A stretch of 64,000 bases of DNA from Okamejei kenojei. Its lineage: Eukaryota. Position 1 is the stretch's first letter. The number at the start of each line of letters is the position of its first letter. The notes below the pieces were generated by a model, which searched no databases, was not told the DNA's origin, and worked only from the letters and a program-made list of their open reading frames with translations. Below, piece after piece: positions 1-64,000 of this stretch. A program made the translations under genes and the position numbers. The stretch lies in NCBI GenBank assembly GCA_035221665.1, contig CM069141.1:40858001-40922000 (forward strand), written 5' to 3'.

Positions 1-42
1 GTGAGCTGGCAGTTGACTCATGGCTATTCCTTGAAATTCAAT

Positions 43-343
43 TTCAAGCAGGGTGCAACGCCACCGAATTCAAGTGCAGTTTCCAACCACTTCAAGCAGG
101 GTGCAAGGCCACCAAATTCAAGTGCAGTTTCATACCACTTCAAGCAGGGTGCAAGTCCAAATAATTCAAGTGCTGTTTCATACCACTTCAAGCAGGGTGC
201 AAGGCCACCAAATTTAAGTGCAGTTTCATACCACTTCAAGCTGGATCTAAGGCTACCAAATTCAAGTGCAGTTTCATACCACTTCAAGCAGGGTGCAAGG
301 CCACCAAATTTAAGTGCAGTTTCATACCATTTCAAGCAGGGTG
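43..343. repeat. 48-bp minisatellite, ~6.3 copies
   Basis: Unit TTCAAGCAGGGTGCAAGGCCACCAAATTCAAGTGCAGTTTCATACCAC starts at 43, 91, 139, 187, 235, 283, 331; it explains the repetitive ORFs 1..366 and 24..398. Confidence 0.95.
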
Positions 344-616
344 AAACCACCATAAATCCACCATAAAACAACACAAAACACCAAACTCCACTTCCCACTG
401 GAAAAGATGGGAAACACCACTTCCCACTGGAAAAGATGTGGCCTTCATGACAGAAGAGAGATTCTCAACATTTTTTAAACACTAATAACACTTTTATTTT
501 TCATTGATGGGAAGAATCCTCTGTACCTGCTGAGCGGAGGGGGACTGACCAAAAATCACAGCCGTAAGTGGTAGCGTTTTATCTAAAATCAATATTCAGT
601 GCAAACAGGAAGTTAC

Positions 617-1045
617 CCAAAGCACCCAAGCCACCATTTGCAGTAGTGCCTTTTCACTTCAAGCCAAAGCACCCAGGCCACCATTTGCAGTAGTGCCTTT
701 TCACTTCAAGCCAAAGCACCCAGGCCACCATTTGCAGTAGTGCCTTTTCACTTCAAGCCAAAGCACCCAGGCCACCATTTGCAGTAGTGCCTTTTCACTT
801 CAAGCCAAAGCACCCAGGCCACCATTTGCAATAGTGCCTTTTCACTTCAAGCCAAAGCACCCAGGCCACCATTTGCAGTAGTGCCTTTTCACTTCAAGCC
901 AAAGCACCCAGGCCACCATTTGCAGTAGTGCCTTTTCACTTCAAGCCAAAGCACCCAAGCCACCATTTGCAGTAGTGCTTTTTCACTTCAAACCAAAGCA
1001 CCACAGCCACCATTTCCAGACAGTGCCTTTTTACTTCAAACCAAC
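617..1045. repeat. 47-bp minisatellite, ~9 copies
   Basis: Unit CCAAAGCACCCAGGCCACCATTTGCAGTAGTGCCTTTTCACTTCAAG at 617, 664, 711, 758, 805 and onward. Confidence 0.95.
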
Positions 1046-1817
1046 CATATTTTCATTTTCAAACCACATTAAGGGCACTCACAGTTTAGTAGACATGTGT
1101 TCAGTGCTATACAGAGAGACATGACTCTCTGGCTTCCTCCATCTTGCAGAGACTGAGTGAGGCACACCACTTCCTGGTTTTATAGTCCCTCCCCCTACCT
1201 CCAGCAGGGGTCGCAGAGACAATGGTGATTTTTTAAAAAACATTAATATTTCTCTGATTTTTTCATCGATGGGAAAAATCCTCTGGTCCAGGAAGGCGGA
1301 GGGGGGCTCTGAGTGAGCTGGCCAAAAATGACGGCCATAGGTGGCAGCGTTCTCTCGGACATCACAGCTCAGCGAGCCAAAATCGATCAAGATCAGACTT
1401 TTAGTAATATATAGATATATTATATATATATAATGGTGTGCTATTTGCAATGAAACTTAGATTTGTTCTGCTCCCATGTCCTCACTCCTAGTTGATACGA
1501 AGCGTTTGAGAAGTCCTAATATAGAATCTTTGCCAAGTTGTTTTAATGCACCTTGTGGATGGTATATTTCCAGAAACAGTGTGGCAGCGATGGAAATAGT
1601 TATAATGGCTATATGGTAAAACTGGAATACCTTGGTATTTAATATTTCAAGTTGCACTCGACAAAATGACAATTTAGAGAATAAGAAAGAAGCAACAAAA
1701 TACATTTATTTAACATACATTTAACATATATTCTATGGATTCAGCAAAAGTGCAAAGGTCAAGATGTCCAGAGAAAATCCTGGTCAGCCTGGTTCTATCA
1801 TGAGAATAACAGAGTTA

Positions 1818-2042
1818 AGGACCTGTCCCACTTTCACAACCTAATTCACGACCTCTGCTGACTCTTGACTCATACTCGCAGCATGGGCGTCACGAGGTCG
1901 TAGGTATGTCGTGATTAGGTCGTGATGCTAGTTGTAGGCACTCGTGGCATCAAGTAGGTCGGGCCGTTTTTTTTCAACAGTAATAAAAATGTCCACGAGT
2001 AAAAAAGGTTGTGAATTAGGTCGTGAAAGTGGGACAGGCCTT
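1818..2042. mobile_element. PIF/Harbinger-type MITE
   Basis: TIR AGGACCTGTCCCACTTTCACAACCTAATTCAC / GTGAATTAGGTCGTGAAAGTGGGACAGGCCTT, with TTA duplicated at 1815-1817 and 2043-2045. Confidence 0.8.
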
Positions 2043-2326
2043 TTAATGTTTCTGGTTATGACAATTCATTAATCTATCATAGATCAATATATCTGCTTCT
2101 CGCTCATATCCTGCTGTGCATTTCCAGTATTTTCTGCTTTTTAAAAAAAAATCTGATTTCCAGCATCTGCAGCATTTTGCCTTTTAATCACTGCAGTGTT
2201 TCATCCTTGTGTTACTAATATTTGCTTCATTAGTGGAGTTTTGTAAAAAAAAATATGATGGGAAAACGATATGCTTTCTGTGAAATTTCTACAGAAGAAT
2301 TAGGTAAAGTCGGCATGCTCTCCTTT

Positions 2327-2541
2327 TGTTCTGAATTATTCTTTGAGCATGGCATAAAGTCTAGTAAAGGATAGGAAGAGGGAGAGGAAGAGGGAATGGA
2401 AGAGAGAGAGAAAAAAAAAAGTAGGGTGCCTCCTTGCTAATGTTTTCCCCTATTGCAGGTTCGAGGAAGACTGCACCACTGTGACAAACCTAGGTTTGTC
2501 ACAGTGAACTGCAGGGAGAAACCTGAGATCACTACGCCTCC
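2327..2541 (+). repeat. Left copy of long direct repeat flanking the HERO-like element
   Basis: 2327-2492 is nearly identical to 6266-6429; ~2504-2541 matches ~6668-6705. Confidence 0.9.
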
Positions 2542-2562
2542 TCACTAATAACCTCTGTCACC

Positions 2563-5500
2563 TTGTTAGGGCACAAGAGCCACCCTCACTTGGCTACAAA
2601 AGGTTCAAACAGAAAAATACCCCCAGAGTCTGCAAGAGCGGGGGCGCAAGATGACTCATCGACTGACCACCTGGAAACAAACCTTGGAACGGACACGACA
2701 TTGAATCAAGTAAGTGGCAAAACTCTTGAAAAGCGAGCAGCTGGACACGTTCTTCAGACCTGTAGGTGTGGCTGGACTAAACTAACATCAACTCGTGGTC
2801 TCAAAATTCATCAGGGTCGAAAAAAATGCTTGAAAATCCCCAACCCAGGGCCCCCCATTGACCAGATTCTGTTAAGAGGACGGTCAAATCAGTCAGATGA
2901 AACTCAGCGGCAGGAAGAAATCCACAGTCCGCAGAGCATCAGCAGCCTACGGGATGTGGCAGAAGCTTCAGGCAACAGTCCAAGACACAACCAGGCACAT
3001 CGTAAAGTGGAGAACATGCAAGGACATAAGCCATTGGTGAAATGGCCAAAGTCTACCAGCAAGGAGTGGGAAATCATCAATGCAGATGTGAGCATAAGCT
3101 TAAGTGGAATCAAGGGATCAGCAGAAAAGAACTTGGAGAAGATGGGTGATCTAGTCTACAGCTATGGAAATGAGAAATTTGGTGAAAAGGAACAACTTAG
3201 CAGGAAAGATAGGCTTCCTCCCCCCAAGTCCCGTCGTCTCCAGGAAATCCAACGACTTGTTAAGGAAAGAAGAAGCCTGAGGAAGGTGTGGAAAAAAGCA
3301 ACAGCAGAAGAAAGGGAGGGCATCAATCTCCTTCAAAAGGACCTAAAACAGAGGCTCTCAAAGCTGCGCAGAGCGGAGAATTTAAGGAAACATCGCAAAA
3401 AGAAGGAAAAAGCAAGACTTCTACAAAGATCCCTTTAAGTTTGTAAAAGGCATTTTCACAAAAGAAAAAAGCCGATCCCTGAAAGCGTCAAAAAAGAAGG
3501 TTGAAGGACACATCAGAACCATCCACACTGATGAGTTAAAAGATGAACCAATTTTTGTCCCCGCTGACATCCCACCAATCTCACCCCCCAACATCAATTT
3601 AACATCAGCCCTCCCAAGCTGAGTGAGGTAAAAGAAGTAGTGAGGAAGGCAAGAATGGCCTCTGCACCAGGCCCTAATGGTGTTCCGTATTGTGTCTACA
3701 AGAATGCCCCAGACAGTCTGAAATTCCTCTGGAGGAACATGAGGGTTGCGTGGGAAAAGGAAGTTATCCCCAAAGCCTGGTGAAGAGCAGGGGGAGTCCT
3801 GATCCCAAAAGAAAACAATTCTTCCACCATCGAACAGTTTCGGCAAATAAACCTTCTTAACATAGAGGGCAAGATCTTTTTCAGTGTGGTGGCAAAAAGA
3901 CTTACAAAGTATCTGAAACAAAACCATTTCATTGATACGTCAATCCAAAAGGCTGGCATAGAAGGCTTCTCGGGATGCCTTGAACATACCAGCGTCATAT
4001 GGCAACAAATCTAGACTGCTAAGAAAGAACGAAAGAATCTGCATGTCTTGTTCCTCGATCTGGCCAATGCCTATGGATCAGTTACTCATTCGCTACTGTG
4101 AACTGCTTTTGAATTCTTTCAGGAGCCGGCAATAATAACAAATCTGATAAAAACTACTTCCAGGATCTGCAATTTTGTCTCACAACATCAGACTTTACCA
4201 CAACGTGGCAACCACTGGAAGTAGGCATCATGGCAGGGTGCACCATCTCCCCATTGACCTTTACTATGGCAATGGAGCTCATTATCAGAGCATCAAAATG
4301 GGTTGTGGGAGGAAAGCGGTTACAGTGTGGTCAGCGATTGCCAATGGTACGAGCCTATATGGACGATATAACAACACTAACAACAACTATCCCCTGCATC
4401 AAGAGACTTCTGGAAAAATGTCATCAAAACATCACATGGGCAAGGATGAAGATTAATCCCAGCAAGTGCAGAAGCATCTCCATTGTCAAAGGTCAAGTCA
4501 AGGATCAAAGATTTCATATTAATGGAATACCTGTTCCAACTGTTTCAGAAATGAAGAGTTTGGGCCGATGGTATGATGCAAAGCTCAAGGACACCAAGCA
4601 ATTTGAACAACTGAAAAAGGATATAGCACATCATGCACATAGCTCGCATCAACAAGATCTTGCTACCAGGAAAACTCAAGCTGTGGTGCTTCCAATTTGG
4701 CATACTACCAAGAATCATGTGGCCTTTAACTATGTATGAAATCCCCATCAACAAAGTGGAAAAGCTGGAAAGAATGATCAGCACACATGTGAAACAGTGG
4801 CTTGGACTTCCACGATGCTTAAGTGCTGTCGGACTGTATGGGAGTGGCAAATTGGAATTACCCATTACAGGACTTGTGGAAGAGTTCAAATGCACTAAAG
4901 CAAGGTTGGTCATGACCCTCATTGAATCAGAAGATACTGTTATTCAAACAGCGGCCCCCCATGTGGCAACGGGGAGGAAGTGGATCCAATCTGAAGCTGT
5001 TCAGAGTGCGAAGTCTACTCTTCATTTCCAGGATATGGTTGGCCAAGTCCAACACGGGAGAGCCGGGCTTGGGCTCGTCCCAAAAGCTCCTCAATGGCAC
5101 AAGGCAACATCAGTGCAGAAAAGACGGCTCGTGGTGGAGGAGGTGAGAAGACGGGAGGAGGCAGAGCGACACGCCAAGGCCGTCTCAATGGCCAAGGAAA
5201 GCCAATGGACTAACTGGGAGAGTCTGGAAAAGAGGAAACTCAGCTGACGTGAAATCTGGCAAATGGAAGGATCTCAACTAAGTTTTGTCATCAGAGCCAC
5301 TTATGATGTTCTTCCATCACCGCAGAACCTGAAGCAGTGGTTCGGAGAAGACCCCACTTGCTCCCTTTGCTAAGCACCTGGATCACTAAGGCACATTTTA
5401 ACAGGATGCACTATGAGCCTCGGCCAAGGGCGTTACACTTGGCGGCATAACCAAGTTCTCAGACAGCTGTCATCAATCCTTGAACAGAGGCGAACGATCA

Positions 5501-6029
5501 CAAATGCTTCCCCACCAACATCGGCAGGAAATGTCCACTTCACAACATTTGTCCAGCAGGCCAACCTCCAGAGCACCAGATAACATCAATGGATGCAAGC
5601 ATTCTGCAGCCTGCTCAGGATTGGGAAATTGAAGTGGACTTAGAAAAAAGCTTGTGTTTCCCCCAGACATTGTGGTTACAACACTCCAGCCAGACTTGGT
5701 CCTGTGGTCCACAACAGCCAAGTTGGCATATGTTGTGTAATTGACAGTTCCATGGGAAGATGGTGTTGAAGAAGCTTATGAGAGGAAAAAGACCAAGTAC
5801 TCTGAACTGGCAACTGAAGCTTCCCAGAATGGCTGGAAGACCAAGATTTTCCCTGTCGAAGTGGGATGCAGGGGATTTGTTGCTTCATCTATGACCAGGC
5901 TATTAAAGAAAATGGGGGTGAGGGGTCGCTGCCTGCAACAAGCAATCAAATCATTATCAAATTCTGCGGAAAAAAAGCAGCAATTGGATCTGGATCAAAA
6001 GGAGAGACAACAATTGGGCTGCAAGATGA
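2563..6029 (+). pseudogene. Disrupted RT/RLE polyprotein of the HERO-like element
   Basis: ORF fragments 2563-3438, 4230-4739, 4633-5247 and 5741-6148 are collinear parts of one protein broken by frameshifts and in-frame stops (e.g. TGA at 3781, TAG at ~4012). Confidence 0.85.
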
Positions 6030-6037
6030 ATACAGGA

Positions 6038-6167
6038 GGGTATGGAATTGAGGGGGGTGTAACTGGGACACCAGGTATCACCGTTGAGCCCTCTGGAGAT
6101 GTTGTGGGCTTATCAATGAAACATCAAAGAAGGAGGGTGCCCACCTGATGACCCCGATGACATACCT
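6038..6167 (+). ncRNA. Candidate double-pseudoknot hammerhead-core RNA with k-turn (copy 1)
   Basis: GUU 6101-6103, GAAA 6118-6121, CUGAUGA 6145-6151; six helices with the same junction geometry as the copy at 61056-61189. Confidence 0.65.
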
Positions 6168-6265
6168 ACCCTACCTTTCACCACTCCAATCCCACTGCAA
6201 ATAGCAAGAGTGCCGACTTATTACAGGGATTGAAACATCAAGTCCTATTAGCTCTACTAATCTAC

Positions 6266-6705
6266 TGTTCTGAATTATTCTTTGAGCATGGCATAAAGTC
6301 TAGTAAAGGATAGGAAGAGGGAGAGGAAGAGGGAATGGAAGAGCGAGAGAAAAAAAAATAGGGTGCTTCCTTGCTAATGTTTTCCCCTATTGCAGGTTCG
6401 AGGAAGACTGCACCACTGTGACAAACCTAAGACCACCAGCAAGACTGCACTGCTGAGAAGCCCTCGGCAGCCAGTGCTGCTACTAAGGCCAAGACTGAGA
6501 TGCCAGTGCCTCTACCTGCCCACAAGCAATGAGGGACTGCACCCACACACAGAGACAAAGACAGAGATGCCAGATAACCTAGAGACCACCATGCCGCCTC
6601 TTCAGACCCCAAAGCTGAGATGCCAGGATCAACTTGACACCACCAGTGCTTCTTCTTGAGGCAATGGTGAACTGCAGGGAGAAACCCGAGATCACTACGC
6701 CTCCT
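6266..6705 (+). repeat. Right copy of the long direct repeat
   Basis: Matches 2327-2492 and ~2504-2541, with ~240 extra bp in between. Confidence 0.85.
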
Positions 6706-7409
6706 CCTTCGAGATCAGGACTGAGCTGCAGGGACAATCCCAAGATCGCCAGCACTACCGCACATGGGCTCTGATGGTGAGAGTCAGTGCCCTCATGCAG
6801 TCTTGAACTTTCATACCAGTGTAGATAAAATATATTCATGAGTTCACCCTACTGTGAGTATATGTGTGATCACTGCTGAATTCAGCATCATCCCTGACGT
6901 CACACACCACAAAAAGCAAATCATACACAGATTATACATATACAATTCCAAAGGAAATAGCCTACAAAATAAATAAGACATTAGTGCAAAAAAATATATA
7001 TTTTTACATCCATAGTGGTGCATGAGATGGACCATAGTGTTCAGTTGTCGAGGTAGGAATAGGGTTACATAGGTTGGTCCAAGGACTTGATTTTTGCAGG
7101 AAAGTAGTTGTACTTGAACCTGTTTGCGTGGGGCTTTTGTACATCTTGCCCAATGGTAGCAGTAAAAAGAGGGCATTGTCCACCCAGTTGGTTGTGATCA
7201 TTGATAACAAATTCTACCTTCTTTTGGCAGTGCCTCATGTAGATTATTTAGATGGAGGGGAGGGCTGCTCCTATGATGTATTGGGTAGAGTCCACAATTC
7301 TCGGCAACCTCTAGACATTGGAGTTGCCATACCTGGACATGATGTAACCAGTCAGCACCTTCTACAACCGTACAACTATAAATTGGATTTGTATATGTGA
7401 TTATCTAAC

Positions 7410-10400
7410 CTTCGGAGTCACGTGAGTGACTACGTGAAGAACCCGCCTGGCGCTGGCAAACGGCATTACGTCGACGCTGACGGCAGAAGCAGGAGCTGCA
7501 CAGACAGCTCCTCGACAGCGGTAGGTTCGGACCGGCAGGTAAGTGCTGTGAAAAAATATTAGGACGGGGGAAAAACTCCCGTGCCTGGTGGAAACCAGGG
7601 TTTTAAAGGTTTAAATAACAAAATAAAGTTTAAACTGAATTGAAATACTCTGTTTAAACAACGGAGTTTTGAATAGAACGTCCCGGGAAAGAACACCCAG
7701 TGATCGGGACGAGAGATTAATTACGGGGCCGGTTCCGATACTGGTACCGTTTAAAATACGGTAGAAAGATTTAAATGCTCCACAATTTTTGGCAGGATAT
7801 TTTAAAAAGTCAGAAAGACTGTATTTTAAAAAAGTTAATAAAATTTCGCGATATGGAGAAAGTACTCCATAAATATAAAAAGAGACTAGGGTCACAGTAC
7901 CCAAACAGTTCCCCAAAAAAGACCCTGAGGGGCTTGAATGTACTAAAGACCAGGGTCACAGTACCCAAACAGTTCCCCAAAAAAGACCCTGAGGGCTTGA
8001 ATATACAAAATATGGCTATGTGCCAAATTGAGAAATAAAAACTTGACCCTGGATAGGGTGGAGGAAGTCTCTTTGGATATAATTCCAAGTGGATCAGGGC
8101 TGCAAAAGACAGACCCTGCAAGTGGTGATGTGAATTATGAATGCACACCACAAATAAAATAAAAATAAAAGTGAGGCCAGGTGTGCCTGAGATAGCAAAA
8201 GATTTTGCTATATCTAAAGGAAGTGGTGAGGCTATGGAAAAAAAAACCTAGCTGCCTACATTAATTATATGGTATCTCACCAACTTCAAGAATACGATAA
8301 AACTTTATGTTTTATTTAAATATCAATGGTTAATCCATTTATAAATATCCATGTCTCAAATATGTGAGATTTAAGAAATACAATTTCAAAGTTTCAAAAT
8401 GGTGCAAATATGTAATACTTTCAATATAAAATAAATTGCCATTAGTTGTGGAGCTTAATAGGAAGAAATATATATAATTTACCCGAATCTGCATCATAGG
8501 GTTGCAGATTAATACAAATCAGGATATATTAAACTCCTGATTATTATAGAATACCTGCCTTATGATAAATCAAAGATATTAATTACAAAAGAACAGACCA
8601 CTGATCTTTAAACTTTGGGAAGGAAAACTATGATCCAATAAAAATTTTGATTATGGATCAAAACAAAGACAAAGATCTTTTATCTTACGGTGAAAAAAAA
8701 CTATGATCCAATGAAAAAATTTAATGATGGATCAAAATAAAGGCAGAAGTGGTATTATCCAAACATAGCCTTATCTTAACCTATATAATTGGGGAAAAGA
8801 AGGCTTGATGTACGTTGAAGAGGTGCAAACATCTGGTTACAAAATAAGTCATGAAATCTCCAATTATGGGGATTACAGGTGTATTATGATGGTTTAAAAC
8901 TTAATATAACTAAGGAGGATTGGTTCACCTGTATAAGGGAAAAACTGATTTCAGGTTTGCACTCAAAAGTAAATTTTAAAAAGAAGGGGAACGTACATGT
9001 ATATTATAAAATTACCTTAGTGTAAAGATTCATGGTATAAACCATACAATAATATCATTATTTACACTTTCACAGTGTAAGAAAATAGAAACATCTAGAA
9101 CATGGAAAACTGTTGTGATTAACAAAGTGTTAATCAAATATTACAGGTGCTTGAAATTAATTAAAGTGGGTCAAGCTGTGCAAGTTAAAACTTGTCCAAA
9201 CAATCAATCAGTTCAAGTTTGTTAAACTGAACACTGAAGGAACAATATACTGATAAAAGATCAGCACTTGCACTAATGAGGTACATGGTATGGGTTATCT
9301 CGATTACATTTAAATTAGAAGAGAATAAAGAGCAGCTGCAAATTAGTGCCTGCCATTACAAACCTGGTGGTAGGTAGGACTTGACCCATTACATAAAGCA
9401 TATGCTCAGGCATTTAATAAAATATTTTTAAATTACTATTCTGAATTCAGAAGTAATTTAAGCACCATAAGAGTGGGGAAAATTGTTCCATGATACAAAT
9501 ATGTATAATTGTTGTTGACATACTTTGTTCCTCCATTAGGTTAGGGAAAATATAAATAAAGTTCTAAAAGAAGGAATACAGAAGTTTATAGAATATGTAT
9601 GCCTTAGGCTTATGCAAAATATCAAATGATACGTTTTATCATTATTAGTAAATGTAAAAAAGGTTCATAAGCTGCTTTAACTATAAAATTACAACTGAAG
9701 CAAGTGTTACAGATGATGTACAGATTCTGTGAATGTTTGGGTAAAGATAAGAATATTATCTATTCTTATAACAATAATTGATATGTTTTTTGTTAAGCGG
9801 ACTGCAGACAATTATACCAGGCAAACATAAATGGTTTGTCCTAAGAATTTTCCAAACATTCGTATTAATTGTTGAAGTATAAGGAGTTATGGATAAAAAA
9901 GATCGATTGTTTTATTATGGAACTGTCCATGTCATATCAAGATGAACAATACCACGGCTGTGGCATATGTTAACTATGGTCAAATTTGGGAGGAAAATAT
10001 ATTGTCATTATTTTGCATACTTACGATTAATCTGGTTGTATACAGATTAAATCACTGATTTTAAATATTTCTTGTGGGTCACAAGATAAGTCAAACAACA
10101 ATTATGGAATTATCTAAGAAACAGATGTGGTATGTTTTAAAGTTTAGTCCACCTGTTTATCTCTAAGGAAGAGACGATGGTATCGGAAGATAACAAATTT
10201 GGGAAGAAAAATATATTGTCATTAATATGGATTACTTACGATTAATCTGATTGCATACAGATTAAATCACCAATCTTTCGAATATTCTTGTGGGTAATCT
10301 AAGAACAGTGAAGGTGGATGCTTTTCTCCCAATTACATGAGGAAAAAATTCTTTGTGTTCCTCATTTTTGTTTTAACAGGGCAGTGTCTGATGAATATGT

Positions 10401-12264
10401 AGCAGGACACTGCCAGAGGCATTTTGGTGGCCCAATATGGGTCCTTTATGGTTCATTTATATTGTGTGATTTTGAACTGCTAGTGATGATTCATAATGGC
10501 AGCATTTTATTGAAGTCAAAAAAGGGGTCTCGACCTAGGTCGTTGCCTGTCTCCCTTTGTTTCTTTGGATGCTGCTGCACCCACTGGGATCTCCAGGTTG
10601 AGAAACCCTGCAGTAATTTATTGTTGTACAAAAACCTCCATAAGTGAAAATATGAATTTGACTATCTACAGGTTGACTAGACCATCTCAACAGCTGATGG
10701 TCAAAGAAGTCTATGAATGTAAACCAATATTACGATATATCAATAAAATAATTATGTATAAAGAAGTGTTATACCTGCAATTTGCGGCAATAAGTCTAAA
10801 TAACTATATTTTGTTATAAGAAATAGGAGGTCTGTATATACAGTAAAGTTATTTTGTCATTTAGATATATGTGAATTCCTTGTGGATTGCATTTTCTAAG
10901 TATCTAATTGATAGAGCCAATTATAGGGCTCAGAGTGTTACCGTCTTATAAACGGACAATATATTAACCAAGAAGTTATCAGATGCATTCATAATATCCC
11001 AATATGGAAAGGGATATATATGTAAATGTTAATAAAATATATATATGTGTGTGTATATATATATATTATATATATAGATATAGATATAGATATAGATATG
11101 TGTATATGTATATATAATCTGTCCAAAATTGTAAAAAATATAAAGGCAGGAGATAAAAAATCTTGAAATGCCTTAAGAAATGGACTTTAACTCTATCTAT
11201 GATTCAAAAAACTTAAACATTGAAAATAATAATTCTGATAACTTTAGTATCAATATAAGTGCAAACATTGCAAATGTTACGTTATAATGGCATGTGGATA
11301 CAAATTGCATTATCATATATGTTTATGAATCTACCAAACAAAGCACGCCAAGAAGACCTGAAAACGAAACCAAGGTAAACCTATAAGCACATCCTGCTGG
11401 CTTTAAGTTGTGTGTGTGTGTATGTGTGAACATTGATGAAAATGTTGCAGTAGGTAAGAGTCTGTGGCAATGAGACTGCTTATTACACACAAAAACCACA
11501 TTGGGTTCAGTAAAACTGATGGTTATAGAGGAATGTATTTCTAGATGGTTAATAATTGGATACATTCAGTAGGAACTAGACACTGAAAGGTGGAAAAATC
11601 ACTCTGTTAATGAGGAAAATACATTCACAAGAATGGCACAGGGTGAGCCACTCGAGCAAAGATGCAAGGCCGCAGGAGGCTGTAGATTACTGTTAAAATA
11701 AAGGAACCAGTCATGGTGTCAGATTTAGACACGCAATGTTCGGTTCGCTATAATTGTTGCTTTGTCATGCCATAAAAAATATATATCAATTGGTATTTGT
11801 GATAAATTTGCTTTTCAATAGAAAGGGCATTATTTTCATTTTTTATAATGTGAAAATTATTTATCACATAACTTGAGGCAAATGTTTGGGGAAAATGTGT
11901 TATTCACTCGTTATTGTGTTAATGAGCCGTACTGTCGTATGGAATAAATTCTATGACACGAAAAACACAGAAAGCTTTAAACTCTTCACGTAGTCACTCA
12001 CGTGACTCCGAAGTAAAAATAGTAAGATTAAACGAGAACATACCAGTTCGAAGTTTGATCGTTATTTTATGAGGAGTTACGATGAGGGATTACGTGCCCT
12101 CCACTCCCCACCCTCATAAAATAAATGATCATCTGGTAGTTCTAAGTCTATTATGAGCCTTACTATGTTACTTCGGCTATTTTGTGTTCTGTGTTTTTCA
12201 TGCCGCTGCTTTGAAGTATGCCGTTTGCCTTCGAACTGGTAAGTTCTCGTTTAATCTTACTATT
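7410..12264 (+). mobile_element. Decayed/non-autonomous DIRS-type tyrosine-recombinase retrotransposon
   Basis: ICR 11983-12053 is complementary to the left end (7410-7440) and the right end (12229-12264). Residual DIRS RNase H motif NNTTAVAYVN at ~9945-9975 and YR-like HSVG remnant at ~11563. Interior is very AT-rich with no long ORF. Confidence 0.8.
11030..11118. repeat. (TA)n/(TAGATA)n/(TG)n compound microsatellite
   Basis: Directly visible. Confidence 0.9.
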
Positions 12265-25850: not shown

Positions 25851-27342
25851 AAACCCTAAAGGTTGGATGAGGTTGGAGTATACACATTTTGCCCATAATT
25901 TCAGCATCTGAAATCTCTTTGCCTCCATGATAATAATGTACATGTTTCTATTTCAGCTATGCCAAATTATTGCAAACTTTCTGCTCCAACACATCAATCC
26001 TCACCGGGCTAGTATCTTATCATGTTTACTCTTTCTCTTTGGAGTAAACATTTGGAACTGCACTTGATATGGGTGTTCTACAAACTGGTAGAGTTTGGTT
26101 TCTATTACTTTGGCATACAAACAATTATTCATTCATCTCATTTTCTGCTCTTGCTCATTTTTTGCTGAGCATCTGGTACATGATGTTTAACTTGTATGAA
26201 AGGTGAAAACATTGCTTCACATACAGCTCAGTTGTGTCAGGGCTGTGCAAGGCACACAGAGCTGGTTATCTTGTGGAGGATGTGAAGGGGTTGGGAAAGA
26301 GTGGTTGTGCTGGATAAACTGTTTAATGCATTAGTGAATTTGGAATCTGTAAACAAATCCGTAAAGTGAGACACAATTATAAAAGCTTTGCTCCAAAATG
26401 TTCTATATAAAATGCTTTTGCTTCATTGAATAAACTTTTTCTCTGGAAACAGTTGTGAACTTCACAGGTTCACACGTAAAGCTTAATGACAGGTTGCCTG
26501 TTGATTCTTTACTCTTCACTGGCAGGTTACAGGAGGTTTAGGAAAACGAGGCATAAAGTTCTAAACTCCTTGGTTAGCATTTTTCCTAATGTGCTATTAA
26601 TTTATTGGCAACCTGCACCTCACAAAGGGTTTCTTGCAATCAGCTTAGGCCGGCTTGGTTAAAGGGAGAACTCACCAATGGATGTGCCTGCTAATCCACA
26701 GCTAAACTCATGGCTCACAAAAGCTCAAACCTGAACACATGTAACTGAATGATACATCAGCAAAGAGACTCTTGGCTGTGTAAGAAGGTCATTCACCCAT
26801 AATGGCTGTTTGTCTGAGTTGCCTTTCAAATAAAGATTCAACTACAGTTGAAACTTATTCCACCCCAGGGATGTTCAGCATATTCTTAGACTCACCTTTC
26901 ACACAGCATGTTTTCCTTGTGAAAAGGGAGCAATGGTCCAATCAGTTAAAAAAGAATCTATAACTAAAAATTAAAAAACAAAATTAAATCATGCCACTTG
27001 ATCTAATTTTGTAATATGCATGACAGAATTCTTTCCTTCAACTATGGCAACTCAGATTATTGTCATGGATGCCCTTGAAAATTTGAATTTATCAGCAAAT
27101 GTGCTTTATCCTCCAGTTGCAGGAATCTGCAGTGATTGCTGCAGTATATAACAATTTACAAATGAAGATGAGGTGTCACCAATATATCCATCAAGTAGCT
27201 TATTAAAATTAAAATGGTTGCTGCTTCTCCTTACCCCATCACGTTTGGTTAGTTTCATGTTACGAAATTTAAAATACTGGTTAGTTTCTAATGCTGCTTG
27301 GCTTCATTAAGCTTTCTTTCATGTTCAAAACATAAGAAGCAG

Positions 27343-27671
27343 CAATGTCTTGCCCAGAGTAGGTAAATCAAGGACCAGAGGACATAAGTTTAAGGTGAAA
27401 GGGAAAATATTTAATAGGAATCTGAGGGGGTACCTTTTTCACAGAAAGGGTGGTGGGGGTATGGAACAAGCTGCCAGAGGAGGTAGTTGAGGAAGGGACT
27501 ATCCCAACATTTAAGAAAAAGTTGGACAGGTACATGGATAGGACAGGTTTGGAGGGTTATGGACCAAGAGCAGGCAAGTGGGACTAGGGTAGCTGGGACA
27601 TGTTGGCTGGTGTGGGCAAGTCATGACAAAGGGCCTGCTTCCACACTGTATCACTCTATGACTATGACTCT
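27343..27671 (+). mobile_element. CR1 3' fragment
   Basis: CR1 C-terminal and 3' UTR pattern; (CTATGA)n tail. Confidence 0.75.
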
Positions 27672-29769
27672 AAGCAGCTTCTAATTGTACTTTATTTCCT
27701 TTGTTTTCTTTGTTTTCCTGGTTGATGAACAGTTGCAATTGGAAGAGATGCAGCAATCTTTCGTTCCAGTTCTTCCACATTTTATGTGATGCTAGCTACA
27801 AACCTCCTCATATCTGAAATCTCAGTTGTAAAAAGATGGTCATTAATATGGTTTTACCAAAAATAATTAAATGAGTCGTAAGTGTTATACATCACTGTCC
27901 ATGAAATCAGTTGAAATTTCACTCGCCTCCAGTCTTTTGGTTACAATTAAATTATTCTGGAATCCTCTATCTTGCAGAAAGAGCTTGGTTGTTGCTTGTA
28001 GACTACAGACTGGGCAATCAGGGCCTTTCATCAGTAACTAATGCAAAATTTTGAATTATTCCATGATGCGTTTCAAGACAAATGATCTAAGGCGACAAAA
28101 ATGAATTTCTCCATACCATGCTCTAAAAGCGCATTTTAATCTTTACTTTAGTCACAGAGCTGCAACTGCAATAAATTTTTAATATTCAGGTTTCAAGATG
28201 TGACCTTTAAAACTCTGCCTTTCATCTCTCTGTTCGCATTAAAGTACTTTTGCTAAATTCACAGTAAGGATGTTTCGCTTTCCTGGCTCCAGTGAGGGTT
28301 GAGATGGAAGAGCGAATTAAATAATCTGAAGAGATATGGAACTAATCTGTTGCCCTCAGCACCAGCTGCCTCGAGTATGTCATCTGTCAGCAACTGGCTA
28401 CATCTGTAAGATTCACACTCTTTGGGACTGGAATGATTAGCCTTCCTTAACAGGCGGAGTGGAGGAAAAAGCAAATGATATCTTGTGTCTTCTATTCTCT
28501 CACCTCCAGCTAACTTTCAGAAGCTTTGTTCGACATTTCCTAGTCCCACTGTAAGGCATGATTAGTGAAGTCCAGAGGCTCAGAGTAAATGGCTAATTCG
28601 TATATGAAAATTTATGTCAACGGGCAATCAATTCCATTTTACACTTAAGTATGACAGCTAATCTCATATGGCACTCACTGATCCTGGTTTTCCCAAGAAT
28701 TTTTAAAATTTCAATCTTATGAAATCTGCTTCCACCTTGGTGATAACATGTTCCAAAATAACTCAAAATCAAAACCTCTCCATATCTCTTTGTGCTTCTT
28801 TTACCAATTAGATAAATATCCATTGGTTATAGATCCCCCTGCCAGCTTCCCCCGTTGTAGAAAGACCTTGAATGCCGACCAAATCTAAGTAGACGCCTTG
28901 GTTCTCCCACAGATAAAGCTCCCTTCTTTTTGCTATGATTCCACTAAATCTGCTCCTCTTCGTGAACTTGATACCCTTCCAAAGGTGTGGTGACATAAAA
29001 CATCAACCTGCTGAAGACTAACTAGTGATTTTAAAGAGGTAGCATAGAGTCATAGTCATACAGCACAGAAACAACCCTTCAGCCCAACTCGCCCAATTTG
29101 CCGACAATGATGCTCCATCTAAGGAAGTACCATTTGCCCGCGCTTGGCCCTTTTACCTCTAAATATTTCCTATCTAGATATCTTTCCAAATGGCTTTTAA
29201 GTGCTGTTTTTGGAGGTCTAACTTTCAGGGACTTGCCAAGAAGAGATGTTTTAAGTCGTGTGGCATGTAATGCATTCTTAGGAAAGGCCAGACTGGAAAT
29301 CATGGCAATGAGGTCAAAGCACAGTTCAAAAGCTTCACCAAAACAGAGGCAATAGGATCAAAATTAACACAATGCCATTTTCCATAATACCTGCAAAGCT
29401 CAAATGCTTTTCATTATCTTCCAATGGTTTCCAAGACATTAGATTCTTTACTATCCTTCCTCCAAGACGTATATGAAAGAACACAAGGAGGAAGTGTACT
29501 GCAGACTCCCAAATAGTCAATGGCAATTAGAAGAGCAAATATGCCAGGAGACTGCAGACTGCTGCAGGACTAATCAAGTTAATCAAGGATTTTAACTTTC
29601 CCAATATTGACTGGGAATGTCATAGTGCAAAAGGTTTAGATGGGGCAGAATGTTCTTTAGGCAATATGTAGAGTTTCTTTAGGCAATATGTAGAGGGCCC
29701 TACACAGGAGGGAGCAATGCTTGATCTAGTCTTAAGAAATTGTGAGTGGCAAGTGGATGAAATGTTTGT

Positions 29770-30330
29770 GGACGAGCCCCCAGTATTCCCTGTGTGGACT
29801 CCTGTGCATTGGCAAGACAAAGTGCAGAGTCGGCAACTATTTTGCAAAAAAATTGCTCACAGTCTGCCAAAGCCTACAGGGTCTTGCAGTTGCTAACCAT
29901 TTTAACTCCTTTTCCCAGTCCCATACTGATCTTTCTGAACTGGGCAACCTCCATTGTAAGAGTGAGGCCACACACAAACTGGAAGAACAACACCTCATAT
30001 TCTGCTTTGGTATCTTACAACCCAATGATATGACATTGAATTCTCAAATTTCAGGTAATTACAAAACCCTCCCCTTCTCCCTTCTTCCCCCTAACCCCAC
30101 CCCTCTCCTTCCCCTTCAACCTACTTTCACAATTTACAAATCTTCAACTTTTTATCTCACATCTTGTGTCTTTTCATCTTTGGCTTTTGTCCACCATCTG
30201 CCTATCAACCCCATACCCCCATCATCACCTATATAAATCTATTACCTGCCAGGTTATGTCCTGCTTCTTCTTTCTTCCAGATTTATTTCCTCTACAAACA
30301 GTCTGAAGAAGGATCCCGGTCTGAAACTTT
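29770..30330 (+). mobile_element. Penelope-like element fragment: GIY-YIG endonuclease and 3' hammerhead remnant
   Basis: CGLLCIGKTKCRVGNYFA...VANHFNS..HTDL...KLEEQHLIFCFGILQP (ORF 29742-30236); CAGTCTGAAGAAGGATCCCGGTCTGAAAC at 30299-30327. Confidence 0.8.
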
Positions 30331-30449
30331 CAGACAAGAGTGCAAGAACAAATGTTTACAGGCCCTATCTATCTGGATGTCACCTTCTGAGGAAGATTGC
30401 CTCTCACAGCCAAATAAACCCTTCTCCATTGTACCATTTCTGATATTGA

Positions 30450-30930
30450 GTCTTGTGTGCAATTCTGGTCACCCCATTACAGGAAGAATGTAGAAGCTTT
30501 GGAATGGATGCAGAGGAGGTTGACCAGAATGATAGCAGCTGTTAGCCACATGGAGAGATTTGGATTGTTTTCTGCAGGGAGACCTGATAAAAAATATGTA
30601 CAATTATGAGAGGCATAGATAGGATAGACAGTCAGAACCATTTTCCCAGGATGGAAAAATCAAATGTTAGAGGACATAGCTTTAAGGTGAGAGGGGCAAG
30701 GTTTAAAGGAGATATGCGTGGCAATTTTTTTACAGGGTGGTGAGTGTCTGGAACGTGCTGCCAAAGGCAGATGATAGTGGCATTTAATAGACTTTTAAAT
30801 AGGCATATGGATATTCAGGGAATTGAGGGATATGGATTATGAGCATGCAGATAAGATTTCATCTTGCCGTTATTTTCAACGTAAACATTATGGACCAAAG
30901 GGCCTGTTTCTATGTTGTACTGTTCTATGC
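30450..30930 (+). mobile_element. CR1 3' fragment
   Basis: VQFWSPHYRKNVEALE-type coding remnant and CR1 3' UTR. Confidence 0.75.
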
Positions 30931-33132
30931 TTTATTCCCACCAATTCATTTTTGCTTTTGGATTTGCAGTATCTCTATTGATTTTGTTTAAGCACGTATT
31001 AGATGATATATTTGGTATAATAATATAGTATTTTACCAATGGAGTGATTAATTTGCAGAACGATCAGTTTACTACAACCAAGTCTACTACATCTGCTCTT
31101 ATATAAATGCAAATTTCAACCAACATTTGAGAAAGAAAACTGATGGAAAGTGGCACCACTGAGGAAGAAAGACCAAAGGCACAAAGGACAATAATGTAAT
31201 AGATAGAAGATCATGAGTTGGAAGGTGGGGAATGGATATAATTCTAAATATAGACACTGAAATCCAGTATTGTGCCCTGAGGTTTTTTGGAGAGAGATGT
31301 GAAAATCCTCATGGTAGCAACTGAGAAAGATGCAATCTGTTTTGATATAGCTTTATGTCTACATACTCATTTTATCTGACATATTTATACAGTATAATGG
31401 CAAATATATCCACAAGGAAACCAAGACACAAATGATACATTCTCCCATGTAAACAACCACTGTTCTGAAATACATGCAGAATGTAAGGGTCATCTCCCAC
31501 ACTAGATCCCAGGCTCGCAAAGATCCCCACCGCCCAGGCCATGCCTTCTTCTCACTGCAACCATCGGGAAGGTGGTCCAAAAGCCTCAAGTCTCACATCA
31601 GTTGGTTTAGGAACAACAACACCGTGCAACTATCAGCTTCTTGACCTTCACAACCCTAACTGCACCACAACATTACAGCCCACCTCTTGCACTTCTATGG
31701 ACTCGTTTTTTTTCCTCTAAATCGCTGTTTTCACTAATTTCTATTTTTTTGCACAGTCATCTTTCTTTTAGGATTTTATCTGTAATTTATATATAATTTG
31801 TTTGGTGTGTTGGTCTGAATCTATGTGCCTGAGACGCTGGTTCAATCTACCAGAGAACATTGCAGATGCAACTTTATAATTTACTAATGCGTACTGGATT
31901 CCATTGCACCAACAAAAGTGACGTGCTGAGATCGTGCTGACGCGCTGACGTACTGAGACGCACTATAGTTTAAGTGTAAAATAAAACGCTATGCTAGAAA
32001 TGTTCAGCAGGTCAGGCTACATCTCTGAAGAGAGAAATAGAATTAAATTATCAGAGCAGTGAATGGCTGTGGCCTGCAGGGGGAAGCTACCAAGCCGGCC
32101 ACTGCTCACACCCTGAAGACCTGAGAGTTGAGAGGAGGCAGCCAGTGATGACAGACGTGTGAAGCAAGGCCAGTAGGAGAGTGAACCGCGGCCTGGCCAT
32201 CCACGGCCTTAAGGTGTGTGTAAGCATGTTTCTTGTTGATATGAGCGTCTCCTGCCAGCAACAAGACTGGAGAGAGAAGCACAGCCTATTCTAACTTTAA
32301 GGTATGATCTCGTCATTTAAATATTGAAGGCGAGGTCACTTTGACACAAACAAGTTGAACAGAAGCTATCAGTACAGCAGTAATAGGAATGAATAAGACT
32401 CAACCGGTCAATGTTTCCTTTATTCCGGATCCACTATTCTTAGCATGCATCTGTGAGCTGCTGAAATAACAATTTGGCTTGTTGTTATCTTCTTTCACTG
32501 CAGGGTAACACCAACAACAAAACCCCAAAATATTGAATCATCCAGGATCATAAAAAATAAATCTTTTAAGCAATTTTAAAAATCTGTTGCAAGCACCTGA
32601 TTCACATCATTGATGGGTGCACTGAAAGTATTTCCACTCATGCTCAAACTAGTAGTCCACAAGCATGGATAGCCACAAGATATTTCTGGATTTAAAAGGC
32701 GAGTATGAGAATAAAATGTTTTCTCCTGCATGCTGCCTGAAAATCAGTCAGTGGTGGAGAGAGTTAGCAGCTGGGAAGGTCCTGAAATGACCTGTCTTGG
32801 GACCAACACATGGATGTAATCACGAAGAAGACACTCAGCACCTCTATCTTTTTAGAAGTTTAAAGAGGTGTCACTGAACAATCTTCTACAAAAGTTCTGT
32901 AGAAAGTATCCTCATTGATTGTATCATGGCCTGATATGGCATTTAAAAAGCACATGAATGGAAAGTACAAGAAGCCTTTGCAGAGAGTGGTGGACCCAGC
33001 CCAGTCCATCATGGGAAGACCATCAAAAGTATCTACATGATCATGTTTTTTTATTACTGTATTTTAAAATTATTAACTAATTTTTCAATATTTATGTGTA
33101 TTTCAGGATTCTGACAAGCCAAGTATGTAGTA

Positions 33133-35741
33133 CTGGACTAAATGGGACCCGTTGGGTCCCAGCTTCACACGGGAGGGCTCGTCCCCCAATGCAATATTCC
33201 ACCTCTCCACCATTTCCAATATTGCTGGCCAGTGTTGTGGGGTTTCTGAAGCGCAAGCATGGGTGTTGTGGGCTGAAGGGACTGGGTTTCAGATGACTAG
33301 TATGGACATTGTAGGCTGAATGTCTTCTTGGGCTGGCAGCACAGTCACTGTGGCCTGGCAGCTCAGTCACTGAGGCCAGGCAGATCAGTCACTGAGGCCT
33401 GACAGCTCAGTCACTCAGGCATGGCAGGTTGGCACGTTCAGTAACTCGGGCCTGGCGGGCTGGCAGCTCAAACTGCCATAAATTCTGCCAAAACAGGTGA
33501 CAGACTCTGTGTGAGAGAGAAGGGGGAGAGGATGGCCAATCAATTTTAGACATTTTCATCTATTTTTACAGATCACAACAATGAAGGATCTCTTGCGTGG
33601 ATCTCTGGAGCGCTAATATGGGTGTTGTGTGCTGAAGGGACTGATTTCCAGAGGGCTAGTATGAACATTGTGGACTGAATGGATTCTTGAACTTGCAGTT
33701 CAGTGAGTAATGGCTGGTGGGTTGGCAGTTCACTAAGTCACGGTTGGTGTGGTGGCAGTTCACTTAGTCACCCCTCCTTCCTTCACCCACCCCTCCCCCT
33801 CACTCTGCTCCTTGCCATTCCCCTCTGCCCCCACGCATTCAGTCCATCTCCCGTCAACCTCCCCCATGCACTCTCAGTGGCTCTCCGACAGCGCAGCCAT
33901 TCCTGCCTATTAGGTTCCCATTGTGATGAAGAACACGCAGGCATGGAAATGGAAAAATGATTTATTAAAGTTTAAAATGTGACTCACAAAATATAACAAC
34001 AATTTAAAGGTTAAAGATGAGATTTATTAAGTTATTTTTTGTTATGTCTCTTGTTGTGTTCTACTGCTCACTGCCTCTTGATGACTCTTTGCTGTTGATA
34101 AAAAAGACAATTTTAATATAGAGAGATTGAGCGGTCAAATTTGAACGTAGAAAATCTGAGAATTTACCTCAAACTTCATCATTCAGCGCAGGCCGGAAAT
34201 CCAATCACACAGCACTCGAAGCAGCATGCAGGCCGTAAGTCTAATCTCACAGCACTCGAAGCAGAGGGGAGGCCACAATTCCAACCTCACAGCACTCCAA
34301 GCTGTGTGCAGGCAGCAAATCCAACCTCACAGCACACCAAGCAGAGTGCAGGCAGCAAGTCCAACCTCACAGTAAGCAGAGTGCAGGCAGCAAGTCCAAC
34401 CTTACAGCACTCCAAGCAGGGTGCGGGCAGCAAGTCCACCATCACGGCACTCCAAGCACTCCAACAGACACGCACACAAACACACACACACAGACAAACA
34501 CACAGACACTCACACACACACAAAATGACACTCACACACAAACACATACATAAACACAAAGAAACACACACACACACACACACACACAAAGACAAACTCT
34601 CACACACAAACACACAAAAAACACACACAAAGACACACACACTCACACAGACACTCCCACACACACACACAGACACTCACACACACACACACACACACAC
34701 ATACAGACACACACACACTCACTCACACACAGCACCAACACTAAAATGCTAAGTAACTTTGGAACGTGGTAAGCATACTGAATCATGTTATTAATCATAT
34801 ACTCTATGTAAGTAGTTTGAAAATAAGAACACTGGTGTGTCTAAACCAAATTATTCAAACATTTAAAGTCTTTTCTCCTCTGAAACACTCCACTAGAGCT
34901 GCTGCTACTGCAAAAACATGCAATAATAACTTTCAACAAACACACACACTCACCGTATATATGCAGGTAAGTGAATTAATCAAAAGGCTCAGCGCGACGT
35001 CTCCACTCTGGGCCTTCCACACTCAGCGCCACTTCTGAACTCACTGGAAATGACGCAATCAGCGCCACCTCTCCACTAAGCAGAAGTCACGGAATGAACG
35101 GCAATTTTGCATTAAACACAGCCTGATCTAATAAAACGTTTATTCAAGGTTTTTCCTTCCAAAAACTATTGCACACTTTTCAATAGCCACACCACTTTTC
35201 AATAGTCACACCACTTTTCAATAGGCACACATTTTCAATTAGCCACACATTTTCAATTAGCCACACATTTCCAACAGCCGCACAGTTTAGAGGCACAGTT
35301 TAGAGGCACAGTTAAAAGGGGCATAAAAACATTTATTCCTTCCAAAACACAGTTCCAAGTAGACCACATAAAACCACACTCACAGTTTAGTAGACATATG
35401 TTCAGTGTTATTCACAGCTCTGAGAGTCGTGGCCTCTCCCTTCCTTCATCTTGCAGCAACTGAGGCACGTCCACACTTCCGGGTTTCATAGTCCCTCCCC
35501 CCTCCTTCCGGAAGGGGCGTGTCCTTCATGGCGTGATTGACAGGAGAGAGAATCTCAACATTTTTTAAACATTAGTAAGTCTTTTATTTTTCATCGATGG
35601 GAAAAATCCTCTGGCCCTGTGCAGAGGAGGGGGACTCTGAGTAAGATGGCCAAAAATCACAGCCATAAGTGGTAGCGTTTTTCCTAAAATAAATATAGTG
35701 CAAACAGGAAGTGGTCAAGTTTAGACTTTTAATTATATAGA
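33133..35741 (-). mobile_element. Non-autonomous Helitron-like element with captured repeats
   Basis: Minus strand reads A|TCTATATAATTAAAAGTCT at the 5' end (35741) and GGGACCC-AAC-GGGTCCC hairpin (33144-33160) + ATTTAGTCCAG|T at the 3' end: TC...hairpin...CCAG (variant of CTRR) inserted at AT with no TSD. Confidence 0.75.
34200..34735. repeat. ~40-bp degenerate minisatellite followed by CA-rich microsatellite inside the Helitron
   Basis: CACAGCACTCCAAGCAGGGTGCAGGCAGCAAGTCCAACCT-like units at 34200-34460; (CA)n-rich tract at 34465-34730. Confidence 0.85.
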
Positions 35742-36083
35742 TGAATGTGTCTACATTGACAGCAAAATGTCTGATCTCTATTTGCGATTGGATTTATTTT
35801 ATGAAGAAATAATAGGTGAATTGTCGTTGTACATGGGATTGTTTCCAATTTAAACAAGTTCTTGCTCCGGTTATTGCAGGTGTCTGAAGTAACAAACAGA
35901 TGGTTTAAGATTGTCAGAAACATCATTACTAGAGCCAGGATGTTTAGGCACTAAAAAACTCTGTAATAGGCAGGCAAAAAGGCAAAATAAAATTACAAAA
36001 AAGGCATTAAAAAGGCATTTATTGACAAAAAGGCATAAAAAGGCATTTATTTCCACCATTTATGGTTAAAAATAATAATATAA

Positions 36084-36416
36084 AGGGCCTGTCCCACTAA
36101 CGCAACTTTTTCGGCGACTCCAGCACCCATCATAGGTCGTTGCAGGTCGCCGAAACTTTTCAACATGTTGAAAATCCAGCAGCGACGAAAACAAGGTACG
36201 ACTCTTTGGACAACTACTCACGACCATACAAGCTTCACCCCGCGCGCGACATGTCGCCTGTATGGTCGTGAGTAGTCTTTTTAGTCACCCAGAGAGTCGT
36301 AGCGTCTTTTTGGTCGCCGCTGAATTTTCAACATGTTGCAAATTTTCGCTGACCTGCAACGACCTATGACGGGTGCCGGCAGTCGCCGTAAAAGTCATGC
36401 ACGTGGGACAGGCCCT
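36084..36416. mobile_element. PIF/Harbinger-type MITE nested in the hAT element
   Basis: TIR AGGGCCTGTCCCAC / GTGGGACAGGCCCT; TAA TSD on both sides; largely self-complementary interior. Confidence 0.85.
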
Positions 36417-37689
36417 TAAAGGTATACTACATTAAATGACCAAAGTAGCCTGGTAGCACATAATTACTAGCATTTTTTTTTCAAATTATCTGGAGGTAAA
36501 CTATGCCATCTGCCAGACAGAATATGTTTCAGTTGTGAAAAACCTATTTCTACCCCAGCTGAGGTCACTGGTGCATACCCGAAACAAGCTACAGACTCTA
36601 TATTCATGTTGATATCTTGTGCATTACAACTACCTTTGAGCAATTTAGCAATGTTTTCTATTTTTTAAGATCTTTGTTAGCTAAAATCACTCTCTCACAT
36701 GTCTTTACCTACATCACCAGGAACTTTAGGAATATTGTCAGTTACTTTGTTGAAAACCTCCAAGTTATTCACTAATGTTTCGCCATGTTTCTCAAGGGAA
36801 GTGATAGCTTGTGGGAAGTTTGCAAAATTGGAAGCAATAAACACAAGATCGCAGTGGAGGGACTTTCTCTGCATGATTTCACTGATGATCCTGATTGCAT
36901 CAGATTCTTCTTCTTCAAAACAGTTGACGATTTATTTTATCTTTTCTAAATTTGCAGCATAGTAGAGTACAGCAGAGAGCCATGTACCCCACCTAGTCAA
37001 AACGGTCTGAGGAGGTAGTGGAATCTCGGGTGCTATTTCCTTGAACAACTACACATGTGACGGTACTTTGAGGAAGATCTTCTTGATATTGCCTAGGCGA
37101 TCGACATTTGGAAACAAGCTACGTCTTTGCTTAACAATGTTATGAAGTCCTTGAGCTGAGCATGTCAAATGCAACATTTTGGGGAATAAAACCTTGTCAC
37201 AAACAGAAGTACATTCTCGTGTTTTATACCTTCTGGCCAAAGTACAACAAGTGAAGATGTAAACAACTGAGCAATAGTTGAGCTGTTTGACTTTTCCAAT
37301 ACTTCCATTGTCAACAAATACTCCTTTGATGGCTGACCTGCCTCCAGTGTACAGATGACCACATTGGCAACATGTCTCCACACAGCATCAGTTGCCTCGC
37401 CTATTGGGATCCGTATTTTGTTGCATGCAACTTCATCTCTAATTTTCTGCACAACAATGTTGAAGTTGCTGTCAACATAATTTTTTCATAATTACTCGCT
37501 TGGTATATGTTCCTCTGTGTATTTCTCTAAAAGACCTCAGAGAGGTTTGTTTTCCAATTTCCACAGTGGAATTCCAGCATCAATGAATACCTTGCACAAA
37601 TCACTCAAACTCAGATTTGCGACTGGAGTCAGCAGTAAATGTAGTGAGGAGACAAGCTTGGGTATTTTGCTTGGGTAGTCTACACCCCA

Positions 37690-37945
37690 GTGGTATCAAC
37701 ATTGACTTCTCTAATTTTAGATAGCCCTTATCTTCTCCCTCCGCCCCCTCCCCTTCCCAGCTCTCATTTTAGTCCTACTGTCTCAGCCTCTTCCTTTCTT
37801 TTTCCCGCCACCCCCCACATCTGAATAAGAGTCTCGACCCAAAACGTCGCCTATTCCTTCTCTTCATAGATGCTGCCTCACCCACTATTTCTCCAGCATT
37901 TTTTGTCTACCTTTGATTTTTCCAGCATCTGCAGTTCTTTCTTAA
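37690..37945 (+). mobile_element. Penelope-like 3' fragment nested in the hAT element
   Basis: End of GIY-YIG coding (GINIDFSNFR*), then ATCTGAATAAGAGTCTCGACCCAAAACGTCGCC, a degenerate hammerhead. Confidence 0.7.
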
Positions 37946-38043
37946 ATGGAGAAAACTGAATCAGCGGGCAGCGGCACGAACGAATGAACGAACGACGGTG
38001 GCGCCCCTGGTTTTGCCCCGGTGGTGGATGTTTTCTTGTAAGT

Positions 38044-38127
38044 TATAGAATAGAATAGGATAGAATGCCTTTTTATTGTCACTATACACATGTACAATGA
38101 GATTAAAAGCTGCTCCTACTCAGTGTA

Positions 38128-38164
<37 letters not shown>

Positions 38165-38360
38165 AATAAGGTGCGCAGTTTCTGCGGCGCTATATACATA
38201 TCTATAAAAGACAATGGATAAATAGAATTATAGTTACAGTACAAATTACAGTAGGTGGAAAGATGAAGGTCCGGGGGTTAGGCTGTGAAGTCAGTGCATT
38301 TGTGAGTTCAGGGAGATAATGGATATTGGAAAGAAACTGTTCTTGAGTCTATTTGTCCTT
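38044..38360 (-). mobile_element. Short Rex1/L2-like LINE 3' tail with G-run
   Basis: (TAGAA)n tail, TTTATTGTCA, GAAACTGTTCTTGAGTCT. Confidence 0.55.
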
Positions 38361-39014
38361 GTTAATACGTTAATAATAACATTAATAACGTTATTGGAAT
38401 CACAGTACAACTGGCGAAAATACCACGACCTTTTAGCAAAACGGCAAAAAAAGGTTGATTTAAGCACTCGATCGTGAAAAAGGCATTATCCTGGAGAAAC
38501 CATCAAAAAAGCCATGAAAAGGCACATGGCATTTATAGCAAAATTTTGGCTCTAATCGTTACTAATGCATTGAGACTTCCTACATAGCAAAACTTTTATT
38601 TCATTAGAAAATATATCCAACTGGATTTGAGGATATGAATGTTCAATTCTCTGATTTCAATTTTGGCAACGTAGTCTACGTATTGATACATCCTCACCCA
38701 AATATTGAACCTCCAGGTGAGAAATCCAAGTATGTATGAAGGAACTGCAAATACTGGAGAGAATGAATGGGATGTTGCCTGTCCTGCTGAGATACTCCAG
38801 CTTGTTGTGTCCATCTTTGGAGCAATCAAAATACTTCTTTAAAAACCCCAATGGTTCTAAATATTCCTGTAAATATATACATCATTTACTCCACTGTGAG
38901 TATAAATGCACCACTAATTTATTTATATATCTTGTTTCACCAAATGGGAACAATATATTATTTGCCTTCATACAAGAGGGAAAATATGTAAAGCATTGGA
39001 TTGGGACAGTAAGG

Positions 39015-39342
39015 TTTAGTTTAGTTTAGTTTAGTTTAGTTTAGAGATACAGCGCGGAAACAAGCCATTTCGGCCCACTGGGTCCATGCCGACCAGCGAT
39101 ATCCCGCACACTAACACTATCCTATACCCAGTAGGGACAATTTACCAAGCCAATTAACCTACAAACCTGTACGTCTTTGGAGTGTGGGAGGAAACCGAAG
39201 ATCCCGGAGAAAACTCATGCAGGTCACGGGGAAGCGGTACAAACTCCATACAGACAGCACCCATAGTCAGGATTGAAACTGGGTCCACGGTGCTGCATTC
39301 GCTGTAAGGCTGCAACTCTAGCGCTGTGCCACCATGCCGCCC
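39015..39342 (-). mobile_element. V-SINE (HE1-type) copy with (CTAAA)n tail
   Basis: GGCGGCATGGTGGCACAGCG head, V-domain and CR1-like tail on the minus strand. Confidence 0.8.
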
Positions 39343-40814
39343 TGGTTGCTGGATTTTTTTAAGCATCTGTAAGGTTCAGAGGAGTTTTCCAGTTTTACTT
39401 TTTTTCCCACTAACTTATCCCAAATTAAATCTGATTTTAGGACCCTCTCGGGAAATTGGCTGGGTACATGTATTTTTAATATACAATGCAACCTGGTTGT
39501 GTGGGATATGCTAATTAGCCAATGTATCAATATATGGGTTGGAAGCGTTTAAAGATACCAGTAGAGAATGTGAACTGGCAATGACTAAAACACAGATGAT
39601 TCAGATGTGGCACATTTTTCTGAATGGTTCAAGTTATTAGAGTGATAATTGCTGCTAAGGCCATTCACATTGATAAAGGCAAGGGGACAAAACAGAATAA
39701 GAGCATTTCTCTGAAGTGAACATTGTGGTTAAACTTGTCTCCCACGGAGAGAAAGCTTTGTTATCTCCTGGTAAGATGCCTCTGCTCACCCACCCCACTT
39801 TCCATTGTTTGGTCTTGAATAAAACTTATTTCTAATCAGAAAACAAAGATTGATCCACAATGGGTTTGGGTTGGAAACAACTAATGAATAGCCTAACATG
39901 ATCATTACACTTAATGCATTAGAAACAATGGCTTTGCAATTAGCTTGAGTTGAAATGGCAAATACTTGGCTGCTGGCAAGGTAAACATGAAAAACATAAC
40001 TGCCAGAAACTGTAATACATTTCATGTGTTCTCTAAACAAGCCAGAACAATTAGTTACTGTATGGTTGTATTTTGCTGCAAAAAGCATAATCATCTCAAA
40101 GATTCAAGATTTGGAGTATGTTGTTAAACATTTTCAACAAATTAAAGACTAAACTGCTTTTATTCAATACTAAGCCCATACCAGGCCCATTGTTTACTTT
40201 GCCAGACATGAAAGAAAACAGAATATATCCTTTGTTTTTTTTTGCAAAGCATGACACTTCTATTGAACAAGACTAAATAAAAGTTATAATATGATAGCCT
40301 TAAGCTGCACTTTTAGTGATTTGGTATCAAAGCAAAAAGATTTGAATTGCGCATTCACATAAGAATTAAAGATAAATAGGGAGTTAGATCAGTAATCTGC
40401 TTTTAGATCAGCTTTTAGCTTGACCTGATTCCTGTAGGGCATCAAATCCAATTGGATTGTATACCAGGAGTACCACAGCCCAATGCATATTTCCTGTTAT
40501 GCTTAGTCTCAATTTAACCTTGACTCATTTATTGTTATATGCAAGGCTTCAATATTACTATACAAAAATCCCCTTGGGAAATGGAGCCGTTGATGAATGA
40601 TCTTAATAAGGCACAACCACTAAAATAATTCAGATCTGCCATTGCATTGTACATAACCCAGGTACAATAATATAATTAACAGAATTGTAGAAACAAAGAA
40701 ACATATAGCACAGATAGTAGCTTAAGAAATCCATGCTGCTGAGGGGAACCTATTTGCCCTAATTGTAATTCCTAGATCCTGGTCAATAGTCGTGCATCTT
40801 AAAAACAGAATCGA

Positions 40815-41360
40815 TAATAGAACAGAACAGCAAAAGAACAGATCCTTCGGCCCACAATGTCTGTCCTGAATATAATGGCTAGACCATCTTTCATCAACCT
40901 GCACATATTTCTTAGCTAGACAAAATTGCTGGAGAAACTCAGCGGGTGCGGCAACATCTATGGAGCGAAGGAAATAGGCAATGTTTCAGGCTGAAACCCT
41001 TCTTCAGACGTTGCCTATTTCCCGAAACATTGCCTATTCCCTTCGCTCCATAGATGCTGCCGCACCCGCTGAGTTTCTCCAGCAATTTTATCTGCCTTTG
41101 ATTTTCCAGCATCTGCAGTTCCTTCTTGAACATATTTCTTAGTTCTCCATTCCCTGAATATCCATAGGCCAATCCAAAAGTCTCCTAAATGCCACTGTTG
41201 TATCTGCCTCAACCACCAACCCTGGCAGCACCTTCCAGGTATCACAACAATTAAAAAAAGTTGCCCTAAATATCTCATGTAAACTTTGACCCTCTCACCA
41301 TATAGTTATGCCCTCTAGAATTTGATCTGTCGATCCTGGGAAAAAGCTTCTGATTATCGC
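40815..41360 (-). mobile_element. CR1 3' fragment interrupted by a fold-back Penelope-like insert (40918-41130)
   Basis: CR1 3' UTR on both sides; the insert is an inverted pair around CCCTTCTTCAGAC. Confidence 0.65.
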
Positions 41361-41482
41361 CCACTCCTCTTCACATTAGGACTCATCCACTTCTAGCGTA
41401 CCATGCCTCATGGTGAGGAGAATCAGCTAAGATTTCACCCAGGTGTGTACATATATCTCTTTCATGACCGTTAACATCCTAA

Positions 41483-41802
41483 AAGCCCTGTCCCATGGTA
41501 CGAGTTCATTCCAAGAGCTCTCCTGAGTTTAAAACAAAGTCAAACTCGTGGTAAGCACAGAGAATGAAAGTAGCAGGTACATCGGAGCTCAGGACGTCTC
41601 TAAGTGCTAACGGCAGGTACTCGGGAAGACTCGCTTACGGCAGCTAAGCACGGGAAGACTCGTGAAGATTTTTCAACATGATGAAAAATGTCTACGAGAG
41701 CCCCGAGTTCCGATGAGTGGCCATTACCGTAAATCTCCGAGTTTGAATCAGGGCAAACTCGGGAGAACTCTTGGAATGAACTCGTACTGTGGGACAGGGC
41801 TT
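41483..41802. mobile_element. PIF/Harbinger-type MITE
   Basis: Long TIR AAGCCCTGTCCCATGGTACGAGTTCATTCCAAGAG / CTCTTGGAATGAACTCGTACTGTGGGACAGGGCTT; TAA/TTA flanks. Confidence 0.8.
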
Positions 41803-41829
41803 TTAATCTCAATATGTTCATCACAGGTT

Positions 41830-42450
41830 TCCGGGTGGTGCCGGCAAAGACTGCCTCGCCAGCAGTCTGTCACTTTCCTTCTCTGCTTTTATTATTATAG
41901 TATGTTTTAAATGTTTGTTTCAATGTTTCTAGGTTAGTTTATGTGGGGGTGGGGGGGGGGGGGGGGTGGGGGGGTGGGGGGGGGGGGGAGGAATAGGGGG
42001 AAACCTTTTTTCAGTCACGTACCTCGACGGAGTTACAACTCCCTCAGAGTCTCATCTCTTCCCCTGCCACCGAGCCACTGGATTGGTGCGGCCTTCCTGG
42101 AGGCCTTGCCTGGAGCTTCAAGCAGGCGCGATGCAGACATTAACATCGTGGAGCTGCGATCCATTGTCGAGGATCCAACCGCAGGCCTTTGGACTTTGAC
42201 ACCGTGGATCGGGAACTCCTTGCCGCGGAGTGTTCTGATCTGAAATCGGACCGTCAGTAGCGGCGACTGCGGAGGGTTCAAAGGCCCCGACCATGGGTAA
42301 ACAAAGGAGGAAGATGACTGAATTTTATTGTTCATGTTAAATTTTATTTTATGTGTGTATTGTGTTCTTTTCACTTGGCATGGCTGTATGGTAACTAAAA
42401 TTTCACTATACCTTAATTGGTTAAGTGACAATAATTGCTAACTTGAACTA
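41830..42450 (+). mobile_element. Probable non-autonomous retroposon with LINE-like 3' end
   Basis: GC/CpG-rich body ending in GTGACAATAA...AACTTGAACT, a tail type shared with Rex/L2 fragments in this window; family not identified. Confidence 0.4.
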
Positions 42451-44749
42451 GAACAAGTTCAATTACAACTTTCTCCTTTAATTATGTATTGCTGCCTTCT
42501 TTTATGAATTCAGATGCAATGTATATATTAAGAGGTATAATAACAATACCGTTACTCTTTACTTATCTGTTTATCCAGATACATAGCATCAATTCCTTAT
42601 TTATTATGTGAATATTTTCCATTACTACTCTAATTTACATTTACTGCAGAAGACTTTTCTAGCTTGAGCTCATGACATCCAGTATATCATGCTGCCATTC
42701 CTACATATTTATGCCTGAAGGTAATAAGACACAACAATAAAGAAGTGTCTCTGTCATATACCTAGATTAAATATCTAAGTATCACCCTATCTAGAAATAT
42801 TCTAATGTGTCCTGAACATTTTGTAGTTTCTGTATGCATTATAGAACCAAACATTTCTAATTCTCATGATCAGACCTCGTGATGTGCAATAATAAAGGAT
42901 CGCAGGTGCAATTTTGCAAGATATCACTATTATTACTGTTGGATGTTGAGGAAAATGAACATTCTCTTTCTCAGTTTGGCCATTAAGCTACAAAGAAGAA
43001 AACAAATTCACAAATTGATTAACAGGTTTAGTTAATTCCATACACTGTGCATGAGAAAAAACCTATGTACAAATCTGACATAAAAGTGACACATGGAAAA
43101 AATAGTTATCAGCATGCTGAACATGTATTTCATATGTAAATATTAACATTTAGCATATTTTGAAGCCAAAAACAAAATTGAAGGACAAGCTCAGGTATAG
43201 TTGATTAAATATCATGAAAGGTTCTAGAGAGTGGATGGTTAGTAATTATATTCCTGTTTCTTATGCCCTTCAGATGCAGGATTTTACCAAGGCATTTAAT
43301 TATTACAATTGCTACAGCCTTTGACAGTACATGTAATTGTGTTTACAGTGCTCGCCATCACACAACTGTGCATAAAGCATTTCAAAGTTATTTCAAAATG
43401 ACAAAATTAAGATACAATTTGCTTGTTCACATTATTAAAAAATTCTAGCTGCTTTCAGTTCCAACAAATTTTAAGACATAGATCTTGTATACCTCATTGC
43501 ACATAAAACCTGTCACACAATGATTGCCCATTTCATCTTACTTTTCATGACACAATGCTTTCATTTGCAAACTTGCACGAATTGATGAAGCTCAGTGGAA
43601 AAGCAACAAATTTGACAGAACAGTTATTCCTTCTTATTCCCTGCAATTTTTGTCATAGATTACCTCTGAGGCTTGGGTACAAAACAGCATACATGTGTTA
43701 ATCTGTGGAACATGTTATTAAGAGACAGAACATCTGCTGAAGGTTCCCTCATCGTCTTATGTTTTTCCTGGTGTGGATTTCTCTCTGACCACTGAGGCCA
43801 CTTAAGTAAAGGTAACGCAAAAATATCACCACATGAATTGCCTGATCAGTGGCCCCACCCTACATTGTGGATGGGACATGAGACTTGGAAGAGATTTTTC
43901 TCATGATCTAATCATCTGTGGTTGTCTGACAGCAAGGATTAGCTGGGTCCAAGGACGAAGATGAGACTAAAAGATTAATTTCTGCTAATCCTTTGGCCTT
44001 TTCCTTTCAATGTGTATTGACTCTCGTAAATGGGCCCAGAAGAAAATACATTTCAGCATATTGAATCAGGGTTCATAATTATATTTTAACAAAATTCAAA
44101 TGTGAGCCTGTCCTTGGTTTGAAACTGTCGGTTTAATTGTTCAGCTTATTAATATCGCAATTAAAAAAATTAATCAAGGAAATTAATTAGGAATTTTATT
44201 CAGTAGAAGTAATTAATACTGTTTATGGAGAGTTTGTTAGATATAGAGTTTGTAAGATATACTGTATGTCACAGCATAATTAAACATGAAGCAAATAAGG
44301 ATTGGAGTAATAATCCTATTCCATAATATATTTCTAAGTCTTACAAGTCATTTTCCTATGCTTCCATGACTTTCTATTATTTGTCCAAGATAGATCTTGC
44401 AGGAGAGGATTAACTAATACTAGTAAAATAATCAAAAGATAATTTTGCCTCAGTTCAGAATACAAATACAAGAACGATGTTCACCAGCCTGGAGGGGATA
44501 TGAACATCAAATTAATTCTTATGTACGAAGGAACTACAAATGGTGGTTTATACTGAAGGTAGACACAGATGCTGGAGTAACTCAGCGGGTCAGGCAACAT
44601 TTCTGGAGAAAAGGAATAAGTGATGTTTCAGGTCAGAACCCTTCTTCAGACATTCAATTAATTCTTCAATTCTTCAATTAATTCTTGGTCGGCCACAGCT
44701 AATATACACTCTTCAATTCTGCTCAGCGTACTACAGAAATAATGTAACA

Positions 44750-47150
44750 CAAAGTGGAATGTAGACAGTTTGCGAGGATGTGGTGGAAGAGTATTATTCT
44801 TGCCCGAGGTCTGTGTCCAGTGGGGTTCTGCAGATCACTGTTGTTTGTGATAAATATAAATGAACTGGATGTAAATGTAGATGGGTTTGTTAGAAAATGT
44901 GTTGAATACACCAAAACTGATGGAGTGAGGAAGGCTGTTAAAATAAACAGCAGGTTATAGACCAGCCTCAGAAATGTGCAGAGAAATGGCATGAGTTTAA
45001 TCCAAGCAAGTGGGAAGGGTTGCATTATGGGAGGTTGAATATAAGGGCAAATTATACAGTTAATGCCAAGACCTTTAACACCATTGATGTACTGGGGATT
45101 TTGGGGTCCAAGTCCGTATTGTCCTGACAATGGGAACGCAATAATGTAGTGTGGTAAAGGGGGCATATGCCATGCTTGCCTCTGAATTCTCTCTCGTTTT
45201 CTTTGAAGTGTCACATGTTGAGGGGAAAATTGATAAAGTATATACAATTATGAGAATAGTTGGAACCTTTTTTCCATGGTAGTAATATCAAAGACTAGAG
45301 GACATTGCTTTAAGGTGAGAGAGGCAAAGATGAAAGGAAATGTGTGGGGCTTTTTGTTTTACACAGAACGTGGTGGTTGCTTGGAATTTGCTTCCGAGGA
45401 AGTTGGTGGAGGCAGATAAGATGGTGGCATTTAAGAGGCACTAAACATTTCCTATCCATGTACCTGTCCAACTGTCTTTTCGATGTTGTTATAGTACGTG
45501 CCTCAACTACTTGAGCTCGTTCCATATACTCACCACACTCGTGCCTATTAAATCTCACCTTAAACCTAACCTGCCCCCATCCTCTCCCTATAGCTCAGGC
45601 ATTTAAATCATCAAAACTATCTTTAGAATATAGAAAATTACAGCACAGGAATAACCCTTTGGCCCACAATGCTTGTGATGCCTAGCTGAAATTATCTCAT
45701 CTGCCCTCCATTCCCTGCAACTCCACGTGTTTATCTAAAAGCTTCTTAAACACCACTAATCTATCTATGTCACTACAACTCCCAGCAATGCATTCCAGCC
45801 CCCCCCCCCCCCCCCCCCCCCCCGCCCCCATTCCCCCACCCCCCCACCCTCTGTGTAAAAACTTCCCCCACACATCTCCATTATACTTTCCCCCCTCTCA
45901 CCTTAAAGCTATGCCCACTTGTGTTGAATATTTCCACCCTGGGAAAAAGGTCTATCCTTTCATTGCCCCTCATAACTGTATATACCTCTATCAAGTCTCC
46001 CCTCAACCTCCAACGTTCCAGAGAAAACAATCAAGGTCTATCCAACTTCTCCTGTGGCTGAAACCCTCTAATTTAGGCAGCATTTTGGTAAACCTCCTCT
46101 GCACCCTCTCCAAAGCTTCCACATCTTTCTTGTAATGGGGCGACCAGAATTGAATACAATACTTCAAATGTGGCCTAACCAAAATCCTATAGAGCTGCAT
46201 CAAGACTTCCTAACTCTTATGTTCAATACCCCAGCAGTTAAGGCAAGTATACCATATGCCTTCTTTCCCACCCTATGTGTGCTTCCACCTTCAGTGAGCT
46301 ATGAACTTGGACTCCAAAGTTCCTCTGCACATCAATGCAGTTAATGGTCTTGCTATTAAACTCCATCTGCCCTTTCTCCACCTATTTTCATGCAACTGAT
46401 CTATATTCCAATGTATCTTCTGACATCTTTCTTCACTGCCTGCAACTCCTCCAATGTTGGGGTTGTCAGCAAACTTACTCATCATCTACATTTAGATCTT
46501 GTTCATGTATATATAACACAAAAGGCAGATGTCCCAACAAAGATCCCTGCAGAACTCCACTGGTCACAGACCTGCAGCCAGAATAACTAGCTTCCACCAC
46601 AACCCACTGCTTTCTATGACTAAATAAGTTCCAAATCCATATGATCAAGTCATTGTGAATCCTGTACATAATAATCTTCTGGATCAGAAAATTAAACACT
46701 ATTTTCACACTTCAGATTGCACTGCAATTTAAAATTTTGAATTTAGAATTTAAGATACAGTGTGGAAGCACACCCTTCATAGAAACATAGAAAATAGGTG
46801 CAGGTGTAGGCCATTCGGCCCTTCAAACCTGCACCGCCATTCAATATGATCATGGCTGATCATCCAACTCATAATCCCTTACCTGCCTTCTCTCCATACC
46901 CCCTGATCCCTTTAGCCACAAGGGCCACATCTAACTCCCTCTTAAATATAGCCAATGAACTGGCTTCAACTACCTTCTGTGGCAGAGAATTCCAGAGATT
47001 CACCACTCTCTGTGGGAAAAATGTTTTTCTCATCTTGGTCCTAAAAGATTTCCCCCTTATCCTTAAACTGTGACCCCTTGTCCTGGACTTCCCCAATATC
47101 GGGAACAATCTTCTTGCATCTAGCCGGTCCAACCCCTTAAGAATTTTGTA
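44750..47150. mobile_element. Cluster of CR1 fragments in both orientations
   Basis: RT remnants ([20 protein letters not shown]; GVLQGSLLG; TRGHSLRIRG..FFPQRVVNLWNSLP); (CATAGAAA)n tail at ~46778. Confidence 0.8.
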
Positions 47151-47159
47151 ATTTCTACC

Positions 47160-47432
47160 GAGTCCACGCCAACCATCTATCACCTGTACACTAGTTCTAT
47201 GTTAGTTCCACTTTCATACCTTGCTCACTAGGGGAAATATACAGAAGCCAACTGACCTACAAACCTGCAAGTCATTGGATTGTGGGAAGAAACTGGAGCA
47301 ACGGGGAAAAAACCCATGTGGTTATAACAAGAACATACAAACTCTACACAGACAGCACCTATAAACAAGATCAAACCTAGTTCTCTGGCGCTGTGAGGCA
47401 GCAGCTCTACCACTGTGCTATTGTGCCACCCG
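47160..47432 (-). mobile_element. V-SINE (HE1-type) copy
   Basis: GGGTGGCACAATAGCACAGTGGTAGAGCTGCTGCCTCACAGCGCCAGAGA head and V-domain on the minus strand. Confidence 0.75.
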
Positions 47433-47822
47433 TGTTTTTGCACCGTTCTGCCATTTTGAATTTGTCATTGCATTTATGGGTGTTTCTGTGATTATCATAT
47501 ATATTGTGCACTTGATGAGCTTCATGCAAACATGGAATATCATTCCATCCTGCTGTACATGACAATAACTATTCTGAATCTGAATCTGGTCACTTGATCA
47601 TAAAAATAAATAAAAGTAATCTGATTGATATGGACAGAGTTCAGAGTAGATTGAAGTCTAATGGAGTCCTCATATTCCTGGGACTGTATTCCTGAATGAA
47701 GGCAGGGCTGGGAGAAGAGCAGATAATCTTGAAACTTTTGAACAGCCCTTGGGTTCACTATTCCATTTAGGCTTGAAAGCCTGTTCCTGGCATGGGCATT
47801 GCACTCCAATTCTCAGCTTCTG

Positions 47823-48755
47823 ACATAGAAACATAGAAACATAGAAAATAGGTGCAGGAGTTGGATAGTCAAAAAATTCTATAAGATTCGTCAGCCATGA
47901 TTTACCTTTCATAAATCCATGCTGACTTTGTCCAATGATTTCACCACTTTCCAAATGTGCTGCTATCCCATCTTTAATAACTGACTCTAGCATTTTCCCC
48001 ACTACCGATGTTAGACTAACTGGTCTGTAATTCCCTGTTTTCTCTCTCCCTCCCTTTTTAAAAAGTGGGGTTACATTAGCTACCCTCCAATCCTCAGGAA
48101 CTACTCCAGAATCTAAAGAGTTTTGAAAAATTATCATTAATGCATCCACTATTTCTGGGGCTACTTCCTTAAGTACTCTGGGATGCAGCCTATCTGGCCC
48201 TGGGGATTTATCGGCCTTTAATCCATTCAATTGACCAAACACCACTTCCCGGCTAACCTGGATTTCACTCAGTTCCTCCATCTCATTTGTCCCCTGGTCC
48301 CCTGCTATTTCCGGCAGATTATTTATGTCTTCCTTAGTGAAGACAGAACCAAAGTAATTATTCAATTGGTCTGCCATGTCCTTGTTCCCCATGATCAATT
48401 CACCTGTTCTGACTGCAAGGGACCTACATTTGTTTTAACTAATCTTTTTCTCCTCACATATCTATAAAAACTTTTGCAGTCAGTTTTTATGTTCCCTGCC
48501 AGTTTTATTTCATAATCTATTTTCCCTTTCCTAATTAAGCCCTTTGTCCTCCTCTGCTGGACTCTGAATTTCTCCCAGTCCTCTGGTAGGCTGCTTTTTC
48601 TGGCTAATTTGTGTGCTTCATCTTTTGTTTTGATACTATCCCTGATTTCCCTTGTTATCCACGGATGCACTACCTTTCCTGATTTATTATTCTGAAAACT
48701 GGGATGAACAATTGTTGTAGTTCATCCATGCAGTCTTTAAATTCCTTCCATCATA
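47823..48755 (-). mobile_element. CR1 LINE fragment (RT N-terminal part joined directly to the 3' tail)
   Basis: ORFs 48395-48670 and 47670-48398 (KSPGPDRLHPRVLKE...NYRPVSLTSVVGK...LTNLIEFF), then the (TTTCTATG)n tail. Confidence 0.85.
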
Positions 48756-49129
48756 TATCCAGAAGTTCTGCCAATAATCACACGGGTACACCTCTTGTAG
48801 AATTTGGCATCTGCTATTTGTATACAGAATATAAAATTGCATGGGTATATTTATGGCGCAGTGTTTACTTCTATAGAATAAATATAAACCACATCAAATA
48901 TCCCTGAATATGGTAACGTGATATTATTTCAGTCAGTTGTTTGTGCATGCAGGATTGGACATTAAATTACACGAGGAAGTGAACATGTAGTCCCAGGACA
49001 AAGCTGTGATGTGAAATAATCTCTGTCATGTTTGAATCAGCTGCATGCATAATCATCTATTGAATGATTTGTAATATTTTGAATACCAACCAATAAAATC
49101 AATTTTCTTTTGAGTAACGAGCCCCAGAA

Positions 49130-50707
49130 GTGACTTTCAACTGTCGCCGGAGATCGTCAGGCCACCGTGGTCTAGCGGGCCAGCTCTCCCGACAGGAAGT
49201 ACCCAGAGGTGGCGCAGTGACTGCAAACAAAGACGTAGGAAGCGCGGAAGCTATCGAGCTAGGCTGAAATCAAACCAGCACCAGCCAGCTCTGCCCAGCA
49301 TTTTCCTCGCGAATGTCCGGTCCCTGGTGAGTAAAATCGACGAACTGTGACTGCGGATCACCACACACAACCGGATCGCCAACTGCAACGCCATGGTCTT
49401 CACCGAAACATGGCTCACCGACAACATTCCGGACAACGCCATCGAGCTGGAGGGGCGCACTGTCTTCAGGGCCGATAGAACAGCGGAGGGCTCCGGTAAG
49501 ACCAAGGGCGGCGGACTGTGCATTTATGTGAATAACTCATGGTGTACAGACGTTGTCAGGATTGGTAGTCACTGCTCTGCTGAAATGGAATACCTGATGA
49601 TAAAGTGCAGGCCCTTCTATCTGCCCAGGGAATTTACATCGATTGTTATCACTGCAGTCTATGTACCCCCAGACGCTAATGCCAGGCTAGCAATGGAAGA
49701 GCTGCAAGCTGTTATCAGCAAACAACTAACTGCACACCCAGAGGGGGCTTTTATTGTTGCTGGTGATTTTAACCACTCCAACCTTAAAACTGTACTCTCC
49801 AGATTCCACCAACATGTCTCCACCAACCAGAGGAAACAATATTTTGGACCTAGTATATACCAATATTACTGAAGCATACAAAGCCCTCCCCTCCCCCACC
49901 TGGGCAGTCTGACCACCTCTCTCTGTTCCTGCTCCCCAAATACACACCTCTGATCAGACGTGTGAAACCTACCACGAGGACTGTGAAGGTCTGGCCTGAG
50001 GGGGCTGTGTCTGTTTTACAGGAACCGTTTCAGCAAACAGACTGGAGTCTGTTTGCCACTCAGGCCACCTTCAACTCCCAAGTGGACATCAGCTCATACA
50101 CCTCAACCGTTCTGGACTATATAAAATACTGCACGGACAATGTCACTACCCACAAAGAGATAAAAACCTTCCCTAACCAGAAGCTGTGGATGAGCAGGGA
50201 GGTCAGACTCCTGCGGAAGGCTCGCGACGCCGCTTTTAAATCTGGCGACGCTGAGGGATACAGCTCATCCAGGGCCAATCTGAAAAAGGGAATTAGGAAT
50301 GCTAAACACAATCACAAACGGTGGATTGAGGAGCATTTCCGAAACAACTCTGACACCAGGAGCATGTGGCAAGGAATCAAATCCATTGCCGATTACCATA
50401 AAGTCAACACCCCCTCCCAGACAACGCCTCCCTTCCTGACGAGCTAAACCATTTCTATGCTCGCTTTGACCGGGACAACAAAACTCCAGCCATCAAAGTT
50501 GCTCCATCCCCGAATGAACAACCCCTCTGTCTCTCCACCTCTGCTGTACAAGATGCACTGAACAAGGTGAATGAGCACAAAGCTGCCAGCCCCGATGGCA
50601 TCCCCGGGCGGGTGCTCAGGGCATGTGCTGGACAACTATCCCTGGTCCTCACTGACATTTTCAATCTGTCACTGGCCCAGGGTGTCGTCCCCACTTGCCT
50701 CAAGACC
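49130..50707 (+). mobile_element. Rex1/Babar-type LINE 5' part (APE endonuclease to RT start), 3'-truncated
   Basis: FTETWL, GGGLCIYVN, IVAGDFNH, KAASPDGIPGRVLRACA..DIFNLSL..VPTCLK. Confidence 0.8.
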
Positions 50708-51752
50708 TGGTCTTGGCAGAAGAGATGGTCAAATGAAAGGAGGATCTACTGGAAAGTGAGGGGTCAAGATGCAGTTCTAGAACATCGAAGGTGATGAACT
50801 ACGATTTGGGAAGAACGATTGCTCGAAGTGAATTATCAGTTGGATCAATTCCACAATCGAGGTCCACCGGATTTCATGGCTTTGAAAACCCATTGGAACA
50901 GAGTAGGATGGGTAAAACTTCATCTCAGCAAATGGGTGCTAAATCAAAACAAACCACTATTGGAGCATCTGTCGATGCTCGAGACAAACCAATAGCGGAA
51001 CACGCTTATCCGAGGTCTGGTGCACAGGCTCGAGCAGCCAGTTTGAGTCACAAAGGCCTGTTTATCAACAGGTGGAGCCATGCCAACGTTATCAGGATGG
51101 ATTATTGGCATTGGTGAAAAAGCAAACCGAATTCAATCAGATCATAACTCGACAAAATACCTCTCTCACTCTAACACCAGCAGAAATTCCTACTTATGAT
51201 GGAGATCCTTTGCGGTATGAAGCTTTTGTAAGGGCATTAGAAGAAGTATTAGAAATGAAAGTTACGGATGAAAAGGAGCGCTTACGATTTCTGGTGAAGT
51301 ACACAAGTGGAAGTATTCAGATACTTGGAGAAAGTTGTCAAAATAAGCCAGGCAGCCATGGCTATAAAAAGGCGAGAAGATTACTTAAAGAACGTTTTGG
51401 TAATGAACAGACGATTGCTAATGCATACATGGAGAAGGCCCATGCTTGGAAAGAAATGAAGCCGGAAGATGGGGAGGCATTGAGTGATTATGCAATATTT
51501 CTGAGAGGTTGTTGCAGCTCCATGAAAAATCTTGGCCACATAAAGGAAATGAATCTTGCTAGTAATACTAGAATCATCATTAGCAAGTTGCCCAGAAGAC
51601 TGAGAGAAAAGTGGAGATATGAAGCAGGTGGAATAATGGATAAGAGGAACCAAGTAGCCTGGCTACCAGACCTGGTGGATTTCTTCGACAGGGAAGTGTG
51701 GTACATGTTAGAGCCACACTATGGGACTATTGAAGATTACAAACCGATTGAT

Positions 51753-52197
51753 AAGACTAGGCTTGTATTCATTGGAGTTTAGAAGGAGCAGGGGGGATCT
51801 AATAGAAACATATAAAATTATAAAAGGACTTGGCAAGCTAGATGCAGGAAAAATGTTCCCAATGTTGGGCGAGTCCAGAACCAGGGGCCACAGTCTAAGA
51901 ATAAAGGGGAAGCCATTTAAGACTGAGGTGAGAAAAAAACTTTTTCACCCAGAGAGTTGTAAATTTGTGGAATTCCCTGGAAGAGGGCAGTGGAGGCCAA
52001 ATCACTGGATGGATTTAAGAGAGAGTTTGATACAGCTCTAGGGGCTAGTGGAATCAAGGGAAATGGGGAGAAGTAAGGCATGGGTTATTGATTGGGGACG
52101 ATCAGCCATGATCACAATGCATGGTGGTGCTGACTCGATGGGCTGAATGGCCTCCTCCTGCACCTATTTTCTGCGTTTCTATGTTTCTATCTTTCTA
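51753..52197 (+). mobile_element. CR1 3' fragment inserted in BEL gag
   Basis: LGLYSLEFRR.RGDLIETYKI...TRGHSLRIKG; (TTTCTATG)n tail. Confidence 0.85.
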
Positions 52198-54222
52198 TGA
52201 TTTCAACTAACAAAAGTTCCACCTTTTCCAAAACTGAAGAAAGATCAGAACCGAAGAGAAGTAGTTTTGCTATCACAACCATACCTGTGGAAACGATGGA
52301 TGGAATGAAAGGAAATATGTCTACTACCAAGCAAATAGTATTTTGTTTGTTATGTGATGAAGTTGGTCACACCATAACATGGTGTCGAAGATTCAAGATG
52401 AAAGAATATGAAGAAAAGATGGTTTTCTTGAAAGAGAATGGAATCTGTTTTGGATGTTTGAAAAAAGGACATATGGTGAGAGACTGTAGGAGTCCTATGA
52501 TTTGTTATAAGTGCAGGCAATATCATCCTGAAGCACTTCACACTGAAGAAGAGCTACCAGAGTATTGGGAAGAAGAACTGGAACAAATAGATGAAGAAAT
52601 ATCAGAGCAAATAGAAGAAGATGAACCGAAGCAAACAGAACAGAGGCAACTACTAGAGATGCTATCTCCTCGCCTCAAGTAACTGCTCATATTGGGGCTG
52701 GGGTTGAAGCTTGTAACTTTTCTATCTTACCAGTACAGGTAAGGAACAGCAAGACAAATACAGTGTTGCAAACATATGCTTTTCTGGATCACGGAAGCTC
52801 GACTACCTTTAGCACAGTAAGCCTGACGAGAAGGCTGAACATCACAGGAGAAGAGACCAAGATTCAATTACGTACCATGACTAAAGATAAAGAGAGCAGG
52901 AGTCAATACATTACGAGTATGGAGATATCCAGTTTGGATGAAGATAGTTTTATACCAATATCTGAAGTGTTTACACATGGAACCATGCCTGTTGGTCGTC
53001 AAAATATACCAAGACATGAAGACTTGAAACAATGGCCTTACCTGAAGGATGTCAAGATATCTGAAATAAATTCTAGTGTTGATCTAATTATCGAAACGAA
53101 CCTATACAAATTGTTAGGAGCCAAGGTGATGGACCATATGCTACAAAAACCCGACTTGGATGGGTTATCTATGGAACTATCCTACCATTGTTGTTAATCA
53201 AATATCTATTGATAAATTAGAAAACCAGTGATGAAGCAATACCATCATGACTTCAATGAAAGTAACAGCAAGGAATCTGAAGAGATGTCAAATGAAGAGT
53301 TGAAGTTCATGGAAATTATGAACTACTCAGTAAAGATTGACAGACACTATTGTGTGGACTTACCTTTCAAACAAGAAAGTGTTAGTTTGCCGAATAATCG
53401 TTGCAAGGCTGAGCATAGCCACCAGAATTTGAAACGTGTTTGGCGAGAATACTATATTTCATGAAGTAAGAATCTCTTTGAAGAATAATTTCTACAAGGA
53501 TGATTACTTAAAATCCATGTCTACTGAGCAGAAAGCAATTCTACCAGTAGAACATATAAATTCCCTTTGCGATAAGGGAGGATTCACACTTTCCAAGTGG
53601 ATCCGCGACAATTGTGAAAGCATTCCACTAGACGATAGAGCCAAAGAAACCAGAGAGTTGGATTTGGACAAAGACAATCTGCCAATGGAAAGAGCATTGG
53701 GGGTTACTAATGTTGTACAACTGAAATATGTTAACACAAAAGAAAATCCTGCGGATTAAGCTTCCAGAGAACTGACAGCGAACCACTTCTCAAGCGATCA
53801 ATGAACTAAAATCTCTCTGTAAGCCAGACAGAGAATGGCCAAAGCCCGAGCTGGGATTTGAAATCTCTGCTAATGATCTGGAAATTAAATCAAACCTAAC
53901 GGTGAACTTTAATGCTAATAGTCATGTAATTCTCTCAAAGGATTTTCACACTTCAACATTGTTGTGATAACACATTCATGAATTGATCAGACATGGAAGA
54001 AGACGTTTCATGCTATCAAAGCTTAGGACTGTTACGTTTTGGATTATATACTGGGTATCATGCTTGATTTTAAGGGTTTGGTGCACACGGAATGACTGTA
54101 AACTAAAACCAGTGTTTTAATAAGATTAATAATCAAGTTATGCTTGTTTCTAGAAGGCGAAAGTGAAGATGGAAGAGTCGATGAAGAATTCTGATTGCGG
54201 ATATATAGTGCATGCTATTTTT

Positions 54223-54297
54223 TCCTCGTTAGTATAGTGATTAGTATCACCGCCTGTCACGCGGGAGATGGGGGTTCAATTCGCCAACGAGGATCCA
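54223..54297 (+). tRNA. tRNA-Asp(GTC)-derived copy (probably a pseudogene) followed by CCA, inside the BEL element
   Basis: TCCTCGTTAGTATAGTGATTAGTATCACCGCCTGTCACGCGGGAGATGGGGGTTCAATTCGCCAACGAGGAT-CCA aligns without gaps to vertebrate tRNA-Asp-GTC with about 10 substitutions; anticodon GTC is retained. Confidence 0.8.
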
Positions 54298-54834
54298 CAG
54301 GGTTCAATTTCCTGACTTTTTGTTTTTGATATATGTTAAGGCTACTTTTTTGATGTTTATTAATAATTGCCTCATTATAGTCTCAAAACAGTTAGGGGCC
54401 AGCATTTAGTGGCCATTTGGCTTGTTTTGTGTGTCATTGATGATGGTATGTTTCTTTATATTTTAGACTGCCCGTTATATTGTGTGTGGGATTTATGACA
54501 TATTTTTGGGCGTGTTTGGGGCTAAGTTAATTGCGCAGAAGCTTCGTTTTTAGTTTAGTTTTGAACCAGCATAGAGAAGGTTTACCCTTTGACCATGCGA
54601 AGTGTAACGGAGACACGAAGAGTTTTCTAATGTTTAATGCAATAAGCGGGATTTCGATGAAGATTATAGTAACGAGTCGGAAGAAGTTTGGATGTACCTC
54701 ATTGTTTTCATCAACAATGAAGAATTTATTCATCAAATGACTGTGTTTTGAAGACTTATCTATGAAGAAGCTCTGAAGGTCTCTGACGGTGAACTCGCAT
54801 GTGTATAAAAGACATTCCCCTTAAGCATGCTGTC

Positions 54835-56780
54835 CATTTAGCGGCTAGAGGGAGTAATCTCTTGAACGATATAAAAATCTGCCGCTACAGTTGGTACTGA
54901 GAATGGCAAAAGCACGTAGATTAGCTGGTAAATTGGGCTGAGAAATGGCAGAAGGAATCCAAACCCAATAAGTGTGAATTGGTGCATTTTAGGTCTAATA
55001 TGGGTAGGATATGCACAATGAACAGTGAAACCTTGTAGGTATTGCAAAACAGAAGGAATTTGGTGCACAAGTCCATTGAAGAATGGTGGTAGAAAAGGTG
55101 AATAGGGTAATGAAGAAGGGGTACAGGATGCTAGCCTTCATTACTCAGGGCACAGAAGAGTGTGAAGTTCATGGTACAAATTTGTAAAACATTTATTATG
55201 TTACATCTAGAGTACTGTTTGCACTTCTAGTGTCACACTATAGGAAGAATATGAATGCACTGCAGAGGGTGTGGAGAAGGATTTGTAAGGATGTGGCTGG
55301 CATAGGACATTTCAATTCTAAGAGAGTGGGTAGGTTCGGTTTGATTTCCCTGAAGTGCAGAAGATTGTGAGAGACTTGACGGAGATCTGCAGACTGAAAG
55401 ATAAGTAGATGTAAGTATGTTACAATACTTACCTTGAGCGGCGCTGCAGTTCTGCCACTTCTCATGTGCGCGACTTTGGCGCCTTTCAGAGGGGGGCGGG
55501 TTTAAAGTGCCGTTTTTCTCCAGACAGTTCAAGTCGATCCATCTCAAGGGATTTCGTCGCTAAAGAGAAATTGCTCCGACATTGATTTATGAAGGTATTT
55601 TTAAACTACGCTAGATCAGTTATCAGCTAGAGTAATTTAAAAATAATCTTCTAAAGCCGTGAGCGCCGACAACGGGAAGGATTTTACGCATGGGAGAAAA
55701 GAAAGTACACAGTTTATTTTTACATTAAAACGTGTTTTTTAGGAAGCATTTAATCAAATTTTCATGTTTTCAATAAAAAAAAAGAACCGGCAGTGTTTTT
55801 CCTGCCAACTGTGGGTTAAATTCACCGCAAACCGCAACGTTCCAATCCACCGCATTCCACCGAATTAAACACTAAATTCCTTCCATTTGGCCTATAAATA
55901 CATGAAAATGAGATTAAAAAATCATGTTATATTGTGAATTATTGTGTGAACGTTATTTGGACACTTAGGCAATTTAAAAATGTTTATCTTGTCTTAAGAA
56001 ATGGATAGATGTTTAGATCTAGTAATTGAATTTTGTAATTAGCTACAATTAGGTAACTAACTAATGATATGCTTTAATTTCAGGTCATCCAAGTAAGATT
56101 GTTTCAGAATGCTTCAATCTATAATAACTGAAAATGTCATTGAGTTATCTTAATTTTTAAGAAAGTTATGGGCTTTTGACTGTCCTAGATCACAGCTTTT
56201 GTGTTAAGTCAATGGAAAGGCAATGGGGAACAAGATGCTAATTTCCGAGTATGAAAATGGCCATACCTTTTTTAATACTGAAGATATGAAAGTCAATTAG
56301 ATGTCAAATTAAACTTCTTTTCATGCTTTATCTGATGGGATAAATTGCAGACTTGCTTTTTAAAAATCTCAAAATGTTGTAACATTGCTAGTAGATGGTA
56401 AGAAACTTTTCACAATAACAATGAAGTTAAAAAAACAGATGTCATAGGTATTTTAAGGTGAGGAGTGTGAGGCTTAAAGGGTGTCTAATGAAAATGTTTT
56501 GTTTATCCCAGATAGATTTCATTGTACCTGTACCTCATCATACTTGTGCAAGTGACAATAAATCTGACTTGAATGTGGTTGGAATCTGAAACACACAGCC
56601 TGCAGCGGTTGTGAAAGCAGGTATTCTCACAGCATTTAAAAGGTATCTGGATGATCACTTGAATTGCTAAGGCACATAAGACTATGCACCAAATGGTGAT
56701 TGGTGCAGATGGGTACTTGCAGGTTGGTATGGGGAGGGGAGGCTGAGGGGCTGTTTTCTGTGACTCTATTGCCCTATGAT
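54835..56780 (+). mobile_element. Old CR1 fragment interrupted by a TIR element
   Basis: CR1 RT C-terminal pattern at 54835-55410, resuming at 56391. Confidence 0.6.
55412..56390. mobile_element. Non-autonomous DNA transposon, superfamily unassigned
   Basis: Imperfect TIRs TAAGTATGTTACAA / TTGTAACATTGCTA; duplicated GTAGATG at 55405-55411 and 56391-56397. Confidence 0.65.
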
Positions 56781-57179
56781 ACAGACAGAAAGAAAGCACA
56801 GGCAACAATATGCCAAGGTGGGAAATGTAGTATTGTTATTTACCTAGTCCAGGGCCTGGATGAATCAATGCAGAAGCCACAGACAGAAAAGATGGTGTGG
56901 GAATGAGATGGCACATTAAAGTACCTTTTACTTCATTTCCTTAATTTCATTTGACTGATTGAAAATACTTCATAACTTTGTATAACTAAGGTATACAGTA
57001 ACAGTCTTGGAGCAATGCAGTACAGAACATCAGCAATATTTTGTCTAATCACCACTTTCGGGCTACCAAATCTTTGGATAAATTATATCTTGAGTCAAAC
57101 CATTACATCTCAGCCAATCATAGTCATTGATTCAATGCTAACATTTCATTCTAATACAGGAGTATTTGTTTAATGAGCA

Positions 57180-58330
57180 TAATTAGGCCATTCGCACCAT
57201 CGAGAGTACTCCGTCATTCAAACATGGCTGATCTATCTTTCCCTTTCAACCCCATTCTCCTGCCTTTACCTAATAACATCCTTACTAGTCAAGAATGTGG
57301 CAATCTCAGGTATAAAAATACCCAATGACTTGGCCGTCTGTGGCAGTCAATTCCACAGATTCACCTCTCTGACTAAAGAAATTCCTCCTCATTCCCTTTC
57401 CAAATGTACATCCTTTTATTCTGAGACTCTCCCTCTAGTGGAAACATCCTCGTCACATCCACTCTATCTAGACATTTCATTATAGAATAGAATAGAATGC
57501 CCTTTATTGTAATTCAAACAGCTTGGCTTGAACGAAATTGCATTTTCTACAGTCTTAGCAATTACAACAACAAAAAAGACCCACACTTAACACACTTTAC
57601 ACAAGCATCCATCAGTGAATCTCCAACACCACCTCACTGTGATGGAAGGCAAAAGTCTTATCTCTTCCCTTATTCGGTAAGTTTCAATGAGGGCTCCCTT
57701 CATCCTTCCAACCTCTACGAGTATAGGCCCAAATTCGTTACATAGAACCAAATCTAGAGTTGCCTTTTCCCCAACAGGCTCAACTACCAGCTTCTCTGTT
57801 CGCTCGCACGTCAGACGACGTATAGCTCGCTGTTGGCTTCTGTTGTCATCGAACATGTTGGCAGAATTGGTCGCCCGACGGGTCACAGAGTGCATCGTGT
57901 CAACGTTTCCGGGGATTGCCATGAGGAGGCTCCTGTCATGATCCCCACCAGCTTGTCTGAGAAGCCATCTCATCGGCACTCTACAAATTCCTTCTCTTCG
58001 GATCCAATACCAACTTGATTCCCCCAGTCTACCTGCACATTGAAATCCCCCATGATCTCTGTAGCATCATCTTTCTTTCATGCCGTTTGTATCTTCTGAT
58101 GAAATTTGTATGCTACATCCAAGCTAATGTTTGGAGGCCTGTATATAACTCACATCAGGGTCTTTTTACCCTTGCAGTTTCTTTGCTCTACCCATAAGGA
58201 TTCTTAATCTTCTAATCCTATGTCATCTCTTGCTAAGAACTGAATTTCATTCCTTACCAGCAGAGCTACCCCACCCCCTCTGCCACCTGTCTGTCTTTTC
58301 AATAGGATTTATAACCTTGGGTATTCATCT
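57180..58330 (-). mobile_element. CR1 fragments (3' end and APE region) with small inserts
   Basis: CR1 3' UTR pattern; APE remnant EKATLDLVLCNE on the minus strand; (TAGAA)n LINE tail at ~57483. Confidence 0.65.
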
Positions 58331-58464
58331 CAAGGCTCTAATCCTCTGAATCTCAGTTAAACCTTTTAAAAATTATACTAAAAGGGGAAATGCCAAAATA
58401 ACTTAGCTGATTAGGGAGTCAGGGGTCCTGCAGTAAAGTTACTGGACTAGCAGACAAACTTCAA

Positions 58465-58672
58465 GTCCACAGGACTAACTAGCGGAAGTGTTCATGGACA
58501 CCGTTAATCTCTCCCTACTCCATGCTGAGGTACCCACTTGCTTCAAGACGACCACTATCATCCCGGTGCCAAAGAAAAGCAAGACCTTATGTCTCAGTGA
58601 CTACCATCCGGTGGTGATATCCACCATCATGAAATGCTTTGAGAGACTAGTTATAGAATGCATTAAATCCAT
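58465..58672 (+). mobile_element. Rex1/Babar RT fragment
   Basis: [24 protein letters not shown]...[13 protein letters not shown]. Confidence 0.75.
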
Positions 58673-59748
58673 TTAAACTAAACTAAACTACAGGTTGGGT
58701 TGGCTAATCACATCCAAATCTTGCGAATAAATAAAACAAAATATATGTGGAGAGTGAAACTCTCTTATTCTAGGTCAACTCTGTTTATGAAACCTAAAGC
58801 ATTGATTTTATTATACCGAGTTCTTTATTTCCTATAATTTCTGCAGCACCATGAGTAGACCTGGGTGGTATGACATTGCAAAAATTACACCAGGATCGAT
58901 ATTTAATACATTTTAGCTTTTCAAAGACTGGAAGATTTTAAAAGCAGAATTTAGTTCAAGGCAACTGGCTGGAAATACAATTTTGAGTGCCCACACTAAC
59001 CATTCAGCATTGTAGTGACTGTCCCTTTAGTTCGCCGCTGATATTGTGGAAATTCATTTATCACATGCGATTAAGAAAGACTATCTGAACACTCCACCTG
59101 AAGAAAAAATTGCTCTGCACTCATGTGATTACTGTGCAGAGGGATGAAGCAGAGGAAAAGAAAAAAACACATAAAATGACAAGATGTTAAACTGTTATGC
59201 AGAAAATTGTAACACTTTTGATTTATTCATAATTCACTGCCTGTGACATCTGCTTTACAATAACTTATCTGATGAACAGAATGTGGTCTTTACACCTCAG
59301 CACATTGAAGTTTCCAATACCAGATGTCACAGATATTTACTGCCCATTTTATTCATTTCAGTTTAGAATATTATTCAATTGAGCATTTAGCTGCTCTATA
59401 TGCAATATTTAAGTGTAACAGCTCTAGGTAAGGTAATGTTTAAGGAGGCTTAAACTAGTTGCAAACTGCTGGATTCACTCTATCAAAGGTGGATATACCA
59501 TTCTGCTTTATTAAAAATGCATTACGTTTTGAATAAAGGGAAATATTATAATTAATCATATCTCTTTTGATGCTTTTCTTTGTGTAGTGAGGATATTCAT
59601 CTGGACTTGCATTTCACCATTTGCAGCCTTTTAGTTTTTCTATGCCATAATCTGTCTCCTTTGTTGCCAGCTTAGGATAGAGTGCAGAAACAAGGAACTG
59701 CAGGTTCTGGTTTGCAAAATTATACACAAAATGCTGAAGTAACTCAAT

Positions 59749-61270
59749 TACCATCTATGAGGTCACTTTATCCCATGCCAACCAGCTGGAGAGACTGGTG
59801 AACTCACAAGTGAGGAAGTGGCTTGGGCTACCGAGATGCCTCAGCAGCATATGGGAATGGAGCCCTCTCACTGCCAGTCTCAAGCCTGGTGGAGGAGTAC
59901 AAATGTGCCAAAGTGAGGCTGGACATGACACTAACAGAATCCCGGAACCCAATAATAAGAGGTGTTGCTCCAACCCTAGCAACACATAGGAAATGGATTC
60001 TAGCAGCAGTGGTACTGGACGCAAAATCCGCCCTCCAACACCGGGACATAGTGGGCCATGTCCAACAAGGCCGAGGGGGCTTTGGCCTGGGAGCAATGAA
60101 ACCTACCTGGCAAAAGGCTACTCCAACTGAACGTCGGCACCTGGTGGTGGAGGAGGTGCGCCACCAGGAAGAAGCAGCCAGGTGTGCCAAAGCCATATCC
60201 CAAGCCAAACAAGGCCGCTGGATGAAGTGGGATGGCGTTGAGAGGAGGAAGATCACATGGAGAGAGCTGTGGACCATGGAGTCAAATAAGTTGAGATTCA
60301 TTATCAGAGATACATATGACGTCCTTCCCTCTCCCACAAACCTAAATCTTTGGCTGGGAGAGGATCCAGCCTGCCCCCTGTGTGCAGTTCCAGCAAACCT
60401 CAAGCACATCCTGGTCGGTTGTAAGACCAGCCTAACACAAGACAGATACACCTGGTGACACAACCAGGTGCTGAGGTGTTTGGCAGCTGAACTCGAGTGC
60501 TAGAGAGTTACCACCAACGCCATGCCTAGCAATGCCCAGATAACATTCCCGCAAATACCATCCTTCATCCGGGAAGGAGAGAAACGGAGGACTGACCCCT
60601 CGCCTCTCAACTCATGCCCACTGAACGCAGCCAGGGACTGGGAAATGCATGTTGACCAAGGCCAGAGGCTTTCGTTCCCAGTTGAAATCGCAGTTAACAA
60701 CCTGCGACCAGACCTCGTTCTCTGGTCTAACTCCTGTCGCCGTGTTTTCATCATTGAGCTGACGGTCCCATGGAAGGAGGCTGTGGACAAGGCTTATGAA
60801 AGGAAAAGCTTTCATATTCAAACCTTGCAGCAGAGGCAAAGGAGAGAGGTTGGAGGGTAAGGTTGTGTCCAGCGGAGGTGGGGTGCAGGGGCTTTGTTGC
60901 CAGTTCCACCGCAAGGCTCCCGAGGGAAGTAGGAGTCAAAGGGCAGGCACAAAGGAGGGCAATAAACAAACTTGCCAATGCCGCCGAACAGAGCAGTCAC
61001 TGGCTGTGGCTGAAGAGGAAAGATGCTGTCTGGGCTGCCACGTGACCATCTAGAAGCTAGCAATAAGACACACACCCAGGTCTGATCAACCTGTGGTGGG
61101 CCTGCCTCGACTGAGGGTGTCTTGTGATAAAAGGCCGAAACACCCAGTGACGTTGAGGTACACAACTGAAGATGTGTCTGGTTGTTAGCAAAATTCACCT
61201 AGTGGTCATACCCAAGAATGTCAATTGTAGTGAAATCTTTGGGATTGTAACATCCAGTCCTAATAATCAA
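59749..61270 (+). mobile_element. 5'-truncated HERO-like non-LTR retrotransposon (second, divergent subfamily)
   Basis: WLGLPRCLSS, GHVQQGRGGFG, DTYDVLPSPTNL..CPLCAVPANLKHILVGC, RPDLVLWS..IELTVPW, EVGCRGF; ORF ends at 61045; inserted into a PLE-derived repeat with TCAAT on both sides. Confidence 0.88.
61056..61189 (+). ncRNA. Candidate double-pseudoknot hammerhead-core RNA with k-turn (copy 2, best preserved)
   Basis: GUC 61119-61121, CGAAA 61136-61140, CUGAAGA 61166-61172; six helices that covary with copy 1. Confidence 0.7.
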
Positions 61271-62589
61271 TCAATGGGTCAGGCTGCATCTCTGGAGAAC
61301 ATGGATAGACAACATTTTGGGTTGGGACATTTCTTCAGACTGATTAGGCGGTGGTGGGGGTGGGGGAAGAGAAATCCAAAAGAGAGGAGGGGCAGGACAA
61401 AGCCTATCCATGTTCTTTAGAGATGCTGTCCGACCCGCTGGGTTACTCAAGCATTTTTTGTCTTCTAAGGTAGAGTGTTTGTAAAGCAGACCATTAACAG
61501 GAGTTCCACATTTGGACAGGTCCATAAACATTCTCTGATAAATCAGTGCAACACATTGGTATATGTGTGAAAATCAAGTCACTGTGATTGATTAATCTTT
61601 CTGATCAGCTCTCCTCGGGGCAAGTGTAGGAAAATAATTTAACTGACTGCAAAAATCTGTTCTACCACACTCTCTGAAGAATCATTGTAGTCTGCAAACA
61701 TTTTAACATTGGAACATTAATGTGATCTTGTGGAAGATAAAATTCTCAATTTCTGAAGTAGATGCATCCTCAAGATTGGGACCATCAGAAGATGTTAGAT
61801 TCTATAGAGCTAGAAGTAATGTAGCAAAACCTAAGCACTGTGGAAAAAATAAAATTAAATTCTGGTGAAATATGACCATCAGTTAGGCACCAATTGAAGC
61901 AAAAAGATAAAGAGAACAACACTGAATAATTCTGTTGATATTGCTCTTATCTTTTCCCATGTGTGATTTTTAGCAGCAGGTATTGCCTCAGCCTGGCCAA
62001 ATTAACTGTACTTTGCCTTACAACAAAAATATTGTTGCATCGTAATATGTCATTCAACGTAGATGTTGTGACCTATCTGAATTTCAAGTGAGGTACAGGA
62101 AGGTACTAGGAACCATGCGGTTGCAGTTAAAGAATTCTTTCTTTTCTTTAAAAATGGAGGATGACCTGTACCAAAGTGATTCAGTGGGTTCTGAGGTGGC
62201 TGATGTTGGATACTCTGGCCTGGGACAATTGGGACAGGTAGTGTTTGAAGTCATTGTCTGCTGGGTGGTTAAGGAGGTGGTGCACTCTTTTTTCTGTTTT
62301 CACAGGATCATTCATGAGCTCTCAGTGCCTTGGTTGAAGCTCCTTCTCCATTTTGATCCGTCACAAACCAGAGATCTCCACCATCTGGTGTGAATATTAC
62401 TTTTTGTTTTCAAAATTTGGTTTTCAAATTAGGTTTTGAAAAGATTCTAGAAGTGTTGCTTCTATCCCCAGAAACCTCTTGCTATGATGGAATTCTGAAT
62501 AGACTGCCTGTTTCAGGAATCTGTTGGACCCTTCTACATATGAATTACAGTTGAGTTGTAATTAAAACCTGGATACTAGGAAAGCTGTA

Positions 62590-62778
62590 AGATAGACATA
62601 AAATGCTGTAGCAACTCAACAGGACAGGCAGCATCTCTGGAGAGAAGGTATGGGTGATGTTTCGGGTCGAGACATCACCCATTCCTTCTCTCGAGAGATG
62701 CTGCCTGTCCCGCTGAGTTACTCCTGCAGTTTGTGTATATCTTCGATTTAAACCAGCAGCTGCAATTCTTTCCTACAT
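62590..62778. mobile_element. Fold-back (inverted) Penelope-like terminal fragment
   Basis: Arms GGACAGGCAGCATCTCTGGAGAGAAGG..GGGTGATGT / ACATCACCCATTCCTTCTCTCGAGAGATGCTGCCTGTCC. Confidence 0.7.
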
Positions 62779-63079
62779 ATACTAGTAAAGCTGGTCTGGA
62801 AGATGATGCAAGTGCCAGTTTATATATAATGCCTCAGCATATCCCCATTTTGCAGAGAGAGCAGGTGTGGAATCCTTCATGTTCCCTAAGGTTGAAAGAG
62901 TAGGAAAATCAAGAAAAGAAGATCCATTACTCCCTGAAAGTGGCAATGCAAGTAGATGGTAAACAAAAACAAGGCACATGGTTGTGGTTGCTTTCATTGG
63001 TCAAGGCATTGAGCATAAGAGTCAGGAAGTCATGGTGCGGGTTTATAGGACTTTTGTTGGGCTGCATTTGGAGGATTAC

Positions 63080-64000
63080 AAATAGACAATAGACAATAGG
63101 TGCAGGAGTAGGCCATTTGGCACATCGATCAATTTGATCATGGCTGATCATCCCCAACAGTACCCCGTTCCTGCCTTCTCCCCATATCCCCTGACTCTGC
63201 TATTTTTAAGAGCCCTATATAGCTCTCTCTTGAAAGCATCCAGAGAACCTGCCTCCACCACCCTCTGAGGCAGAGAATTCCACAGACTCACCACTCTCTG
63301 TGAGAAAAAGTGTTTCCTCGTCTCCGTTCTAAATTCTAGTGTGGACTGCTTCTTGGACTGCTTCTAGTGTGTCCAAGCCCTTAACAATCTTATATGTTTC
63401 AATGAGATCATCTCTCATCCTTCTAAACTCCAGAGTGTACAAGCCCAGCAGCTCCATTCTCTCAGCACATGACAGTCCTGCCATCCTGGGAATTAACCTT
63501 GTAAACCTACGCTGCAGTCCCTCAATAGCAAGAATGTCCTTCCTCAAATTAGGGGACCAAAACTGCACACAATACTCCAGGTGTTGTCTCACTAGGGCTC
63601 TGTACAACTGCAGAAGGACTTCTTTGCTCCTATATTTGATTGCTCTTGTTATAAAGGCCAACATGCCATTCACTTTCTTCACTGCCTGCTGTACCTGCAT
63701 GCTTACTTTCATAGACTGATGTACAAGGACCCCCAGATCCCGTTGTACTTCCCCTTTTCCCAACCTGACGCCATTTAGATAGTAATCTCCCTTCCTGTTT
63801 TTGCTACCAAAGTGGATAACCTCACATTTATCCGCATTAAACTTCATCTGCCATGCATCTGCCCACTCCCCCAACCTGTCCACGTCAACCTGCATTCTCA
63901 TAGCATCCTCGTCACAGTTCACACTGCCACCCAGCTTTGTGTCATCTGCAAATTTGCTAATGTTACTTTGAATCCCTTCATCCAAATCATTGATGTATAT
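63080..64000 (-). mobile_element. Young CR1 LINE 3' part (continues beyond window)
   Basis: ORF 63329-63985 (ISKFADDTKLGG..KCEVIHFG..LEYCVQFWSP); (CTATTGT)n tail at ~63082-63098. Confidence 0.9.

Follow-up and report, generated by a model that had tools for sequence, protein, structure and literature searches.

The 3' UTR of HERO-clade retrotransposons carries a real and conserved variant of the hammerhead fold. In the window, by which we mean the whole 64,000-nucleotide stretch of Okamejei kenojei DNA analysed here, the fold begins 9 nt past the stop codon of a HERO copy, in its 3' UTR, and a second copy lies in another HERO subfamily (Table 1). From its letters and helices, we predict with considerable confidence that the fold self-cleaves. 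A broader proposal, to which we give slightly less than even weight, is that HERO LINEs across animals and other eukaryotes replicate through a ribozyme-made 3.85-kb coding circle and rolling target-primed synthesis, using a non-circularly permuted hammerhead opened at A9–G10.1.

The host element has the features expected of HERO: a single ORF with a reverse transcriptase (RT), a CCHC knuckle and a restriction-like endonuclease (RLE), in a family unit of about 3.8–3.9 kb. Counted by eye, 46 of 73 RT residues are identical to HERO-1_BF (PMC7650587 supplement), with far fewer shared with R4-5_BX. Relatives occur in fish, lancelet and mollusc. Ordinary copies have flanks unrelated to each other, indicating no target specificity, and the parts available of the PMC7650587 supplement and PMC9004415 likewise describe the clade (HERO-1_BF and HEROTn) as having a single ORF with RT, CCHC and restriction-like endonuclease and no target specificity. 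The 3' end lacks poly(A) and falls at 6257-6259 in 68 of 90 alignments; the terminal motif, whose imperfect hairpin can be seen by eye in three HERO subfamilies, is probably the start point of reverse transcription. The window copy is missing the first ~145 nt of its 5' UTR, and for this reason lacks the head-to-tail junction described below. It is flanked by a 166-bp direct repeat (97.6%; 2327-2492 and 6266-6429) and by a second one of 40 bp (2504-2543 and 6667-6706), unlike other HERO copies, which show no target-site duplication.

Table 1. Coordinates in the window of the HERO copy, its 3' UTR fold and the second copy of the fold.
Feature	Coordinates	Strand	Details
HERO-clade RLE non-LTR retrotransposon copy, ORF broken	2553..6258 (about)	+	
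Reverse transcriptase region	3658..4736	+	RVT_1 match
Restriction-like endonuclease region and stop codon	5672..6029	+	stop codon 6027-6029
PA, 5' strand	6038..6055	+	6038-6044 and 6052-6055; partners 6161-6167 and 6152-6155
PB hairpin	6056..6082	+	0-nt junctions to PA and stem II
Stem II and outer (I–II interaction) helix, 5' strands	6083..6094	+	stem II 6083-6087 (G10.1 = 6083); outer 6088-6094
Block S	6098..6109	+	stem III strand 6098-6102; U16.1 = 6102; H17 = 6103; stem I 5' strand 6104-6109
Predicted cut	6103/6104 bond	+	placed by analogy
Block G	6113..6125	+	stem II 3' strand 6113-6117; GAAA 6118-6121; stem III partner strand 6121-6125
Outer helix and stem I, 3' strands, and CUGAUGA	6132..6151	+	outer 6132-6138; stem I 6139-6144; CUGAUGA 6145-6151
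PA, 3' strand	6152..6167	+	directly after A9
Conserved 3'-terminal motif	6226..6258	+	imperfect hairpin; sharp 3' end 6257-6259
Copy 2 of the fold, second HERO subfamily	about 61059..61186	+	PB 61073-61098; G10.1 61099; C17 61121; GAAA 61137-61140; CUGAAGA 61166-61172

All six helices and the core words lie where the original prediction had placed them, and each position that it listed pairs. Copy 2 has the same junctions as the 6038-6167 copy, yet the two motifs have diverged to 45% identity. The nested minimum-energy fold of the window copy, a calculation in which pseudoknots are not scorable, forms PA, PB and the outer helix, and the rest meets competing pairing.

The core letters C3 U4 G5 A6 N7 G8 A9 and G12 A13 A14 and the A15.1–U16.1 pair are present in the window copy and in 25 of 38 loci with sufficient 3' sequence; these letters were demanded by our search descriptor, and the informative test is their enrichment over 5.09 Mb of shuffled sequence, which gave no match. 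Stems I, II and III surround the core and show covariation. N7 takes all four bases across the motifs. Position H17, which was left free in the search, is A in 11, C in 8 and U in 6 of the 25 motifs and never G, consistent with the NUH rule; by contrast, G occupied this position in 710 of 2,390 best fits of shuffled sequences (30%). By our own arithmetic, the chance of such an absence is about 0.02 to 0.002, given 11 to 18 independent clusters. The 10.1–11.1 pair is G–C in 21 of the 25 motifs, G–U in two (including the window copy) and mismatched in two. We placed the predicted cut after H17, at 6103, because this is where it would fall by analogy with hammerheads. The Rfam hammerhead models stayed below the gathering score throughout the window and produced nothing at E<=10 in 5950-6300 or at E<=1 in 17 loci. 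Rfam contains no model of the HERO fold.

In known hammerheads, A9 is joined to position 10.1 directly or through one or two nucleotides, but this link is broken in 22 of the 25 HERO motifs. Counting pairs between the strand that follows CUGAnGA and the one that precedes GAAA gives none in 22 motifs, one in two motifs and two in one, and these counts rule out a stem II formed 3' of CUGAnGA in the standard or the canonical type-SGC manner. The strand 3' of CUGAnGA instead belongs to PA, which lies directly against PB, and PB in turn directly adjoins G10.1. We infer that the A9–G10.1 link is replaced by a four-helix junction, with stem II stacked on the A9–G12 side of the core and PA stacked on PB. 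A second GAAAC at 6232, considered as a partner for CUGAUGA, offered no stem II when inspected by eye. In the lineage of L104 and L111, a G right after CUGAUGA could supply 10.1 and shift the break by one pair (by eye); the L104, L111 and L112 lineage has a long branched PB, and there the same G could restore a direct A9–G10.1 link. A UGAUCA-like word is conserved in the PB loop of L092, L096, L098, L099, L100, L108, L115, L121 and L127 and at window positions 61080-61087, and is absent from the lineage of the 6038-6167 copy.

The original prediction held, from two copies, that the fold was under selection, and this is borne out beyond those copies by the 25 exact cores, by shuffle controls and by covariation. 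A strict descriptor, derived from the window's two copies and thus finding those two by construction, had no further match in the window, matched 13 of 72 metagenome loci and gave no hit in 5,085,280 shuffled bases, so the six-helix match stands up to comparison with shuffled controls. The 72 loci were gathered by protein similarity; 46 reach the C terminus, eight of these with <190 nt of 3' sequence. Among the 38 loci with >=190 nt, 25 have the exact core, 4 a degenerate core and 9 no fit, and a covariance model weakly recovers two of these nine (E about 0.05). Exact-core carriers are spread over most deep branches of the HERO protein tree, and the HERO proteins of motif carriers are 34–75% identical.

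As the helix registers had been chosen to pair, we used a stricter control in which GAAA and CUGAnGA were fixed and the remainder was shuffled. For the window copy, the four core helices outscored every one of 100 shuffles, and 1 in 100 flank shuffles attained its PA plus PB with 0-nt junctions. In all 24 motifs compared (one truncated motif was excluded), the four core helices scored above all ~100 shuffles. PA plus PB with 0-nt junctions was present in 20 of the 24, of which 16 exceeded all 100 flank shuffles, and the strict 0-nt junctions were absent from the other four. Sixteen motifs aligned by MAFFT without guidance showed two-sided changes at 26 of 34 pairs, with a covariation score of 0.447, compared with 0.203 for shuffled and at most 0.234 for slid alignments; a model-fitted alignment of 26 matches scored 0.426 against 0.162. 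These shuffle and covariation controls leave relatedness in, the motifs forming 18 clusters at 80% identity and 11 at 70%. All six helices are mutually compatible and covary together.

One reading of the window copy did not hold. T6103 and T6117 had been taken as CpG decay from GUC and CGAAA, but T is the norm of the subfamily at both positions (75 of 79 and 78 of 80 copies). The 30 nearest copies likewise have T in 29 and 30 cases, respectively. The larger counts come from 81 subfamily copies, sampled by genome position among the first 90 of the 424 matches that a 3' anchor gave. The base after 6103 is A in 1 of 79 copies and the base after 6117 is A in 4 of 80, whereas the true CpG sites used for comparison (6069/70, 6082/83 and 6122/23) had decayed in 11–24 copies. 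Because the sister subfamily (9 sampled copies) has GUC and CGAAA, the C-to-T changes may have been fixed once in the master lineage. However, GUU (6 of 25 motifs) and G10.1–U11.1 (2 of 25) are found in further lineages too and seem to be variants that the fold tolerates. The window copy's own CpG decays are at 6070, 6123 and 6162, and two of them turn a family G–U pair into U–A.

Genome-wide, in 39 of 41 matches to the HERO 5' start, the 3' end of the element itself stood directly upstream, joined at exactly the same point each time; of the two exceptions, one had a changed junction and the other had three shared letters. The search pattern for the 5' start left out sites with a G 19 nt upstream. 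Read from the other side, the recurring 3' flank of HERO copies was identified as the element's own 5' UTR. We fetched 41 loci (40 from the 5'-start search plus one variant), which correspond to 38 events after three duplicate pairs. The upstream repeat ranges from 3 nt to about 1.7 kb, with starts scattered from 4540 to 6256, and 9 of the 38 repeats end within 60 nt of the junction. Relative to the predicted cut at 6103/6104, 24 events cross it, 11 do not, 3 are unclear and none starts at 6104; the nearest starts are 6081, 6109, 6115 and 6119. In three unrelated loci (L331, L334 and L339), the upstream repeats begin at 6200 or 6201, which is possibly an RT stop site in a second round. L349 and L356 have two junctions each, and two units of L349 have a common deletion that is missing from its first repeat, a pattern that one circle leaves unexplained.

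The two repeats of a locus also resemble each other. Across 26 loci with both repeats, 31 of 141 upstream non-CpG variants recurred downstream, compared with 278 of 3,964 between loci, and none of 5,000 permutations gave within-locus sharing as high. About ten of the shared variants occur in at most one sampled copy, and the upstream and downstream repeat sets have no fixed differences. The exact junction and the shared variants together indicate that the HERO RT does not stop at the element start. Judging from these sequences, both repeats of a locus were most likely copied from one molecule, and gene conversion between neighbouring repeats could account for part of the shared variants. This is good indirect evidence that, when HERO copies are made, the template is read beyond its start, a conclusion that would hold apart from any catalysis. 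Three distant lineages (L100, L115 and L127) among 28 loci examined show the same kind of join, the motif being directly followed by the element's own 5' UTR and N-terminal ORF (tblastn E values of 7e-11, 0.002 and 1e-20, respectively). In subfamily 2, no recurrent downstream junction appeared among the 25 ends listed. The HERO 5' UTR starts with a short repeated motif common to the distant lineages L100, L106, L115, L127 and L187, possibly a protein-binding or translation signal.

We searched for scars at the predicted cut. There was no peak of 5'-truncated copies at 6104, either genome-wide (0 copies) or among 90 alignments, and no indel hot spot: the genome has 10 deletion alleles in 6098-6106, compared with 424 matches to a 22-mer close by. 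Six of the 10 were the same 3-nt loss in a tandem triplet, and the rate is not above that elsewhere. The lack of a truncation or deletion excess at 6104 suggests that the copied template is continuous; a cut at 6103/6104 would leave the ORF and the 3' end on separate pieces, but copies continue across this bond. Among runs of assembled contigs whose type was guessed, contigs of X2 and X5 bridge 6103. Summed contig depth was lower over 6099-6161 in three RNA-guessed runs but not in a DNA-like run, with depths that cannot be ranked. An X1 contig leaving at 6103, considered as a cleavage trace, matches the genomic insertion L254 and is uninformative.

Three loci (L254, L256 and L257) carry unrelated LINE fragments (480, 1,026 and 287 bp) inserted tail first exactly at 6103/6104, flanked by duplications of 5, 3 and 3 bp, and both CR1-type tail insertions within 6095-6125 use this bond. 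The background is 8 interruptions listed in 78,349 element bases, or about 5-6 independent insertions. About 8 of 100 listed tail junctions of the inserting family follow GTT (by eye), and this DNA preference may explain part of the insertions. No foreign insertion was found at the cut site of subfamily 2, and without replication there we do not count the insertions as a sign of a nick.

One route that could join the fold to the junction, and to which we give about even weight on the sequence evidence, is that the hammerhead-like fold cleaves after H17 and cuts a unit RNA from a 1.x-unit copy, the unit then being circularised and reverse-transcribed past one unit. In this scheme, the four-helix junction, with II on the core and PA on PB, would hold A9 and G10.1 in place of the backbone link. 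A read-through transcript of a copy with the whole motif in its upstream repeat would be cut twice, at predicted sites one unit apart, giving a permuted RNA in which 6104..6258 is joined to start..6103. Helices PA, II, outer and III would hold the two RNA ends together, an arrangement suited to ligation, and the ribozyme or an RtcB-type ligase would join them; in the sequence, stem I lies wholly in one cleavage piece, and PA, II, outer and III bridge the two pieces. RT would begin internally at 6258, with most insertions 5'-truncated, and an RT finishing one round would pass the junction and thereby rebuild the competent 1.x-unit form. On a circle, the junction would be no more than the point where the RT starts, which would fit the sharp, poly(A)-free 3' ends, synthesis that does not halt at the element start, a cut site that bears no scar and the regrowth of long repeats. 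Against this model, the bases after ordinary 3' ends (n=54; A 21, T 13, G 12, C 8) show no excess of the circle's next letter. As far as the available text of the two papers goes, a circular-template route was proposed earlier for Penelope-like elements (PMC4209133), and a ribozyme-circle route has been demonstrated for retrozymes (PMC7229834).

The main rival, which we consider unlikely although it fits the DNA data nearly as well as the circle, keeps an active ribozyme but has a linear RNA template running from the 5' start to 6258. RT would jump from end to end on the same molecule, and the ribozyme would act as a clamped reversible nick that tunes translation or stability. According to the accessible part of PMC8857657, the R2 RT does jump between separate templates, and a jump on the same molecule would also yield shared variants and variable upstream repeats; the same source, in that part, has jumping depend on non-templated addition, with scars possible but not obligatory, whereas the HERO junctions are exact. 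The linear template would in addition demand a jump efficiency close to 100% (39 of 41 starts) and a pair of exactly defined, poly(A)-free RNA ends at sites that carry no ribozyme, and the four-helix clamp would then have no evident function.

Proteins of RLE LINEs bind structured 3' UTRs, as is established for R2, which lends some weight to a further explanation: the fold could be non-catalytic, a conserved structure on which the HERO protein docks and in which hammerhead letters are retained or imitated. The broken A9–G10.1 link in 22 of 25 motifs and the lack of any scar left by insertions at the predicted cut would also fit a docking structure. Nevertheless, docking gives no evident reason for an NUH triplet from which G is excluded (0 of 25), a free N7, and A15.1–U16.1 and G10.1–C11.1 pairs retained across proteins 34–75% identical, nor for six helices that are all compatible and covary together. 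The many truncated copies and the separate terminal motif would place docking at the 3' end, and we regard a purely structural role as improbable.

A linear scheme like that of HeT-A, in which a promoter in the upstream repeat gives a terminally redundant RNA and the repeats are inherited separately from a master, would account for the exact junction, and A/B-box-like letters precede the motif in some lineages (by eye). However, the repeat starts are scattered from 4540 to 6256 with no pile-up at a start site, no fixed differences separate upstream from downstream repeats, private variants are common to the repeats within loci, and over generations the repeats could only shrink, making this scheme very unlikely. 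The A-box-like and B-box-like letters lie between the stop codon and the motif in L109, L115, L116, L118, L120, L123, L125, L127, L130 and L134; neither ARAGORN nor Rfam found a tRNA in those loci, and we rejected the idea of tRNA-like pieces before the motif. That the upstream repeat arrived later, by insertion targeted to the 5' start of a resident copy, or arose by tandem duplication at the DNA level, is barely credible, since the flanks of ordinary copies are unrelated, the repeat is present at 39 of 41 starts, private variants are common to both repeats and independent duplications would not give one exact junction.

Returning to the self-cleaving fold and its putative circle, the closest known relatives are the type-SGC hammerheads (HRIMA-1 and variants; PMC10085705). 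In the portion of that study available, these share with the HERO fold the S–G–C order, a short I–II linker, a helix joining the far sides of I and II and all core letters. They differ in block C: in type SGC, the stem II strand directly follows CUGAnGA, whereas in HERO it lies on the 5' side and A9 runs into PA. The HERO fold thus has the order, the linker and the I–II helix of type SGC without an intact block C, and by analogy it would work like type SGC, although we do not class it as a member. Block C was assumed to be unbreakable in the available text of the type-SGC study (Eckert, Friedrich, Weinberg and Weinberg 2023; PMC10085705), which also puts inserted nucleotides at A9–G10.1 in known hammerhead alignments at one or two at most; Penelope hammerheads are known to have a single additional nucleotide at 9/10.1 in some cases (PMC4209133, in the part available). 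As described in the accessible sections of PMC10085705, type SGC comes from metatranscriptomes and not from genomes of known organisms, whereas the HERO motif belongs to eukaryotic LINEs; in our literature search, type SGC appeared only in that paper.

Other mobile elements share parts of this arrangement, as far as the cited papers were available. In Penelope-like elements (Cervera and de la Pena 2014; PMC4209133), the endonuclease is of GIY-YIG type and the hammerheads are minimal type I ones, whereas HERO is an RLE LINE with a non-circularly permuted motif containing a four-helix junction. Retrozymes (Cervera and de la Pena 2020; PMC7229834) use two hammerheads to release a monomer that is circularised mostly by an RtcB-type ligase in vitro, but they are short, non-coding and non-autonomous, whereas the HERO unit is a 3.85-kb autonomous element. 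With these two routes, HERO has in common a partial head-to-tail upstream repeat with a ribozyme motif, but its ORF is of RLE type and it is neither GIY-YIG nor non-coding. The HDV-like ribozymes of R2, L1Tc, RTE and Baggins (PMC6765202) are self-cleaving RNAs that free a non-LTR element from its co-transcript; they sit at and define the 5' end, whereas the HERO motif follows the stop codon and its cut site coincides with no copy boundary.

In the literature searched, outside which lay most subscription journals and Repbase, we found no report of a hammerhead, another ribozyme or a head-to-tail repeat in HERO, and none of a permuted hammerhead with a four-way junction in a non-LTR element. We also found no tested precedent for a backbone break at A9–G10.1 in the literature consulted. 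Hammerhead variants with extra helices are mentioned in the available part of PMC13725137, and one with its extra helix at the A9–G10.1 position may already be known.

If the fold cleaves, it would represent a hammerhead permutation outside the six allowed by the block model, and a non-circular permutation in eukaryotic genomes, within an old and widespread LINE clade. Its core would then tolerate a helical junction at A9–G10.1, which would be useful for designing ribozymes with clamped products. The HERO junction data make the circular-template proposal for Penelope-like elements directly testable in an autonomous RLE LINE, and RLE LINEs are the class now being engineered for gene insertion.

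Elsewhere in the window, a tRNA-like Rfam match at 54223-54294 (34.9 bits, with mismatched stems) is probably a tRNA-Asp-like pseudogene or the head of a SINE. Fragments of other retroelements, with RT, APE endonuclease and DUF1759 matches, lie at 47673-48434, 49351-49869 and 50943-51779.

What the first reader, a model, noticed from the sequence alone, without database searches (positions are those of the whole stretch)
61056..61189. Hammerhead catalytic core in a non-canonical, doubly pseudoknotted topology in a HERO retrotransposon 3' UTR
Seen in the sequence, starting 11 nt after the RLE ORF stop. Closing stem PA 61056-61072/61173-61189 (16 of 17 pairs including GU). Hairpin PB 61073-61098. 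Stem II GGCCT 61099-61103/AGGCC 61132-61136, directly before GAAA (61137-61140). Outer stem GCCTCGAC 61104-61111/GTTGAGGT 61152-61159. Stem III GGGTGT 61115-61120/ACACCC 61140-61145, with a GUC triplet (putative cut after C61121). Stem I TTGTG 61122-61126/CACAA 61161-61165, directly followed by CUGAAGA 61166-61172. Established: hammerhead types I-III are circular permutations of the order GUH, CUGANGA, GAAA. Here the order is GUH, GAAA, CUGANGA, so stems I and II must form as pseudoknots, and two stacked helices (PA, PB) sit between A9 and G10.1. Inference: a hammerhead-related ribozyme architecture I do not recognise as described, associated with HERO-clade elements and likely missed by standard hammerhead models.
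Basis: partly seen in the sequence, partly recalled or inferred. Interest (0 to 1): 0.92.

Follow-up and report, generated by a model that had tools for sequence, protein, structure and literature searches.

The report
Split-core hammerhead ribozyme in HERO retrotransposons
A family of jumping genes carries, just behind its protein gene, a conserved RNA fold that has every part of a hammerhead self-cutting RNA but wired in an order not found in the papers searched, and its longest copies are head-to-tail overlaps, so the fold likely cuts the element's RNA into a circle that would then be copied back into the genome.

Summary
All stated pairings are present. The fold sits in the 3' UTR of an RLE non-LTR element (HERO-like RT) and recurs in 64 of 69 protein-selected relatives. 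All six helices covary, including both pseudoknots (29 of 34 pairs change on both sides). Hammerhead rules that were not searched for also hold: position 17 is never G, and G10.1 pairs with C/U11.1. The order GUH-GAAA-CUGANGA is not new: it is type SGC (Eckert 2023, shown to cleave). What I did not find described is this form, which is SGC opened between A9 and G10.1 and held by a PA/PB junction, nor its presence in retrotransposons. New here: all 40 copies picked by their 5' end are preceded by the element's own 3' end at one junction. The two repeats of a locus match each other, and 21 upstream repeats run through the cut site. This fits a Penelope-like cycle of cleavage, circularisation and more-than-unit reverse transcription. 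Cleavage and circles are untested, and template jumping is not excluded.

The parts
59745..61272 (+). 5'-truncated copy of a HERO-like RLE non-LTR retrotransposon (full unit about 3.85 kb)
   Evidence: 96% identical to positions 2339-3875 of full unit L149; copies share the 3' boundary near 61272 and vary at the 5' end; 914 candidates in the genome
59745..61045 (+). Broken ORF remnant: RT thumb region, CCHC knuckle, PD-(D/E)xK endonuclease; in-frame stops and a frameshift near 60800-60812; terminal TGA 61043-61045
61056..61072 (+). PA 5' strand (pairs with 61173-61189)
   Evidence: 16 of 17 pairs; 7 of 7 core-proximal pairs change on both sides in relatives
61073..61098 (+). PB hairpin, abutting PA and G10.1 with no spacer; loop 61082-61088 holds the palindrome TGATCA
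   Evidence: (zero-spacer PA/PB junction in 19 of 26 clusters, 2-4 when shifted)
61099..61103 (+). Stem II strand 10.1-10.5 (G10.1 = 61099), displaced upstream of the cut site
   Evidence: 4 of 5 pairs change on both sides
61104..61111 (+). P4 5' strand; P4 corresponds to the stem I/II-bridging helix of type-SGC hammerheads
   Evidence: comparison with PMC10085705
61115..61121 (+). Stem III strand 16.x and GUC triplet; predicted cut 3' of C61121
   Evidence: position 17 is U 12, C 11, A 3, never G, in 26 clusters; the cut itself is predicted only
61122..61126 (+). Stem I strand 1.1-1.5 (pseudoknot with 61161-61165)
   Evidence: 5 of 5 pairs change on both sides
61127..61131 (+). Linker from stem I to stem II (3-7 nt in relatives)
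61132..61145 (+). Stem II strand 11.x (61132-61136), GAAA (61137-61140), stem III strand 15.x (61140-61145)
61152..61159 (+). P4 3' strand
61161..61172 (+). Stem I strand 2.x (61161-61165) and core C3-A9 CUGAAGA (61166-61172)
61173..61189 (+). PA 3' strand, directly after A9, where stem II would follow in published hammerheads
   Evidence: bases after the core do not pair with the strand before GAAA (58 vs 57.2 by chance)
61190..61272 (+). Terminal segment; ragged 3' boundary 61270-61276 without poly(A); in long copies it is joined directly to the element's 5' sequence
6047..6158 (+). Same fold in a second, divergent HERO-like family in this window (element about 2545-6265): stem II 6083-6087/6113-6117, GUU 6101-6103, stem I 6104-6108/6140-6144, core 6145-6151
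   Evidence: model R1 56.6 bits, not in the training set

Best explanation
The 3' UTR of HERO-like retrotransposons holds a conserved, covarying hammerhead fold of S-G-C order with its core opened between A9 and G10.1, which likely cuts the RNA after C61121 so that a transcript across two repeats would yield a unit-length RNA that is likely joined into a circle and reverse-transcribed for more than one turn. Shown: the six helices and core conservation; the head-to-tail junction before every 5' end examined; same-locus repeats match each other; cDNA synthesis passes the cut site without scar. Inferred: (1) PA and PB stack and present A9 and G10.1 side by side, as at a strand exchange, so the normal active site forms; (2) cleavage gives 2',3'-cyclic phosphate and 5'-OH ends; (3) these ends are religated by the ribozyme or by a host RtcB-type ligase; (4) the element's protein primes target-primed reverse transcription inside the circle near 61272 and stops at variable points, which gives 5'-truncated solo copies and partial tandems that carry two ribozymes and can seed the next round. 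My odds: fold real 0.97, catalytically active 0.85, circle route 0.65.
For: Fold present in 57 of 69 protein-selected loci by core plus stem III anchors (shuffles 0.45, reverse strand 0) and in 64 of 69 with model R1. Covariation: 95% of 676 cells paired, 29 of 34 pairs change on both sides, slid registers 36-48%. Catalytic signatures: position 17 never G and 10.1-11.1 G-C or G-U in 24 of 26 clusters, neither imposed by the search; N7 takes all four bases; a U3-A8 variant occurs. 0 of 17 subfamily-diagnostic sites fall in 61099-61172, and the 0.83-kb non-autonomous unit keeps the fold. The same block order, linker and bridging helix cleave in vitro in type SGC (PMC10085705), and one extra nucleotide at 9/10.1 is natural. 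Tandems: 40 of 40 copies picked by 5' sequence have the own 3' end upstream (37 by BLAST, 3 with only the last 7-10 nt); 21 run upstream past 61121. Same-locus repeats agree at 280 of 331 diagnostic calls vs 55.7 +/- 4.5% permuted (0 of 10000). One 17-20 bp TSD encloses a whole tandem (L171). 13 of 80 metagenome loci and L285 of the second family show the same join. Ends are ragged; 12 of 30 continue into the next unit's first bases; poly(A) in 1 of 58. Only 1 copy begins at the cut site against 402 intact. The same cycle is proposed for Penelope-like elements (PMC4209133).
Against: No cleavage, ligation or circular RNA was observed. No published hammerhead that I found tolerates a two-helix junction at A9/G10.1, and Eckert et al. 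assume that it cannot. The lack of copies starting at 61122 fits a religated circle but equally an RNA that was never cut. 15% of diagnostic calls disagree within loci. TSDs were found in only 1 of 32 tandem loci, so single-event origin rests mostly on sequence concordance. No copy with two full extra units was seen (longest upstream repeat 3.5 kb). 5 of 69 relatives lack the fold (L043, L054, L064, L101, L103), and L101/L103 still show the 5'-type word downstream. Joins in short-read metagenome contigs can be assembly products. The core motif was partly imposed by my anchor pattern, and permutation controls ignore relatedness.
Confidence: 0.65

Rival explanations
1. The ribozyme cuts but no covalent circle forms. 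The cut trims read-through transcripts or limits expression, and tandems arise when the RT jumps across the base-paired nick or from the 5' end of one RNA to the 3' part of a sister RNA.
For: Template jumping is known for R2 RT (title seen in the reference list of PMC6765202; details recalled). Sister RNAs of one donor would also give same-locus concordance. The cut ends stay paired through stems II, III, P4 and PA.
Against: A nick should leave stops or scars at 61121/61122: 1 copy starts there against 402 intact, no more than at two control positions (0 and 1). The 3'-5' junction is the same to the base in most of 40 loci.
Confidence: 0.18
2. The fold is a non-catalytic protein-binding or priming structure derived from a hammerhead; tandems persist by read-through of existing tandems.
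For: R2-type proteins bind structured UTRs (PMC12222951, abstract start only). All genomic copies are copied through the site. The A9/G10.1 split has no tested precedent.
Against: The never-G rule at position 17, the free N7, the U3-A8 variant and G10.1-C11.1 follow catalytic rules. Without regeneration, upstream repeats would shorten each generation, yet they reach 3.5 kb.
Confidence: 0.1
3. The fold is active mainly as a dimer: palindromic PB loops pair two RNAs or two repeats, so that CUGANGA of one copy works with stem II of the other.
For: 6-nt palindromes in the PB region in 17 of 26 clusters vs 9.7 in shuffles (8 of 2000), with varying sequence. Metazoan minimal hammerheads work as dimers (PMC4209133).
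Against: 9 of 26 clusters lack one; the shuffle ignores hairpin bias; all stems can form in one copy. This would modify, not replace, the best explanation.
Confidence: 0.05
4. Tandems come from independent insertions of new copies at the 5' end of old ones and say nothing about the ribozyme.
For: Self-targeted head-to-tail arrays occur in other elements (earlier finding e1-7857660, unchecked). Two different families lie 3.7 kb apart on one metagenome contig (L073, L082).
Against: Most copies insert in unrelated flanks (28 of 30) while 40 of 40 5' ends are occupied; the upstream repeat matches its own downstream unit, including short-unit with short-unit.
Confidence: 0.02

Closest known systems
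Type-SGC non-circularly permuted hammerhead (HRIMA-1 and variants; Eckert et al. 2023, PMC10085705; read main-text parts 2-6 of 8 and supplement parts 1 and 8 of 42)
   Same: Order cleavage site, GAAA, CUGANGA; stems I and II as pseudoknots; short stem I to stem II linker; a helix bridging the far ends of stems I and II, joined to stem III.
   Different: Their descriptor needs the stem II strand directly after CUGAUGA(U)G at the 3' end. Here that strand lies upstream of the cut site, the SGC termini are joined, and A9/G10.1 is opened and clamped by PA/PB: a circular permutation of SGC. Theirs are in metatranscriptome RNAs, none in genomes of known organisms; this is in a 2.76-Gb genome and in metagenome DNA.
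Hammerhead types I, II, III and the PK hammerhead (PMC6765202, PMC11300833; passages)
   Same: Core nucleotides, stems I-III, NUH site.
   Different: Different connectivity; no Rfam model hits; in the PK form A9 and G10.1 remain in one stem.
Penelope-like elements with hammerheads in pseudo-LTRs (PMC4209133 passages; PMC11167929 part 1 of 4)
   Same: Partial head-to-tail tandems, hammerhead in the repeat, proposed circular template, internal initiation of reverse transcription.
   Different: PLEs have GIY-YIG nuclease, telomerase-like RT and type I or minimal hammerheads; this element has an R2-superfamily RT with PD-(D/E)xK nuclease.
R2 and other non-LTR elements with 5' HDV-like ribozymes (PMC6765202 passages)
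   Same: RLE non-LTR element with a self-cleaving RNA.
   Different: Ribozyme class and position: the R2 ribozyme makes the 5' end; this one lies 150 nt inside the apparent 3' end.
Metazoan retrozymes (PMC7229834 passages)
   Same: Ribozyme-bearing tandem repeats expressed as circles; the 0.83-kb non-autonomous unit here resembles them.
   Different: Retrozymes are 170-400 nt with type I hammerheads and no known own RT; here an autonomous partner with the same ends exists.

Membership tests
Hammerhead ribozyme | Core CUGANGA and GAAA | tested here: met
   partly imposed by the anchor pattern, but 57 of 69 loci vs 0.45 in shuffles
Hammerhead ribozyme | Stems I, II, III flanking the core, with covariation | tested here: met
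Hammerhead ribozyme | NUH triplet (17 not G) and R10.1-Y11.1 pair | tested here: met
   26 of 26 and 25 of 26 clusters (GC 22, GU 2, AU 1)
Hammerhead ribozyme | Site-specific self-cleavage | not testable with these tools
   no raw RNA reads
Hammerhead types I-III | Circular order GUH, CUGANGA, GAAA in a three-way junction | tested here: not met
   order is GUH, GAAA, CUGANGA; no Rfam hit
Type-SGC hammerhead | Block order S, G, C with short stem I to II linker | tested here: met
   definition
Type-SGC hammerhead | Helix bridging the far ends of stems I and II | tested here: met
   P4, 93% paired, 4 of 5 pairs change on both sides
Type-SGC hammerhead | Stem II strand directly after CUGANGA (intact block C) | tested here: not met
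   58 vs 57.2 pairs by chance; descriptor
HERO clade | Single ORF with RT, CCHC knuckle and restriction-like endonuclease | tested here: met
HERO clade | Mostly no fixed target site | tested here: met
   unrelated flanks; description in PMC4640811
HERO clade | RT groups with Repbase HERO elements in a tree | tested here: inconclusive
   no tree built; by eye the RT is far closer to HERO-1_BF and HEROTn than to Utopia, R5 or R4 rows in the PMC7650587 supplement
Penelope-like elements | GIY-YIG endonuclease and telomerase-like RT | tested here: not met
   Pfam RVT_1 only; PDB hits are L1 and R2 proteins
Penelope-like elements | Partial tandem pseudo-LTR architecture | tested here: met
Retrozymes | Type I or III hammerhead in small non-coding repeats | tested here: not met
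   different topology; units 0.83 and 3.85 kb
Retrozymes | Expressed as circular RNA | not testable with these tools

The most novel reading that the evidence does not exclude
HERO-clade elements are autonomous R2-superfamily retrotransposons that replicate through a ribozyme-made circular RNA, with internally primed, rolling-circle-like target-primed reverse transcription. Their ribozyme is a natural hammerhead topology outside the six proposed block orders, because the CUGANGA block is broken at A9/G10.1 and rebuilt by a four-way junction.
Probability: 0.55. Interest if true: 0.92.

Novelty: new variant of a known kind. Interest (0 to 1): 0.84.

Why it matters
If active, it shows that the hammerhead active site can be assembled from four separate strands, against the stated assumption that CUGANGA and stem II must be contiguous, and it puts non-circularly permuted ribozymes into genomes at hundreds of copies that Rfam does not see. 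It also gives a LINE-type element of the R2 superfamily a Penelope- or retrozyme-like circular life cycle. That makes the long-proposed link between ribozymes, circular RNA and tandem insertion directly testable with one protein and one RNA, and it bears on how HERO proteins should be given templates in RNA-based gene insertion work.

Tried and rejected
Rfam scans found no hammerhead (E up to 10, 15 loci, E up to 0.5). A canonical or plain SGC stem II after the core was rejected. A pile-up of 5' ends at the cut site was not found (controls 64, 65 have no denominators). A conserved inhibitory pairing between PA 5' and the cut-site strand, suggested by a 9-bp stem in the window copy, was rejected: 84 vs 82.5. 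TSDs were found in 1 of 32 tandem loci and 0 of 28 other loci. Viral contigs: one weak protein match; 80 of 96 core-pattern matches examined, none with the fold. Sequencing runs: no RNA holder listed, and contigs cannot show ends. A twister-like reading of the L101/L103 UTR got no Rfam support. Supplement searches for HERO endonuclease motifs in PMC4640811 and PMC4838377 found nothing; file 1 of the latter was not searched. PMC10162972 passages held nothing on variant topologies. Earlier-finding look-ups by sequence, words and genome gave nothing on this element. A genome-wide search with the RNA model was not available, so other divergent families in this genome are not counted.

Full report
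Observation. The nested helices PA, PB, P4 and III form the predicted minimum-energy fold. Rfam gives no hammerhead match. The region lies in a 5'-truncated, broken copy (59745-61272) of a dispersed repeat with 914 candidates in the 2.76-Gb genome. Full units encode one ORF with RT, CCHC knuckle and PD-(D/E)xK nuclease. By eye the RT is closest to HERO-1_BF among the rows of the PMC7650587 supplement; no tree was built.

Conservation. I selected relatives by protein only: 307 metagenome stretches encode a relative and the best 80 were returned, at 40-71% identity. Of these, 69 have at least 150 nt after the match. An anchor search that used only the core words and stem III found the motif in 57 of the 69, against 0.45 in shuffles and 0 on the reverse strand. 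A covariance model recovered 7 of the 12 misses (one weakly, E 0.008), giving 64 of 69; L043, L054, L064, L101 and L103 have none. The model also found the fold in a second HERO-like family in this window at 6047-6158, which was not in the training set.

Structure test. In 26 clusters below 80% identity, stem I has 124 of 130 Watson-Crick pairs against 66 +/- 5 in swaps (0 of 10000). Upstream stem II scores 123 against 96 +/- 3 under the same best-of-window rule. A stem II placed after the core scores 58 against 57, so it is absent. PA abuts A9 and PB abuts G10.1 with no spacer in 19 of 26 clusters, against 2-4 when shifted. A sequence-only alignment of 22 motifs (21 of the 26 representatives plus L051; L033, L041, L049, L057 and L086 were left out for unclear boundaries and all scored 43-78 bits later) gives 95% paired cells and 29 of 34 pairs with double changes; slid registers give 36-48%. 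These controls do not model relatedness. As a negative set, 80 of 96 core-pattern matches in viral contigs were examined and none had a 5-bp stem I.

Signs of catalysis. Position 17 was free in my search yet is never G (26 of 26). The 10.1-11.1 pair is G-C or G-U in 24 of 26. N7 takes all four bases. C3-G8 becomes U-A in one cluster and U-G in another. Within the genome none of 17 subfamily-diagnostic sites falls in 61099-61172, and short non-autonomous units keep the fold. These are the patterns expected of selection on an active hammerhead (the rules themselves are from my knowledge of the family and from PMC10085705 and PMC4209133). Cleavage was not observed: no RNA run with raw reads was available.

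Genomic architecture. The 40 best matches to a 166-nt piece of the element's 5' end (of 517 candidates) all have the element's own 3' end directly upstream, at one junction: 37 by BLAST and 3 with only the last 7-10 nt. The query began at the junction and asked nothing of upstream DNA. Upstream repeats range from about 10 nt to 3.5 kb; 21 pass the predicted cut and none starts at it. Units are about 3.85 kb or, in 9 loci, 0.81-0.85 kb. In 31 loci with both repeats, the two agree at 280 of 331 diagnostic calls against 56% when permuted, and share 9 of 159 rare variants against 1.9. One TSD encloses a whole tandem (L171), but TSDs are otherwise absent. The same join appears in 13 of 80 metagenome loci (49 have 700 nt or more downstream; assembly joins are possible) and in 1 of 25 copies of the second family. 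Insert ends are ragged over 61270-61276, often continue into the next unit's first bases, and lack poly(A). Genome-wide, 1 copy begins at the cut against 402 intact.

Mechanism. The simplest account is the cycle proposed for Penelope-like elements (PMC4209133, passages): a transcript through a partial tandem is cut at both ribozymes, the unit is ligated into a circle, and reverse transcription primed inside the circle runs for less or more than one turn. Internal initiation is shown for a Penelope-like protein (PMC11167929, part 1 of 4), and RtcB circularises retrozyme monomers in vitro (PMC7229834, passages). Every RNA-level step here is inferred. Template jumping without a covalent circle, and a non-catalytic role, remain open; independent self-targeted insertion is unlikely.

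Comparison with what is known. Eckert et al. 2023 (PMC10085705; main-text parts 2-6 of 8, supplement parts 1 and 8 of 42) describe and validate type-SGC hammerheads with this block order, linker and bridging helix. That paper assumes CUGANGA and its adjacent stem II bases cannot be separated, its descriptor needs them adjacent, and it found none in genomes of known organisms. The present fold is a circular permutation of SGC opened at A9/G10.1, a position where one extra base is natural. Ten literature searches found no paper linking HERO to a hammerhead, to partial tandems or to circular RNA, and none describing a junction at A9/G10.1; most hits were seen as listings only. The library lacks most subscription papers. 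Repbase, Dfam, Fell et al. 2025, bioRxiv supplements and 40 of 42 parts of the Eckert supplement (word-searched only) were not read and could bear on novelty.

Verdict. A real, deeply conserved RNA structure; very likely a self-cleaving hammerhead in a new variant topology; probably part of a circular-RNA retrotransposition cycle not found reported for R2-superfamily elements. Interest 0.84.

Noticed in passing
window 2327-2492 and 6266-6429: The second HERO-like element (about 2545-6265) is flanked by a direct repeat of about 165 bp, 96-99% alike, starting right at its 3' end: possibly an unusually long target-site duplication. It was not seen in the first family.
   Followed up: partly
window 61082-61088 and PB loops of relatives: PB loops often hold 6-nt palindromes of differing sequence (17 of 26 clusters vs 9.7 shuffled), a possible kissing-loop dimer signal.
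   Followed up: partly
L147, L150, L158, L163, L165, L166, L169, L176, L178: A non-autonomous family of about 0.83 kb (5' 640 nt plus 3' 290 nt of the full unit) keeps the ribozyme fold and the tandem junction.
   Followed up: yes
L033, L048, L061, L070, L073, L074, L285, just 3' of the tandem junction: A conserved 5'-region word with repeated purine-rich units is shared across divergent families; it could be the protein-binding site next to the priming point.
   Followed up: no
L101, L103 3' of the ORF: Relatives without this fold have a different conserved-looking UTR followed by the 5'-region word; no Rfam match.
   Followed up: partly
L073 and L082 (one metagenome contig): Two different families lie one unit length apart in the same orientation: a mixed tandem or an assembly join.
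   Followed up: no
window 62609-62723: A long inverted repeat of a different dispersed repeat; weak Rfam hairpin hit below threshold on both strands.
   Followed up: no
window 52134-53759: ORF pieces that look like a zinc-knuckle/protease polyprotein of an LTR-type element (recognition recalled, not searched).
   Followed up: no
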